From Pseudomonadota bacterium (GTDB taxonomy: Bacteria > Bdellovibrionota_B > Oligoflexia > Silvanigrellales > Silvanigrellaceae): DNA of 64,000 nt. The translations under genes were made by a program, and so were the position numbers. Location of the stretch: contig JBDLRP010000046.1 in the NCBI GenBank assembly GCA_039799905.1, positions 1-64,000 on the forward strand, in the 5' to 3' direction. A model generated the notes under the pieces. That model saw only the letters and a list, made by a program, of their open reading frames with translations. It was not told the DNA's origin and made no database searches. The stretch's first letter is position 1. Each line of letters starts with the position of its first letter. Shown one piece after another: positions 1 to 64,000 of this stretch.

Positions 1-606
1 CTCGCAGAACTGGGCATGCCGCGCACGCAATTCATCTGCGAATTGCAGACCGGCAATGCTATCACGCCACCGCGGAGTGTGGGAACTTCTGCAGCAGAGT
101 TGCTTTCAAGCGAAGAGCTCGAAATTTTTGTCCGCCTGTCGCGGATGGGCGCCGAGCGCGCTCAATTCCTGATGAGCGCAAATGCCGGCATTGCACCGCA
201 GCCCATCGAACGTGTGGCAAGCGGTGGCGAACTATCGCGCACCATGCTGGCTATCAAGAGCGTCCTGTTCGCCGACGGCGCGGTCAGTGTTTTTGTTTTT
301 GACGAAATTGATACTGGCATTAGTGGCAGCATTGCTTCAAAAGTCGGTCGAAAAATGGCCGAATTTTGCTCCCGCCGGCAGGCCCTCTGCATCACGCATC
401 TGGCACAGGTCGCATGTTTTGCGAACTGCCATTTTATTGCCACTAAGTCGCTCAAGAAAGGCAAAACGGTGGCAGAAATAAAGGTGGCATCAGCAGAAGA
501 ACGTCTGCAGGCTCTCGCCGGCATGGTGGCCGGCGAACGGGTGACGAAAGAAAGTCTTGCGCAGGCCAAAGCACTGCTGTCTGAAGCACGGGGAGCACCT
601 CTCTGA
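1..606 (+). CDS. recN: DNA repair protein RecN, C-terminal part (5' truncated by window)
   Basis: Frame open from base 1; SMC-type motifs VASGGELSR, VFDEIDTGISG and ITHLAQVA. Confidence 0.95.
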   Translation, partial: LAELGMPRTQFICELQTGNAITPPRSVGTSAAELLSSEELEIFVRLSRMGAERAQFLMSANAGIAPQPIERVASGGELSRTMLAIKSVLFADGAVSVFVFDEIDTGISGSIASKVGRKMAEFCSRRQALCITHLAQVACFANCHFIATKSLKKGKTVAEIKVASAEERLQALAGMVAGERVTKESLAQAKALLSEARGAPL

Positions 607-1625
607 TGACAACACAATCATTTGCAGCTGTCGCCTATTTAAACATGCTCCCGTTTTTTGCTGATGACGCCTCGATAAAGCTCTATCCGACACCGCGCGC
701 GCTCAATACCGACAAGCCCCAATGCAATGCCTATTGTTCATCGTTGATTGCAGGACTTTCGGACGGCAGCCGACCGCTGACGTCCCAGCTCGGAGTGTTC
801 TCTTCAGGCGCCGTTCAGAGCGTCTTTATCGAACCGGTGATTCACGCCGAGACACATGCAAAATTCTGGAAGCAACTTGAAGAGCTGTGGTCTCACCGCC
901 ATCCCAGCCCCGTAGAAGCCCTCCGCGACTCAGAAACGCACGGTCGAATTGTTTTGCGCAGTTCGGGCGCCAGCGAACAATCTGTCTGGATGTTGAAAGT
1001 CTTGGCGGCGCTCGGCGGTTTCTCAATCGAAGTGCTCATAGACTCCCCTTCCACATCGCCCTCAAACGACTGCGCTCCCAGCGGCGAGAAAAAGCCGCCC
1101 GAGGCCCGGCTGTGGATTGGCGATCCCGCACTCGAACGCAGACTGCAATCGCCGGATGCCTACCGTATTGATCTCGGGCAGGTCTGGAACACACATATGG
1201 GACACAGAGCTTGGTTTGCAGGCTGGTTTGCTCCGCCCAACCAACCCCATCACGCGTCTCAAACTATCGCCGAGCTCTTCAAAAGAATTAAAGCCTGGCA
1301 CCAGGGCAGCGAGTTTTTCCGCTGGTGTGCGACTCACAAATTCCTTCAACTGCAGGACAGCCCGCTCCTCAAGCAGCACTCCAACGATGGACAACAATTG
1401 CTCAATTCGGGCGACGAACAACACTGGGACATTCGTGATGCGCTCAGCGATTATTTCGCAGGTCTGGAATTCACCGTCAGCGAAGAAGAAGGAAAGTGTC
1501 TGCTTGAATTCTACATAGAGCTGAACAAATCATTCGCCCAGTGGCAGGCTTTGCAGGATCAAAAGCAAAGCGCGCAGCGTGCTGCTCACAACACGCCACG
1601 CGCTGCATCTGTTACTGCCGGCTGA
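606..1625 (+). CDS. mqnA: MqnA-like chorismate dehydratase (futalosine menaquinone pathway)
   Basis: Motifs YLNMLP, SSGAVQSV, LWIGDPAL, DLGQVW...WFAGW match the MqnA/MqnD pattern; TGATG overlap with recN stop. Confidence 0.7.
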   Translation: MTTQSFAAVAYLNMLPFFADDASIKLYPTPRALNTDKPQCNAYCSSLIAGLSDGSRPLTSQLGVFSSGAVQSVFIEPVIHAETHAKFWKQLEELWSHRHPSPVEALRDSETHGRIVLRSSGASEQSVWMLKVLAALGGFSIEVLIDSPSTSPSNDCAPSGEKKPPEARLWIGDPALERRLQSPDAYRIDLGQVWNTHMGHRAWFAGWFAPPNQPHHASQTIAELFKRIKAWHQGSEFFRWCATHKFLQLQDSPLLKQHSNDGQQLLNSGDEQHWDIRDALSDYFAGLEFTVSEEEGKCLLEFYIELNKSFAQWQALQDQKQSAQRAAHNTPRAASVTAG

Positions 1626-4600
1626 CTCTCACATCAACATTGGTCAAGCCAATTCCATCTGCATTCAGAAGTTTAATTTCGCCTGCGATTCCATATTGTC
1701 CGCCCGTAAAAAGCGGGTCCGCGAGCAGTCTGCTTGCCGTCGTGTCGAAAGCATACCCAACTGTGAAACGACTTTCTTCTGATGCGTCGCGGCTGACACG
1801 TAACTGTCCCGCTTCGGGTTTCGCATTCTGGATAAGCTCGGTGGCAATGAAACCGGCTTTATCTGCAGGAACATCGTAGGGATCGATCCGTACCGCATAG
1901 AACTTACCGACTTGCGGTGCAAAGGTACCACGCTCGTCGGCAGTAGCCGAACCACTGCGGGCAACCGCCTTGCAGATTTTCAGTGCCTCGTCTTCGCACT
2001 CGTCAATCACCATGTCGATGTCCAAGCCTTGCATGGACGACATCGTCGTGACCGTCACACGGCCCGTTCCTTCCGAATAGGTTCTTGCCACTTTGCCTGC
2101 CGCCGACGGAATAACCATGAGTCCTGAAGACGGAGTGATTTCGTGCTGGGTTTTGCCGAAAAGTCCATTGAGCAAGAACAGGCTCTGTTCCGCGCTGGGT
2201 ATCGCATCAAACGTGCTCTCTTTGAGTTCGACAGGGAACTCACCCGAGGCCAACGTTGAGGGCTGCAGAGCGAGATCAGCAATTTCGGCAAACGTCGCAT
2301 AATCAATGTTCAGCGAGTAACTGCTGAGCGGAAATTGAAAGCGGCCAAAGACATGTAGGTCCCAGATTCCCGCCATTGGGTTCATTTCGGTGAAGCCGGT
2401 GACAAGGCGGTTGTTGATTGGTGCTCCAAGTGAACTGCAACTTTGCGCAACGCTGCCGAGCATGGCCAAGTCTGCGGGAGTGCGCGTGTTTCCACCCGCG
2501 AGCACCGACAAACTCACAGCCGAACAGGAACGTCCGTTGTCGGCAACATTGGCCTTGGGCACCTCAAGCGCAACGCGCAAAACACTCACGCCTTTGGGGA
2601 CGCGCACATAATGCCTGTCCACCATGAAGCTGCCGATCTGCTTTGAAAGCGAAAACTTTGCCTGCATGGAAGCCGAGTGGTGCGGCATCGTCAGATAAAC
2701 AGGAATTTCAAACGCTGCCGTCACATCACGCTGACCATTGACAACTTTGTAGGCACGGATGATCGCTCCGTGATCGCCCGCTGGAAGATCGGCGAGCAGA
2801 GATTTTCTCAAGCAGAGGTAAAGGGCGCTGGAACGCGAAGGGTTCAGCCCCGTGCGCGCGTTGGCGGGCAAATCCACAGCGCCGGAACCGTAAATAGTCA
2901 GCGAGGGGCTCTCCGAGATGCTCTCGTCATTGCAACTCACCGCTTGTGGAACGCCCACTTTCAACCACGCACTGCGTGAACCGTAGTAGGTTGTTTCAAG
3001 GGCGAAGCTTTCGGCACTTGTGTTGAGTTGACGCAACAGGTCGCCGACATCAGGTCTACCCAAATCTTTGAAGTTCAAATTGCGGTTGAAATGAACTTCA
3101 ACCAAATTGTCTGCCTCTTGTTCGGTAAGCCAGACACCCTGACCAAATTTTCTCTCCGTTTGAGCGCTTCCGACCAAAGCACCCGTGTCGAACGTTTGCG
3201 TTCCGTCATATTTCATACCATTGCCCAGCGAACGGAGAACACGCACCTTGTAATCAAGCGCGGCGCTGCGTGCCTTGCCGGTCGAGCCTTCGCCAGTCAA
3301 CTCAACACCCGATGGGATTTCAACGGCTGCTTTTTTCTTGAGTAGCTCCCAAGCACGTGGCAACGAGACTATGCCATAGCCCTGATCAATCCACGTGTAG
3401 ACCCCTTTGCTCGAGACACCAGTGAGCGGGTTGAACGAATTGACCTGAAACGGTCGCGCTGAATCAAGAACAATTCTGCGAATCGTCAGCGCATCCGTCG
3501 GCAGCGGACGCTGCGGGTTTTTAGCATTGTAGATTTTGGCGGCATCAACCAGCAGAGCGATAGCGCCCGCCGCAGCAGGAGCGGCCATCGATGTTCCCCA
3601 GTACACGTCCAATCCGGCACGGCTGCCATTGGCAGAGTTGAGCTGTATCGTGCTCAGTTGAGTGCCCGGCGCGGCGATATTGGGCTTGAATCCGCCCGCA
3701 GCAGTTGGACCGCGCGAACTAAAATACATGACAAAGTCTTCATCTTGAGTGTTCGCCGACGACGACTCTCCGCGGCTGGCCTGCCATTGGTATTGTTTGG
3801 CAATCATTCCTTGTGTTGCGGTGGCGGCAACGCTCAAGGCATGGCGCGCTGTCGACGGGCTGCCGACAGTTTGTCTTCCCGGCCCAGAATTGCCCGCCGA
3901 AATCACAAACAGAACATCATAGAGTTCTGTCAACCGGTTGATAATTGTTTCCTGAACGCCGTAGCCATCGTTGGCCGCCGACAAGCCGCCCAACGACATG
4001 TTGATGATTTCGGCACCGCTGCGCGCCAAATCAATAATCGCCTTCGTCGCGTTGCAGCCACTATTGTTCGAGCAAACTCTGTTAATCATGAGTTCCGACT
4101 CAGGTGCCACACCGCGCGTCTGAGAGTCTGCGGCATCATTTGAAACCATTCGCTGTGCACCGATGATTCCCGCCACGTGACTGCCGTGATTACCAGGATC
4201 AAAACCGACCAGCGCAACCCGCAACAGCTTTTCCGCGGGAGCCGATGAATCAGCCTGCGGAACTTCGATTTGCGAAATCGACAGGCCAATTTTCTCGCTC
4301 AAGACATCTGCGGTATCGGCTGTCTTGTTGAAGTCCCCCATCGCCTTCACGGAACGGAAGTCTTTTGTTCCCGAGAAGTCGATGTAAACCTTCTCTCCGC
4401 GTTCCGAAGGAACGATGAAGAAATAAAACTTGTCGTCGTTCCTTCCGTTGCCGTTGATGTCAACCTGTTCATCTTCACTGGCAAAAGCAGTTTCACTGAT
4501 CAAACCAAGACGCGCCGCCGTGCCGCTTTCGCTCAATTCAGAATGCAGGCGTTTGGAAAGTACAAATTTTTCTCCGCTGATGCTTTGAAATGGCAGCAGC

Positions 4601-5559
4601 AGCTCACCGTTCTCGCCGGTCGACAACGAACCTTCGGCGAACGCTTCAGGCGACAGGTACTCAGCATCGACCAGAACACTGAACGCACCTTTGGAATTCG
4701 CAGAATCCGCAGATTCGTCGCGCGCGACCTTGATGAGAGCGCGCTGCGAAACAAACCCTGCGCCTTCGTTGGTGGAATCTTTCATGTAGGTGATTCGTCT
4801 GCGCTCAGACTGCGAGCTTCTGAATGCAGGATGGGCATAGGTGACTCCAGTGTCGGTCACACCAACACGAACACGTTCACCCGTTGGAGTTTGTCCAAGT
4901 TCAGAAGTCGCCTCGCGCAGGAATTGACTCACGCCCATGCGTTCAATGCCGGAGAGCTGATCAGCTGACCTCCCAGTTGCCGACTCGCGCGCCGATGAGC
5001 GTGTCCTTCGGTAGGAGTCAGGCTTGGCATTCGCCTGAACACGGGGTGCAAGAACGATATCAGCTTCAAGTCCGGTAATGCCGCTCAGGCGACTGTAGTC
5101 GGAAACGGCAATCCAACCGGAAAAGTACCCCACGTCGGCTGCGTAATAAAGATTGCTCAATGCGGCACGAGCGCTGATCCGTTCAACAATATTTCTGAGA
5201 AGCTTCTCGGTCTGGAGGTTTTTTTCAGCGGCCGGCAGATTCTGGAGCGCGCTGTTGGCCTGCACCCGTGCAAAGCCCGCGTCCGACAACAGACCTTCAA
5301 CAGGAATCATTGCCTTGCCGCCCGCCGCATAACGAACTGGCAGGTGCGTATCGGGAGTGAGATCGAGACGATCGGCGCCGCGTGGCAGTTCAGGAAGCTG
5401 AGTATCGGGCAATGTCGTTCGTCCCGATTTTGTCTGGGGTTCGAGTCCGTTCACATCGTCGGCGAGGCTGCCGGCAGGCTGCTTGGATGCAAACCAGCCG
5501 CAGCCGGCCACGGAATAAAGGCTCAGTGCCGCAAATGCAGCTTTATATTTGAATTTCAT
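1612..5559 (-). CDS. Large S8 (subtilisin-family) serine protease, lipoprotein
   Basis: Catalytic motifs VTDTG, NHGSHVAG, SAGNSG, GTSMAAP; likely start ATG 5559 gives signal with lipobox (MKFKYKAAFAALSLYSVAGC). Confidence 0.9.
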   Translation of the reverse strand: MKFKYKAAFAALSLYSVAGCGWFASKQPAGSLADDVNGLEPQTKSGRTTLPDTQLPELPRGADRLDLTPDTHLPVRYAAGGKAMIPVEGLLSDAGFARVQANSALQNLPAAEKNLQTEKLLRNIVERISARAALSNLYYAADVGYFSGWIAVSDYSRLSGITGLEADIVLAPRVQANAKPDSYRRTRSSARESATGRSADQLSGIERMGVSQFLREATSELGQTPTGERVRVGVTDTGVTYAHPAFRSSQSERRRITYMKDSTNEGAGFVSQRALIKVARDESADSANSKGAFSVLVDAEYLSPEAFAEGSLSTGENGELLLPFQSISGEKFVLSKRLHSELSESGTAARLGLISETAFASEDEQVDINGNGRNDDKFYFFIVPSERGEKVYIDFSGTKDFRSVKAMGDFNKTADTADVLSEKIGLSISQIEVPQADSSAPAEKLLRVALVGFDPGNHGSHVAGIIGAQRMVSNDAADSQTRGVAPESELMINRVCSNNSGCNATKAIIDLARSGAEIINMSLGGLSAANDGYGVQETIINRLTELYDVLFVISAGNSGPGRQTVGSPSTARHALSVAATATQGMIAKQYQWQASRGESSSANTQDEDFVMYFSSRGPTAAGGFKPNIAAPGTQLSTIQLNSANGSRAGLDVYWGTSMAAPAAAGAIALLVDAAKIYNAKNPQRPLPTDALTIRRIVLDSARPFQVNSFNPLTGVSSKGVYTWIDQGYGIVSLPRAWELLKKKAAVEIPSGVELTGEGSTGKARSAALDYKVRVLRSLGNGMKYDGTQTFDTGALVGSAQTERKFGQGVWLTEQEADNLVEVHFNRNLNFKDLGRPDVGDLLRQLNTSAESFALETTYYGSRSAWLKVGVPQAVSCNDESISESPSLTIYGSGAVDLPANARTGLNPSRSSALYLCLRKSLLADLPAGDHGAIIRAYKVVNGQRDVTAAFEIPVYLTMPHHSASMQAKFSLSKQIGSFMVDRHYVRVPKGVSVLRVALEVPKANVADNGRSCSAVSLSVLAGGNTRTPADLAMLGSVAQSCSSLGAPINNRLVTGFTEMNPMAGIWDLHVFGRFQFPLSSYSLNIDYATFAEIADLALQPSTLASGEFPVELKESTFDAIPSAEQSLFLLNGLFGKTQHEITPSSGLMVIPSAAGKVARTYSEGTGRVTVTTMSSMQGLDIDMVIDECEDEALKICKAVARSGSATADERGTFAPQVGKFYAVRIDPYDVPADKAGFIATELIQNAKPEAGQLRVSRDASEESRFTVGYAFDTTASRLLADPLFTGGQYGIAGEIKLLNADGIGLTNVDVRVSRQ

Positions 5560-5652
5560 AGACGGAAAACCCTCCGTTTGGCCCAACGGCCAAGTGGTAA
5601 GGCTTTCCGGCTGAAACGTCAACCCAATTTTTTGGGAAAACTCAGAAAATGA

Positions 5653-8600
5653 CTATTGCAGCGGGGCTGTGTCACCGGATTCGCCGCGGCTCTGTTGCGC
5701 GAACGAACGAATGCGCTCGGCAGTTTCCGCATCCGGTGCACCAAGGCTCAGAGCCTGCTCTGCCTGCGCGGCGAAGCTCTTCGTCTCTTGCTGCAAACGC
5801 TCGGCACCCTGTGAAATCTGCGCGCGGATTCCCTCAACGTCGGACGGATTCAAAGTGGGAGGAAGTTCAACTGCCAAAAGAATCTTTGCGACCTCTTCAG
5901 CGAGTTTTGCTGTCTCATAGTAGCCCGCTGAACAGTACTCGAGACCAGGAACCTCGCACGCAGCCAGGAACATTCCCTTGGCTCTGTCGTAGTCTACAAG
6001 GATTCCTTTGATCGCCTGCGGAAGATTTTTCTGGTTTTGAATATTGCGGTTGCGGATTGCAGGAGCATCAAGATAGGCGATGCTGTATTTGGCTTTGGCC
6101 TGCAGTCTGAATCCTTCTTGGGACACGGGCTTCAGGCTCAGCAAACGCGCAGCTGTTTTGCGCGCCAACGGTTCGACCCCCTGACGAAGCTGCACAAGAA
6201 GAATCTGCGAGCGCAGGTAAATCTCGTCATCGGCTGAGCCAATGAACTTCATCATCCGCTCGTATGATGCGATTGCTTCGGCGGGTCGACCAAACTTGAA
6301 GTATGTGTCCGCAATTTCCTTCGCAATCTTCAATTTTTCAGAGTTGCTGCTGAGCTGTCCCAAATAATTTTCATAGTGCGCAATCGAATTTGCAAAACGG
6401 CCGAGTGACTTGTGCATTTCAGCAGAACGCAGCCATGCGGTTCGCTTGATTCCGTCCTGTGGATACTTCTTTGCAAAGTCCTCATAATGCTTCGCGGCAC
6501 GAAGAAACTGCGCGATGCCGCGCGAGAGCTCCGCAGCTTGCCAGGTTGTTTCCTTCACGTAGCCGGAAGTGGGATACGCTTTCAGAAGCGTTTCCATCTG
6601 GGTGACTGCTGAATCGGTTTTCTTTGCCTGCAAGAAATTTCTCGCGGCTAGATCGAGAGCCGTCGCTGCATTTTGATGCTTCGGAAACTCCTTCTGGAAC
6701 GCCGCAAAACGATTGGCAGCAGCCTCGAACTGTCCCTGTGCGGACAATTGCTGCGCATGAGAATAAACCGCGTTTTCAACAATCACCTGCAAATTTCTGT
6801 GAACGGGCTTGCTCGGGACAATCTTCGCCCTCAGAGCAAGACGCGCAACCTTCTCAACATACGGCCAATCCTTCTTTTGTTCCGCAGACTCAAGAAGGTA
6901 ACTGACCGACTCGCTCGCATATTTGCTGCGTGGGTACTTTGAAAGCACATCATCAAATCTTTGCCGTGCGGGGTTCTCCTGACCAATGACATGGGTCATA
7001 TACGCAGCCTGAAAAACAGACTGTTCGAGTTCGGGTCCCGTCACAACGGATTTCATTTTATCGAGGGTCACAACGTACGCCTGCGCCATCTGCTCATCGC
7101 CATTGAGCTTGCGGTTGCGGACAAACTTGGGTTCTGCGGAAATCCCCAACAACGACTCGCGTGCACGCAACGAATAGCGCAACGCGGACAAAAGAACTGC
7201 CCGATCCTTAGTCTGTCCTGCAAGAGCATCGGCACGCATGGCAACATCACCTGCGCGTCTGCTCTTCCAGAGCAATTCAATCACCTTCAAGGTCCAATCT
7301 TCGCGTGCGGCATAGTCGGTCGAGTTTTGCACAAAAAAGTCATGCAACGAGACGAAACGCGCAATGCTCTCACCGTCGAGTTTGGACTGCGCCTGAGCGT
7401 GCGCAAGATTCTGTGTGTAGAGAATTCTCCCAGGGAGCTGGGTTCTCAAGATATCTCCGCTTTTGAACACTCGCTGCCACTGTGACTGACCGGATATCAG
7501 GTCGCGAGCCGCAAGATTGATGTCCAAGATGCGCAGCTCGAGATAGGCCTTGAATGAGTTTGAGTACTCGCCCAAATCCTGAATGTCGGCATAAATCTTG
7601 GCAGCGCGGCCGGGTTGTTTGGCAATGTTGTTCAATGCGACAGTCTCGCTGTAGTTGCGCGCGACGTCTAACGCGCCGGCACCCTGCATAGACTGAATCA
7701 CTTCGCCATCGACGTTCAAAGAATCACGCAACAGTGCGGCTTGCCTGAGACGACTGAGTACGCGGCCCAGCAGAGGTCCCGTTTTGCCATCCGAACGCTT
7801 GAATCGATCCATGTCCTTGAGCGCTTCCTGGTAAAGCGCGGTGGCTTGCCCATATTGTTTCTTTGCAAACGCAGCTTCACCGGACAAATACCTGAACGCT
7901 GCACGGGCACCTGCCTCGCTCGCACTGTTGGCGGCGAATTCCAGATTTCCAAAAGAACTCGTTGCTTTTCCAGATTCGTAATCGAGCACAATTCCAACCA
8001 GCGCAACGCTCTGTTGTTCGGCGGTTCGATTTTGTCCGACGAATCTCAGAGCCTCCTCACGTGCGCTGGGATCTCCCATTTTTAAACGAGACGTCAGTTG
8101 CAGCGAACGCAATGCGACGACCCGCTCATTTTTAGGAAATGATCTCGCCAATCCATCAATGGCATTGGTGAGTTGTCCGCGTACAGAGCGAGCGAAGTGG
8201 AAAAGATCCGGATAACGGCTGTCGGTTCCGCCTGTTGCCCGCAAATACTCTACGTATGTGGCTTGCTCCTCGAGAAGCTTCACGAGCCGCAGTCCGACAT
8301 TGAGCGACTGCTGAGATTTAGCTGGTTGGGCTTTATACTCTGTCTCGACCTGCCTGATTTGAACGGCGCGTGTTGCCGCCGCCTGTGCGCTGAGACTCAC
8401 GGCACCGAAATCGGCCCCGACGGCATCCACAAAGTAAATAGTTGCGGGATTCACTGGTGGCTTGAACAGGGGAGGGAAAGCCGGAGTCCAAACTGCATTG
8501 CCAGCCGGCGCAACGGGACGCGAAGACGATTTGGCCGCTTTGGCCGACAGGGATACGCCGCCTTGAGCCGATGCCGTGGGAATTTCAGCAATGCCCAGCC

Positions 8601-8727
8601 CAGCAATCAAGGTAACAATCGCCCACAGGGAACGATACCGAATCGTGATCCGCTCTGCACGCATGACGCTCAAGCTCTCCTTGTGCTCAGCATTTTTCGC
8701 CGTCATCGAACGGTTAAGTTCAATCAA
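5653..8727 (-). CDS. Large exported tetratricopeptide-repeat protein
   Basis: 1024-aa ORF with N-terminal hydrophobic signal and repeated TPR/BamD-like units (F..F.K.FP, Y..FAKKYP); true start uncertain. Confidence 0.8.
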   Translation of the reverse strand: MIELNRSMTAKNAEHKESLSVMRAERITIRYRSLWAIVTLIAGLGIAEIPTASAQGGVSLSAKAAKSSSRPVAPAGNAVWTPAFPPLFKPPVNPATIYFVDAVGADFGAVSLSAQAAATRAVQIRQVETEYKAQPAKSQQSLNVGLRLVKLLEEQATYVEYLRATGGTDSRYPDLFHFARSVRGQLTNAIDGLARSFPKNERVVALRSLQLTSRLKMGDPSAREEALRFVGQNRTAEQQSVALVGIVLDYESGKATSSFGNLEFAANSASEAGARAAFRYLSGEAAFAKKQYGQATALYQEALKDMDRFKRSDGKTGPLLGRVLSRLRQAALLRDSLNVDGEVIQSMQGAGALDVARNYSETVALNNIAKQPGRAAKIYADIQDLGEYSNSFKAYLELRILDINLAARDLISGQSQWQRVFKSGDILRTQLPGRILYTQNLAHAQAQSKLDGESIARFVSLHDFFVQNSTDYAAREDWTLKVIELLWKSRRAGDVAMRADALAGQTKDRAVLLSALRYSLRARESLLGISAEPKFVRNRKLNGDEQMAQAYVVTLDKMKSVVTGPELEQSVFQAAYMTHVIGQENPARQRFDDVLSKYPRSKYASESVSYLLESAEQKKDWPYVEKVARLALRAKIVPSKPVHRNLQVIVENAVYSHAQQLSAQGQFEAAANRFAAFQKEFPKHQNAATALDLAARNFLQAKKTDSAVTQMETLLKAYPTSGYVKETTWQAAELSRGIAQFLRAAKHYEDFAKKYPQDGIKRTAWLRSAEMHKSLGRFANSIAHYENYLGQLSSNSEKLKIAKEIADTYFKFGRPAEAIASYERMMKFIGSADDEIYLRSQILLVQLRQGVEPLARKTAARLLSLKPVSQEGFRLQAKAKYSIAYLDAPAIRNRNIQNQKNLPQAIKGILVDYDRAKGMFLAACEVPGLEYCSAGYYETAKLAEEVAKILLAVELPPTLNPSDVEGIRAQISQGAERLQQETKSFAAQAEQALSLGAPDAETAERIRSFAQQSRGESGDTAPLQ

Positions 8728-8767
8728 CTTAAATGCTTGGGGCTTATCGGTTCAATTATCCAGAACA

Positions 8768-9811
8768 TTAGGTCATTTTCAAACTATTTGCTGAGTTCCA
8801 ATCGGAGAGGAATTTTTCCAATGTTTGAAAGTCTTGCGGCGGCTCACTCGAGAAAACCAGCTTTTCGCCCGTGGCCGGATGAGACAATCCCAAAACTTGC
8901 GCATGGAGCATCTGCCGCTGGGCAAGCTCACGGACTCTTGACCAGAGTTCTCTGTTGCGCAACATCTCGGCCCCACCAAGGTCATGGCTGCGCGCAGAGG
9001 GGCCATACAGGATGTCGCCAAGCAGGCCGTGTTTGAAATGTGAGAGTTGCACACGGATTTGGTGAGTTCGCCCCGTGTATAACTCACACGTCACGGAAGA
9101 TGCGAGACCACCGGCCAACTGCCTGTCTGCAAAAACCTTCATCTTTGCAATTTTGCCCTCGCCTTGCTGCAGTACTGCGTATTTCAGGCGGTTGTGCGGG
9201 TCGCGGCCGTGCCATGTTTCAATGATTTGCTCATTTTTTTCCAGACAGCCGAACACCAAAGCGCGATAACGGCGAAGTTGTGCATGCGTCGCAAATTGTC
9301 TCGAAATTTCCGTCAGTGCCAACTGACTCTTGGCAACCACCATCACTCCGCTGGTGTCGCGATCAAGACGATGAACAATTCCCGCACGCAACGGATCTCC
9401 CAAACTTGGCAATGTGGCACCCGTGTGCGCCAGTACTGCATTGACCAACGTACCGTCGGGAACACCGGCCCCGGGGTGAACAACCAACCCAGCTGGTTTG
9501 TCCACAACCAGAATGTCGTCGTCCTCAAAAATAATTTTGAGTGGTATTTCCTGCGCCGCAGGCAGCAAAGGCGCGGGTTTTAATGCACCGACGTCCACCT
9601 CGATGATTTCACCCAGCGACGTGTGCCACGAGGCTCTTCTGATTCGTCCGTTCACGCGCACGGCACCTGCCTCAATCAATTTTTGCGCAAATGACCTGCT
9701 CGGAACAAACTCTGCGAGCCTGTTGAGAACAACATCCAGTCGCAGTCCGTCGCAGTCGGGCGGAAGTGGAAAACTGACGAATTCGTGTCCGACAGCCGAG
9801 GGCTGGTTCAC
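8768..9811 (-). CDS. rluD: RluA/RluD-family 23S rRNA pseudouridine synthase with S4 domain
   Basis: S4 motif RLD...SRS; KPAGLVVHPG; GIVHRLDRDTSG; TGRTHQIRV. Confidence 0.9.
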   Translation of the reverse strand: MNQPSAVGHEFVSFPLPPDCDGLRLDVVLNRLAEFVPSRSFAQKLIEAGAVRVNGRIRRASWHTSLGEIIEVDVGALKPAPLLPAAQEIPLKIIFEDDDILVVDKPAGLVVHPGAGVPDGTLVNAVLAHTGATLPSLGDPLRAGIVHRLDRDTSGVMVVAKSQLALTEISRQFATHAQLRRYRALVFGCLEKNEQIIETWHGRDPHNRLKYAVLQQGEGKIAKMKVFADRQLAGGLASSVTCELYTGRTHQIRVQLSHFKHGLLGDILYGPSARSHDLGGAEMLRNRELWSRVRELAQRQMLHAQVLGLSHPATGEKLVFSSEPPQDFQTLEKFLSDWNSANSLKMT

Positions 9812-9829
9812 GGCAGAAAATCCGCTGTG

Positions 9830-10753
9830 TCAGGTGCGACGGGTGCGCGACTGAATGCGCAGACGGGACCGATAGTTTTCGGTAATGGCATCAATGATGT
9901 CCTCACGCTTCAAATTCAAATAACGGAGGTATGACACCAAAAAGCCGCGGAAGTAAACGGCTGCAGGCAATTGCTCATAGCGATCAGACTCAATAGCAAG
10001 CAGGTATTTTCTTGGAATTTTTGTTCGGACAGACATCTCATCAACGTCCACCCCCATCTCTTCGCGCAATTTTTTCAACAAACTGCCGGTGATCTGCTCT
10101 GCAGAATCGATGATGTTGTTCATCATGCTGACAGCCTCGGGCTGCATGGAAGCGCGCGCGCAGACGTCGACGACATCTTTGTCACTTTCGCCTACGAGCG
10201 TTTTCAGACGGCGCGGCGGCTGATATGCCGATGGCTCGCCTGATCTCACGGGCGTTACGGCATCCAGAGGCTCGTGGTTGTGGCGGAAATCGCGCGAAGA
10301 AGCGGCTGGCCTGTTGGTTCCGGCGGTCGCCCCTGCCTTGTTGGGATTGAAGGCACCCTTGAGTTCAGGAAGATCAAGTGCACTGAGCGGTGCCGACTGC
10401 ATGCCACCCACGCCCTGACCATTGCGCTTGAGATAAAAAACATTGTCCTCGTCATCGAGGCGTGAAATGGACTCGCCGCTCAGTTGCGGCAACAGCAACG
10501 CCGAAACGACGCAATCTTCAGAATCATTGACGGTCGACTGCTCGATCTCTGTCAGAAGCGCGCGATAGGCCCAATCGAGCTCTTCGACATCAAGCTCGGA
10601 TTTTGTCCCGCCTTGCAACAGACGCTCCCGCGTCTTGCGGTAGCACTGATGGACGTTGTCCAATGTGAGTTCGCCCTGCAGGCCAATAATTTCGGCCGGA
10701 GTATTTGCGACTCTCTCACCCATAGGTTTAAAACCCCTTTCAACCCATTCCAC
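9830..10753 (-). CDS. Cytoplasmic protein with C-terminal RodZ-type HTH (HTH_25) and a J-domain-like N-terminus
   Basis: C-terminal GSLLKKLRE...TKI..KYLLAIESDRYEQLPAAVYFRGFL..Y..YL; no transmembrane helix; overlaps the upstream ATPase gene. Confidence 0.75.
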   Translation of the reverse strand: MEWVERGFKPMGERVANTPAEIIGLQGELTLDNVHQCYRKTRERLLQGGTKSELDVEELDWAYRALLTEIEQSTVNDSEDCVVSALLLPQLSGESISRLDDEDNVFYLKRNGQGVGGMQSAPLSALDLPELKGAFNPNKAGATAGTNRPAASSRDFRHNHEPLDAVTPVRSGEPSAYQPPRRLKTLVGESDKDVVDVCARASMQPEAVSMMNNIIDSAEQITGSLLKKLREEMGVDVDEMSVRTKIPRKYLLAIESDRYEQLPAAVYFRGFLVSYLRYLNLKREDIIDAITENYRSRLRIQSRTRRT

Positions 10754-11981
10754 TCACGTTTGCATGCTGGGAAGACACCGGTTCAAAGCGCGTGGACATT
10801 GTTCTGGCAATGTTCATGAGCCCCTGTGCCACCGCAGAATCCGGAAAATCCACACACACCGGCCTGCGGTTGCGCAGAGACTTCCAGACGACGTCATCAA
10901 AGATTGCCGAGCCAAGATATTCAGCACCAAAGCCAAAATAGCGCTGGCTGATTTGCGTGATGGATGATCCGATTTCGGCGTCAGCATTCGTGCGGACCTG
11001 ATTCATCACGACTCCAAGGTGAGTCATCTGGATGAGACTGAGAATCTTCTGACCAATTTCAGGCTCTTCAGCAGCGAACTTCTGCAGTTGTGCGAGCGGA
11101 GGTGTCGCAAAACGCGGATCACCCAGACTCTGCATCAAGCGTTCAGCCGCCTCTTCCTGATGAATGGCTTTCACAATACTCTGCAATTTTCGATAAAGAA
11201 CACTCTTCAAAAAGACATACGCATTCTCTATCGAAGTCGGCTCGGGAACCACAACGACGATTCCCGCATGCGAGAAGATGAAGAAGTCGAGCGTGTTGAC
11301 GTGAGTACCAGCACCCAGGTCGAGGATCACATAATCCACGTCGAGTCTTTGCAGCCGGCTAATCAGTCTGATTTTTTGAGCCGCCTGTGGACGGATCTGC
11401 TGCCAAAATTCCTGTCCACCGCCATAGAGTGTCAACCCAGGGACACCACCTGAAACTGCGACGTCCTCGAGGTTTTCAATTCTGCCGCTGACAAAATCAA
11501 AAAGTCCTACTTTCGGGCTGGGAACACCAAGGCACGTATGGAGGTTGGCGGCGCCAAAATCGAGGTCTACCAACGCCACGCGAAATCCGAGTCGGGTCAG
11601 TGAAACAGCGACGTTTGCCGACAAGAAGCTCTTACCAATTCCGCCCTTGCCACCGCCCACCGAGAGGATTCGTGGCCCAGTGGGAGCTCGGCCGCCCTGC
11701 TGGTGCCGCAAAGACTCACTGGATGAACCGCTGTCGCCGTGACCCGGTTCATTGCCGTAGTTTCCATTGTAGCGATTGACGGCAAGTCGAGGAACAGCCG
11801 TTTCCCGCTCGTCGGTTGCCAACATGCCCTCGCTCGCCTTGACCGCATTAGCGTAGTCGGCGCGTGACATGCTGGTCACTTCCAGCGGAGGCCGTGAAGC
11901 TTCCGTGTAATTTTTTGCGAGAGCCTGCCGCGCATCGCGCGACGGACGCCTGAACATTCCTTTTGAAATTGAAGAAAACAT
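10740..11981 (-). CDS. MinD/FlhG-like P-loop ATPase
   Basis: Deviant Walker A GGGKGGIGKS; DLDFGAANLH; ILDLGAG; PEPTSIENAY; ~100-aa low-complexity N-terminal extension. Confidence 0.88.
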   Translation of the reverse strand: MFSSISKGMFRRPSRDARQALAKNYTEASRPPLEVTSMSRADYANAVKASEGMLATDERETAVPRLAVNRYNGNYGNEPGHGDSGSSSESLRHQQGGRAPTGPRILSVGGGKGGIGKSFLSANVAVSLTRLGFRVALVDLDFGAANLHTCLGVPSPKVGLFDFVSGRIENLEDVAVSGGVPGLTLYGGGQEFWQQIRPQAAQKIRLISRLQRLDVDYVILDLGAGTHVNTLDFFIFSHAGIVVVVPEPTSIENAYVFLKSVLYRKLQSIVKAIHQEEAAERLMQSLGDPRFATPPLAQLQKFAAEEPEIGQKILSLIQMTHLGVVMNQVRTNADAEIGSSITQISQRYFGFGAEYLGSAIFDDVVWKSLRNRRPVCVDFPDSAVAQGLMNIARTMSTRFEPVSSQHANVSGMG

Positions 11982-12147
11982 TCCTCAACTCCCGTTACTC
12001 TGAATTTAATTCACAACTGACGAAAGCGACTCTTTGAATGCTAGCAGCGATCCGGACTGCCATCGTGGGGTTCGCCGCTTTTTTGGCTCGGTGACATTTT
12101 CCCAACAGGACTTCGAGAACAATCAGCGCAGCCGGAGCGTAACGGGA

Positions 12148-13176
12148 TCAGCGGGGGCTGGACTTTTCGAGGTTGACAAGATTGGAGCGAGTGATGCGTG
12201 ACTCGCTGATATATTGCGGTTTGTCTTTGGCGAGCAAGAGAAAACGCCGGTAATAGAAGGTAGCCTTGCTCTTGTCTGACGTTTCATAGAGCTGTCCCAA
12301 CAAGAAGTAGGCTTCCTCGGTATCGGGATCCGCTTTGGTTGCCCGCTCAAGGCGTGAAATGGCACGATTCTTTTGTTTCGACTTCAAATCGCATTTTGCC
12401 GCGCCAACCAAAGCCGAGGAAAGAAAAGGTCTGGCTTTGAGTATCACATTATACAGCGGCTCAGCCTTCTGACAGTTGTCGGCTCCGACGTATGCCTCAG
12501 CCAGCGCGTTCATCAGCAGAGTGCGCTCGGTGTCGGCGCTGATCTTGTCTTTGCTTTGCACGCTGAAATTGGCGCGCTCAACGTTGTTGAGAAGAACCTG
12601 CACCTCATCAAATTTCTTGAGTTTGTTCATAACGCTGGCAAAAATGAGTTTTATCTGGATGTCGTCCGGATTGTTGCGGTGCATCTTCTGGGTCATGGTC
12701 ATGGCTTTGTCGAAACTGCCCAAGCGGAAATAAGTCCAGGCGAGAGCTTTTTGAACTCGCATATCCTGCGGATTCAGCTTGGAAGCCTTTTGATAGAAAT
12801 TCATCGCTCCCTTGAAGTCGCTTGAGCCGCGCGTAGCTTCGCCCAAAAAATAAAAGACTTCGGCATCGGTTTTATATTCATTTTGAATCGAGGCGAGGGT
12901 TTTGTAGGCGCGTTTGTAGTCGCCCATCTTGACGAGGACGATGCCAAGATTGCGCTTGGCAGACGAATGCGTTGGGGATACACGCAAAGCCGCTTCATAC
13001 GAATTCGAAGCCGCAACGAAATCTCCACGCATCGCCGCAGCGTTGCCTTCGACCACAAATTTGGTCGTGTCCTGATTTTTGCCCGTTGTGGCACACGACA
13101 CAGAAAGAAGCGCACATGCTGCGATGAAAAAGTTTCGACCGCGAAATACCATTTGAACGACCTTCACTTGAATCAT
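12148..13176 (-). CDS. TPR lipoprotein
   Basis: Lipobox LSVSC followed by several TPR repeats; start could be 13176, 13167 or 13152. Confidence 0.8.
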   Translation of the reverse strand: MIQVKVVQMVFRGRNFFIAACALLSVSCATTGKNQDTTKFVVEGNAAAMRGDFVAASNSYEAALRVSPTHSSAKRNLGIVLVKMGDYKRAYKTLASIQNEYKTDAEVFYFLGEATRGSSDFKGAMNFYQKASKLNPQDMRVQKALAWTYFRLGSFDKAMTMTQKMHRNNPDDIQIKLIFASVMNKLKKFDEVQVLLNNVERANFSVQSKDKISADTERTLLMNALAEAYVGADNCQKAEPLYNVILKARPFLSSALVGAAKCDLKSKQKNRAISRLERATKADPDTEEAYFLLGQLYETSDKSKATFYYRRFLLLAKDKPQYISESRITRSNLVNLEKSSPR

Positions 13177-13766
13177 CCTCCAGTCTTTGAGTACCGCCAG
13201 AACTGCAGTTGGGCGATGCCGTATTTGCGCTCGTCTTCAAGCGACCAAAGCCGTTCGTCCGGTTGCGGAACAATGCGTCCGGTCTTCATTTCAAGAACAA
13301 CCAGACAAGCTTCTTCGCAAGCGCCTGTCCCCGCGATCTCTCTCAATGCAGCATCATACCAAGACGAGTCATAAGGCGGATCTGCCAACACAACGGACAC
13401 CTGTGCGGCAGATTTTGCCTGACTGGACCGGGAGGCTGCCGCACGAGTCAAAAAATCGTCGACCGAAGAATGAACAAGTGTGTAATCAGAGGAAGGAATC
13501 GAAAGGGTTTTGAGATTTTCCTCAATAACTCTGACAGCGGCCGCCGACTGCTCGACGAAGGTCACATGAGCTGCTCCACGGCTCAGCGATTCGATGCCGA
13601 GCGCTCCGCTTCCGGCAAACAAGTCCCAGATGATTGCACCCTCAAGCTCTGGTGCTAACATATTGAAGAGGCTTTCCTTGACACGGTCGGACGTTGGTCG
13701 CGTGACGTCCGTTCCGACCAAGGTCTTGAGGAGACGGCGCTTGTATTTTCCTGCTATCACACGCAC
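13173..13766 (-). CDS. rsmD: 16S rRNA m2G966 methyltransferase
   Basis: MRVIAGKYKRR, RPTSDRVKESLF, DLFAGSGALGIE, DPPY. Confidence 0.95.
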   Translation of the reverse strand: MRVIAGKYKRRLLKTLVGTDVTRPTSDRVKESLFNMLAPELEGAIIWDLFAGSGALGIESLSRGAAHVTFVEQSAAAVRVIEENLKTLSIPSSDYTLVHSSVDDFLTRAAASRSSQAKSAAQVSVVLADPPYDSSWYDAALREIAGTGACEEACLVVLEMKTGRIVPQPDERLWSLEDERKYGIAQLQFWRYSKTGG

Positions 13767-13804
13767 TTTGATTGTCCTCTGTGTTACGGGAACGATGCTT
13801 TAAT

Positions 13805-15535
13805 ATGAACACAACAACAGCGAATTCGTCCACTCCCGGCAAGGTTCAAATCAACCCGCATGTTGAGGCTCACGGAAATTATTCCATCGAATGGTCATAT
13901 CACTTTCCGCTGAGCCCCGGACAACGGATCGAAGGCGAATTCGAATTAATTTTCCCGAGCGACAAAGTTCCGGGTGCTGCACGTGACGCGCTATCGGAAG
14001 CGAATCTCTCTACCACGCGGTTGAGCTTTGCCGACAGTGCCTCATCGGTTCGTTTTCAGGCACTGATTTTTCACCGAGACACACTTTGGCTTCTCGGTGT
14101 CCTGGGAAAAGATTCACATCATGATGAAAGCCTCGAAACAGACCTTGTGCCGCGTGCAAGAAAATTTTTCCTGCACAAAGCAAAAGATTACTGGAGCGAT
14201 GCGTTCCTGCCGAGGCTTGGCATCATCTTTCAGTCCGATTTGAAGCGCTGCCGCTCGCAAATCAAAAAAATCATCCTCAAAAGTGAAGTCGACAAAGGCC
14301 CCGACTGGAGGGCTTACTACGCTGCCAAACGCGAATTGGTCAGCAGTCTGAGGGCTGCATACCGAGCCGTTTTGTCGCACCACATGTGGGAAGCTTTGTG
14401 TGCCAAGGAGCACAGCGTTCTGCAGGGCAACTCAAAAGGTCAGGAAGCCGAGGGCAAGGCTGAGGATTTTACTTTTGCACTCGCTGATCTCGCAGAATTT
14501 GTCATCATGCTCGCAACCCAGACAATTGGCGAATTGCAGGCAATTCTCAAAGACTCATATGATGCCTACGAAAGCCATTTTGCAGTTCTGCGCTCGGGAA
14601 GTATCGGTTCGAAGGCCGAGCTTGAAGCCGCGATGAATCAAACCAAGATCAACGTCCGGCGGGTTTCGGCGGAACAAAATTGGTTTTCAGAGTGGGCGCG
14701 GATTGTGAGTGAGTGGAGGCTCATGTGTAAGCTTCCCTCGCTTTCAGACGTTGCCGCCGACCCGCAGATGGCAGCCGATTACTTCGAACGGCTGCGCGAG
14801 CTCAAGCGCTTGCACTACACCTTTTGGGATTTGAAAACCGACCTCATCCCGAACGAAAAGAAAGTTGACTTTTGGATTGGCGGCGGCGCTGCGGCAGTTT
14901 CGGCAGCATTCGCATTTTTCGGTACATATATGTGGATTGTCTATCAGGGCATCGAGGCTTCAACGCTGCAGGAAAGCGGCGTCGTTGCCATCGCCATCTT
15001 TGCCGCCGGAAACGTGATTGTTTACGTTCTCAAGGACAGACTGAAAGAGTGGATGAAAGACAAGCTGCGAGCGAAGTTCAACCTCTCGGCCGGAAAATGG
15101 CTGGGGCAGTGCTATCAGCTTGTCAAAGACAAATATCACAATACTGCAAACAGAATTGAGGTGGCGACTGTTGAGCGCGAGACACGCTGGGATAGAGTGA
15201 AGAGCGGGTTGTCGTTCCGAGTTTGGGAGTCATTTCACATTGCACCCGAAGCGTCGGAAACTGCTGCGCGCATCGTGAAACAGACCTGGAGACTGCCGCT
15301 CGACGAAATTCTGCACAGCATGGACGATAGCCGTCACATACTCAAACTCCCTTCGATGGACGGCTTGCCGCGCGAAGTAATGGTCAAAAAACGCGCCATT
15401 TTCAACTATCGTTTTGTCGTACGCGTTTATAACTGGCAAAACCGTGAACTCACCCTCATCGACAACGCACAACTGGAAGGAAGGGTTTTGTCGTCGGGCG
15501 ATAAAATCACTTCAGTAGAATCTCGCAATTCCTGA
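13805..15535 (+). CDS. Hypothetical membrane protein (two TM helices in the C-terminal half)
   Basis: Long ORF; hydrophobic segments followed by YVLKDRLKEW; divergent from rsmD. Confidence 0.7.
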   Translation: MNTTTANSSTPGKVQINPHVEAHGNYSIEWSYHFPLSPGQRIEGEFELIFPSDKVPGAARDALSEANLSTTRLSFADSASSVRFQALIFHRDTLWLLGVLGKDSHHDESLETDLVPRARKFFLHKAKDYWSDAFLPRLGIIFQSDLKRCRSQIKKIILKSEVDKGPDWRAYYAAKRELVSSLRAAYRAVLSHHMWEALCAKEHSVLQGNSKGQEAEGKAEDFTFALADLAEFVIMLATQTIGELQAILKDSYDAYESHFAVLRSGSIGSKAELEAAMNQTKINVRRVSAEQNWFSEWARIVSEWRLMCKLPSLSDVAADPQMAADYFERLRELKRLHYTFWDLKTDLIPNEKKVDFWIGGGAAAVSAAFAFFGTYMWIVYQGIEASTLQESGVVAIAIFAAGNVIVYVLKDRLKEWMKDKLRAKFNLSAGKWLGQCYQLVKDKYHNTANRIEVATVERETRWDRVKSGLSFRVWESFHIAPEASETAARIVKQTWRLPLDEILHSMDDSRHILKLPSMDGLPREVMVKKRAIFNYRFVVRVYNWQNRELTLIDNAQLEGRVLSSGDKITSVESRNS

Positions 15536-16448
15536 CCTGCTCATTGACGAGTGCCTGATTCCAAAGGTCGAACGTTTCATGCAGGTGTTCGATGTCGAAT
15601 TCGTAGTCGTCAATTTTGCGGACTGGAACTAACCCACGCACGGAAGAGACAAGCGCACATGCCAGAACATCCTCATAGCTGCCCGCTTTGAGCGCATGCC
15701 AGCGGATTTCATGGCCCATCGCCGCCATCGCATTCTGCAGACACAAGAGCGTTGTTCCGGGCAGAACGTTGTTCTCCTGCGGGGCTGAACACAATGCTTT
15801 GTCGGACTTGCTCATCCAGACAAAACTCGCAATTGTCGACTCGGAAATCTCGCCGTTGGGATTCACCAAGAGCGCATCGTCGAAGCCCTCAATGATCGCA
15901 TCGTCAAGGCACATGAGATTCCAAAGGTAAGAACACGCCTTGATATCGACAAGCTCCTTTGAACGGGCGTCCAAACAGACCTTCAGCGAATAACCATGTC
16001 GGCGCATTTCATCGGCGGGGGCTTTTGCCGACCTACAGATCACCAAAATCCGCGGCGCTCTCAGAACACCTTCGTCGTCGCGATCGGGTTGAAGCGACAA
16101 TCCGTCACCGCCGGTCAAAATCAGCCTGACCGATTGCCGCTTGCAGGCGGCATCGCCCTGACTGTTTCTGAAGTGGGTCATACATTCGTTGAGAGCATTG
16201 CGAAGAACCTGTTCATCGGGACACGTCAATCGCGCACGCAACGCTCCGGCACGCAATCTTGCCAGATGCGCATCCCAAAGCACGATTCCGCCCTCAAGTG
16301 CGAGCATGGTTTCGAAGATTGCGTGTCCAAAGAGGAGTCCGCGGTCGGTCACCGGAATCATTGCAGATTCAAGAGAAGTGAGCTTTCCATCAATCCAAAC
16401 GGAACCTGTTTTCAAACTGATCTCTCCTGCTTGCCAATTCGTTGACAC
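15507..16448 (-). CDS. Class IV PLP aminotransferase / aminodeoxychorismate lyase-like
   Basis: DRGLLFGHAIFETM, HLARL, PLP-lysine region (IKACSY), ISEST, LPGTT. Confidence 0.85.
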   Translation of the reverse strand: MSTNWQAGEISLKTGSVWIDGKLTSLESAMIPVTDRGLLFGHAIFETMLALEGGIVLWDAHLARLRAGALRARLTCPDEQVLRNALNECMTHFRNSQGDAACKRQSVRLILTGGDGLSLQPDRDDEGVLRAPRILVICRSAKAPADEMRRHGYSLKVCLDARSKELVDIKACSYLWNLMCLDDAIIEGFDDALLVNPNGEISESTIASFVWMSKSDKALCSAPQENNVLPGTTLLCLQNAMAAMGHEIRWHALKAGSYEDVLACALVSSVRGLVPVRKIDDYEFDIEHLHETFDLWNQALVNEQVRNCEILLK

Positions 16449-16538
16449 CCGTTTTCCTGCAATTCAACAAATGAGGCTCGGCAACAATTCGTCTATACTT
16501 GCGGGCAGGACAGAATCATCACGCAAAGGGCCCAACAA

Positions 16539-18266
16539 ATGCAACCAATTGTGCGTCAGAGGGCGGCCGTTGCCGTCGTGAGTGGAATTGTGATTCTTCA
16601 TCTGGCCGGCTGCAAGCCAAGGCCATTCAACGCCCCCACGCCAAATCCCGAAGACGTTAAATCGTCACTCTCATCATTTAATTCCGATGATCCTCGCTGC
16701 GAGGTTATTGTCGCCGGTGGCTCGACCGCCGCTCTGGCTGCTGCACTGGCATCCGCACGCGAAAAGCGGCTGACTTGTCTTCTCGAACCGACCGACTGGC
16801 CTGGTGGGCAGCTGACCTCGTCGGGTGTCAGTGCGATCGACTTTTCGCATATCACCTCAAATGGTTTGCGCATCGGCAAAGAGAGTCAGCGTCCTGAAAA
16901 TCTCGAAAAGACGTTTTACAATTGGATGCAAGCACTGCCTGGAAATCCTGGTGGCTGCTGGGTTTCGGACAAATGCTACGAACCTGGTCCATTTGTTGAG
17001 AAGCAAATAAACCCGGCCATCGAGGCCGAAACATTCCTGAAGGTCTTCCTCAACACTGTGGTCAAGTCAGTTGAAGTGCGTGAAAGACAAATAACGGCAA
17101 TTAAAGCCATCCAGCGGACGGCCATTTCAGGAAGCGGCTACGAGCGCTATTTTTCTGAGGATATTGCCGACTGGTATTCCCCCAAAGACAGCGCAATCTT
17201 CAAAAAGAAACAGCTCACCTTCGGTGGCCGCGAAGGGATGATGCCAATTTTTATTGATGCAACGGAATTCGGCGACGTGCTCGTCTTGTCGGGCTCGCCA
17301 TGGCTGCAAGGAACCGAGGACTCCGACGGAAGCCTGAAAAACAACGACACCTGCGGGCAAGCAACGGTTTATCCTATTGCGGCGGTGCTCAACGATCAGC
17401 CCGTTTCTGAAGGCCCCAACCCGTTCCCTGTCGAGCATCCAGAGTTTTACAACTTCAGAACAACATCACGCTTGTTCTCTTGGTCCGAAATTTGGACTTA
17501 TCGTCGCTTGCGCGGCGCTGCGGGCAGCGGACCAACGGCAGGCGATATTTCCATGCAGAATTGGAATCCGGGGAATGATTATCCCTACGGATATCTCTTC
17601 CTCAACAAGGAAAAATCTCTTGCCCAGAAGTCTGACTGGATTGGAGGAGTCGACATTGCAACTCTCAGAGGAGCCGAGCGACACGCAATTGGATGGCATT
17701 ATTACTTCAAGTCGAAAGCGCCGACCGACATGCAAAAGCGTATCGCACGCGCATGGAACATTTTCGGCACCGGCACTGGCCTGAGTAAAATGCCTTATCT
17801 GCGCGATACGCGCCGTAGTATCGGTATCAATGACTTTGTCTTGAAGTTTGAAGACCTGACATCGAGCGGACCCAAAGACATCACGGGCGAACAGTTTGCG
17901 GATCGCGTGGGCATCGGCTCTTATGTTGCGGACTTTCACGGACTCAACACGTGCAAGTTGCCCGCCTACATGAACCGTGCCGACACTCTGCCGTTCTTCA
18001 TTCCGTTCCGGGCGCTGACCAACAAGAGCTTCGACAACCTTTTGGTCGCCGGCAAGACGATGGCGCAATCCTTTCATGCCAATGCGGCGACACGCCTGCA
18101 TCCGATCGAATGGCACTCCGGTATTGCTGCAGGAGTCTCTGCCGCTCATATGTTTCAGTACCAAATCAGCTCCAAACTGGCTTTCGACAACATCGCCGAC
18201 ATTCAAAACAGAGTTGCAAAGCATCAGCCCATCAACTGGACCCTTGGACAACGGGTTTACCCATGA
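16539..18266 (+). CDS. FAD-dependent oxidoreductase (FAD_oxidored-type), lipoprotein
   Basis: Dinucleotide motif VIVAGGSTAALAAA, GGQLTSSGVSAID, IDATEFGD, PYLRDTRR, RLHPIEW; lipobox LAGC. Confidence 0.85.
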   Translation: MQPIVRQRAAVAVVSGIVILHLAGCKPRPFNAPTPNPEDVKSSLSSFNSDDPRCEVIVAGGSTAALAAALASAREKRLTCLLEPTDWPGGQLTSSGVSAIDFSHITSNGLRIGKESQRPENLEKTFYNWMQALPGNPGGCWVSDKCYEPGPFVEKQINPAIEAETFLKVFLNTVVKSVEVRERQITAIKAIQRTAISGSGYERYFSEDIADWYSPKDSAIFKKKQLTFGGREGMMPIFIDATEFGDVLVLSGSPWLQGTEDSDGSLKNNDTCGQATVYPIAAVLNDQPVSEGPNPFPVEHPEFYNFRTTSRLFSWSEIWTYRRLRGAAGSGPTAGDISMQNWNPGNDYPYGYLFLNKEKSLAQKSDWIGGVDIATLRGAERHAIGWHYYFKSKAPTDMQKRIARAWNIFGTGTGLSKMPYLRDTRRSIGINDFVLKFEDLTSSGPKDITGEQFADRVGIGSYVADFHGLNTCKLPAYMNRADTLPFFIPFRALTNKSFDNLLVAGKTMAQSFHANAATRLHPIEWHSGIAAGVSAAHMFQYQISSKLAFDNIADIQNRVAKHQPINWTLGQRVYP

Positions 18267-18658
18267 CGGGAAACGACGGACAGTCCGCCGCGCACCCGAG
18301 ACTTTTGGTTGTTGATGATGAGTTGGAATTACGCACACTGCTGGCGATGAAATTCAGCAAGTCAGGGTTTTCAGTTGACGTCGCGGCAACCGGCGCCGAG
18401 GCTGCTGAGTTTCTGAGCCGCGAAAAGTATTCAGCAATCGTTTGCGATTTGAATTTGCCCGAAAACATGAATGGCTGCGATGTCTACAAAATTGCAAAGA
18501 CACACTGCGTAGATTGCACCTTCATTGCAATAACGGGGTACGCTCCCGATTCCCCGCAGGTCCAGAACGCTCGTGCGGCAGGAATACCGCACGTCTTTTC
18601 AAAACCGTTGCAGATGAAGGCGATTCTTGAAATCGTTTATCAAGAAAAATCAGCTTGA
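18263..18658 (+). CDS. Single-domain response regulator (CheY-like)
   Basis: VVDDE, phosphoacceptor in VCDLNLP, ITGY, KP; ATGA overlap with the upstream gene places the start at 18263. Confidence 0.88.
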   Translation: MTGNDGQSAAHPRLLVVDDELELRTLLAMKFSKSGFSVDVAATGAEAAEFLSREKYSAIVCDLNLPENMNGCDVYKIAKTHCVDCTFIAITGYAPDSPQVQNARAAGIPHVFSKPLQMKAILEIVYQEKSA

Positions 18659-19786
18659 ACTGACTCCGGCAGAATCGAAGGTCGCCATGTTGCGCAGCAG
18701 TGCGTCGGCGTCCTGAAGCAGTCCGGCAGCAAGTGCAGCCCCACTCCCCTCGCCAAGGCGCAGCCCCAATTGCAGCAGAGGCTTTAGATTCAGCCGAGAC
18801 AACAGCGCCTTGTGAATTTGCTCAGCACTCTCATGACTGGCAAGCAGCCATTGTGCAAACGAAGAATCACAGACGGCCAAAGGCGAAACAGCCGCAGTCA
18901 CAATAACGCCATCGAGCAACACCATCACTCCGCGTTCAGCAGCTCTCCAAGCCGCACCGGCAAGCGCGCTCAGCTCAGCTCCCGCAGTTTCAACAAGAAC
19001 AGAGTGTGCCCATGCAAGCGAGCGTTGCTCGTGAACTGCCAGCGCTCCGTGTGCACGCTGCACAGCTGCAGCAACCACCTCGGTCTTGCGCCTGATTCCA
19101 GCGTCATCCAATCCCGTTCCGCGTCCGACACACTCTTCAACAGGCAGACCCAAGACAAGAGCTGCAACTGCAGATGCTGCCGTCGTGTTGCCGATCCCCA
19201 TTTCGCCCAAAGCAATAACGTCGCACTGAGTTTTGCCAAGCAACTCGTCGACACACTGAACACCGGCATTCCAGCAATGAAGATACGCAGCCTCACTCAG
19301 CGCACTTGTCTGCGTGATGTCACGCGAACCCAATTCGTATCCGTCGTCTGGAAAATGCTGGTGGAGATTTTTCCGCTCGAACAAAATTTTACCGGCAGGA
19401 CGCAGGTTGAGGATGTCATCGAATCCCGCCGCAACTCCAACGTCGCAGACCATCAGCGTTGCGTCGCGGCGGGCTGCCAACTGACTGATCGCAGCACCGC
19501 CCGCAACGATATTTGCAACCATCTGTGGAGTGACCTCAGGCGGATAGGCGCTCACGGCATAGCGGCGCGCCACGGCATGGTCGCCTGCAAAAAGCAGAAA
19601 GCCAACCCGCAACGGCGTCTCGGATTGAGTTGCTCTTTGCGCAAGTATTTTCAAAGCAGGCTGCATCAGCGCATCGAGCGCTCCTGAAGGCATTGTCAGC
19701 CGGCCGTATCGCTGAAACAGCAATGCACCCTCAGCCGGCTGCGGCCTCTTCAAATTCAATCCGCTATTTGGAATCGCAAAACTCAT
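18650..19786 (-). CDS. cobT: Nicotinate-nucleotide:dimethylbenzimidazole phosphoribosyltransferase
   Basis: FAGDH, SAYPPEVTPQMV.N...GGAAI, GEMGIGNTT, GRGTG, LRLGEGSGA. Confidence 0.93.
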   Translation of the reverse strand: MSFAIPNSGLNLKRPQPAEGALLFQRYGRLTMPSGALDALMQPALKILAQRATQSETPLRVGFLLFAGDHAVARRYAVSAYPPEVTPQMVANIVAGGAAISQLAARRDATLMVCDVGVAAGFDDILNLRPAGKILFERKNLHQHFPDDGYELGSRDITQTSALSEAAYLHCWNAGVQCVDELLGKTQCDVIALGEMGIGNTTAASAVAALVLGLPVEECVGRGTGLDDAGIRRKTEVVAAAVQRAHGALAVHEQRSLAWAHSVLVETAGAELSALAGAAWRAAERGVMVLLDGVIVTAAVSPLAVCDSSFAQWLLASHESAEQIHKALLSRLNLKPLLQLGLRLGEGSGAALAAGLLQDADALLRNMATFDSAGVSSS

Positions 19787-20091
19787 TCGGGTTTTCTCAG
19801 TGGTGCAAGGTGTTGTTCAAAAATCTTTGGTGCATCTGCAGGTGTGGCGTTTTTGTGCCAGACGGCATCGGGATAGACGACAACTGCGGTGCCAAAAGCA
19901 CATTGCCCAAGACAGCCGGCTTTGTTCACACGCACTTTTTTTCCAAGTCCCGCGTCAGCCGCCATTTTCTTGAGGGCGGCGGTCAGCTCGGCCGCTCCCT
20001 TGGAGTGGCAACAGCCGCGGGGATCGCCCTCCGGCCGTTGATTTTCACAAACAAAAATGTGTTTTTCATAGAGAGTCATCGCGTCCGCCAC
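19783..20091 (-). CDS. Thioredoxin-like [2Fe-2S] ferredoxin
   Basis: HIFVC.N.R...GCC...GCLGQC..G..VVVYPDAVW; ATGA-coupled to cobT. Confidence 0.9.
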   Translation of the reverse strand: MADAMTLYEKHIFVCENQRPEGDPRGCCHSKGAAELTAALKKMAADAGLGKKVRVNKAGCLGQCAFGTAVVVYPDAVWHKNATPADAPKIFEQHLAPLRKPE

Positions 20092-20256
20092 CGTCTAAAA
20101 GGTTTGCAAATGATCTTCAAAAAACTAATCACTGTCTAAACTTTTGCCAAGTATATTCAGAAAGTTTTCCCTTGACCGCGCCGGCATTTTCAACAAAAAG
20201 CCGCAATTGACGCGCTTGAGTTGCGTCCAGAGCTGAACAGAAGCATCGAGTTTTAG

Positions 20257-20273
20257 TTGGCCTGAACCTTGCT
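20257..20273 (+). promoter_or_regulatory. Candidate sigma54 (-24/-12) promoter
   Basis: TTGGCCTGAACCTTGCT = TGGC-N7-TTGC with exact spacing, about 30 nt before the ATG at 20302. Confidence 0.55.
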
Positions 20274-20301
20274 GAGGTCCGCACGGCGAGGAGGAGAATC
20301 C

Positions 20302-21564
20302 ATGACCGCGAGTGCCTTTTACAAAAAAGAACTGGCTTTGACGATGGTTGCAGGTGTTTATACCTTCGCCGCCGCGCCAGATGCTTACGCGGACAGTTCA
20401 AGCAAAATCCACAAACCGACTGACGTGACGACCTCAAGGGTATTTGAAACCAAGCGAAGCGAAATTCCCAAATCGTCTTTGTTCATGACCCAGCCGCCGC
20501 AGTTGCCAGAAGCCGGCAGGAATCCGAGTATCCACGATTTACTTGGGCGTGCCTTTTCACGCGACGATCTCAATTCTCTCTATGGTGCAGGCGGATTCAC
20601 TCACTGCGAAACATCGAGCCGGATCCCCTCATTCTTTGAAAAAAATTACAGCAACTTTGCTGCTGAATGCCTCAACGATTTGCGCAGCAAGAATGCCATC
20701 ACATTCGACGAACGCTTCCGTGCCAATCCAGAATCAGAAGGAATTGCTCCCTCTCCGCTCGGAGGCGGACTGCAATGGACGAGTATCAGTGCAGGCGCAC
20801 GCGAACGACTGCTGCAACGCTCAATTCATGATCTCGCGCAAAAAAACAAAACTCTTGCCGACATCCTGCAAGGGCGAATTTCATTTGATTTCGGACTAGG
20901 ACAAATCTTCTCCGATGACTCTTCGTCGGCCGCCAAGGCTGAACCTGCGCGTCCTCGTTACGTTGTTGAAGTGAGCGACCCGATTCCGGAAAACACAAAC
21001 AAAAAACGCACTCTCCTTGCCAGCATTGGCAAACTGCCAGACGGCAGTGTCAAAAAGGAGGGTGTCTGGTTCGCGCAGAAACCATTGCGAACAAAACGCA
21101 GACTCAAGGAAACGTTCGAACCAGCCGCGTCGGCAGACAGCAAGGAAGAATCCATCGTACCAGTGACGGCTCACTTGGCCGATCCAAGTGCCTCTGATTC
21201 GGCGCTGTCTTCAATCCGCTATGTGACACGCATGGCAGGGCTGTCGTCATTGCCGTTCAGCAAGTTGAACATGCGCGCAGAGCGCAGACTCATCGAGGGA
21301 AGAAATCAATTCGCACTGCGCGCGACGGAATCGCAGGATCTGTTCTTCGCCGAACTTCCAGACATCCGTCAGGCCTCCTCGTCTTCACTTGTCTGGGGAT
21401 ACAGAGTGCCTTGGAAACAGCACTCCGTCGCAGTCCGCAACGACGAATCGACGGATGAAAAGGTGACAACTTACAGCTTCAGAATCGACAACTCGAACAA
21501 ATCCGAAGTGAATTACAACCATAAAACCAATGCCGTCAGCGCAGGTTTCACAATGACTTTCTGA
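20302..21564 (+). CDS. Exported hypothetical protein, possibly with a C-terminal outer-membrane beta-barrel
   Basis: Strong RBS GAGGAGGAG; signal peptide ending AYA; amphipathic beta-strands and terminal Phe (AVSAGFTMTF). Confidence 0.7.
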   Translation: MTASAFYKKELALTMVAGVYTFAAAPDAYADSSSKIHKPTDVTTSRVFETKRSEIPKSSLFMTQPPQLPEAGRNPSIHDLLGRAFSRDDLNSLYGAGGFTHCETSSRIPSFFEKNYSNFAAECLNDLRSKNAITFDERFRANPESEGIAPSPLGGGLQWTSISAGARERLLQRSIHDLAQKNKTLADILQGRISFDFGLGQIFSDDSSSAAKAEPARPRYVVEVSDPIPENTNKKRTLLASIGKLPDGSVKKEGVWFAQKPLRTKRRLKETFEPAASADSKEESIVPVTAHLADPSASDSALSSIRYVTRMAGLSSLPFSKLNMRAERRLIEGRNQFALRATESQDLFFAELPDIRQASSSSLVWGYRVPWKQHSVAVRNDESTDEKVTTYSFRIDNSNKSEVNYNHKTNAVSAGFTMTF

Positions 21565-21595
21565 TTTTGAAGAGAAAATCAAAAGGCAGGAAAAG

Positions 21596-21781
21596 AGAAA
21601 CCCCAGATGAGAGGAAAAAGAGCACAGAGAAACCCACTTTTTTAAAGTGGGTGCCGCTGTCTGACTCTTCAGGCTTCCCTCAATCGCACAAAGTCGGAGG
21701 GCGTGCACACCGAGACAGTTTTGGCTCCCGTGTCTTACGTTGTAGGTTCACCGGCATATTAACCAAGCTCACCTGAGGCAT
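21596..21781 (-). ncRNA. ssrS: Probable 6S RNA
   Basis: ~185 nt; 5' GCCUCAGGUGAG pairs with 3' CUCAUCUGGGGU; contains GAACC..CACGGGAGC and GCGGCACCCAC..GUGGGUU motifs typical of 6S RNAs; has its own sigma70 promoter; ends approximate. Confidence 0.75.
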
Positions 21782-21785
21782 CCTC

Positions 21786-21815
21786 AGTATGGCCCCAGCG
21801 CGATCTGCGCGTCAA
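21786..21815 (-). promoter_or_regulatory. Sigma70 promoter of the probable 6S RNA
   Basis: TTGACG-N18-CATACT immediately upstream of the 5' closing stem. Confidence 0.65.
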
Positions 21816-21948
21816 GTGCAATCTTTTAGTCACCTGTCGAAAAATTCGCCGAAATTTTGCCCATCCATGTTTGCCTGTCAGACACCCCTCTCAAGTTCCA
21901 ACACAGTCTGCCGAAAAATTAGACAGACCGAGTGTGAGGAGGAAGCGC

Positions 21949-23535
21949 ATGGCCGAGAGTGCAAATGTCATGAATTACGAGGAGTTCGAGCGCCTTCACG
22001 TGGTGCGCAGACTCCGGCAGATTGTTGGTAACTGGTGGAAAGTTCAGCTTAACTTTACCGATGCACGGGGCTTTCTGCGCGGTGTGCCGCAGGGCAAATT
22101 TTTCAACCCTGCCAATCAAGTCTGCGCATTCATCACCCAAAACAACGATGGCTTCAAAGATTGCATGGGCACAGCCCGCACGACCACTTACGAAAACAGC
22201 GAGTCCTCGGGCGCGCGCTCGGGAACCTGCCATGCAGGATTCAGCACTCTGACACTGCCATTGCGTATTGAGGGCAAGTACATGGGCTGTCTGTTTGCGG
22301 ACGGCTTTCTCATGCAGGACACTGCCGACGAGCAAAAACGACGTCTGCGCACTTACCTCAAAAACAAGTTCCCAAATGATGCGGGCGGACTTGAAAACTA
22401 CATCGATTCACTGCCGGTGCTCAGCAGCAAAGAGATCGAGTACCTGACAGAGCTCGTCGACGTCGTCATCGAGGAAGTTGTCACGCTGCGCAAAACGCTC
22501 AGTGAATCGGGCGAACGGCTCGAAGCGTTGTCTCAAGAACTTTCTGAAAAATGGGACTTCGGCAAAATGGTTGGCCGGTCGGCACCGATGGTCAAGCTCT
22601 TCAAGCTGCTCACAAAGGTTTGCGAATCGGATGCGACGATTCTCGTCACAGGTGAAAACGGTACAGGGAAAGAAGGCATTGCTCGAGCAATTCACTTCAA
22701 TTCCAAACGCAAAAAACAAAATTTTGTTGTGCAGAACTGCGGCGCACTGAATGACAATCTGCTTGAATCCGAGCTCTTCGGACACGTCAAAGGGGCATTC
22801 ACCAGCGCCATCCGCGACAAAAAAGGACTCTTCGAGCTTTCCGACAGGGGCACACTGTTTCTCGACGAAATCGGCGACACTTCGCCCGCCATGCAGGTCA
22901 AGCTGCTACGCGTTCTGCAAGAAGGAACCTTCATTCCTGTCGGCGGCACCGAGCAAAAGAAGGTTGATGTCCGCATTCTCGCAGCGACAAACAAGAACCT
23001 TGAGCAAATGGTCAAAGACGGAACATTCCGCGAAGACTTGTATTACCGACTCAATGTGATTCCTGTAAAAGTGCCGCCGCTGCGCGAGCGCAAGGAAGAC
23101 ATTCCCCTGCTCGTGAGCAAGTTCCTCGAGGACTACTCCGCGGCGACCAATGCTCCGCGCAAGAAAATGTCGCGCGAATGCCTCGAGAAACTCGAAATGC
23201 ACGAATGGCCTGGCAACGTCCGTGAACTGCAGAACGAAGTCGAGCGGCTCTGCGTGCTGGCCGGAAGCGATTCGGAGATTGCTGGAGATCTGCTGTCCGA
23301 GCGAGTCAAAGCAAAGAAGGAAGACAAATTCCCCGGGCTGCGGGTGGATGGCAAACTCAAAGACTCCATCGAGGAGCTCGAGAGAAAGATGATCTATGAT
23401 TGCCTCATCCGCGAAAACTGGAACAAGTCGCGTGCGGCGAAAATTCTTGGTATAAGCCGTGCAGGTTTAATCATGAAGTGCGAAAAATTCGGCTTGGACA
23501 AGCACGACGACTACAAGAAAGCCGCAGGAGATTAA
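21949..23535 (+). CDS. Sigma54-dependent activator (bEBP) with N-terminal PocR sensor domain
   Basis: PocR Cys pattern (VC...DC...TCHAGF..PL...G.LF); Walker A GENGTGKE; ESELFGH.KGAFTSA; FLDEIG; WPGNVREL; Fis HTH; RBS GAGGAGG. Confidence 0.92.
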   Translation: MAESANVMNYEEFERLHVVRRLRQIVGNWWKVQLNFTDARGFLRGVPQGKFFNPANQVCAFITQNNDGFKDCMGTARTTTYENSESSGARSGTCHAGFSTLTLPLRIEGKYMGCLFADGFLMQDTADEQKRRLRTYLKNKFPNDAGGLENYIDSLPVLSSKEIEYLTELVDVVIEEVVTLRKTLSESGERLEALSQELSEKWDFGKMVGRSAPMVKLFKLLTKVCESDATILVTGENGTGKEGIARAIHFNSKRKKQNFVVQNCGALNDNLLESELFGHVKGAFTSAIRDKKGLFELSDRGTLFLDEIGDTSPAMQVKLLRVLQEGTFIPVGGTEQKKVDVRILAATNKNLEQMVKDGTFREDLYYRLNVIPVKVPPLRERKEDIPLLVSKFLEDYSAATNAPRKKMSRECLEKLEMHEWPGNVRELQNEVERLCVLAGSDSEIAGDLLSERVKAKKEDKFPGLRVDGKLKDSIEELERKMIYDCLIRENWNKSRAAKILGISRAGLIMKCEKFGLDKHDDYKKAAGD

Positions 23536-23539
23536 GTCA

Positions 23540-24283
23540 GTGGCTCATGAGCCCGCTGGAACAAGTCGCAGGAATCGAAAGGTTGAGGAGTCGCGTGAAC
23601 TCCTCAATTCTTATCTTGCGAATGTGGCACTCATGCTTTCAGCTCCCGTACGGCTAATCATCCTCAACCAACTACTGCAGGCACCCCGCACTGTAGAGCA
23701 GCTCAGCGAGTCGACTTCCCAGTCGATGGCTAATGTTTCGCAACATCTTGCCAAACTCAAATCTGCGCAGCTCGTTACAGTGCGCAAGCAGGGACTGCAG
23801 AGAATTTACTCTCTGAGCTCCCCAGCTGTGCAGAGGGTTGTTTTGGCATTGCAGGAACTCGCGCGTGAAATCTCGTCAGATGTTGTGGCCGCCGAGGACA
23901 CCCTTGTCGCACCCGAGCTCAGGGCAACAGCCAAACTGCACGATATTCTTTTGGACGTTGCGGCAAACCGAGCCGACCTCATCGATGTACGCACACCGCA
24001 GGAACAGTCCGCCACGCCGGTCGGGCTGGCAAGACAGGTTCCACTGGAAAACGACGACGATCTCGAGACGCTTTTGCAAATCACCGCAAAAGACAAGCCC
24101 GTTTACGTCTTCTGTCGAGGCGCCTACTGCGTCACTGCATCACGAGCGACCGAGTTTCTCCGCACCAAAGGGATTCAGGCGTGGTGTCTGCGCGAAACCG
24201 CACTCGAACTCGAGCAAGAGCAGGAGTCTGTTGAGGCAGGCCTGCAAATTCAAAAAACAAACAAGGGAAAACATCCGAAATGA
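23540..24283 (+). CDS. ArsR/SmtB regulator fused to a rhodanese domain
   Basis: SMANVSQHLAKLK winged HTH; LIDVRT and VFCRGAYC rhodanese motif. Confidence 0.88.
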   Translation: MAHEPAGTSRRNRKVEESRELLNSYLANVALMLSAPVRLIILNQLLQAPRTVEQLSESTSQSMANVSQHLAKLKSAQLVTVRKQGLQRIYSLSSPAVQRVVLALQELAREISSDVVAAEDTLVAPELRATAKLHDILLDVAANRADLIDVRTPQEQSATPVGLARQVPLENDDDLETLLQITAKDKPVYVFCRGAYCVTASRATEFLRTKGIQAWCLRETALELEQEQESVEAGLQIQKTNKGKHPK

Positions 24284-25446
24284 AGCACAACTTCTTTCAT
24301 TCACTCATGCTCGGATTGACTGCCATCGCCGCCGCAACTGCGGGATGCCAGAAGAGGGAATTCAACAAATCCGACCTCAGCAGCGAGTCTCTTTCGTACT
24401 CTGCCGACGTCAACAAATTTTTTGGCACTATTGAGGCCAAGACGAAGCCAGGTTTCAAATTCAACTGGGAGAAAATCAAATCGGCCGTGGCGCAAGCTGA
24501 AACCAAAGTGAATGCACTTCCCCCTTCACTTTCTTTGGAAGATCAGCCGCTGACCACGCTTCCGGCGAATATCCCACCTGAATTCAAGCCGGCACTTGAA
24601 ACTTTGCTTGATTCGCAACGCAATAAGGGCCTCGTCAAGATAAAGCGCCGCATTGTGCTGGAACAGCTGATTGAACAAATCGTCGAGGCACAAAAGGGTT
24701 CCGCAGGCAGCTCGTGCGCGCTGGGGCCCGATGGCAAAAATCCACGCTCTGCCGCACTCAACTCTCTGCTCAAAGAGTTTGTCATCTACAAATACGGGCG
24801 CCCACCGGAGCCGCTACCCGATGCATTCCTCACGGCCGTTCCATTCTACGGACACCTCGTTGAAAAAGAGTCACCCTTTCTTGACGTCGCCTTCGCACCC
24901 GGTGGAAGCATGGCACATAAGTCCGCACACAGTGTGAATGTGCACGTGATGGACTTTTTCGAACTCTGGCTTGCCTGCGAAGAACAAGGCAGCAAATGCG
25001 GTGGTGTAAAACTCAAAGACCTGACCATCTATATCGGTATGCAAGGCATCGTCGAGAATCTGCCCGCACTGAAGAAAGAAGTGGAAGAAAACCGCAGGAT
25101 CGTCACGACACGCGCAGGCACCGATGAAGCCGTCAAAGCCCGCAAGGCCCTTGAGGCGGGCGAGGCCGATCTCGCGCGCGCGGAGAGGATGTTGGGTAAA
25201 AAACGGATTTCGCCGCTTGATTGGAACAAAACCGAATTCCGCAACAACACAGCGTTGTGGGACGTCTTTTTCGACTTCCAGAACCTCGCCGATGAAGCGT
25301 TCAAAGAGTTCAAATCCATGCGTGCCGAGCGTAAACTCAAGCAAGACGATTATCTCGCATTGTCGATTCGCACGGTCGCTAATCCGTTTCACATGGGAAA
25401 GCCGGAACTTTTGAAAGCGCTGTTTCCCTGCTCCGGTTGGAACTGA
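24280..25446 (+). CDS. Hypothetical lipoprotein
   Basis: Lipobox TAGC; ATGA-coupled to the ArsR gene; His cluster AHKSAHSVNVH. Confidence 0.75.
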   Translation: MKHNFFHSLMLGLTAIAAATAGCQKREFNKSDLSSESLSYSADVNKFFGTIEAKTKPGFKFNWEKIKSAVAQAETKVNALPPSLSLEDQPLTTLPANIPPEFKPALETLLDSQRNKGLVKIKRRIVLEQLIEQIVEAQKGSAGSSCALGPDGKNPRSAALNSLLKEFVIYKYGRPPEPLPDAFLTAVPFYGHLVEKESPFLDVAFAPGGSMAHKSAHSVNVHVMDFFELWLACEEQGSKCGGVKLKDLTIYIGMQGIVENLPALKKEVEENRRIVTTRAGTDEAVKARKALEAGEADLARAERMLGKKRISPLDWNKTEFRNNTALWDVFFDFQNLADEAFKEFKSMRAERKLKQDDYLALSIRTVANPFHMGKPELLKALFPCSGWN

Positions 25447-25471
25447 CAATTCACAGCGAAAGGATTCGCAC

Positions 25472-26548
25472 ATGAATCTGCTCACCCTTATGCTCGCCTG
25501 CGGCGTTCTTTCGGGATGCCAGCTATTTCCGGCAAAAAGCGGGCTTAAAAGCAACACCGCAGAACAATCCGAAAAGCAACTGGCCGAGACCATCGCATTG
25601 GGGCTGAGCTATCCTTACGAGCGTGAATCCGGCTCATACCTCTTCGTCAACGGCGAAGCATATCCATATGAATACATCGGTAAAGACCCGCTGGTCGATT
25701 CAACCCTACGCGTGGGCGGAAAAGTCATTCAGGTCGACACCTTTCTGAAAGACACCGTTCGTGGCAAAAACTCCCTCAAGGCACAACCGATGAACACTCG
25801 GACGCCCATCATTGCGTATGGATCAAACGCCGCAGTCAGTGCGCTGAAAAGAAAATTCATGAGCGAAAAGTTTGCACGTGGATGGGCAGTGATTCCCGTG
25901 CTGAAGGGCACAATCAAAGACTTCGAAGTAGTTCATGCCGCACACTTTGTTCCCGTCAACGGAAGCTTCCCCGCAGGAATACAGCACAGCGCCGGTGCGG
26001 AAAGCGAGGTCTGGATCACGTTTCTCGATGAACTTGAAATGGAGCGCATGCACGCATCCGAGGGCATCGATTCGGATTCACCTGAATCTTGGTATTCCTA
26101 TGGAAAACTGGAGAATATAAAAATTCAGATTAACGGTTGGCGCAACCTGACTTCGGCCTTTGTTTACATCGACAATTATGGCGCATTGAAGGTCAGCGAC
26201 AAAACCGCAGCACTCGCAAAGGTACCGGCCAGCGCGCGTTCTCCACAACTGTCGATGCAGGCTGCACTTGAATCGGCAGAGGATATTTTTGCGAAAGTTC
26301 CAGCTTCCGCTGAAAGTGCGGAAGCCTGCAAAAAATGGACCGGAGTAGAAAAACGACTGTGCGAGAACATTGTCGATCATTGCGCCCGCGACGAACGAAC
26401 CGAGGCTCTCGCAAAACAAAAACGCGCCGAATTCTGGAAGCTGCCCGAAAGCTCGGGCATCAGCTACACGCGACTTGCAGGTTCAGACAAAGCAGGCCAT
26501 CCCAAAGCGTTTCCCGATTCAATGCGTTGCGTGCGGGCAGGCCGCTGA
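25472..26548 (+). CDS. Lipoprotein with gamma-glutamylcyclotransferase-like motif
   Basis: Lipobox LSGC; IAYGSN motif and downstream MHASEG acidic motif; RBS AAGGA. Confidence 0.65.
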   Translation: MNLLTLMLACGVLSGCQLFPAKSGLKSNTAEQSEKQLAETIALGLSYPYERESGSYLFVNGEAYPYEYIGKDPLVDSTLRVGGKVIQVDTFLKDTVRGKNSLKAQPMNTRTPIIAYGSNAAVSALKRKFMSEKFARGWAVIPVLKGTIKDFEVVHAAHFVPVNGSFPAGIQHSAGAESEVWITFLDELEMERMHASEGIDSDSPESWYSYGKLENIKIQINGWRNLTSAFVYIDNYGALKVSDKTAALAKVPASARSPQLSMQAALESAEDIFAKVPASAESAEACKKWTGVEKRLCENIVDHCARDERTEALAKQKRAEFWKLPESSGISYTRLAGSDKAGHPKAFPDSMRCVRAGR

Positions 26549-26554
26549 CTCAAC

Positions 26555-26998
26555 TCACTGACTGGCCTTGCGTCTTTCGTACAGTGCAAAACCATAAAAG
26601 CCGGCCAGCATTGCGATGGTAAAAATTACGACGCTGGGGTTCAAACTGGCAAGCGAGACAATCGCCGGCCCTGGGCAAAATCCGGCCATGCCCCAGCCCA
26701 CACCAAACATGACAGCACCCAGTTTCGCAGCATTGGGCAAATCGAATCCAGGGCGCGGAAGATTACTCCAGTCGTCTGCCAGTATCGGCTTCTTCATGCG
26801 CAATACAATTTGATTTGCGATGGCATACACTGCGATTGCACCCACCATGACAAACATAAGCGCCGGCTTCCAGTCGCCGAGGATATCGAGAAAACCACGC
26901 ACATTGGCAGGGTTCAGCATTCCGGACACACCAAGGCCAACAGCAAACAGCAGACCCGAGACAAGCGCGAGAGCCGCGCGCGAAATATTGGAACTCAT
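26555..26998 (-). CDS. YeeE/YedE-family (DUF6691-like) sulfur transporter subunit
   Basis: GL.VSGM.NP..VRGFLD..G.W.P.L; FGVGWGMAGFCPGP. Confidence 0.9.
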   Translation of the reverse strand: MSSNISRAALALVSGLLFAVGLGVSGMLNPANVRGFLDILGDWKPALMFVMVGAIAVYAIANQIVLRMKKPILADDWSNLPRPGFDLPNAAKLGAVMFGVGWGMAGFCPGPAIVSLASLNPSVVIFTIAMLAGFYGFALYERRKASQ

Positions 26999-27002
26999 CT
27001 CA

Positions 27003-27452
27003 TCAACCTCCTGCTGAATTCAACAGCGCGTTGGCAACGGCCACTGCCGCCATGCCCGCTGCGATAAAAATAATAGTGGCAATCACGCTGCGTCCGGAGA
27101 GTCTGGCGATACCGCATATTCCGTGTCCGCTTGTACATCCCCAGCCAAGCCGCGTGCCAACCCCAACAAGCAGGCCCGCAATCACGAGAACGGCCGGATT
27201 GGTCGAAACCATTCCGGCTTCAACAAAAATATTGGTGAATTTTGCGAGCAAAACTCCGCCAATGAGCATTCCTGCAAGAAACAATGCGCGCCAAGAAAAT
27301 TCGCCGCTTTGCGCCTGCCGTGCTTTTGGAGTGAAGATCATATTAATAAAGGTACCGGCAATACCGCTGATACCCATGATCCGCCCGTTGAAAATCATTA
27401 AAAGAGCGGCTGCCAAGCCGATTATCAGACCGCCATATAAAGCCATCATCAT
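27003..27452 (-). CDS. YeeE/YedE-family sulfur transporter subunit
   Basis: GRIMGISGI; GTRLGWGCTSGHGICG; start overlaps the TauE stop. Confidence 0.9.
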   Translation of the reverse strand: MMMALYGGLIIGLAAALLMIFNGRIMGISGIAGTFINMIFTPKARQAQSGEFSWRALFLAGMLIGGVLLAKFTNIFVEAGMVSTNPAVLVIAGLLVGVGTRLGWGCTSGHGICGIARLSGRSVIATIIFIAAGMAAVAVANALLNSAGG

Positions 27453-28258
27453 TTGAGTATTGTCTCCTTGAGCAAAATAAAAGATCCCATGACCAACACA
27501 AACCATCCGAAAGCGGGTTTCAATTTTTCACTTGGTACTTTTGCAACAAGTTTTGTGCCCAAAACCATACCGAGCAATGAGGCCGACGTGACGCTGGCCA
27601 AAATCGGCAGATTGATTGCTGTTCCGGCAGACAAGTCGCCCGCAAATCCAATCAAAGATTTTGAGGCAATCACAACCAACGAGGTTCCCACGGCCCGCTT
27701 CATGTCGAGCCCGACCAAAATCACGAGCGCGGGAACAATGAGAAAACCTCCACCCGCGCCGACGAATCCGGTGACAGCTCCAACAATTGCACCCTCGCCG
27801 ACAATCAGTAGCATGCGCGAAGCATTCAATGCCGCATCCGACTTCGGTTTTACCTTCGACGGGCGCAGCATGGCTCCGGCTGCAAGCAGCATCACGACGC
27901 TGAACACAAGCAAAATAAGCGTATCTTTAGAGAGTGCAGCACCCAGCACCGTCATTTCCGAGGGAATTGCCGGAAGAGCAAAGCGGCGAGTGGCATACAC
28001 GGCCAAAAAGCTCGGAATAGAAAAAATGACTCCTTCCTTCCAAGCAATTTCGCCGCGGCGCGCATAAGCCACGGAACCCGCAGCTGCCGTCAGGCCGACA
28101 ATAAACAAAGAAAGAGCCGTCGATTCGCTCGCATTCAAGCCAAAAACGTAGTGTAAAATCGGCACCGTGAGAATGCTGCCGCCACCACCCAGCAAGCCAA
28201 GCGAGATTCCAATCACCAGACTCAGCACTAAGCCGATGATGAACACCGGTGTGATCAT
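27449..28258 (-). CDS. TauE/SafE sulfite exporter family protein
   Basis: LGLLGGGGSILTVP; GFVGAGGGFLIVPALV; AVGTSL. Confidence 0.92.
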   Translation of the reverse strand: MITPVFIIGLVLSLVIGISLGLLGGGGSILTVPILHYVFGLNASESTALSLFIVGLTAAAGSVAYARRGEIAWKEGVIFSIPSFLAVYATRRFALPAIPSEMTVLGAALSKDTLILLVFSVVMLLAAGAMLRPSKVKPKSDAALNASRMLLIVGEGAIVGAVTGFVGAGGGFLIVPALVILVGLDMKRAVGTSLVVIASKSLIGFAGDLSAGTAINLPILASVTSASLLGMVLGTKLVAKVPSEKLKPAFGWFVLVMGSFILLKETILK

Positions 28259-28980
28259 ACTGAAGCCTCTGCCGCGCGGGCTTCCGACGGCGAACGGCCG
28301 TTAAGCAGATTGGCAGGCACAGATTCTTTAATTTTACGCGGCGGAGGCAACTTCCAGCTGGCAAGCTCTGCAACAAACTCTTCTTCACTCATCGAAAGAA
28401 GCTTGTTGGTTTGGAGCTGCTCGGCAATCGATGAAACCCATCGCTTGTTGTAGTCGTGCCCCGGATACACGAGCGTTGCGGGTGGAAAAGAAGCGAGCCG
28501 ACGGAGGCTTTGATACATGTGCTTCGAGTCGCCGGCTTGAAAATCTGTGCGTCCGCACGAACCGATGAACATTGTGTCGCCTGTCAGCAGCCGGTTACCG
28601 TCAACAAGAAAGCTGATGCTCTCGCTTGTGTGGCCGGGGGTGTAGAGGGTTTGAATCTCCACTTCACCAACCTTCAAAACACTTCCGTCCCTCAGGGATA
28701 TATGCGGAAACTTCACCTGCGCTTTTTCACTGACACCCACCTGTGCCTGCGGAAAGGCTTCCTGCAGCAGCGCGTTGGCTGTCACATGGTCCGCGTGAAC
28801 ATGTGTTTCAAGCAGATAACGCAGATTCAGGTTCAGCTCACTGATGCGCTTCTTATAGCTCTCGACGTGTTCACGTACCGAATCCACCAACACTGCTTCC
28901 CGGGTTTTCGGATCGGCAATGAGGAATGTGTATGTAGATGTATCTTCGTCGATATATTGCTCGAATATAATATGGCTCAT
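28255..28980 (-). CDS. Persulfide dioxygenase (ETHE1-like MBL-fold)
   Basis: STYTFL; ETHVHADH; TPGHT; CGRTDF; YPGHDY; LPPP..I..SVPAN. Confidence 0.88.
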   Translation of the reverse strand: MSHIIFEQYIDEDTSTYTFLIADPKTREAVLVDSVREHVESYKKRISELNLNLRYLLETHVHADHVTANALLQEAFPQAQVGVSEKAQVKFPHISLRDGSVLKVGEVEIQTLYTPGHTSESISFLVDGNRLLTGDTMFIGSCGRTDFQAGDSKHMYQSLRRLASFPPATLVYPGHDYNKRWVSSIAEQLQTNKLLSMSEEEFVAELASWKLPPPRKIKESVPANLLNGRSPSEARAAEASV

Positions 28981-28990
28981 GCCCTTCTCC

Positions 28991-29299
28991 TCACAATGTC
29001 TTGAGCAGATCGTAACCGCCCTGAACTGAACAAATCACCTTTTCAAATCCGGCATTCTTTAAAATGTCGAAAGCAACCTGCGTGCGGTTGCCGCTCCGGC
29101 AGTACAGGTAAATCTCCTTGCCTTTGTCGAGTTCGGCGATTCGGTTTGGCAGCTCGCCCAATGGAATATGCACCGCGTCAGGCAGCATGCCTGCTGCAAC
29201 CTCATCGTTGTTTCGAACGTCAAGCATCAGGGTGCTGCCGCGTTCAGCCAAGCGGTAGCGGGCCATAAATTCAGGACAGTTCATTTTAAGGCACGTCAT
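28991..29299 (-). CDS. Single-domain rhodanese (sulfurtransferase)
   Basis: LDVR, HIPLGEL, active-site YCRSGNR; RBS GGAGGTGATCC. Confidence 0.9.
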   Translation of the reverse strand: MTCLKMNCPEFMARYRLAERGSTLMLDVRNNDEVAAGMLPDAVHIPLGELPNRIAELDKGKEIYLYCRSGNRTQVAFDILKNAGFEKVICSVQGGYDLLKTL

Positions 29300-29349
29300 G
29301 GATCACCTCCCAAGTCTCACTGACCTCACAGTACCCCTTTCGGAGGGTA

Positions 29350-29371
29350 TATTCAAGTATTTAATTAAATA
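29350..29371. promoter_or_regulatory. Candidate ArsR-type operator for the sulfur operon
   Basis: TATTCAA-N8-TTAAATA dyad (one mismatch) containing the perfect palindrome TATTTAATTAAATA, 50 nt upstream of the rhodanese gene. Confidence 0.5.
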
Positions 29372-29545
29372 ATTATTAAAATTACTTAAACATATGTTTT
29401 TACTTTACTTTATAGCGTTTAATCTTTGACAGGCAAGGCGCGGCCCGGCACGCCGAAGCGGGTTTGCAATTTCTTATTGAAAGGCCAGTGACCCGATGCT
29501 AGTTCACCAGTCTGCTACCCAAAACGTCATTTTTCAGGGGTTTTT

Positions 29546-30088
29546 ATGTTGCGCATTATTGCTCTCGCTGCTGGTTTTATCTCCAGCTTTGCATTTGCCG
29601 CTCCAGGCTTTGTGACCGATTCTGCCCGCGGACCTCGCACAGACGCGCTTGTCTTTGAACAGGTTATTTTTACCGGTGCTTGCCCCGGCTCGACTCTCCT
29701 CCCCGTGCGCGGATACTTTTTTGATCCGGAAGTCGCCACCACTGAAGGGCGTCGTGTGAGAATTGTAAACGTGACTCCCGGCATGTCGTCGGACCCCTAT
29801 CCCTATACAGACAGACAATATTCAAGCGGCTCACGCTCCGAGAAAATTGATTTTCTACCGCGCTCACACCACGGCCAGAGGTATTTCTCTGTTGCAGAAG
29901 GCATGAACGACTTCGAAGTGACCTATTCCGACGGCGGTCGTCTCGTTCAAAGCAAGTTCTTCCAGTTTCCCGTCTCGGTTATCACACGTTACGAAGCCCG
30001 CTGGCCGTCTTGCCGCGTGGAAAACCGCTGCAGCGCGGGTCCAAACGGAACCGTCTGCTACCCAGAAACAGTTTGCTCCTGCCTGTAA
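29546..30088 (+). CDS. Exported hypothetical protein with Cys-rich C-terminus
   Basis: Signal peptide ending AFA; DPYPYTDRQY motif; C-terminal Cys cluster. Confidence 0.75.
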   Translation: MLRIIALAAGFISSFAFAAPGFVTDSARGPRTDALVFEQVIFTGACPGSTLLPVRGYFFDPEVATTEGRRVRIVNVTPGMSSDPYPYTDRQYSSGSRSEKIDFLPRSHHGQRYFSVAEGMNDFEVTYSDGGRLVQSKFFQFPVSVITRYEARWPSCRVENRCSAGPNGTVCYPETVCSCL

Positions 30089-30132
30089 TCTAGTTTGCGG
30101 TTCAGTAATGCACTGAGCCGAGTCCGAAAGAC

Positions 30133-30172
30133 AAGCGGTCACTTCGCTCTTGAAGTGACCGTTTTTGTTTTT
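30133..30172 (+). terminator. Intrinsic terminator
   Basis: CGGTCACTTC-6 nt-GAAGTGACCG followed by TTTTTGTTTTT. Confidence 0.8.
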
Positions 30173-30243
30173 ATAAATGCAAATAGTTCAAGAAAATTAA
30201 AGGAATCTCCGACAAGAAGACAAATTTTTTTTTTACAAAGGAG

Positions 30244-31083
30244 ATGGCAATGGTCAGCACCTCTTTTTGGAACGCCACTCTCCACACATTCGGACGATTT
30301 GGCTTTGTTGCTGCCTTGAGTCTAATCTCAGCGGCGTGCGGCCCGTTCAAGGAAAAATCTGACGATACTCTTGGAAGCGACGCAGACACCCAAGGCGTCT
30401 CGCTGGGTAAGAGCTTTTTGTTCGACGCCAACAAACCACTGGTTGCATGCTGGTCGTCTTCCCACCCCTCGCAGGCGGCACTGCGCAAGAGCGTCGAAAC
30501 TCACGTCACCGCCAACTTCAACCGCACTCAAAGACTCCGCATCCAGAGCGGTTGGAAGAACTGCGACTCGCTCAAAGGCCAATTCGACATCAGCGTCTTT
30601 TTTTACGACGACCCGACGTTTCAATCGTCAGCGGCAACAAAATCGGTTCGCGAGTCATTCAAGAAAAACCGCAGCGCCAGCCCTGGAAACCCGCGAGTCA
30701 TAGGTGGACTAGGAAAACGCCTGAGAGGAAAGCCTTTTGCAGTCGTACTTAACTCCTCTGATTTGGGGCGTCCGGATGCAAAGGAAAGACTGAGCAAACT
30801 ATCACGTCAGGCTATGCTGAATTACACAATTTCTAGCGCTTTACACGAGTTCGGACATGCTGTCGGACTGCTTCACGAGCACGCGCATCCCAAAAGCCAA
30901 TGCGCACTCTTTGACGAGGATCTGAACGGCGGAATCCCGCTCACTGCTTACGATTCGCAGTCGATCATGAACTATTGCAAGTTCGCCATGAACAAAACTC
31001 AGTATAGCGCTGAGCTCAATCACAAGGTCTTTGGCTTCAGTAATGGCGACATCTACACGCTAAATAAGGCTTACAGCAGATAA
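30244..31083 (+). CDS. Metzincin (astacin-like) zinc metalloprotease, lipoprotein
   Basis: HEFGHAVGLLHEH zinc motif; Met-turn YDSQSIMNY; lipobox SAAC. Confidence 0.88.
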   Translation: MAMVSTSFWNATLHTFGRFGFVAALSLISAACGPFKEKSDDTLGSDADTQGVSLGKSFLFDANKPLVACWSSSHPSQAALRKSVETHVTANFNRTQRLRIQSGWKNCDSLKGQFDISVFFYDDPTFQSSAATKSVRESFKKNRSASPGNPRVIGGLGKRLRGKPFAVVLNSSDLGRPDAKERLSKLSRQAMLNYTISSALHEFGHAVGLLHEHAHPKSQCALFDEDLNGGIPLTAYDSQSIMNYCKFAMNKTQYSAELNHKVFGFSNGDIYTLNKAYSR

Positions 31084-31202
31084 CTCTGCGCAGATTAGCC
31101 GGCCGGCCGGACTGATTCGGGGTATCAATTTCTTTTTTATTGCTTCAATTATTCTTGCAAACTAATGGGTATCTGTCTGTGTTCATCAGGAGACACCCAG
31201 CA

Positions 31203-31610
31203 ATGAAATCAGTCAAGATGCAAACAATCTTATCCGCGGCGGTGGCCGTCTGCGCGTTTTTATCCACAACTTATGCACATGGTGCGCCCCTTTATTCGTG
31301 CGTATTCGAAAATGCCACAAAAGGTGAACGCTTCGAAGTGCGACTGCGCGAAGATGGAAACGAGGGGACACTCGCCTACAAACTTCCTGCTGAACTCGGA
31401 ATGACCGACGGTCAGGGCGAACTGAAGGTGACCAAGACATCCGCAACCTGGAGTCACTTTATTTTCACCGCCCAAAACGGCGTCGCGGAAGTAGAGCTCT
31501 CAGTACCTGCAAGCCTCAACGACAATTCGATTTACATGAAGCTTGAAGTCAGCAATGACGGACAGACCATCGATTTCATCAGATACCTCAACTGCAGCCG
31601 CGCACGTTGA
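31203..31610 (+). CDS. Small exported hypothetical protein
   Basis: RBS AGGAG; signal peptide ending AHG/A; Cys pair at both ends of the mature part. Confidence 0.7.
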   Translation: MKSVKMQTILSAAVAVCAFLSTTYAHGAPLYSCVFENATKGERFEVRLREDGNEGTLAYKLPAELGMTDGQGELKVTKTSATWSHFIFTAQNGVAEVELSVPASLNDNSIYMKLEVSNDGQTIDFIRYLNCSRAR

Positions 31611-31634
31611 TAGATTTTGCACCGGAGCTCGCTT

Positions 31635-32234
31635 ATGTGGGATGAACGCTACGCGTCTGCAGATTACTTTTACGGAAAAGACGCAAACGATTTCCTCAAG
31701 GAACAAATCAATCACATCAGTGATGGAGACCATGTTTTGTGTCTTGCCGAAGGCGAAGGACGCAACGCTGTTTTCATTGCTGGTGCAAAAAAGAACCTGA
31801 CCGTCGTTGCGGTCGATTCCTCCACGGTCGGATTGCAAAAAACTGAGGCCCTTGCGGCTGAAAATGGCGTGAGCGTGCAGACTGTTCCTGCGGACCTTGC
31901 CGAGTTCGATTTCGGTGAGTCGCGTTGGGATGTCGTCGTTTCAATCTGGTGCCATCTTCCGACAGAACTGCGCCGCAAAGTACATTCTGCGGCCGTGCGC
32001 GCACTTAAGCCCAGCGGCAGATTCATCCTCGAAGCATACACACCAGCGCAATTGAACTACGCAACGGGCGGGCCCAAAACTCCCGACATGCTCATGCAGC
32101 TCTGCGAATTGAAACAGGAGCTGGCCGGACTCGATTTCGTTGTGGCACGCGAATGTGAGCGAGAGGTGTTTGAAGGAAAGGGTCACACCGGCCTGAGTGC
32201 GGTCGTGCAAGTGGTTGGAAAGAAGAACAGCTAG
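31635..32234 (+). CDS. Class I SAM-dependent methyltransferase (TehB-like)
   Basis: MWDERY; LCLAEGEGRNA; SIWCHLP; TGGP; EGKGHTG. Confidence 0.9.
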   Translation: MWDERYASADYFYGKDANDFLKEQINHISDGDHVLCLAEGEGRNAVFIAGAKKNLTVVAVDSSTVGLQKTEALAAENGVSVQTVPADLAEFDFGESRWDVVVSIWCHLPTELRRKVHSAAVRALKPSGRFILEAYTPAQLNYATGGPKTPDMLMQLCELKQELAGLDFVVARECEREVFEGKGHTGLSAVVQVVGKKNS

Positions 32235-32444
32235 AAAAACTAATAATAAATCGGCTGCCTATACGCTTGCCCCCGTCGTAATGGGCCAGACACTGAACCT
32301 TATCGACTCCTCGAGTGCCCAATCAGGAAGCGAAAGTAAGACCCAGAGCGCCGAAACAGACCGACGAACTCTAATTCTCCAGAACCTCGAGCCACGGGCT
32401 TTGCAAGCCTCCCCCCGCTATGCTACCTACCCCTGCACAGCCGC

Positions 32445-32532
<88 letters not shown>

Positions 32533-32541
32533 TTTAAAATG

Positions 32542-32573
32542 AAACCCTGCGCAGTGCGTGGGGTTTTTGTTTT
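32542..32573 (+). terminator. Intrinsic terminator after the tRNA
   Basis: AAACCCTGCGC/GCGTGGGGTTT stem followed by T-runs. Confidence 0.65.
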
Positions 32574-32812
32574 TGAAAATCGATTTGCGTTCAAATGTAA
32601 CCGCAGGAAATCCCCATGGGACGTTCAGCCTCGTTTTATCGACTGTCTCCGGCGAGGTCTTTGGTGGCATCGTGGATCCTGCGACAGCCTGACTCCCGCA
32701 GCGCGTGATTGCCCGAGTGTGGCAACCCTGGCCTGTTTGGGGGACTTTTCGCTGGTTTCGTGCTTTCCTGCTGCACTGTGAACACGTCTCCAACAGAGCC
32801 AAGGAGCCTCTC

Positions 32813-33151
32813 ATGAGCTTACCTGCGTGCCCAAAGTGCAATTCAAGTTTCACCTATGAGGATGGCGAGCTTCTCATATGCCCGGAATGTGCACATGAAT
32901 GGACGGCAGGAAGTGCGCAGATTTCTGGAGCAGAAGACGATGTTGTTCGCGATGCCTACGGCACAGCATTGGCCGATGGAGACTCCGTGACCCTCATCAA
33001 AGACCTCAAGGTCAAAGGTTCTTCCCTTGTGATTAAGGTCGGCACAAAAGTAAAAAGCATTCGATTGGTTGAGGGTGACCACAACATCGACTGCAAGATC
33101 GAAGGCGTCGGTGCAATGAAACTCAAATCAGAGTTCGTCAAGAAGGCCTGA
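32813..33151 (+). CDS. yjdM: Zinc-ribbon protein YjdM/PhnA
   Basis: [50 protein letters not shown]. Confidence 0.93.
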
Positions 33152-33264
33152 CTACTGACCAACACCTTTTCCTAGAGCGTCTCGACCGTTGTTTCTCTCG
33201 AAAAACTGCGAATAAGCTCTCTCTAAGGCATCTAAGCTGATCTGTGAAAATTTAATCAGGAGAA

Positions 33265-33546
33265 CTACTCCAATATCCCGAGCAACACAAAAGTCAAAAA
33301 AACACCGAACATAAAAGCTGCAAGTACGAATCGCTGCGTCGTCCATGTCGGTTCGACGTCGCCCGCAGATGGCGGATAGAATCGACCAAAGGTTTGTGAC
33401 ATGACGTTGAAGGTCGAATGCTCAAACCGCCCCTGCCTCTCCAGGCTATGAATCTTGTCGTGCAGGTTACCGAGATTCACCTCGTCTTTTTGATAGATGT
33501 GAACAGCTTCTCTTTCCTTGGCGTCTGGATTCTTCCTCACTTTCAA
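33265..33546 (-). CDS. Small hypothetical protein with C-terminal TM helix
   Basis: TTG start after AAGGGG; hydrophobic C-terminus. Confidence 0.5.
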   Translation of the reverse strand: MKVRKNPDAKEREAVHIYQKDEVNLGNLHDKIHSLERQGRFEHSTFNVMSQTFGRFYPPSAGDVEPTWTTQRFVLAAFMFGVFLTFVLLGILE

Positions 33547-33812
33547 TACCCCTTGTTCTAGGTGGCAATTTTACCGTCGCTGAAATGGAAGAAATTAATG
33601 AAGAGCCGTTGTCAAAGCATAATTGGTCAAACCCTGACAGTCCGCTTCTGTCCCAGTCTCTCTTTATCCGGTAAAGCAGCTCGGAAGGTTCAGTCCGATG
33701 CTGGAGGCTTTTCAGAAATACCCGCTAATTACGCGGATATACCAGTTTTAATTTCAGTCCGAGCGAATTCCTCGAGAACTTTTTATTGAGATTAAAGGCA
33801 GGATTCTCGGAA

Positions 33813-34046
33813 ATGATTGCGATCGACAACATGGACGATACAGGACTGAGTGGGTCACAAACGGTACGTTGTTTCGGGTCGCGGGAAGCGCTCTTCAAGA
33901 ATCTCGATCTCAAGCTCGTCAAGAAGCTCGCAAAACGAGTTAAGGTGAACGGTGTTGATGAGCTTGTTGTTGGCAACTTGATCCGCGTCGGTCAGGAATC
34001 AGATGAAGGTGGCGAAGACGGCGCACGCAGTGGCGCTGCCAGCTGA
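33813..34046 (+). CDS. Possible small hypothetical protein
   Basis: 77-aa ORF in an otherwise empty intergenic stretch; no recognisable motif. Confidence 0.3.
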   Translation: MIAIDNMDDTGLSGSQTVRCFGSREALFKNLDLKLVKKLAKRVKVNGVDELVVGNLIRVGQESDEGGEDGARSGAAS

Positions 34047-34160
34047 TTCTTGTTCGGCAGGTTGAAAAGCTCGCAGTGAATGGACTCAATTTTGAACTCA
34101 CTCACTCGATTAATCTTGATAATGTACTGGATTTAAACTGAGAATTTTCAGTTTTGACAA

Positions 34161-34207
34161 ATTAAAAAGCACCCACAAAGTTCTAATTCAGACCTTTGTG
34201 GGTGCTT
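34161..34207 (-). terminator. Intrinsic terminator of the RRM gene
   Basis: 14-bp inverted repeat AAGCACCCACAAAG/CTTTGTGGGTGCTT followed by a T-tract on the minus strand. Confidence 0.8.
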
Positions 34208-34219
34208 GGAAGGATGGAC

Positions 34220-34552
34220 TCAGTAACGACCGCCGCCGTATCCGCCGCGTCCGCCGCCGTATCCGCCGCCGCCGCCGAATCCACGGCCGCCTTGGCGAGG
34301 CTCTTGTGGGCGAGCTTCGTTTACTGTGAGCTGACGGCCATCAACCTGTTGGCCGTTGAGTTGAGCGATGCTCTGTTGAGCAGCTTCAGCAGATGCCATC
34401 TCAACGAATCCAAAGCCTTTTGAGCGGCCAGTTTCGCGATCTGTCACGATGCGAGCAGAAACAACTTCGCCAAACTGCGAAAAAAGGCCAGCGAGGCTTT
34501 CTTCCGTTGAGTTATAAGAGAGGTTGCCGACGTACAATTTTGCATTAGCCAT
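34220..34552 (-). CDS. RRM RNA-binding protein with Gly-rich tail
   Basis: RNP2 LYVGNL; RNP1 KGFGFVEM; GGGGYGGG tail; start ATG 34552 after GGAG. Confidence 0.95.
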   Translation of the reverse strand: MANAKLYVGNLSYNSTEESLAGLFSQFGEVVSARIVTDRETGRSKGFGFVEMASAEAAQQSIAQLNGQQVDGRQLTVNEARPQEPRQGGRGFGGGGGYGGGRGGYGGGRY

Positions 34553-34972
34553 GGGATCTCCAATCGATAAAATCCACGGCACCGTAAACAAGAGCAACTG
34601 ACTCGATGAATAGCTGTGGAATTTTCCCAAACCGATAAGTAGCACACCTGGCGAAAAAGAGTAGAGGAAAAATGTGCCGTGTAGGAAAATTTGGCCAACT
34701 TTGAGCTCTGATTGCCAAGGTTCTTGCGTAACCATCGATATTACTGAGGTAATCCCCGCAAATCACCCCTCTCTTTCGGCGGGGCCGGGGCGTTTGCTTT
34801 CAATCTGGTCAGCCGGTGTCCACATGCTCGCCCGTCCAATTGTTATCCCGGCAGAGCCGGCTTTGTTCCGATTGCTAAAGAGGGACACAGTCTCCAACAT
34901 GGACGGTTGACTGGCTCTGAAGATGTCAGGTTGATAAAGCGCAGATTGAAGAAGCCACTCTGGGCAGCTCTC

Positions 34973-35659
34973 CTACTTTGAGGCTTGCAGGGTGCTGTCA
35001 ATAGCTGCTTTCAAAGCATCGTAACTCAAATTTTCTAGCTTCTGTCCATTGACGAAAAACGTTGGCGTGCCGTTGACGCCCAAAGCGACTCCGTCTTGCT
35101 TGTCACGTTCAAGCTTCTGAAACACCAACATATTGGACAGCGACGCTTGGAACTTCTCCACGTCGAGCCCAAGCTCTTTGGCGTAATTAATCATGAGTTC
35201 CCGCTGTGGCTCGCTATTGTGGCCCCACTCGCCTTGCTTTGTGAAGAGGAGCTCTTGCATCTCCCAATACTTTCCCTGCGCACCTGCAGCTTCAGTTGCT
35301 TGCGCGGCCAGAACGGAATTTGAGTGAAAAGGCATATAACGGACGACAAACCTGATGCGGCCGCTGTATTCAGTGAGGATGCGCTTCACGACAGGGTAGA
35401 ATGCGCGACAGGACTCACACTCGGGGTCGAGAAATTCCACCAGCGTCACTGCCGCATTCTCTGGGCCAAGAGTTGGACTGTCGGACCTGACATGGCGTTC
35501 ATCGACAACCGCTGATGAGGCTATGCTCCCTGAGCCACCTTCACTTGAGGCCGGCGTTGATGATGAGATGTTCGCCGATTTGTATAGTTGCGCCGCGACA
35601 GCAAATCCCACAATGAAGATAACGAGAATTCCAATAAGTATCTTCAATTCCTTTTTCAC
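34973..35659 (-). CDS. DsbA-family thiol-disulfide oxidoreductase (BdbD-like)
   Basis: N-terminal TM; EFLDPECESC; GVNGTPTFF. Confidence 0.9.
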   Translation of the reverse strand: MKKELKILIGILVIFIVGFAVAAQLYKSANISSSTPASSEGGSGSIASSAVVDERHVRSDSPTLGPENAAVTLVEFLDPECESCRAFYPVVKRILTEYSGRIRFVVRYMPFHSNSVLAAQATEAAGAQGKYWEMQELLFTKQGEWGHNSEPQRELMINYAKELGLDVEKFQASLSNMLVFQKLERDKQDGVALGVNGTPTFFVNGQKLENLSYDALKAAIDSTLQASK

Positions 35660-35660
35660 G

Positions 35661-36095
35661 TCAGTTCCGCTCCCATCTGTTTGCCCTACTATCGAGAAGC
35701 AAAAGCACGTTAATAATGAAAAATGCCGTCAAAGCCAAAAGCGGGATCGTGATGAACCCAAACCACTCAATTTGCTTCGCGGTGCAAGAGACCCCCGAAG
35801 TGCAAGGTTTGATGCTGTCCGGGATGACCTTGTAGTATAGGAGATTGTGGTAAGCCGAAATCACAAAACCCGTGACACTTAAAGGCAGGGCATAAAAACG
35901 AAGGTGACCATCTTTGAGAATGATTCCTGCACCGATGATAGCGACCAAAGGATACATCGCTATCCGCTGATACCAGCAAAGCACGCACGGAGGCAGTTTC
36001 ATAACTTCGCTGAAGAAAAGGCTTCCAAGAGATGCGACAAGCGCAGTGATCCAGGAAACATACCTGCATAATGAAGCGATTTCGCTCATGTCCAC
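35661..36095 (-). CDS. DsbB-family disulfide oxidoreductase (BdbC-like)
   Basis: PCVLCWYQRIAMYP; second Cys pair CTSGVSC; FITIP. Confidence 0.92.
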   Translation of the reverse strand: MDMSEIASLCRYVSWITALVASLGSLFFSEVMKLPPCVLCWYQRIAMYPLVAIIGAGIILKDGHLRFYALPLSVTGFVISAYHNLLYYKVIPDSIKPCTSGVSCTAKQIEWFGFITIPLLALTAFFIINVLLLLDSRANRWERN

Positions 36096-36209
36096 GCCCT
36101 CATCCCTGCCTCGTACGCAAGCTCACTGCGCGCCCCAGTAGGTACGCCAATTGTTCCAGCCCATAAAAACTGAACCAAAAAAGTTCTGGGTGCAAGGTCT
36201 AACGGTTCT

Positions 36210-37673
36210 TCATTGAACGGACAATTCGAGAGCCAACACTGGACTCCAAAGCAGTATCTCTTTTTCTTTTCCTTTCAACTTAACGCGACCCAATTCGTCA
36301 AATTGCATCTGATTTCCCTCGACAAGAAGCTGCTCCTTAAATTCTTGGGAAACTACTATTTTTCGCCCGAAGACTCTCGACTGAGACTCAATTCTCGCCG
36401 CAGTGTTAACTGCATCACCGATGATGGTGTACTCAAGCCGCTTTTGGGTACCGATGTTGCCAGCGATGACCGAGCCAAAATGAAGGCCAATGCTGTGCTC
36501 AAATTGAAGTCTTGGGTGACTGATGATTTTAATTGCTGCCAACAATGCTGCGTTTGCGGGCTGAGCGGTAATTCCCTTGTCGAAATACGCCAAGCAGGCG
36601 TCGCCAATAAATTTGTCGATGATGCCATCATTTTGATCGATGCTTTCAACAACAACTTCGAAGTCACGGTTTAGGGATTCGACGACGAGATGTGGTTCAG
36701 TGCGTTCACACAGGCCTGTAAAGTTACGAATGTCGCTCATCAGAATCGCAACATTTTTGTTTTCACCGATAATTTTACCATCAATGGTTGACGTGATTTT
36801 TTCGGCCACTCGTTTGGACATATATTTTCCGAATAGACTCTTGATGTGTTCGCGTTCCGCAAGCCTGTCCCCAAGAGTGTTGAGTGCCTGACCAAGTTTC
36901 CCGATTTCGTTGCTACCCAGATCTGGCATTTTTGTTTCAGTTTTTCCTTCCGAAATTTTGTCCATTATTTTCGATGCTGAATCAACAACAACCCGAAATA
37001 TGCGGGATATTTCCATCGAGAAAAGAACCGATATTCCAGTATAAAGCAAAAAAATCACGACTGAATCTATCGCTATATTTTCCAAAGCGCGAACGCCGAA
37101 ACTGCTCGGAACTTTCGGTGAAGAAATGAGAAACTCGAAATAGGATTTTGAAATTGTCAGCACCGCAAATGCATTTGCCAACAGAATACTGTTTGTCATC
37201 TCACGGATCAGCGATGCGGATGTTTCGATAGGCGCTTTCTGGGCGCCACTACTCAAGGCTTCTTCAATCCCTGCACGCACACACCGTACATTTTGGTATC
37301 TGTAGAGAAGAGTTCCAGCCATGATAGAATTCACTAGAATGCCCAAAATACTATCGAATGGAAATGAGTAATAGGCGATTCTAATCATCCCGATAGAAAA
37401 CCCAATAATGGCCCAAACAAGAACATAAGCGGGGAGTCTGAGTCTGTATTTGAGCGAGGAAACCCGACCCAAAATTGGAAGCGCTGCAATCCAAACCAGA
37501 GCTACACTCAGAGCGGTATTTACGTAACCTAATGAAGCGCAAAAAAGGCAAGAGCGGATTGCAAAATAGCTCAAAGCTGGAATGTAGAGCAGTTCAACAA
37601 TACGGTCATAGAGCCAATTTTTCATCAAAAAGTCACCACCATTTTCAACTTTGAACACATCTTTATATTCCAT
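36210..37673 (-). CDS. Membrane-bound class III adenylate cyclase (multi-TM, HAMP, cyclase)
   Basis: HAMP NEIGKLGQALN; SDIRNFT; DKFIGD; EYTIIGDAVNTAARIE with Lys/Thr ATP-specifying residues. Confidence 0.9.
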   Translation of the reverse strand: MEYKDVFKVENGGDFLMKNWLYDRIVELLYIPALSYFAIRSCLFCASLGYVNTALSVALVWIAALPILGRVSSLKYRLRLPAYVLVWAIIGFSIGMIRIAYYSFPFDSILGILVNSIMAGTLLYRYQNVRCVRAGIEEALSSGAQKAPIETSASLIREMTNSILLANAFAVLTISKSYFEFLISSPKVPSSFGVRALENIAIDSVVIFLLYTGISVLFSMEISRIFRVVVDSASKIMDKISEGKTETKMPDLGSNEIGKLGQALNTLGDRLAEREHIKSLFGKYMSKRVAEKITSTIDGKIIGENKNVAILMSDIRNFTGLCERTEPHLVVESLNRDFEVVVESIDQNDGIIDKFIGDACLAYFDKGITAQPANAALLAAIKIISHPRLQFEHSIGLHFGSVIAGNIGTQKRLEYTIIGDAVNTAARIESQSRVFGRKIVVSQEFKEQLLVEGNQMQFDELGRVKLKGKEKEILLWSPVLALELSVQ

Positions 37674-38202
37674 ATATTGTCATTTTTGTTTATTTTTTCA
37701 AAGCTATGAAGTTTCGATTTGCCATTTTTTTGATTTCATCTGGGAGAAACTTTGAGCACGTTTTACCTCAACTAAAGAAAAGCTTTCTTGCATAATTAGG
37801 CACCTAACAATTCGAGGTCGAAAAGCGTCTTCTGTGCCGAGCGCATTGTGAGGCTGATTTATCTGAAAATGTACTAAATAAATCTTCACTACTCTTCAGC
37901 GATAGAAGAAAAGTTCAACTGTGTGCGAATCAAAGCTGCGCAGGGATACGAACAAACCGACGAATAAGAAATTTCAACCAATCAACTGGAGCAAGACAGA
38001 GATTCTTTCTCCAGCTTTACATCACTCAGACCACCGAGAGTGTTCGGCCAGCCACTGGCATTTCAGAAATACTGCCGGATTTTTTGAGAATTGGAGATTT
38101 GAGAGAAAATTATATACGCTGACGCCAATCGAGTTCTCGCCTGTCTCATCGGCGACCTTCACTGATGCAAACGTGGCAAATAAGAGACCTATAGGAGTGC
38201 AA

Positions 38203-39474
38203 ATGATTACCGACCCCCTAACTCTTAAACTCTCAACAGCGTTGTTCGCAGGAGCCGTAATACACACATTCTTCACCAAAAAGTTCAACCACCTCGCAAA
38301 ACGATACCCTGAAGGCTCGATGGGTGAAAATCTATTTCATTTTCTTGGTGAAGTTGAGGTCGTGTTTGGTCTTTGGGCAGCTCTTCTAGTAGCAGGCATA
38401 TCAGTCATACATAGCACAGAAACAGCTGTTTCTTACTTAAATCAGGTGAATTTCTCAGAAGCTGCTTTTGTGTTTGTCATTATGTGCCTCGCATCAACGC
38501 GGCCTGTCATGTTGGCCGCAAATCATCTAATTGACGCACTCTCAAGGATGCTTCCTCTCCCTGCTGCGGTTTCGTTTTATGCCACTGCACTGATCGTAGG
38601 ACCTCTCCTTGGTTCCTTCATCACCGAGCCAGCAGCAATGACTGTAGTAGCTCTCATGTTGAAGGACAGACTGTACTCGCAAAACATTTCAGCCAAATTG
38701 AAATATGCCACACTTGGGCTTTTGTTTGTGAACGTCTCTATTGGAGGGACCCTGACTCACTTTGCGGCGCCACCAGTACTCATGGTTGTTAAGCCGTGGA
38801 ATTGGGATCTGCCGTTTGTCTTCACAAACATCGGGTCTCGGGCTTTGGTATCAGTCATTTTAGGGACAACCGCGACGGTTGTTTTCTTCTGGAAAGAGCT
38901 ATCAAAAATACAAATCAACAAGGTTCGCGAGAACCGGAAGTCTGTCCCCCTTTGGCTCACCCTCATCCACTTCGGATTCATGATTCTGACAATTGTTTAT
39001 CACTCATACATACCCTTTTTTCTTTCGCTCTTTTTGTTATTCGTGGGAGTCACCGAAGTCACCAGGGAATACCAAACACCACTCAAAATCAGAGAAAGCC
39101 TGCTTGTGGGCTTTTTCTTGGGTGGATTGGTCACTTTAGGTGGTCTGCAAGGGTGGTGGCTCAAAGACATTCTTGCCAACTTGCAACCCAGCGCGCTTTT
39201 CTTCAGTGCAACTGGCCTCACCGCGATTACAGACAATGCCGCTCTCACATACCTCGGTACGCTTGTTCCCAATCTCACCGATGAAGCAAAACTAGCCCTT
39301 GTCGCCGGAGCAGTGGCAGGTGGCGGATTAACAGTGATTGCAAACGCACCCAACCCAGCAGGATTTGGAATTTTACAAAAAAGCTTTGGTGACGAAGGAA
39401 TAAGCCCGCTGGGGCTCTTCCTTGCCGCTTTACCAGCTACTATTCTTTTCTTATTTATTTTTGGAATAACGTAA
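38203..39474 (+). CDS. Putative Na+/H+ antiporter (DUF1504 family)
   Basis: HFLGEVEVVFGLW; GSFITEPAAMT; NVSIGGTLTHFAAPP; TDNAALTY; IANAPNPAG; RBS AGGAG. Confidence 0.85.
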   Translation: MITDPLTLKLSTALFAGAVIHTFFTKKFNHLAKRYPEGSMGENLFHFLGEVEVVFGLWAALLVAGISVIHSTETAVSYLNQVNFSEAAFVFVIMCLASTRPVMLAANHLIDALSRMLPLPAAVSFYATALIVGPLLGSFITEPAAMTVVALMLKDRLYSQNISAKLKYATLGLLFVNVSIGGTLTHFAAPPVLMVVKPWNWDLPFVFTNIGSRALVSVILGTTATVVFFWKELSKIQINKVRENRKSVPLWLTLIHFGFMILTIVYHSYIPFFLSLFLLFVGVTEVTREYQTPLKIRESLLVGFFLGGLVTLGGLQGWWLKDILANLQPSALFFSATGLTAITDNAALTYLGTLVPNLTDEAKLALVAGAVAGGGLTVIANAPNPAGFGILQKSFGDEGISPLGLFLAALPATILFLFIFGIT

Positions 39475-39492
39475 AAAACTAAGACACTGAGT

Positions 39493-40932
39493 TCACCAGA
39501 TCAATTCAAGATAAATGGTTGTAAGAATCGCAATTACCAATGCACTCACCACATTGAGCGCAAATCCAGCCTTCACCATCTGATTTATTGTAAACGCTCC
39601 AGTGCCATAAACAATCGCATTTGGAGGGGTCGCGATGGGAAGCATAAACGCGCAACTTGAGGCTAGAGTCACTGGGATCAGAAAAACCTGTGATGGAACA
39701 TCAATGGCAGTCGCAAACGACGAAGCCAGTGGCAAAAATGCCGCCGCGGTTGCCGTGTTGCTCGTCACCTCAGTCATAAACAAAATTGCCAAACTCAAAC
39801 CAACGACTAAAATAAAAATTGGCACACCAGAGACTTTGTCTGCCCATGTTTGCAAAAAATCCGTTAACGATAAACTTCCGATAGCATGCGCAATGGCAAG
39901 ACCTCCTCCGAAAAGAATGAGCACTTCCCAGGGAATCTCCTTCATAACTTTCCATTCCATCAACTTCTCAACCGCTCCGGACTCTCTTGGAATCAGAAAC
40001 AACGACACCAATGCGACAATCGCAATTTGAGCATCGTCAATTTTCATCTTTATTCCGAATAATTCCGTGAAAATGGGATGAGAGATCCAAAGAAATACAG
40101 TTGCAACAAAAACGAGTCCAACACGCTTCTCATAGTGGCTCATCTTCCCGAGCGTACTGAGTTCATGCACAAACAAATCTCGGCTCTCCACAACTTTAGT
40201 CGATGGCAAGGGAAATAAAACCTTGGTGAGAAGAAACCAAGCAAAGGGCAACATGATGAGGGACAGGGGCAACCCAATGAGCATCCAGTCAAGAAAGGTA
40301 ACATCTACATTCAGATCTCTTCTCATAAATGCGGCATACAGTGCATTGGGTGGAGAACCAATCAGCGTCGCAACACCGCCAATATTTGCTGAATACGCGA
40401 TAGACAACATCAAAACAGTGCGAAATCTCTTGACGACCGCATCAGGGACTTGATTCTTAATGACCTCGCCAACGGAAAGCGCAACCGGAAGCATCATTAT
40501 CGCCGTAGCCGAATTGCTAATCCACATACTCAAAAACGCGGTCACAGCCATGAACGCCGCAACGATATAATCTAGCCTAAGAGACGCCAAGGTGAGCGCA
40601 TAAAATGCAACTCGCCTGTGTAGACCGCTACTTTCAAGTGCCAACGCAAGCGAGAATCCACCCAGAAACAAAAACATGATTGGATGTGAATATTGCTGAA
40701 TTGTTTCCCTTAAACTCAAAATATCAAGAGCCGGAAACAGTAAGACGGGCAATAGAGCAGTAACGGCGATGGGAACAATCTCGAAGATCCAAAGAAACTT
40801 CATGAAAACGACAACTGCAATCAACCTGCCAACGTCGCCCAAATGAATGCCGAAAGTTACCCAGATCAAGAGAGACGTTACGAGCGAAATCACAAAGCGA
40901 TACTGAGATAGTCTTTCGATTGTTGACGGCAT
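39493..40932 (-). CDS. DASS/SLC13 Na+-coupled anion symporter
   Basis: SMWISNSAT; IGSPPNA; TEVTSNTAT; FMLPIATPPNAIV. Confidence 0.92.
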   Translation of the reverse strand: MPSTIERLSQYRFVISLVTSLLIWVTFGIHLGDVGRLIAVVVFMKFLWIFEIVPIAVTALLPVLLFPALDILSLRETIQQYSHPIMFLFLGGFSLALALESSGLHRRVAFYALTLASLRLDYIVAAFMAVTAFLSMWISNSATAIMMLPVALSVGEVIKNQVPDAVVKRFRTVLMLSIAYSANIGGVATLIGSPPNALYAAFMRRDLNVDVTFLDWMLIGLPLSLIMLPFAWFLLTKVLFPLPSTKVVESRDLFVHELSTLGKMSHYEKRVGLVFVATVFLWISHPIFTELFGIKMKIDDAQIAIVALVSLFLIPRESGAVEKLMEWKVMKEIPWEVLILFGGGLAIAHAIGSLSLTDFLQTWADKVSGVPIFILVVGLSLAILFMTEVTSNTATAAAFLPLASSFATAIDVPSQVFLIPVTLASSCAFMLPIATPPNAIVYGTGAFTINQMVKAGFALNVVSALVIAILTTIYLELIW

Positions 40933-41074
40933 GAATGAACCCCACTTCTTTCAAAAAACAAGAGAACCGTCACATATAGAAAACTTATACGAACATATCA
41001 GAAACCTTAACTCAGAATTGCCGGAAGAAAACTTCAAATAAAGTAAGACGGTAAAACCATTTACAACAGGAGGC

Positions 41075-41641
41075 ATGAACATGAAACTCCGCTGCCGAAA
41101 TCTTTCTCTGTTCATCAGCACATGCCTTTGCAGCACATTGACTTCAGAAGCCTCAACTTCCAGGCAATCGCCCTCAAAAGGCTCGTCCGGTTCAGGAGTA
41201 AGTTCCCGCTCAGTCTTTCTCGGAAACACCACGATTGAGTTGGAGAACCTGAATGGAAAAGAATGTCCAGTTCTCATACAGCTAAAGGATGGAATCCTTG
41301 AAGATTACAACGATGGAATGCGCGCCTGCAGCGAAGCGCCCATACAATGGATTGGTAAAGGCTTCATGTTAAAAGAATCAAACAAAAAAAAAGCTACCTG
41401 GGTAGCTGAAATGGATGAAGAGTTCAAAAACTGCCGAGCACGAACATCACAAATTCAATGGAACAATATCACCATAAAGAGAAACAGTTCACACATAATA
41501 TTGGATATAAACAATTCTCAAGCCATATTTTCGGTAGATATTGAAAAGCTAAATAGACAATTTCAAATTGCAAATAGCCGTGTGACGATCGAGGGCCAAC
41601 CTGTTTGGTGTTGGAACGTTAAAAGCAAACATAAGAAATAA
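41075..41641 (+). CDS. Exported hypothetical protein
   Basis: RBS AGGAGG; signal-like N-terminus; Ser-rich linker. Confidence 0.55.
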   Translation: MNMKLRCRNLSLFISTCLCSTLTSEASTSRQSPSKGSSGSGVSSRSVFLGNTTIELENLNGKECPVLIQLKDGILEDYNDGMRACSEAPIQWIGKGFMLKESNKKKATWVAEMDEEFKNCRARTSQIQWNNITIKRNSSHIILDINNSQAIFSVDIEKLNRQFQIANSRVTIEGQPVWCWNVKSKHKK

Positions 41642-41786
41642 TGCTTCAAAGTCCTCTGAATTACAGCTTAGGTCCTTCGCAAAGCGCCGCAACTAGCCGA
41701 ATGTGCCCAAAGGTAAATGAAAGTACTTTTCATCGATTCTCAGAATGCGCAACTATAGCAAAAATTTCAATTTTAACAAAGTCAAA

Positions 41787-43151
41787 CTATTCCTCAAAAA
41801 CAACTTTTGCATTCTGATCTTCCATCCGGACACGAAACCAATTTGACAGCCTGATCCGGTCATCCTTCGACAAGCGTTGCGAAGATCCAAGCACTAATAA
41901 ACGATTCTGCGACCGCAAAGATCCGGATGGTCCATTCGAAAGTGTTAGCGCCGACCCAACAGAAACATTACGAAGCGTCGGATACTGAACTGTCAATTCC
42001 CTGATAAACCTCTCATTTTCAGTAGACTCTGCATTCAACTTACGGAGTTCAGTCTCTAACTCAGATATCCTTCGGTCACGTTCCTGAATCAACTGAAGAC
42101 TATTTATTTGCAAATTTTGAACAATTTCATTTTTCAATGCAGATACATCAAATTCCAAATCACCATTCTGGTACAACTTGAGATCTGAACCGGCAACTTT
42201 CGATTGAGCAAGTCTGTCATGAATACGGTCGATATCATCCCTCTTCAGCGCACGTCCAATGAGTGTGACATCGATTCGCTTCGATTTTGGATCAACATCA
42301 AGCTTAGCTACTTGCACAAAAGAACTGCGAATTTCCTTTTGCACAAAGTCTCTCGCAGCATTTTTAAAGATTTCTCCTCTCACAAGGTGATATGCTAGAT
42401 AAAGACTTGGCAAAGCTGTAATAGCAACTATTGCAAACAACGTGCGCCTGACCCGCTGCTCCACAAATTTATCAACAAATGTTTTGTGAGGAACTCGCAA
42501 CAGATTAATTACAACAGCATATGCTACAGCAATAAATACGCTGTTTATGAAAAACAAATAGAGCGCGCCGCCAAAGAATTCAAAGTTTCCGCTCGCAATC
42601 CCGAATCCTGCCGTACAAAGTGGGGGCATCAGTGCAGTCGCGATTGCAACCCCAGGCACAACGTTTGACTTCTCCTTGCGTGTTGACCCAATCGCACCAG
42701 CCAAACCACCAAGAATCGCGATGACGACATCCCAAACACTGGGGCTTGTTCTTGCAAGGAGTTCTGACTGCTCGCCAGTTAGAGGAGTTATGGAAAAATA
42801 CACTGTTGATGTAATAAGACTCACACCCGTTGCAACTGCAAGATTCAGAAGAGATTTCCTGATAAGAAAAAAATCGTAGACCGCAACACCGTATCCCACA
42901 CCAGAGATCGGTCCCATCAAAGGGGAAACCAACATAGCCCCAATAATGACAGCTGATGAATTTACATTCAGACCGACGGAGGCAATAAAGATGGCCAATA
43001 TAAGTGTGACAGCATTGGCCCCCTTCAATTCAATAGACGACTTGATTTGCTGGTCTATTTCCTCATACGTACCCATGTCAGCCGCCAAGCTAAAACGCTC
43101 AATCAATCCGGTTCTGAATGCAGACATAAGATTTTCTAATTCAATTTTCAT
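41787..43151 (-). CDS. DUF389 (TIGR00341-like) membrane protein
   Basis: ASVGLNVNSSAVIIGAMLVSPLMGP; VPGVAIATALMPPLC; start uncertain. Confidence 0.88.
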   Translation of the reverse strand: MKIELENLMSAFRTGLIERFSLAADMGTYEEIDQQIKSSIELKGANAVTLILAIFIASVGLNVNSSAVIIGAMLVSPLMGPISGVGYGVAVYDFFLIRKSLLNLAVATGVSLITSTVYFSITPLTGEQSELLARTSPSVWDVVIAILGGLAGAIGSTRKEKSNVVPGVAIATALMPPLCTAGFGIASGNFEFFGGALYLFFINSVFIAVAYAVVINLLRVPHKTFVDKFVEQRVRRTLFAIVAITALPSLYLAYHLVRGEIFKNAARDFVQKEIRSSFVQVAKLDVDPKSKRIDVTLIGRALKRDDIDRIHDRLAQSKVAGSDLKLYQNGDLEFDVSALKNEIVQNLQINSLQLIQERDRRISELETELRKLNAESTENERFIRELTVQYPTLRNVSVGSALTLSNGPSGSLRSQNRLLVLGSSQRLSKDDRIRLSNWFRVRMEDQNAKVVFEE

Positions 43152-43239
43152 ACTGTAAAAGTCGTCCAAGTTAAATTGCACAATAATTGAAATTGAAATA
43201 AAGATACCACAAACCTTTGAAAAAATCGCAGGCGTAACA

Positions 43240-44169
43240 TTGAACTACAATCACCTACATTATTTTCACTGTATTGCTAGCGAGGGAAGCATAACAGCTG
43301 CGGCAAAAATGCTGAACATTTCTCAACCTGCACTCAGTGCTCAATTGAAGGAATTGGAGAAAAATCTCAACGCTCCTCTCTTTGTTCGAACTGGAAGAAA
43401 CCTGAAGCTCACGCCTTTGGGCAGAAAGATATACTCAATCACACGACAAATGTTCACATTTGCGTCACAAATACCGACAATTGCGGCAGCAACAGTAAAC
43501 AGTCAAGAAAAGATTCTCAAGATAGGCGTGACCGATGAAGTCGAATTCCCGTACGTCGCTGGACTCGTCTGCGATCAACAAAATGCTGCAAATAATTCAT
43601 TTCAAGAAACCATCAAGGTGGTCAGATGTACACACGAAGAGTCAGTTCGCTTCTTACAAAACGGCAACCTTGATTTGACGTTTGCAGGAAGATTTCCCCG
43701 AAACCACAGTGGCCTATTTGTGCGTCATTTTGAACTGCCTGTTTACCTTATCTCCCAATATGGTGCTTTATCAGCAGCTGAACGTAATTTTAACGACGTC
43801 TCTGCAAACGAAGTTTCAAGAAAAATTGAGCTTTTTGATTGGGATCTGGTGCTTCCAACCGCTGGATCAATAATACGAGAAGAAACAGACTCATTCATGG
43901 CTCGTAAGCTCATTCGGAAGCACATACGATTTGAAAGCTCATCTATAGCTTCAATCATTCGGGCCGTTGCCGAAGGGATGGGAATTGGATTTCTCCCGGG
44001 GGTCTATTGCGAAGATGCAATTCGCTTAAAAAGGGTACAAATGAGCGGGCCAAAACAAGGATTCTGGAAGTCGAGCCTAGTTGTCGTTGCCCGAGAGTCT
44101 TCGAACACCAAACGCCTTGCAAAGATACTCTCTGAGCGCATCCAACAGTTCAATCTTGGCCGGCTGTAA
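43240..44169 (+). CDS. LysR-family regulator, NhaR-like
   Basis: NYNHLHYF...GSITAAA..L.ISQPALSAQLK.LE HTH. Confidence 0.88.
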   Translation: MNYNHLHYFHCIASEGSITAAAKMLNISQPALSAQLKELEKNLNAPLFVRTGRNLKLTPLGRKIYSITRQMFTFASQIPTIAAATVNSQEKILKIGVTDEVEFPYVAGLVCDQQNAANNSFQETIKVVRCTHEESVRFLQNGNLDLTFAGRFPRNHSGLFVRHFELPVYLISQYGALSAAERNFNDVSANEVSRKIELFDWDLVLPTAGSIIREETDSFMARKLIRKHIRFESSSIASIIRAVAEGMGIGFLPGVYCEDAIRLKRVQMSGPKQGFWKSSLVVVARESSNTKRLAKILSERIQQFNLGRL

Positions 44170-44181
44170 CCTTTAATTCCG

Positions 44182-45216
44182 TTATGTCGGCTTAACGTAA
44201 GCGTGAATGGTTTGAGTCGGAAACGCAAAACCAATGCCATTGCGATCAAAGAATTCCTTAATCGCTAGATTCAATTGCTCTTTCAATTTCATGTATTCGC
44301 CGTAATCGGCGGATTCTATCCAGTAAACAAACTCAAGATCCAGCGAGAATGCAGAAAAATCGCTAAAGTTTCCTCGCTCCAGTCGCATCCCAGCCGTCTG
44401 TTCTATCAATCTGCAAACCTCGGCTCTTGCCAAATTTATTTGCGCAACCGACGAGTCGTAGGTCAAACCAATTCTGAGGACAACTCGACGCTGCCGCATT
44501 TTGCTATAATTTCTGATCCGTGTTTCGAGCAATATGCTATTGGGGAAGACAAGCAATTCTCCCGACAGCGACCTAATTCGAGTTGTCTTCAGACCAACAC
44601 GCTCTATTGTTCCCATGGAGTCATCAATGACTATGAATTCTCCGATTTTGAACGGCTTATCCAAAGCGATTGACAATGAGGCAAACAAGTCACCAAGAAT
44701 TTTCTGAACCGCGAGTGCGATTGCCACTCCCCCAATGCCAATTCCAGTAATCAACCCAGATACGTTGACACCGAGATTATCAAGAGTGATGAGAACCAAA
44801 AAACTAACTAGCAAAAATCGACTTACAGCGAGTGCGACTGTCCCTGTAGGCGACTGAACCGCTCTTCCGTCAACATCCTCAGAAAACTTTTCAAAGAGAA
44901 TTCGCTCAACAGCAGAGTTGAGAATTGCCGCACACTGAAATGCAATAGCAATCAGAAAGATTTGCCATACTCGCTTTTCAATTGACTGTGGAAAATCCAA
45001 AATATGAACCGTGGCATACACTGATGAGATGAAAATAAATACTTTACTTAATTTCTCAATCGAAAGCAGGAGCAGCTCAAGAGTGATGCCAGAAATAGGA
45101 AGACTCTTTCGTAGCAAAACCCGATTAATCAGCCAAACCACTGCATTAACCAGCAGAAATATAAACAGCGCTAGCCCAACCGGATACATTGCATTAAAAA
45201 TTGCTTGGCTAAACAT
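44182..45216 (-). CDS. MscS-family mechanosensitive channel
   Basis: GIGGVAIALAVQKILGD; DKPFKIGEFI; GLKTTRIRS; FAFPTQT; alternative starts 45237 and 45276. Confidence 0.92.
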   Translation of the reverse strand: MFSQAIFNAMYPVGLALFIFLLVNAVVWLINRVLLRKSLPISGITLELLLLSIEKLSKVFIFISSVYATVHILDFPQSIEKRVWQIFLIAIAFQCAAILNSAVERILFEKFSEDVDGRAVQSPTGTVALAVSRFLLVSFLVLITLDNLGVNVSGLITGIGIGGVAIALAVQKILGDLFASLSIALDKPFKIGEFIVIDDSMGTIERVGLKTTRIRSLSGELLVFPNSILLETRIRNYSKMRQRRVVLRIGLTYDSSVAQINLARAEVCRLIEQTAGMRLERGNFSDFSAFSLDLEFVYWIESADYGEYMKLKEQLNLAIKEFFDRNGIGFAFPTQTIHAYVKPT

Positions 45217-45287
45217 AAATTCGAAAACCTCACTCATGGGCAATAATGGAGTGCATAATATATTTTCAAATGCCATGTCCGAGGAAT

Positions 45288-45317
45288 AAAAAAACCCCAA
45301 TTCAAATGAATATGGGG
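45288..45317 (-). terminator. Intrinsic terminator within the mscS leader (candidate attenuator)
   Basis: Minus strand CCCCATATTCATTTGAATTGGGG followed by T7, upstream of mscS and in the same orientation. Confidence 0.65.
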
Positions 45318-45677
45318 CGAATGAAAGGAGGTCTTCTAGCGTGGAGCAGAGTCCCCAATCAAACTTACATTTGAGTAGTCATCATACTCCTAACAACCGG
45401 ACGACCTCGTAATGGTATAATGAGATATGTGTTCCTGCTGACCGTATATCAAAATCTTACAAATCACATAACTAATCCCTATCTTAAAAAAAGAAGACCA
45501 GTGTATGAATAATGCCAAAATGACAATAGTGAAGAAATGAATTACCGATTTATCATCTTTTGATATTGAAGTTCTGTGCACACATTTCATATAAATCGAA
45601 TACAAGTATTTGCGAATTCTCTTGCTATTTGATCATTGGCCGCATTTCTAATTATTCAGCACCTCGGAGTGCGCACA

Positions 45678-48317
45678 ATGTCAATGTCTATTTCCGAAAT
45701 TTCGAAACTAGACATATCCGACGTTCAACGCCACTGCTACTCGTCAGCAGTTGGGCTTACAAGCGCCGAAGCCGCACACAGGCTTCAGAAATTTGGCAAA
45801 AACATACTCCCCAGACGAACGCCAAAACCGCTTTACAAAATTATACTGGATCAATTTAAGAGCTCTATCATTTACATTCTGCTTGGTGCGGCATTATTTG
45901 CTCTGGCCATTGGCGAGTTTTTGGACGTTGTCTTTATTTTATTCGTATTATTTATCAATGCAGCGATCGGAACATATCATTCTTTCAAATCTGAGAGAAC
46001 AAACTTCTCCCTACAAAACATCTTAAAAACGAACTCAAAGGTCATCAGAGATCAGAATGTACTCACATTGTGTGCTGAAGACCTTGTCATTGGAGACGTG
46101 GTGATTCTCGATTCAGGCGCGACCGTACCTGCAGACATTCGAATTTTAAGTGCTCAAAACCTTTTTCTAGATGAATCGCTTTTGACCGGAGAGTCGGCTC
46201 CCGTGCAAAAGTATTACGATGAGTTGACGGAGCGAAGTAACATTCTTTTCGCTGGGACAATACTCACTCGCGGTCGGGCGAAGGGAATGGTGTTCCAAAC
46301 GGGAATTGATACAGCAATCGGGTCAATTGCTGGAATTGCGAGAGAAATTCAAGCAGGAAAGCCGCCGATAATAGAGCGTGTTGAGAAATTCAGCAAAGTT
46401 TTAACCTTATACATTCTCGTAATCTCAATAATAATAGTTCTGTATGGAATGCTCGTCCAAAACCAATCCGCAAAGGAAATGATCTACTTCTCAATTACAC
46501 TAGTTGTGTCGGCAATTCCTGAAGGCCTCCCGATAGCAATGACTCTAGCGTTTGCAGTTGCGACTAGACGAATGGCCAAGCGTGGAGTCATAGTAAAATC
46601 ACTTCCATCAGTTGAGGCTCTTGGCAGTTGCAATGTGATTGCAACCGATAAGACCGGCACACTGACTTGCAACGAACAGACAATTGAGCGAGTCACCGTC
46701 CCCGATTCCGATGAATTTGAAATCGGTGGGCGAGGATACCAACCCGAGGGAACAATCTCAGTTGGATGTCAGGTGATAGACCCGATTCACAGCTCGCTTA
46801 ATAGCATTGCTCGAGCTGCGGTCCTTTGTAATGAGGGGTTTCTTGGAAAACACAACGATGAATGGGTATGGAGCGGAGATCCAGTCGACATTGCCTTATT
46901 GACCTTCGGGGCTAAAGTCGGTTGGACGTCAACTTCAATCGAGAACCTTTACGTAAAGATGCAGGAGATCCCGTTTGAATCTGAAAACAGGTACTCGGCG
47001 GCACACTTCAAAACTCCAGAAGGAAACTTGATTGTCGCGAAAGGCTCGCCGGAACAAATTTTCAAGATGTGCGATAATTCACCACAAATATTTGAACTTA
47101 AAACTACTGCAGAAAAGTATGCAAAAGAGGGATATCGAACAGTCGCCCTCGCAGAGAGAACAACTTTAAGCTCAAGAAAAGTTGGAAATCTAGAAGACGA
47201 ACTTTCTGAACTTAAGCCCCTGGGAATTGTTGGGATGAAGGACCCATTAAGACCAGGAGCAAAATCGACTATCATGCGCTGCAAAAATGCCGGAATAAGA
47301 GTTCTGATGCTCACGGGTGATCATCCGGAAACAGCAAAGACAATCGCCTATGACCTTGGCCTTAGCAGCGGAGTGAATGGCATAGTAACCGGTGACAACC
47401 CCCAGTTGCAACTGAACTCAACCGCTGCGGAGATTATAAGAGGCAATTCGATATTTGCCCGAATCAGTCCAATGCAAAAACTGACAATCGTTCAAACTCT
47501 CGTAGCCGAAGGCAACTTTGTTGCAGTGACAGGCGACGGAGTGAATGATGTTCCCGCGTTACAGGCCGCAAACGTGGGTGTGGCTCTTGGAAAGAGCGGA
47601 ACCGATGCCGCGCGAGAGGCGGCAGGTATCGTAATCACTGATGACGACTTTTCTTCTATTGTGAATGGAATAGAGGAAGGGAGACTCGCATACTCAAACA
47701 TTCGTAAAATAATTCTGCTGTTGATTTCGACTGGGCTGGCAGAAGTTATTCTGGTGATTTTATCACAGTTCAGCGGCTTACCTCTGCCTTTACACCCAGT
47801 TCAGCTTCTATGGCTCAATCTTGTCACTAATGGTCTGCAAGATGTTGCGCTCGCGTTTGAGCCTCCTGAAGAAGACTTGCTGAAGCGAAAACCCCGTCCA
47901 CCCAATGAGCCGATCCTGGACAGAATTATGATGCGAAAGATTGCTATTTCATCGCTCACAATCGGCTTGTTGTCATTTCTCGCATTCCAACAAATCCTCA
48001 GTCGGACTCAGGACGTTACATTTTCGCAAAGTGCCGTACTTTTGCTTATGGTATTTTTTGAGAATGTACATGCAGCAAGTTGCCGGTCCGAACGAAAGTC
48101 TATTTTAAAAAATAGCTTAAAGAACAATCCACTTCTCATTATCACTATTCTCGGATCAACGCTGTTGCACCTTATCTTCGCAAACTCGATGCTTGGTCAA
48201 AAAGTTCTCAAAGTAACTCCAATACCCTGGGAAATGATCGTTCTGTTATTCATCTTTAGCTTGTTCTTACTCGTATCGACTGAGGGTGAGAAGTTCTTTT
48301 TTAGATCTCGAGGATAA
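45678..48317 (+). CDS. Cation-transporting P-type ATPase (P2A-like)
   Basis: TGES; IPEGLP; DKTGT; KGSPE; TGDGVND; LWLNLVTN. Confidence 0.93.
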   Translation: MSMSISEISKLDISDVQRHCYSSAVGLTSAEAAHRLQKFGKNILPRRTPKPLYKIILDQFKSSIIYILLGAALFALAIGEFLDVVFILFVLFINAAIGTYHSFKSERTNFSLQNILKTNSKVIRDQNVLTLCAEDLVIGDVVILDSGATVPADIRILSAQNLFLDESLLTGESAPVQKYYDELTERSNILFAGTILTRGRAKGMVFQTGIDTAIGSIAGIAREIQAGKPPIIERVEKFSKVLTLYILVISIIIVLYGMLVQNQSAKEMIYFSITLVVSAIPEGLPIAMTLAFAVATRRMAKRGVIVKSLPSVEALGSCNVIATDKTGTLTCNEQTIERVTVPDSDEFEIGGRGYQPEGTISVGCQVIDPIHSSLNSIARAAVLCNEGFLGKHNDEWVWSGDPVDIALLTFGAKVGWTSTSIENLYVKMQEIPFESENRYSAAHFKTPEGNLIVAKGSPEQIFKMCDNSPQIFELKTTAEKYAKEGYRTVALAERTTLSSRKVGNLEDELSELKPLGIVGMKDPLRPGAKSTIMRCKNAGIRVLMLTGDHPETAKTIAYDLGLSSGVNGIVTGDNPQLQLNSTAAEIIRGNSIFARISPMQKLTIVQTLVAEGNFVAVTGDGVNDVPALQAANVGVALGKSGTDAAREAAGIVITDDDFSSIVNGIEEGRLAYSNIRKIILLLISTGLAEVILVILSQFSGLPLPLHPVQLLWLNLVTNGLQDVALAFEPPEEDLLKRKPRPPNEPILDRIMMRKIAISSLTIGLLSFLAFQQILSRTQDVTFSQSAVLLLMVFFENVHAASCRSERKSILKNSLKNNPLLIITILGSTLLHLIFANSMLGQKVLKVTPIPWEMIVLLFIFSLFLLVSTEGEKFFFRSRG

Positions 48318-48322
48318 CAGTC

Positions 48323-50122
48323 ATGTCTAACCTAGATTTTCAGCGGCTCAGAGATTTAGGTCTTGACCCAGAAGCTATAGTGACCCACGAACGGAGAGTC
48401 ATTGAGAGTCTGACGCAGCAAAGGTCTTTTGATTGGAACGAGATTGAAGAATGCAAATTTGAGAACTTTGGAATTGTCTCAAGCGATGCCGCTGACAGAT
48501 TCATTTCCGCTGCGTTCCACCAACAACGCCAGATGCAATTTAAAATATGGAAGGATGAAAACATTCTATCCATAACTCTCGCTGCAGGCGCCGCAACTAG
48601 GTTTCTTTCCGGTATTGCTTCACTCTGTAGTTCAAAAATAAGGCTTAAAAATTCCGGATCTAACGGATTCAAGAACGAGACACAGTCGCAATTATTCTTT
48701 TCAAGAATTTGTTTCACCTGGAACAATGGCGGCATAAAGGCCAAATTGCTCAGGCTATTGAGAGCCAAGTTAGCATCGCATCCATTTCACGACTTTAAAA
48801 AGATTAATTTTGCAGAAATTAATCTTGATGATTTTTTAAGCGTACTTTCGAAATGTCGACAAACTGAGATTTTCCAGGCAGAAAAAATTGCCATGAACTT
48901 GTTCATCAGAGAGGTGAAGGAGACTCCAAAACTTCTTATTCCATTGAACAAAGATGGCGATGCGTTCATCGATTTTACAATCTGGCAGCTCAAAGGTTTG
49001 TTGCCCAAGATCCCTATGGTGTTTGTAGTTAGCCCAGAAGTGACGCAATCCGCGGAAAAGTCAGCAGCTAGAACTATTAAAGTTGGGTTTGAGTTCCAGA
49101 TTATCAACGGCGCTCTCAGCAATGTGTTTTTCACAACGCAGGATCACGATTTAGACACAATCAGGTTTCTGGTGAATGGCGAACCTTTTAGAGAAGAGGA
49201 TGGTAGCTACAGTCCCGTGCCGGCAGGGCACGGAGAGGTCATAAAACTGTTCAGCACCATTTCCCAGAGAAACGAAACAGTAGACTGCTTTCTTATTCAG
49301 ACAATCGACAACATTTATGGAAAGAGCCTCGATGTTGAAATTGAGTACAACAAGTTTTTAGAGACCTTCTATGCATTAAGGTGGTGTGTCGATCGAATTA
49401 GACTTGAGATTGCCCTGAGGGTTCTGAAAAACGACTCAGAGTTTGATGAAATCGGATTATTCTCGGAGGAAACCTCTACTGCTATTGAATTGCTCCTCAC
49501 CATCATGGGACGAACTGTCGGAGACTCTTTGTATGAGAAAAGGGAGTCATCTTACAAGTTCATATATAATCTCCTAGACCGATTGTTTTGCTTCCCACAG
49601 CGCCAGGTTCCAGTCAGTAATTTAGAGAAATTTGTTTTGCTTCAAAAATATCTGTGTAGGCCAATCGTAGTTGTCGGTGTTGTGAGAAGGGAAAAAAACG
49701 ATGCCGGCGGACACCCAGGCTTTGTTAAAAAAGCAACTGGTGAGAGAATTAGAATTTGCCTTGAAGGCAGCAGATTCAAAAATCCACTGAATGATGAATC
49801 TAAAATTGTTCCGGAAGAAATTTACATTAATTCCGGTATCGCGATTGTCGAAACGCGAATTGCCACGCTGGATGAAAAGACACGACAATATGAATCACGA
49901 CACTTTGACTTTCACTCTTTGCAAAACGATGAATTCTTTTTGGTCTCGAAAAAACGACATAAAGGAAGGAATGTTTACTATCACGAGACAGCTTTGTATG
50001 AAATCTTAAGCAACTCGGAGAACACTAATTGCCTCTTTTTAGAAATCTCGAGAGTTCTCTTTAAACCCAACAAAGATATTCTATCGATTCTGGGCAAAGA
50101 CCGTAAAGACTTCGGGTTCTAA
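48323..50122 (+). CDS. DUF4301-like / UDP-sugar pyrophosphorylase-fold protein
   Basis: LAAGAATRF; PAGHG; IQTIDNI; RPIVVVGVV...GGHP; FKPNK, resembling DUF4301 and UGPase-type motifs. Confidence 0.6.
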   Translation: MSNLDFQRLRDLGLDPEAIVTHERRVIESLTQQRSFDWNEIEECKFENFGIVSSDAADRFISAAFHQQRQMQFKIWKDENILSITLAAGAATRFLSGIASLCSSKIRLKNSGSNGFKNETQSQLFFSRICFTWNNGGIKAKLLRLLRAKLASHPFHDFKKINFAEINLDDFLSVLSKCRQTEIFQAEKIAMNLFIREVKETPKLLIPLNKDGDAFIDFTIWQLKGLLPKIPMVFVVSPEVTQSAEKSAARTIKVGFEFQIINGALSNVFFTTQDHDLDTIRFLVNGEPFREEDGSYSPVPAGHGEVIKLFSTISQRNETVDCFLIQTIDNIYGKSLDVEIEYNKFLETFYALRWCVDRIRLEIALRVLKNDSEFDEIGLFSEETSTAIELLLTIMGRTVGDSLYEKRESSYKFIYNLLDRLFCFPQRQVPVSNLEKFVLLQKYLCRPIVVVGVVRREKNDAGGHPGFVKKATGERIRICLEGSRFKNPLNDESKIVPEEIYINSGIAIVETRIATLDEKTRQYESRHFDFHSLQNDEFFLVSKKRHKGRNVYYHETALYEILSNSENTNCLFLEISRVLFKPNKDILSILGKDRKDFGF

Positions 50123-50164
50123 TTTGCAAACTTAACGAACCGCATAGGAAAAAATTGTATTTGC

Positions 50165-51937
50165 TTAAAGAATCTCTTCCCATCGAAGACTCGTAGCAAA
50201 TGCGGCGTTAATTAAGCCCACATGTGAATAACATTGAGGGAAATTTCCTGTTTGCCGCCCTCTTTCAACATCATAGTGCTCCGAAAAAAGCCCTAGATGA
50301 TTTGCCGCTCGAATCGACCGTGCCAGCATCTCACGCGCCTCGTCTGTACCACCCAATCTTGAAAGAGCCTCTATGAGCCAGAAACTGCACACCAAAAAGG
50401 CGTGTTTAGGGTCTCCAAAGTCATCGAAACGTCGATATCGATAAACAAATACTCGAAGCTCAGAGTCGGGCTCCTGAATTCCCAATTGCTGTTTCAGATA
50501 TGAAACCGTCTCAAGACAGATGCTGGATGATGGAAAACGCAGGATCGGCAACAGTAACATTGCCGCGTCAGGGGATGGATCTTCCGGGCTGTTGTACATC
50601 ACATCGTTTGAAGATGAAGAAATAACAGCTGCAACCGCTTCATTGCACCACCGCTGGGCTTGCTCAAGGTTACCCTGGATTCGTCCGGATTTCAAAAGCC
50701 TGACATATCGGTCGAGACCAGCCCACGACATCAGAAGGGTAAAGGAATGAATCTTCCAACCATTCCGATGTTCCCAAAGCCCTGCATCCTTCTCCTTCAA
50801 AGCTCTATGAGCTCTTTCCGCAAGCTTCTGAAACAGTACATTATACTTTTCCGCACGCAGATCGCTGAATCTGTCATCAAAGTAAATAGGAGCGAGAATT
50901 AGCAATATTTCGCCATAAACATCATTCTGAACGTGTTCAGCAGCCTGATTACCTGTTCTTACTGGTTGGCTTCCGGCATACCCACGCCAACTGGAATGCT
51001 CCACTTCAGGCAAAGGCAGGGAGCCATCCAAGCGATAGACAGGTCGGAGATCAAATTGTGACTCAGCCGTCACGACATTGCCGATGAATCGTAGAAGTCC
51101 TTCGAGCTCTTCATAATGCCCGAGGCGATAGAGAGCCGACACGGTGAAACATGCGTCTCTGAGCCAACAATAGCGATAGTCCCAATTTCGAACACCACCG
51201 AACTCTTCAGGTAGGCTCGTCGTTATGGACGCAAGAATTGCACCTGTGTCTTCATAGCAATGTAGCTTTAACGCAAGAGCAGAACGAATAGACTGTTGCT
51301 GAAACTCGCTTGGGATAGAGCAATGCTTAATCCAAGAATACCAGTAATGACGTGTCTTTAATTCAAATAATTCACAAGTGTTTGCAAGATTCTCCTCAAT
51401 GGGAAGACCCCACGTCAGAGCAAAATAATAGGTTTGAGATATCTCAGTGGGTGTTGAGTCAATTAGATAGGTCAATGGAAGATTCGTGGAAAGCCGCAGC
51501 TCGTCTTCCAGACCCATGTACTGGAGATGGCTGTTCCCCCGCCGTTGAGTCAAGGGCTCCTTGCTCCAGCCCATTGTTGGTCTGCAAGCAACAATCATGC
51601 GTGGCCGCCCAGAGATGACTCTTACAATCCGAATCAAAATTGACGGGCGGTAATAGCGACCAAATTGTTCAAAGCGAGGAGAAAAATCGGTAACGGAAAA
51701 GGAATTTCCATTGCCGTCGGAAAAGACCGTCTCGAGAATATTTGTATTCTCTATGTATCTCTGTTCAGACGAACCTTCTCCGGCAGCTGAGATACGGAAG
51801 TAGCCAGCATCTGAATCAAGCATTTTTGAAAACATGGGAGGGGAGTCTGGACGCGGCATACAGCACCAGTCAATTGATCCCTCATTGCTGACGAGCGCAG
51901 AAACCTGACAGTTACCAATTAGGCCATAGTTATACAT
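50165..51937 (-). CDS. Glycoside hydrolase family 15 (trehalase/glucoamylase-like)
   Basis: GLIGNCQ; TTSLPE..GG.RNWDYRYCWLRD; GLWE; GLFSE; GNFPQ.YSH. Confidence 0.92.
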   Translation of the reverse strand: MYNYGLIGNCQVSALVSNEGSIDWCCMPRPDSPPMFSKMLDSDAGYFRISAAGEGSSEQRYIENTNILETVFSDGNGNSFSVTDFSPRFEQFGRYYRPSILIRIVRVISGRPRMIVACRPTMGWSKEPLTQRRGNSHLQYMGLEDELRLSTNLPLTYLIDSTPTEISQTYYFALTWGLPIEENLANTCELFELKTRHYWYSWIKHCSIPSEFQQQSIRSALALKLHCYEDTGAILASITTSLPEEFGGVRNWDYRYCWLRDACFTVSALYRLGHYEELEGLLRFIGNVVTAESQFDLRPVYRLDGSLPLPEVEHSSWRGYAGSQPVRTGNQAAEHVQNDVYGEILLILAPIYFDDRFSDLRAEKYNVLFQKLAERAHRALKEKDAGLWEHRNGWKIHSFTLLMSWAGLDRYVRLLKSGRIQGNLEQAQRWCNEAVAAVISSSSNDVMYNSPEDPSPDAAMLLLPILRFPSSSICLETVSYLKQQLGIQEPDSELRVFVYRYRRFDDFGDPKHAFLVCSFWLIEALSRLGGTDEAREMLARSIRAANHLGLFSEHYDVERGRQTGNFPQCYSHVGLINAAFATSLRWEEIL

Positions 51938-52001
51938 ATCCAGCTTAGCCCTCAAATCTTCTTACGTATGCAGTTACCTAGGCCCCCTAGGTTCAAAAAA
52001 A

Positions 52002-52778
52002 TCAATTGTGGTCGACTGCTGCAAGAAAAAAATCCAATAGACACTCAATGTCTTCCTGCTTGTGAAGATAGTATGAGGCAGAAAGAGGGGAGTCGAAGCC
52101 GACCTTGACAGAAAAAATGTCTGGGGACTTATCCAAAAAGACAACCTCATCGGTCACATCATCACCAATGAAAAACGCTCTTCCTCTAGAGAGTGTTCGC
52201 ATTAAATCATGAAGTGCATCAAGTTTATTTGGCAGACCGTTCGGAACTAGGTTAATTACTCGCTTGCCGAGAACGAATCTGGCTTCAGGCGCGAGACTTC
52301 GAATTTCAGCAATCAGCGATGTGAATTGAGGTGACGACTTGACTTCTCGGTAATGAATTGAAAGAGAGTACTTCTTATCCTCAATCCAAAGTCGGTTTCT
52401 TCGATACCTCTGCGTTACAACACTGAGAGCCTCCAACCATTTGCGGGTTGAATTGAATGCCCCTTCAAGGTTCTCTCCCGACACACGAGAGTGCCCTTCA
52501 AAACCATGGCTCCCAACAACGACACTGATAGAATTTGGCAACCTCGGCCGAACATCTGAAATTGAGCGCCCTGTCAAAACCACCACTTTAGAGCGTCTGG
52601 CTAACTCATCCAGCTTTTTATACGCCGAGGGTGCCATAAATACCGAGTTTGGCTCGTCTATTATGGCCGCTAGTGTTCCATCGAAATCAAAAGCAAACAA
52701 TGGAGCTTTATCTTTGGAAAGAAACTCTAGCAGGTCAAATCTTGCGGATTCAGAGAGAATATCTTGACTCTGTTCCAT
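52002..52778 (-). CDS. otsB: Trehalose-6-phosphate phosphatase
   Basis: HAD motifs DFDGTL, TGR, GSHG, SIHYR, GDDVTDE. Confidence 0.9.
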   Translation of the reverse strand: MEQSQDILSESARFDLLEFLSKDKAPLFAFDFDGTLAAIIDEPNSVFMAPSAYKKLDELARRSKVVVLTGRSISDVRPRLPNSISVVVGSHGFEGHSRVSGENLEGAFNSTRKWLEALSVVTQRYRRNRLWIEDKKYSLSIHYREVKSSPQFTSLIAEIRSLAPEARFVLGKRVINLVPNGLPNKLDALHDLMRTLSRGRAFFIGDDVTDEVVFLDKSPDIFSVKVGFDSPLSASYYLHKQEDIECLLDFFLAAVDHN

Positions 52779-52793
52779 TATAAATTTCGCACC

Positions 52794-55073
52794 TCATGAG
52801 AATGATGCAAATCGTTTCTCAAACACAGAACGCCTTCTCACCAGCGCAGCATCCAGCAACATCTTCCCAGCCCACCGAAAGATATTAAACTCTCGAACAT
52901 GCGCCCTCATCGCATGCAACCGCTCTCTCTGCTCCTGAGCAGGCATAGTGAGAGCGGCAAGTATGGCCGCCGCGCTTTGGTCGACGTCATATGGATTCAC
53001 AATTAATGACTCTGTGAGTTCTCTCGAAGCACCAGCAAACATACTCAACAGAAGAACACCTTGCTCGTCCTCTCGAGCCGCGACAAATTCCTTGGAAACC
53101 AAATTCATGCCGTCATGGAGACTGGACACATACATCAGATTTGTCGCACGCATATACGTGTAAACTGACTTTGGCTCATGGTGCTCAGCGAGCAATATCA
53201 AAGGTGGCACAGCCGCAGTTGTGAACCTGCCGTTAATGGCTCTCGCAAGCTCATGCACCTCAGCCTCAAAACTCTGATACGCAGCAATCGTGCTTCTCGA
53301 GGGAGCCGCAATCTGAATGAAGGTAAATTTCCCAACCCATTGAGGATTCAATTCAAGAAAACGTTCAACACTTCTGAAGCGCTCGAGAATCCCCTTTGAA
53401 TAATCAAGACGATCAACTCCGAGACCAATTTTGATATCTGCTGAGAGATTGTGTTTTGACCTAACAGATTCTAAGCAATCCTCAGCAGATTCAACGAACC
53501 TCATCAAGTTGGGTGGCCACTCGATTGAAATGGGATAAGCTTTGACCAGACAGTTTCCACCCCTCGTGTGAATTGAGGAGTTTTCGCGATCAATGCGAGA
53601 CTCCAGATATCTGTCGATACTGTCGAGAAAATTATTGCGATGGAAGCGAGTGTGAAAACCAACAATGCTACTCCCTAGGACACCATCAAGGAGTTGCTCT
53701 CGCCATGGGCAGATACCGAATGCCTCTGGATTTGGCCATGGGATGTGCCAGAAAGTAATGATGGTCGCATTGGGCAATTTTCTTCGAATGAGCCGTGGCA
53801 CGAGAGCCAAATGATAGTCCTGTACCAGAACAATAGGCGAATCACTCTTGGAAGAGGCGATCACAGCCTCAGCGAACTTCTCATTCGCCCTCACATATTG
53901 TTCCCAATCTATTGCTCTGAAAATCGGACGCGTATGCGCAATGTGGCAGAGAGGCCACAGACCTTCATTTGAAAATCCGTAGTAGTAGCCCTCTTCCTCC
54001 TCAGCAGTTAACCAAACCCTCTTTAGTTTGTACTCTGGGGCATCTGGCGGGACCATCACGCAGTCCTGCGCATCGACGAAGTTTCTGTCTTCATTCCCAT
54101 TTCCATGAGCAATCCAAGTACCACCACAGGCACGCAAAATTGGCTCGAGCGCAGTCACGAGGCCCGACGCCGGAAATAGAACTCTAACGGCATCTCCAAA
54201 CCTTTGGTGGATGTAGGGCTGGCGATTGCTCACAACAATCACTTCACTCCCAGCCAACTCATCATTGATAATGTTCTTTAAACTCTGCGCAGACCAAGCG
54301 AGCTGCAAGTCATCTCTGATGGCTCTGTTTGCCTGTAGATCTCGCATCATCGAGCGAACATCACTCAGCAGCGGCTCGAGCTCGACATTTGACGGCTTAC
54401 CCGTTTCCTCCTCGCGGTGCGAGTTTGTGAGTTGCGACAATGTATCCCGTGCACTTTTGATCCAGCCCCGGTAACTCCAACGAGAAACCAACACCGTCAC
54501 TACTGCAATGAAAATTCCAAGAACTAGATAGACGAGAAACATGAGAACACGAAGTTCCTTGAATCTCTTTTGAGCAAACTCCATGTCATGGATCAGAATC
54601 ATTTGTGCGGACATGGAACCGTCTGACTTGCTTTCTGAACCAGCGTCGCTGACCTTCTGAAATGTTAGGGGTGCCACTGATACGTTATAGGTACCGGTTG
54701 CACGTTCGATATTAAGCGGCTTGTATGAGCCAACATCCAGAAACGCCTGACAGGACAGTTCGGTTGGGAACAGATGAGTCGACTCTACCCGAGTGCCTGC
54801 TTGACATATAGCAATTGCAAAAACCCTCTCGCTTTGGGAAATTCTTCTGAGAACTTCCTGACGACGATTCTTTCCTTGCTTGGTTGTGTCGAACATTGCC
54901 TCCGACATACTCTGCTCAATGGCGTCCGCAACAATTTTGCTTCTTACCTCTGCATCACGCTCGAACCATCGCGAGGTCACAAATTGAATGAGTGGCAGAC
55001 TTCCCCACGCAATAAGGGCAAGGATAAGGAGCAATGGAAATGAAAACTTAATCGCATTTTTCAAAATGAGCAC
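52794..55073 (-). CDS. otsA: Trehalose-6-phosphate synthase with N-terminal TM-extracytoplasmic-TM extension
   Basis: GT20 motifs VSNRQP, SGLV.AL, QDYHL, WHIPWP, VDRLDYSKG, DGMNLV.KE; two TM helices in the first ~200 aa. Confidence 0.92.
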   Translation of the reverse strand: MLILKNAIKFSFPLLLILALIAWGSLPLIQFVTSRWFERDAEVRSKIVADAIEQSMSEAMFDTTKQGKNRRQEVLRRISQSERVFAIAICQAGTRVESTHLFPTELSCQAFLDVGSYKPLNIERATGTYNVSVAPLTFQKVSDAGSESKSDGSMSAQMILIHDMEFAQKRFKELRVLMFLVYLVLGIFIAVVTVLVSRWSYRGWIKSARDTLSQLTNSHREEETGKPSNVELEPLLSDVRSMMRDLQANRAIRDDLQLAWSAQSLKNIINDELAGSEVIVVSNRQPYIHQRFGDAVRVLFPASGLVTALEPILRACGGTWIAHGNGNEDRNFVDAQDCVMVPPDAPEYKLKRVWLTAEEEEGYYYGFSNEGLWPLCHIAHTRPIFRAIDWEQYVRANEKFAEAVIASSKSDSPIVLVQDYHLALVPRLIRRKLPNATIITFWHIPWPNPEAFGICPWREQLLDGVLGSSIVGFHTRFHRNNFLDSIDRYLESRIDRENSSIHTRGGNCLVKAYPISIEWPPNLMRFVESAEDCLESVRSKHNLSADIKIGLGVDRLDYSKGILERFRSVERFLELNPQWVGKFTFIQIAAPSRSTIAAYQSFEAEVHELARAINGRFTTAAVPPLILLAEHHEPKSVYTYMRATNLMYVSSLHDGMNLVSKEFVAAREDEQGVLLLSMFAGASRELTESLIVNPYDVDQSAAAILAALTMPAQEQRERLHAMRAHVREFNIFRWAGKMLLDAALVRRRSVFEKRFASFS

Positions 55074-55267
55074 CCTTGCGAGAAGTCATTGGAATCAAAA
55101 AGACAACGTACCGAAAACAGGCTATTACCATAGCAGATAAAAAGCATAGACAATCGATATATAGATTTAGTGAATCTCAGAATTAGCTATTTTAAATACG
55201 AATTTGAAGGTGGAGGGATAATAGCTCGACCACCCGGTAGCTCAAGGATTCACATTGCATTTCAAAT

Positions 55268-56188
55268 TCAAACACTGGGAGCATTAAGTCTGCTGGAAAT
55301 TGTCCTAAATAGTCTTCTGGTATTTTCAGCATCTCGCGCGGCGACGACAACAGTAGACTTCCAAAGCCCCGCCTTAGGACCAAATAGCTCAACTCGTTTC
55401 AGCCTGCTCGCATCCTCTGCATAAAGTCCTGGCACGAAACCAAAACCAATGCCCTCTGCAATGGCGCGAATGACCGCCGAAAGCGAAGAACTTTCGAAAC
55501 ATAATCGCTTTTTAATAAACTGTCGGGTCAAAAACAAATCGGTTTCCTCTCGTAATCGAAGACCAGAGCTCGGCAAAACCAAATCAAAAGGCAACAGATC
55601 GATAGCACGAACTAATTCAGCAATGGAGTCTATATTTTTTTTTCGCATATATGACGAGGCGGTGCCATATTGCAAAGCCAAAAAAACAGGCAACTCGAAA
55701 CGTCGGACTATGATCGAATGACCAGAAATCTTCATATCCGGCAGAAACACAGCATCAAGACTACCTTTGGAAAGCAACATTCGCGCATCATCCGATGAAC
55801 AACGAATCAACTTCATTGCGTCAGAGGCACTCTGCGTTTTTCTATTCAGGTGCTCACACAACAGGTCCGCAACAAATGGAAATTCAATATCATCCGACAC
55901 CCCCACCATTAAATTCGACTCTGCGCCTATCGGCTGCGACGAGGCAATTTCCTGTATCTTCGCAGCGTGATTAAAGATCTCCGTGGTAATTGAAAAAATT
56001 TTTTGACCAACAGGTGTCAACTTCAACTCGCGGCCCGTTCTTACAAATAACGGCGCAGACAAGCTCTTTTCAAAATCTCGAAGTTGAGTACTTATAGACG
56101 GCTGGGACAACCCAAGTGATCTCGCCGCTGCAGTGATACTGCCAGCCGAGGCGACACAGTGAAAATAATATAGATGGTTAAAGTTCAT
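55268..56188 (-). CDS. LysR-family regulator, NhaR-like (paralog of 43240..44169)
   Basis: NFNHLYYF HTH; shares PLFVRTGR.LKLTP.G, FESSS and GPK.G.WKS with the other LysR. Confidence 0.88.
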   Translation of the reverse strand: MNFNHLYYFHCVASAGSITAAARSLGLSQPSISTQLRDFEKSLSAPLFVRTGRELKLTPVGQKIFSITTEIFNHAAKIQEIASSQPIGAESNLMVGVSDDIEFPFVADLLCEHLNRKTQSASDAMKLIRCSSDDARMLLSKGSLDAVFLPDMKISGHSIIVRRFELPVFLALQYGTASSYMRKKNIDSIAELVRAIDLLPFDLVLPSSGLRLREETDLFLTRQFIKKRLCFESSSLSAVIRAIAEGIGFGFVPGLYAEDASRLKRVELFGPKAGLWKSTVVVAARDAENTRRLFRTISSRLNAPSV

Positions 56189-56424
56189 GGCCTACCGTTA
56201 TTCCCTTTACCGTCAAACCGTACGAGCCGTCGTGAGCATCAAACTAGAGCGAGATCTATGCCGCTCTTGCCATTTGCACTTTCCCTCACGTGTATCGAAT
56301 CTCTGTTCGCGATAGATCGTTGCAGCAATGTCCCCGCACACTCCCATATCTAGCTGCGTGAAATGCCAGATTCACCCGACGGCAGGATGAACATCATTGA
56401 GGCTCGGGCGAACTCAGTGGAATA

Positions 56425-56841
56425 TCACTTCGACTTCCACAATAACGAATCGAGAGAATAGCGTCCCGGCCCCGAGAACATCAAACCCACATATGCAGCA
56501 AGATAGGCCAGAGCGAGTTCCTGCTTTTGAAAGGGATCTTGCCCATGAATAACAAAAGCTGCGACAAACATCGTAACCACAAGCGGAATAAGTGCTAGCC
56601 TGAAGATCAACCCCGCTGCAACAGCCATGGCACAGGCAAATTCCGCAAAAACTGCCATTGCTAAAGATGCAGGACTCCCGATTCCAAAAGGATCCGGAAA
56701 AGTGTTTTGAATTTCGGAAAATCGCTGCAATTTGGGAAGGCCATGTGCCAGCAACATCGTGATTCCAAAAAAGCACCGGAAAACCAGAAGACTTAGATCA
56801 ACTGATGAAGACTTAAAAAACACGTCTCTCAAACTAGGCAT
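56425..56841 (-). CDS. DoxX-family membrane protein
   Basis: R...G..ML.HG..K; FPDPFGIG; AEF; GPGRYSLD. Confidence 0.9.
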   Translation of the reverse strand: MPSLRDVFFKSSSVDLSLLVFRCFFGITMLLAHGLPKLQRFSEIQNTFPDPFGIGSPASLAMAVFAEFACAMAVAAGLIFRLALIPLVVTMFVAAFVIHGQDPFQKQELALAYLAAYVGLMFSGPGRYSLDSLLWKSK

Positions 56842-56892
56842 TAGCTCTCTCCATCTCCTGTAAACTCTTTTTTTTCAGAAATTGAAGATTTC

Positions 56893-57840
56893 TCAGCTCT
56901 CAAAGAACTCCTCAAGCTTATCGAGTGAACCGCTCCATCCTTGTGACATACTGGATCTGCCCATGAGAAATGTCTCGAGTTCTGATTGGGACCAGTCACC
57001 CGTGACTTCCCATTGCAGTGTCACGCGCGTTCCACCTTGCTTTTCCTCAGTGAAAGTAATTGTGGTCAGCATATTTTGTGGCCACGTAGGAGCGAGCGGA
57101 TGACGTGCTGGATTCCCTTGTTCATCGGCAAATTGCTGAACATACACCAGGCGATGCGGATGCAACACTTGCAGATACTGAACAGTCCCGTACATGACGT
57201 CATCGCCAAAGGGCATGCGATAAAAAGCCTTCCCGCCGGCTCTGATGTCAACGTTTATATACTCCAACTGTGCGCCTACAGGCCCACTCCATGCCACCAG
57301 TTGTTCGGGGTTCGTCCAGGCCTTGAACATGGCATGTAAGCCAACATTGAAGGAGCGACTGATCACAAATATCTCTTTGCCAGATGCCTGCTTTTCCAAG
57401 TATTCAGCCAAACGGTCCCACGTTGTGTTTCCTTGGTACTCTTTGATTGCCCTTATTGACTCTTCCGCAGCTTCGACGGTGGGAAAAGTCATGGTCAATT
57501 CAAGCTGAGTTTGCCGACCCACCTCGCTGAAGAGCGCCTGCGTTCGAAAGTGCGGCTCGTGATTGTCGGGAGCTCCATGGCTGTATACAAGGCGCTTCCT
57601 ATCTTCAATTTCTGAGAAGACGATCTTGTTGGGAAACTCCAATCCATCAGCGGTGCGCATTGTGAAGAGCCAAAAACCGTCAACAGCAAATTCATGGCTC
57701 TTGGTCACTGTGTTTGTATTTCGAGGCCCCCACCACTGATCAAGCTGATGAGGATTTGTCCAGGCGGCCCAAACAGACGACAACGAAGCATTATACAGAC
57801 GAGTGATCTTCAACTCCAACGGATTGCCTTTTGTAAGCAC
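56893..57840 (-). CDS. Tandem SRPBCC/AHSA1-domain protein
   Basis: Two repeats of VW.AWT.P..L..W.GP, ending W...LDKL. Confidence 0.88.
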   Translation of the reverse strand: MLTKGNPLELKITRLYNASLSSVWAAWTNPHQLDQWWGPRNTNTVTKSHEFAVDGFWLFTMRTADGLEFPNKIVFSEIEDRKRLVYSHGAPDNHEPHFRTQALFSEVGRQTQLELTMTFPTVEAAEESIRAIKEYQGNTTWDRLAEYLEKQASGKEIFVISRSFNVGLHAMFKAWTNPEQLVAWSGPVGAQLEYINVDIRAGGKAFYRMPFGDDVMYGTVQYLQVLHPHRLVYVQQFADEQGNPARHPLAPTWPQNMLTTITFTEEKQGGTRVTLQWEVTGDWSQSELETFLMGRSSMSQGWSGSLDKLEEFFES

Positions 57841-57890
57841 AGTCCCACCTCTCGTATCACATTTTTATAAACGTTCAGTGCTGATTTGAT

Positions 57891-58802
57891 TCAAGCAGAA
57901 ACAGCCGCACCCACTTTCGCTGAATCACGCGCCAAAGCCTCTCGCGTTGAGTTCTTTCGATACAACAGGGTGATTGCCGAGCTCGTCAGCACAATGAACA
58001 GGCTGTAGAGCACTGGTATTAAGAGTACCTGCTGCTGCTGTTCACCTTTGAAGGTGACGGTAACGATCAGCACTGCCAAAGGGCCATTTTGTATGCCAGT
58101 TTCGAGGCTGATAGTACGCGAACGGTTGTTGTCTTGCTTTAGCAGCCGCGCAAGCCAATAGCCACAAAGCATGCCGATTAAGCCAAGACCGATGGCTGCA
58201 AAGAACACAGGCCAAGGTGTGGTCAGCAGTAATTGGTAATTCCGCGGCACCCAAGAGCCAATCAAAAAGATGATCACAAAGACACCAAGGAGAGAACCAA
58301 CCAATTCAATCGTCGCACCGATATTCGGATTTGTTTTGCGCAGGATCATACCGATAACGGTGGGTACCAGCAGCACAACAAGGACCTGTGCCACATTCGC
58401 CGCAGGAATCGCGAACTCACCCGACAGACCTGCCAAACCTGTGTAAAAAGCAATAAGCGACGGCACAGCGACCACTGCAACCAGCGTAGAAACACTGGTC
58501 ATCATAATCGACAGCGCCAGCGAACCTTTGCTGAAATACGTGAAGATGTTTGACGTGGTTCCACCTGGCATGCAGGCAATCAAGATGACGCCAACGGCGA
58601 GTGCAGGAGGCATGCCCAGCAAAACGGCCAACAGATATCCCAAGAAAGGCATAATACCGTATTGGCACAAGAGCCCCACGAGAACGCCTTTCGGTTTCCT
58701 GAAAGCAATGAGGAAATCACGAAACGTCAGGCTTGCGCCCATGCCGAGCATAATGACCATCATCAGTATGCCCAAAAGTTTGGTTTCTGCTTCTGACAAC
58801 AT
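57891..58802 (-). CDS. Bile acid:Na+ symporter (BASS/SLC10) family transporter
   Basis: MLGMG; QYGIMP; PGGTTSN; ETGIQN. Confidence 0.92.
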   Translation of the reverse strand: MLSEAETKLLGILMMVIMLGMGASLTFRDFLIAFRKPKGVLVGLLCQYGIMPFLGYLLAVLLGMPPALAVGVILIACMPGGTTSNIFTYFSKGSLALSIMMTSVSTLVAVVAVPSLIAFYTGLAGLSGEFAIPAANVAQVLVVLLVPTVIGMILRKTNPNIGATIELVGSLLGVFVIIFLIGSWVPRNYQLLLTTPWPVFFAAIGLGLIGMLCGYWLARLLKQDNNRSRTISLETGIQNGPLAVLIVTVTFKGEQQQQVLLIPVLYSLFIVLTSSAITLLYRKNSTREALARDSAKVGAAVSA

Positions 58803-58813
58803 GGCTTGTTTCC

Positions 58814-60559
58814 TTATTTCTTGTTGAACTCAGCCTTGACTTCGGCTTTGAGGTCTTTGCGGAGAATTTTACCGATAGGCGACTTAGGCAGCTCAGTGCG
58901 GAAGATGATGGATTTTGGAATTTTATAATCGGTGAGCAGGCTCTTACAGTGATTGAGCACCATCTCTTTGGTCAGCTCTCCTGCGAATTCCGGATTTTTT
59001 ACGATATAGGCGCGCAGAGCTTCGCCTGAATTTGCATCAGGAACACCGACCACCGCAGCTTCCAGAACAGCATCCATCTTGGCCAATGCATCCTCGATTT
59101 CGTTCGGATAGACATTGAAACCGGAGACAAGCACCAGGTCTTTTTTGCGGTCCACAATCTTAAAATATCCCTGCGGATCCATCACGGCCACATCGCCCGT
59201 GTAGAGCCAGCCGTCTTTCAAAATCGATGCAGTTTCGTCGGGGCGATTCCAATAGCCTGTCATGACCTGTGGCCCACGCACGATGAGTTCGCCGGGCTCA
59301 CCCTGTGGCACTGGCACGCTCACGTCGCTGACCAAGCGTACCTCTGTGCCGGGCACTGGTACGCCAATGCTGTTGGGAATAATCGCGCCAGTCAGAGTGT
59401 TGAAAGTCACTACGGGTGAACATTCCGTCAGGCCAAAACCTTCGGCAATGCGCGTGCCGGTGATCTTTTGCCAGCGCTCGGCAACGGCATGATGCAGCGC
59501 TGTGCCGCCCGCAATGGCTGCCTTGAGATGTTTTGGCGGAAAGGCAGTGAACCATTCTTCGTTCATCAGGCTGTTGAACAAAGTGTTCACGCCGGTGATC
59601 CAAGTTATGGGATAATTCTCCATCGCACGCTGCAAGTTTTGAACGGGTCGCGGGCTTGGAATCAAGATGTTGTGCCCACCCAATTCGAGGAAGGCGAGCA
59701 AATTCGCCGTAAATGCGAAGATATGATAGAGCGGCAATGCCGTGAGCACGCACTCGTCGGAACGGTGATGAGACTTGCCCATCGCCAAGACCATGTCGAC
59801 ATTTGCCATAAGGTTGGCATGTGAGAGCATCGCACCTTTGCTCACGCCTGTGGTGCCGCCGGTGTATTGAAGGGCCGCAAGAGCACTTGAGGGTACATCG
59901 TTCCAGTAGCCACTCGCCTTGCTTTGGTGAGCTTTGCCATTTGCGAGCGCAGCTTTGATACGCTCGACAGGAATCGATAGCGGCGGAATCGGCGGCAACA
60001 CCTTGCTCCACACTTTCTGGACACCACGCACGATGACGTTAGGAACTGCCGGAAACATCTCCGACACTCCACTAAGCACAACACGCTGAACATTCGTTTT
60101 CGGGATCACTTCTGCGAGTTTATCGGCAAACATATCCACGATCACCAACACTTTTGCGCCCGAATCGTTGAATTGATGCACCATTTCTCTGGGTGTGTAG
60201 AGTGGATTGGTGTTGACCAAGACACATCCCGCTTTGAAGACGCCAAGTGCAACGACAGGGTACGTCAAACTGTTGGGCAACTGAACCGCAACGCGATCAC
60301 CAGCCTGGAGTTTACACACTTCACGCAAATAGCCTGCGAATGCATCGGAAAGTTCGCCCACCTGACGGTAGGTCAGAGTACCATTCATGCCATTAGGAAC
60401 TACGGCTGTGAATGCTTTCTTGTCGGCAAAGCGAGCGCACGCGCTTGCAGCCAGATCGGCAAGATTGCGATACCGAGGTAAAGGCAGTTCACGGGCGATG
60501 GAACTCCCGTATGCGGCCTCCCAGGGCTTGGCGTCATAGATAGTCATATCAGCCGTCAT
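58814..60559 (-). CDS. fadD: Long-chain fatty acid-CoA ligase
   Basis: QYTGGTTGVSKG; EGFGLTECSP; GPQVM.GYW; TGD; SGFNVYPNE; GKILR. Confidence 0.88.
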   Translation of the reverse strand: MTADMTIYDAKPWEAAYGSSIARELPLPRYRNLADLAASACARFADKKAFTAVVPNGMNGTLTYRQVGELSDAFAGYLREVCKLQAGDRVAVQLPNSLTYPVVALGVFKAGCVLVNTNPLYTPREMVHQFNDSGAKVLVIVDMFADKLAEVIPKTNVQRVVLSGVSEMFPAVPNVIVRGVQKVWSKVLPPIPPLSIPVERIKAALANGKAHQSKASGYWNDVPSSALAALQYTGGTTGVSKGAMLSHANLMANVDMVLAMGKSHHRSDECVLTALPLYHIFAFTANLLAFLELGGHNILIPSPRPVQNLQRAMENYPITWITGVNTLFNSLMNEEWFTAFPPKHLKAAIAGGTALHHAVAERWQKITGTRIAEGFGLTECSPVVTFNTLTGAIIPNSIGVPVPGTEVRLVSDVSVPVPQGEPGELIVRGPQVMTGYWNRPDETASILKDGWLYTGDVAVMDPQGYFKIVDRKKDLVLVSGFNVYPNEIEDALAKMDAVLEAAVVGVPDANSGEALRAYIVKNPEFAGELTKEMVLNHCKSLLTDYKIPKSIIFRTELPKSPIGKILRKDLKAEVKAEFNKK

Positions 60560-60668
60560 TCCTTGTCTCCGATGCTACAAAATACGAAATTTTCACACGC
60601 TGTGTCGATTGGTCTATGTGATTCTACGTTTGGCATCCGTAAGCCGCAATTCACACGGTGTACGATCT

Positions 60669-61046
60669 ACTGACGCTTGCGTGCGCAGTGGTTCCAAGCA
60701 AGTCAAAATTCATGGCGTAATACCAAAAGAACAGGCTTGCACAGCAGACGAAGCAAGAATTGATGAGACTTCCTACATCCCTGAAGTCAACGCTTCAGGC
60801 GGCGTTTGGGTGGATTCATGTGATTCAACGATAAACTATGAATCAGTCGTAAATCAGATTTTCAATGAAGCAAAAAAACTTCCTGCCTTCATTTTGAAGG
60901 CAGACAAGGTCAAAAATGTAAGCGTAAAAGTGAATGGTGAAGCTTCGAGCAATTTTAGAATCATTGGCTCAAATAGCGTTGAGGTGAATGGACTTTCAAA
61001 CTCAGGTACCTACATCGTCGAAATTAGTTACAGCAAACCAGAGTAA
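60669..61046 (+). pseudogene. Probable C-terminal gene fragment (vWA-lipoprotein-like tail)
   Basis: No RBS/ATG or signal peptide; GG...SC...Y......I...F.L.....V.VNG...SNSV.....G..VEISY pattern; 5' limit approximate. Confidence 0.4.
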
Positions 61047-61069
61047 CTCATTTCGAACAAAAGCCGGCC

Positions 61070-61963
61070 TCAATCGTGAATGAGGGATACGTTTAAGCGG
61101 GACAATGGCAGAAAACCTCCGCCAAAGGGGAGAGCCGAAAGATCAGAAGAGCCATCGGTCACAAATCCATAGGCACCTCCGGACCGATCTAATCGGTAAC
61201 AGATGCCAGCCTCGGGAAAATCAGCCCCACCACGGTCGCAATACTTCTTCCGAAGTTTTGACCCTTGCTTTCGCGAAACTGACTTTTTTTGAAGTGAAGA
61301 ATCAACCAAAAAAAGCCCGCCAGACGGCAATACTTTAATTGCAAACCCGGCAGCTGTGAGATGATACTCATAAAAACTGAGCGAATGGGTTTTCAACTCA
61401 TTCAGAGTGGATTTCTGGAGGACGATCGATTCGGTCTGGCCGGGCGATTTACACTGGCGATGCGACGAGTCGGGGAACGGTGAAACCGAATCCATCTTCC
61501 AGCTGACATGCAGCGAGCTGCCATCCTGTTTGAGAGTCAGCTCACCCGTGCAGACTTCATCATACAGCGGGCTCGCTTGCCGACTGTCAGATGCCTTCAA
61601 GACCCGCAGATCAGAAAAGCGTCCAACCAATTCAAGTTGGTCGGTTCCGCATCCAGAAACACCAGCAGTGCCACTGAAGTATCCCCAGACCGACATTCCC
61701 CTTAAAAAAGTGTTGTAAGGGATCTCGTACGAACTCAGAACATCTTTGTCGGGATTACAAAAGTTTTTCAGACTGGGAAAAACTGTCTGGTCTGCCGTGT
61801 ACGTTGCCAACAATTCACTTGAAGGCAGTAACATCTCGCCACGCGATGTAGCCGGACCGGAAATTCCACCGCGATTCAACAAACCCGCGTCTCGTTTAAC
61901 TTCACCGCCTGAACAAGAAACTGCAAGCATCAGAGCAGGCGCGACAATCAACTGGTTTTTCAC
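61070..61963 (-). CDS. Hypothetical lipoprotein
   Basis: GTG 61963 after GGAG gives MKNQLIVAPALMLAVSC lipobox; several Cys. Confidence 0.65.
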   Translation of the reverse strand: MKNQLIVAPALMLAVSCSGGEVKRDAGLLNRGGISGPATSRGEMLLPSSELLATYTADQTVFPSLKNFCNPDKDVLSSYEIPYNTFLRGMSVWGYFSGTAGVSGCGTDQLELVGRFSDLRVLKASDSRQASPLYDEVCTGELTLKQDGSSLHVSWKMDSVSPFPDSSHRQCKSPGQTESIVLQKSTLNELKTHSLSFYEYHLTAAGFAIKVLPSGGLFLVDSSLQKKSVSRKQGSKLRKKYCDRGGADFPEAGICYRLDRSGGAYGFVTDGSSDLSALPFGGGFLPLSRLNVSLIHD

Positions 61964-62098
61964 TTCACTGATCTCCAAATCCACTCGGGTCAATTTAGAA
62001 GTCTGTCCGCGCAGAGGGAAGACCCTTTGCACGAAAGCCGATAGCAGGGCTTCTTAACTTCATCCACAAGAATATCTTTGCCATTCTCATGTCTCAGA

Positions 62099-62115
62099 AA
62101 TTGACACTGTCAATT
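62099..62115. promoter_or_regulatory. Perfect palindrome, candidate operator
   Basis: AATTGACA-C-TGTCAATT upstream of the 61963 lipoprotein gene. Confidence 0.4.
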
Positions 62116-62301
62116 CCATTTTCACGTCTAAAACCCGCTCCACAGGCCGTCTATGATTCAGACAAAGACCTGTTAAACGGAAAAGAAAAAAGCAAATCCT
62201 GACCTTTTTTTATTGGAGACCCAAATAGCTCATTGGGCGATTCAATGGCTGCCGGAGAGGCAGAGAGCCCCTCCAAGGCGTGCTTACGCGTGCCGCGTTG
62301 C

Positions 62302-62679
62302 TCAGAGCGTTTTCAATTCCTTCGTTCCGTCCGCTGCAGTTTCGATAAGAAATCCGCCCTTCTCCCCGCACTCCTGTTGACTGACCTGCACCCAATTCAA
62401 TTGGCCGCCGCTCGCAGCGCACTTGGCCAAACCTGAACATTCATGCAGCTCTGAAGAAGCAAATTTGTCGCCGAATTTCTCTTTCGTTGCATCAATATCC
62501 GCAGCTGTGACAGCACATTTCGCATATGCGGCGCAACTGTTGATGCCAAAGCACCTAACAACCTGCTGCTGATCGCTCGTTGAAGCTGCTGGATTCTGGT
62601 TAGTGTCTTTTTTCGGATTCGATGTCGCACAAGCAGAAACCAACGCGGCAGTCGCCAGAAATGCAAGGGAACTTTTCAT
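62302..62679 (-). CDS. Cys-rich BufA2 (bufferin)-like peptide with lipoprotein signal
   Basis: RBS AAGGAG; lipobox VSAC; six further Cys in CFGINSC..C...HECSG..KC....W......EC..KGG. Confidence 0.7.
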   Translation of the reverse strand: MKSSLAFLATAALVSACATSNPKKDTNQNPAASTSDQQQVVRCFGINSCAAYAKCAVTAADIDATKEKFGDKFASSELHECSGLAKCAASGGQLNWVQVSQQECGEKGGFLIETAADGTKELKTL

Positions 62680-62738
62680 TGTCAAAACTCCTTCGATCGG
62701 TTGGACTGACTATTCAATCCAGTACCGTCACAGTGTGA

Positions 62739-62764
62739 TTCGAAGGGCGTAGGAATTAGTTACA
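62739..62764 (-). promoter_or_regulatory. ECF sigma promoter (SigF/NrsF type)
   Basis: TGTAAC-N16-CGAA on the minus strand, 60 nt upstream of the BufA-like ATG. Confidence 0.65.
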
Positions 62765-62785
62765 ACTTCAGAGGAATGAGCTGTT

Positions 62786-63466
62786 TCAATTCTTATCGAA
62801 CGTTCGGAAGCTTTTGAATTGCGCAGCTGCGGTTCCAAGTTTCGATCGAACAAGTCGGGACACAATAAATTCATTCACCAGAAAAGTGAGACCCACGAGC
62901 ACTACATACTGTGAACCATGCCCTGCGAAGAGATGATCGATGTCTGAACTCGGGCATGTGAAGAAAAGTGCCATGGTTCCGGAAATTCCGCTCACTGTGT
63001 TCAACGCGATGCGAGTCGCCCGCGACGGCACAGGACCGGTTCGATATACGAATGCAGAAATCACTCCGGCCGTCAGGGCCGATGCTGAAGCACCAAACAG
63101 AAAACACTTGAATGACGCGGACCAAAACTGAGTTGAGTCTTGCATCGTCATAAAACTATCGCCGAATTGAGGAAGTACAAAAGAGGAAACAAGAATTGCC
63201 AGAATTGAAAACCAGAAGGTCGAATTTATGAGCGGAGAAAAAAGCGCCTTCGCAAAAGCAATCATTCCCGCCAAGAGAAGAACCGCCATCACCAAGATTT
63301 CCCAAGAATCTCGAATACTCATTGCCTCGTTGATGCCAGAAGTAAAAATAAAGACGAGCGGAATCGCTATCAAGACTGCAGGCAACACAACCTTAAGCCA
63401 CCTGCCATTTGCGGCGGCCTTGGTATCCTTTGAAACAAAATCAATGAGTTCAGAATAGTCTTTCAT
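62786..63466 (-). CDS. NrsF-like (DUF1109) membrane anti-sigma factor
   Basis: About 6 TM helices; two Cys (FKC, FTCP...HL..GH); ATGA-coupled to the sigma gene. Confidence 0.7.
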   Translation of the reverse strand: MKDYSELIDFVSKDTKAAANGRWLKVVLPAVLIAIPLVFIFTSGINEAMSIRDSWEILVMAVLLLAGMIAFAKALFSPLINSTFWFSILAILVSSFVLPQFGDSFMTMQDSTQFWSASFKCFLFGASASALTAGVISAFVYRTGPVPSRATRIALNTVSGISGTMALFFTCPSSDIDHLFAGHGSQYVVLVGLTFLVNEFIVSRLVRSKLGTAAAQFKSFRTFDKN

Positions 63467-64000
63467 GTTACCACCTCTTGACCCTTTGAATCTGAATCCA
63501 CTTCATCTTCAAGCAGCTGCTTGCGCAGGCCTTTGAGCAGCCGATGAACCCTCACTTTGACGGCTCCTTCAGTCGATTCAAGGACATGCGCGAGTTCTGC
63601 CATGCTCAGACCCTCCGTCACACTTAGGTATACGATTGAGCGGTCTAAAGGTTTCAGAGCCTGTAATGCATCTTCAAGCGACCTTCGCATCGAAATCTGT
63701 GAGGCGAGGTCGATAATGGACTTATCGTGGACCGACTCAAGGTGACTCTGCTCGGATTCCAGACTTTCATTGGCATCAACGCGGCTCCTCTTTCGCCAAT
63801 GATCAATGAGAGTTCTCTGGGCAACGGTAAAGGTCCAAGTTTTCAAGGAAAGGTCGTTGTTAAAGGCGTGTCTCGACAAATGAATCTTCAACAATGCCGC
63901 CTGTGTTAAATCGTCGCTGTCAGAATCATTTCGGGTCCGAGCAAAAAAGAATTTATAGAGCCTTTTACCGAGTTCAGAAAACAAGCCACTCACGACAGCC
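63463..64000 (-). CDS. ECF RNA polymerase sigma factor (5' truncated by window)
   Basis: DDLTQ.ALLKIH..RH; W..TVA...LID.WR; region 4 EGLSM.E.A......GAVKVRVHR; frame open to window edge. Confidence 0.9.
   Translation of the reverse strand, partial: AVVSGLFSELGKRLYKFFFARTRNDSDSDDLTQAALLKIHLSRHAFNNDLSLKTWTFTVAQRTLIDHWRKRSRVDANESLESEQSHLESVHDKSIIDLASQISMRRSLEDALQALKPLDRSIVYLSVTEGLSMAELAHVLESTEGAVKVRVHRLLKGLRKQLLEDEVDSDSKGQEVVT

Follow-up and report, generated by a model that had tools for sequence, protein, structure and literature searches.

In the trp, his, and leu attenuators, four leader segments pair as 1:2, 2:3, and 3:4, and untranslated RNA terminates. The mgtL-mgtA system is a transporter leader under the control of an upstream ORF (uORF), and the ion-sensing riboswitches of Rfam include yybP-ykoY, crcB, M-box, c-di-AMP, nhaA-I/II, and DUF1646; riboswitch aptamers are usually widespread and repeated. 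In mdtU-mdtJI and speFL, ribosome pausing on the uORF relieves premature Rho-dependent termination, and mdtU, with 34 codons, is robustly translated; RNAs derived from 5′ UTRs can also act in trans (PMC7815308, in excerpt). The double-hairpin RNAs of RF02278 (Betaproteobacteria toxic small RNA) carry an unpaired CU-rich anti-Shine-Dalgarno (anti-SD) stretch and occur in 3–5 copies per genome (PMC5688073, in excerpt). Mobile terminators have been exapted upstream of genes, and a repeat-derived terminator cluster sometimes lies upstream of enterobacterial mscS (PMC2965389, in excerpt).

We analyzed a 64,000-nt stretch of DNA (hereafter, the window) in which a 461-nt intergenic gap separates mscS, on the minus strand, from a divergent P-type ATPase gene (Table 1). 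The gap holds a real and probably functional, lineage-restricted terminated RNA element. Its most plausible reading, which we put forward tentatively, is a default-off, ribosome-dependent transcription attenuator of mscS; the weights given here to five competing readings are a matter of judgement. In the attenuator model, a leader RNA of about 120 nt would start near 45410, would be co-transcribed with mscS, and would likely end by default at an intrinsic terminator 71 nt before the gene. A six-codon mini-ORF in the leader would be translated, and a ribosome dwelling on its last codons would open the predicted rod-like fold; the freed segment 2 would then capture the 5′ arm of the terminator, and mscS would be read. 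The inducing signal would most likely be slowed translation under salt or osmotic stress, because mscS lies in an osmotic/salt gene module and elongation in E. coli becomes slower under hyperosmotic conditions (PMC5821080, in excerpt). Among the papers listed by full-text and more general literature searches, we found no such control of mscS, apart from the enterobacterial terminator cluster described in excerpts of PMC2965389.

Table 1. Features of the mscS leader and its surroundings (window coordinates).
Feature	Coordinates	Strand	Details
mscS-family mechanosensitive channel gene	44182..45216	minus	344 aa from ATG 45216; Pfam PF00924, PF21082, PF21088
Intrinsic terminator	45288..45318	minus	Stem GCCCCA/UGGGGU, one bulge; upper stem AUUC/GAAU; U7 follows
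ACCUCCUUUC, 10 nt identical to part of the genome's own 16S rRNA tail (anti-SD)	45323..45332	minus	Perfect ribosome site on plus strand; 16S tail on contig C9
Predicted 81-nt irregular rod	45328..45408	minus	GAGGUC/GACCUC base, GGAGUA/UGCUCC middle, UCAAAU[GUAA]GUUUGA tip
23-codon hydrophilic ORF	45341..45412	plus	GTG start 8 nt after perfect SD; antisense to rod; pattern P 0.03 in shuffles
Segment 2, near-copy of terminator 3′ arm, candidate antiterminator strand	45353..45363	minus	0/2000 shuffles; pairs with segment 3 only when upstream RNA is masked
AGGAG and six-codon mini-ORF MMTTQM (ORF 45385-45365)	45365..45391	minus	Present as sequence; overlaps segment 1 (45378-45369); stop 1 nt before segment 2
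Extended -10, TGnTATAAT, facing P-type ATPase	45413..45421	plus	Shuffle P 0.043; overlaps CATTAT 45422-45417; function inferred
ATA-N9-TAT box	45468..45482		P 0.34 in intergenic region; stretch unaligned in 87% relative
Type II (Ca2+-ATPase-like) P-type ATPase gene	45678..48317	plus	Divergent from mscS; Pfam

Positions 36000-57000 form a low-GC osmotic/salt gene module, with a GC content of 41–47% over ~36–57 kb vs 52.6% for the genome. The module encodes a putative Na+/H+ antiporter, an SLC13-type symporter, a DUF389 protein, two LysR regulators, a DUF4301 protein, trehalose synthesis genes (otsB and otsA, the latter with a long N-terminal extension), a trehalase-like GH15 enzyme, mscS, and the P-type ATPase, whose top NCBIfam match, TIGR01522, scores under its cut-off. 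The LysR regulators are 50% identical to each other, and an NhaR identity was rejected for both, since they score far below the NhaR cut-off. LysR neighbors in 3 other genomes were not enough to yield an operator motif. The 12-nt stretch CCTTTGAAAAAA (43214-43225) is common to the DUF389 upstream regions of the window and of the same-genus genome G004 (L216 14100-14345) and may be a regulator site. Rfam finds only two RNAs in the whole window, a 6S RNA (21595-21783, minus strand) and a tRNA (32445-32529, plus strand), the tRNA gene lying ~3.5 kb ahead of the GC drop. The true start codon of mscS is uncertain: homologs favor 45216, and database gene calls give 45237 and 45276. The mscS frame remains open for 54 codons 5′ of ATG 45216 (45216-45378, minus strand), across the terminator and segment 2, for an open frame of 398 aa; relative to the mini-ORF, this extension is shifted by one base. 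Metagenomes with DNA of the element come from freshwater, aquatic, and lagoon settings, and four runs from four studies cover it.

A preliminary description of the locus had named five features, the strings of which we located at their coordinates. The best supported is the terminator. Its hairpin (45317-45295) is predicted at −12.0 kcal/mol (z −3.84), a value that 0/200 shuffles match, and seven T (45294-45288) follow directly on its 3′ side, with the mscS ATG 71 nt further on, close to the ~70 nt first described. The plus strand offers no U tract for the same hairpin. A consensus terminator scan found 0 terminators and leaves this hairpin, which has a bulge, unlisted. As a prediction, the terminator is solid, and it points toward mscS. 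In its own genome, such terminators occur in 31/576 gene-facing directions, a survey in which the mscS locus was recovered as a control. The description also noted a near-duplicate of the 3′ arm farther upstream, and this too is borne out: TTTGATTGGGG at 45363-45353 is an 11/12-nt copy of TTTGAATTGGGG at 45306-45295. A copy within one edit arises in 0/2000 dinucleotide shuffles of the 97 nt upstream, although the pattern was chosen post hoc, and among 23 terminators of the genome with enough upstream sequence, two have an upstream 3′-arm copy within 2 edits, the mscS locus being one of them. A bare upstream UGGGG (193/2000 shuffles) and a 5′-arm duplex of the observed strength (454/2000) are at chance level. 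The terminator and the duplicate arm constitute the signal, and the remaining features are weak on their own, because shuffle tests leave them common or borderline.

The predicted fold of the leader is an irregular rod, rather than the three-way junction first proposed. The rod alone reaches −28.4 kcal/mol (z −1.93), a borderline value that 30/500 shuffles equal; with the terminator, the energy is −40.4 kcal/mol (z −2.74), and all 15 best suboptimal folds retain the rod. For the plus strand, folding is at the level of shuffles (z −0.50). Forcing the junction gives −32.4 vs −40.4 kcal/mol, 8 worse, and the two hairpins that it would enclose (45389-45373 and 45356-45343) exist as strings, yet are absent from the best fold. 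The closing helix, GAGGTC (45408-45403) with GACCTC (45333-45328), does pair in this fold, as the base of the rod, but a 6-bp long-range helix appears in 402/2000 shuffles. Mutually exclusive antiterminator pairing, another element of the earlier proposal, holds only in part: an upstream partner strand exists, but it cannot compete in naked RNA. A nested antiterminator, with UGGGG laid onto CCCCA before the 3′ arm is made, has −17.6 to −19.2 vs −28.4 kcal/mol and is thus disfavored by about 10, and the probability that the terminator 5′ arm is captured is about 5e-6, lower than in 500/500 shuffles (median 0.49). The predicted default is therefore termination. Separately, a fold of the spacer 45210-45280 (minus strand) that closes over the start codon and SD of mscS (−19.6 kcal/mol, z −1.4) might be a second brake, acting on translation.

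What could release the terminator is a ribosome. The AGGAG-led mini-ORF is present as sequence and, as first described, ends just before the duplicate arm. Its SD lies only 1 or 4 nt from an AUG, which is poor spacing; SD-led mini-ORFs are borderline in shuffles (93/2000 with a 5-nt SD, 81/400 with a 4-nt SD); and MMTTQM holds neither a run of regulatory codons nor a known arrest motif tied to mscS. A 71-codon hydrophobic ORF (45390-45605, minus strand) that ends at the mini-ORF's SD lacks an SD of its own, has no exact match in the protein collection, and is likely spurious. We modeled the ribosome as a mask of the RNA from its 5′ end and read the probability of segment 2:3 pairing. This is 0 without a mask, at most 0.25 for masks ending as far down as 45367, 0.29 at 45364, 0.43 at 45361, and 0.89 at 45358, then falls to 0.007 at 45355. 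With a footprint of +14 to +16, the on state requires codon 5 in the P site; with one of +12 to +14, it requires codon 6 there and the stop codon in the A site. The on window is no wider than one or two codons, and the choice of footprint decides its sign. Among 400 shuffles, 81 have a uORF, 12 are on when stalled and off at the stop, and 1 is also off when naked; the real sequence follows this strict off/on/off rule at +16 or more, whereas at +15 it departs from the rule, the value at the stop being 0.18 vs 0.10. Once the terminator 3′ arm is present, the terminator wins under every mask (P at least 0.989); control would therefore be purely kinetic. Of the two readings first suggested, a leader-peptide attenuator survives modeling, whereas for a new ion or osmolyte switch only the gene neighborhood hints at a ligand.

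For the attenuator, the order of elements is classic: as in the trp, his, and leu leaders, a short ORF lies over segment 1 and stops just before segment 2, and segments 3:4 form the terminator. Unlike those leaders, the element has only six codons, no regulatory codon run, and a poor ribosome site, its downstream gene is a channel, and it is not conserved across species; two marks of membership, regulatory codons and conservation before orthologous genes, are thus missing. An early hairpin (45389-45373) may cover the SD and the first AUG, and the attenuator leaves the 10-nt anti-SD copy and the plus-strand ORF unexplained. As in mdtU, speFL, and mgtL, pausing near the end of a small uORF would relieve termination before a stress-related transporter; unlike in those Rho-dependent systems with longer ORFs, the terminator of the mscS leader is intrinsic and translation of its mini-ORF is putative.

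Only one species and its close relatives have the element. Searches with its DNA against its own genome, 32 family genomes, 130 phylum genomes, and plasmids, and with nhmmer over 195 loci, returned short chance matches only. The three best phylum matches were discarded (one intergenic and lacking the 3′ arm, a second within a gene, and a third a lookalike of the terminator end at a gene start, without the 5′ arm), as was the one match of an 18-nt exact scan of viral contigs, the flanks of which are unrelated. A single-sequence covariance model, weak by construction (two identical rows), found 0 matches in 130 genomes and 0 significant ones in 15 chosen loci. The nearest MscS proteins are only 47–54% identical. 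In G004, mscS follows directly behind otsA, and in G009, another genome of the genus, it heads an operon with the P-type ATPase, behind 200 nt without likeness to the leader; local alignments to the upstream regions of G004, G009, and G093 give P 0.22–0.95. These arrangements show that the module has been reshuffled and that the leader is not part of it. Upstream of mscS in G009 (L217 1697-1904), two overlapping purine/pyrimidine hairpin options close to the start of the gene, without a U tract, are visible by eye, a possible separate translational control. Of 173 mscS homolog loci, some of them duplicates or kin, 148 have 300 nt of usable upstream sequence, and a terminator precedes mscS in two, neither of them alike (2/148, vs 31/576 gene-facing directions in the genome of the window). 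Among these loci, attenuation ahead of mscS homologs is not the rule.

Constraint is nevertheless suggested by a relative at 87% identity in mscS (37/277 differences), known from one contig of run X15 at a depth of 4.4. Here, 45298-45422 aligns gap-free with 21/125 differences, 45193-45297 and 45423-45500 do not align, and the alignment resumes from 45501. The block ends at 45298 and leaves out the U tract and the final three G of the 3′ arm. Such a gap-free block between non-aligning flanks marks the rod, the greater part of the terminator, and the −10 of the plus strand as more constrained than their surroundings; the mscS-side spacer and the LysR box are not. For the attenuator, the contrast between the kept block and the unaligned spacer toward mscS is a favorable sign. 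In closer strains the U tract appears to be kept, one base longer (an insertion at 45287 in X7; a loose end in X15). The single listed change inside the rod, at 45391 in both X15 contigs, keeps GGAG, is unpaired, and leaves the energy at −40.4 kcal/mol; it is also synonymous in the plus-strand ORF, and because it fits both, it does not separate the models.

A weak minus-strand −10 candidate, CATTAT (45422-45417), is predicted to start an RNA near 45410, and no consensus promoter was found on this strand between the terminator and mscS. A promoter model trained on the genome settled on an A-rich motif that is not a promoter, scored nothing above shuffles, and was discarded. The ATA-N9-TAT string, first described as a LysR-type box, is present but at chance level, and the sequence around it finds no alignment in the 87% relative. 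An inverted 20-nt repeat (45446-45465/45547-45566), 80% complementary and with T-N11-A spacing in each copy, offers rival candidates for a LysR site; its second copy falls inside a block kept in that relative. A −10-like core, TACACT, sits within 11 nt (45500-45510, minus strand) that recur in the region just before otsA in G004 (L216 about 7877-7887), and a whole-region alignment of window and G004 around it is not significant.

Almost as likely as the attenuator, and likewise no more than possible, is an independent small RNA (about 45410-45288) with constitutive termination and with mscS transcribed from a weak promoter of its own in the 71-nt spacer. Its targets would be other mRNAs, reached by way of the anti-SD stretch, or it would be antisense to the plus-strand ORF and act as its partner. 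The first reading of the locus had missed the ribosome site, the 23-codon ORF, and the extended −10 that overlap the element on the plus strand, and together the anti-SD copy and this ORF support the small-RNA and antisense alternatives. An exact 10-nt copy of the 16S tail stands just 5′ of the terminator, the rod and terminator fold well for their composition (z −2.74) and on the minus strand better than on the plus, the terminator is insulated better than in 500/500 shuffles, and the block 45298-45422 matches the extent of such an RNA; the 45391 change spares the peptide, and the sub-threshold Rfam likenesses are almost all to small RNAs with a terminator end of this kind. On the other side, the 10-mer carries modest weight because about 6 copies are expected by composition in a genome of this size (4 are present: one in the rRNA, two before long ORFs, and one here). 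In the rod, half of the anti-SD is base-paired, vs unpaired in RF02278 RNAs (PMC5688073, in excerpt), Hfq was not found in the 94% complete genome, no promoter was found in the mscS spacer, the promoter of the plus-strand ORF is only putative, and the 11/12 duplicate would not be needed. Membership in RF02278 itself can be dismissed: the element shares a CU-rich anti-SD stretch, placed immediately before a CCC/GGG terminator, and a weak likeness to the model, but scores 13.4 bits vs a gathering threshold of 50, is twice as long, has its ACCUC paired, and is single-copy.

The antisense arrangement invites comparison with type I toxin-antitoxin pairs, in which the toxins are hydrophobic membrane peptides. 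A minus-strand RNA from 45410 to 45288 would cover the SD and nearly all of the ORF, and this coverage fits; the 23-aa product, rich in Ser, His, Asn, and Thr and hydrophilic, does not. A search for this product in 130 genomes yielded no true homolog: of 4 weak matches, the 3 inspected are off-frame or antisense to other genes.

A relic, or an insulating terminator left by shuffling of the module, is an unlikely alternative to both; the rod, duplicate arm, and short ORFs would then be by-products, for instance of an old 57-nt hairpin duplication. Three same-genus genomes carry the module genes in three different orders (G004:C79 and G009:C232 among them), the island is low in GC, several of the proposed features are at chance level, and the duplicate extends into loop bases that pairing does not require. 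Mobile terminators exapted upstream of genes provide a precedent (PMC2965389, in excerpt), and in the element, too, a terminator precedes a gene amid rearranged, low-GC DNA, but it shows no insertion-sequence remnant and has a single genomic copy. Against a relic stand the strand-specific folding and the gap-free block 45298-45422, conserved nearly like coding sequence between two unaligned flanks.

A new ligand-sensing ON riboswitch is improbable. The rod would serve as the aptamer, and a ligand would stabilize a pseudoknot of the internal-loop UGGGG with the terminator CCCCA, across a 10-nt linker; in the model, 45358-45353 can be released for only 3.7 kcal/mol while the remainder of the rod stays folded, and the rod has several purine-rich internal loops. 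Like the ion-sensing riboswitches of Rfam, the element is a structured leader with a terminator before a gene of ion or osmotic homeostasis, in a neighborhood of ion and osmolyte transport. Unlike them, it brings no Rfam family even to E 1: at three settings of Rfam 15 no family came near threshold and no riboswitch family appeared at E up to 10, and thus no known family covers the element or removes its novelty, and resemblances to yybP-ykoY, xanthine (NMT1), cobalamin, and box C/D RNAs were dropped. The same result agrees with the initial impression that no fluoride, Mn, c-di-AMP, or Na+/Li+ riboswitch consensus is present. A riboswitch, however, has to contend with the lack of a homolog in 130 genomes or 195 loci and with the nested antiterminator, about 10 kcal/mol worse. 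Least probable of the five is a protein-controlled attenuator in which, for example, CsrA would remodel the rod from two GGA sites (45390-45388 and 45354-45352): CsrA is encoded in the genome, both sites lie in or next to switching strands, and the 45391 change keeps the GGA, but the predicted fold pairs one GGA, neither is in a hairpin loop, and a protein bound at 45354-45352 would keep segment 2 blocked rather than release it.

With a range of one species and its close relatives, the element carries limited general weight, and as a small RNA or a relic it would be ordinary. Were it a riboswitch, it would represent a new class of ion or osmolyte sensor, switching on a channel within a stress module of trehalose, Na+ antiporter, and P-type ATPase genes. 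If the attenuator that we favor is the true reading, a mechanosensitive channel gene would be gated by the speed of ribosomes on a minimal ORF, which would give this bacterium a simple way to pre-load its safety valves under salt stress.
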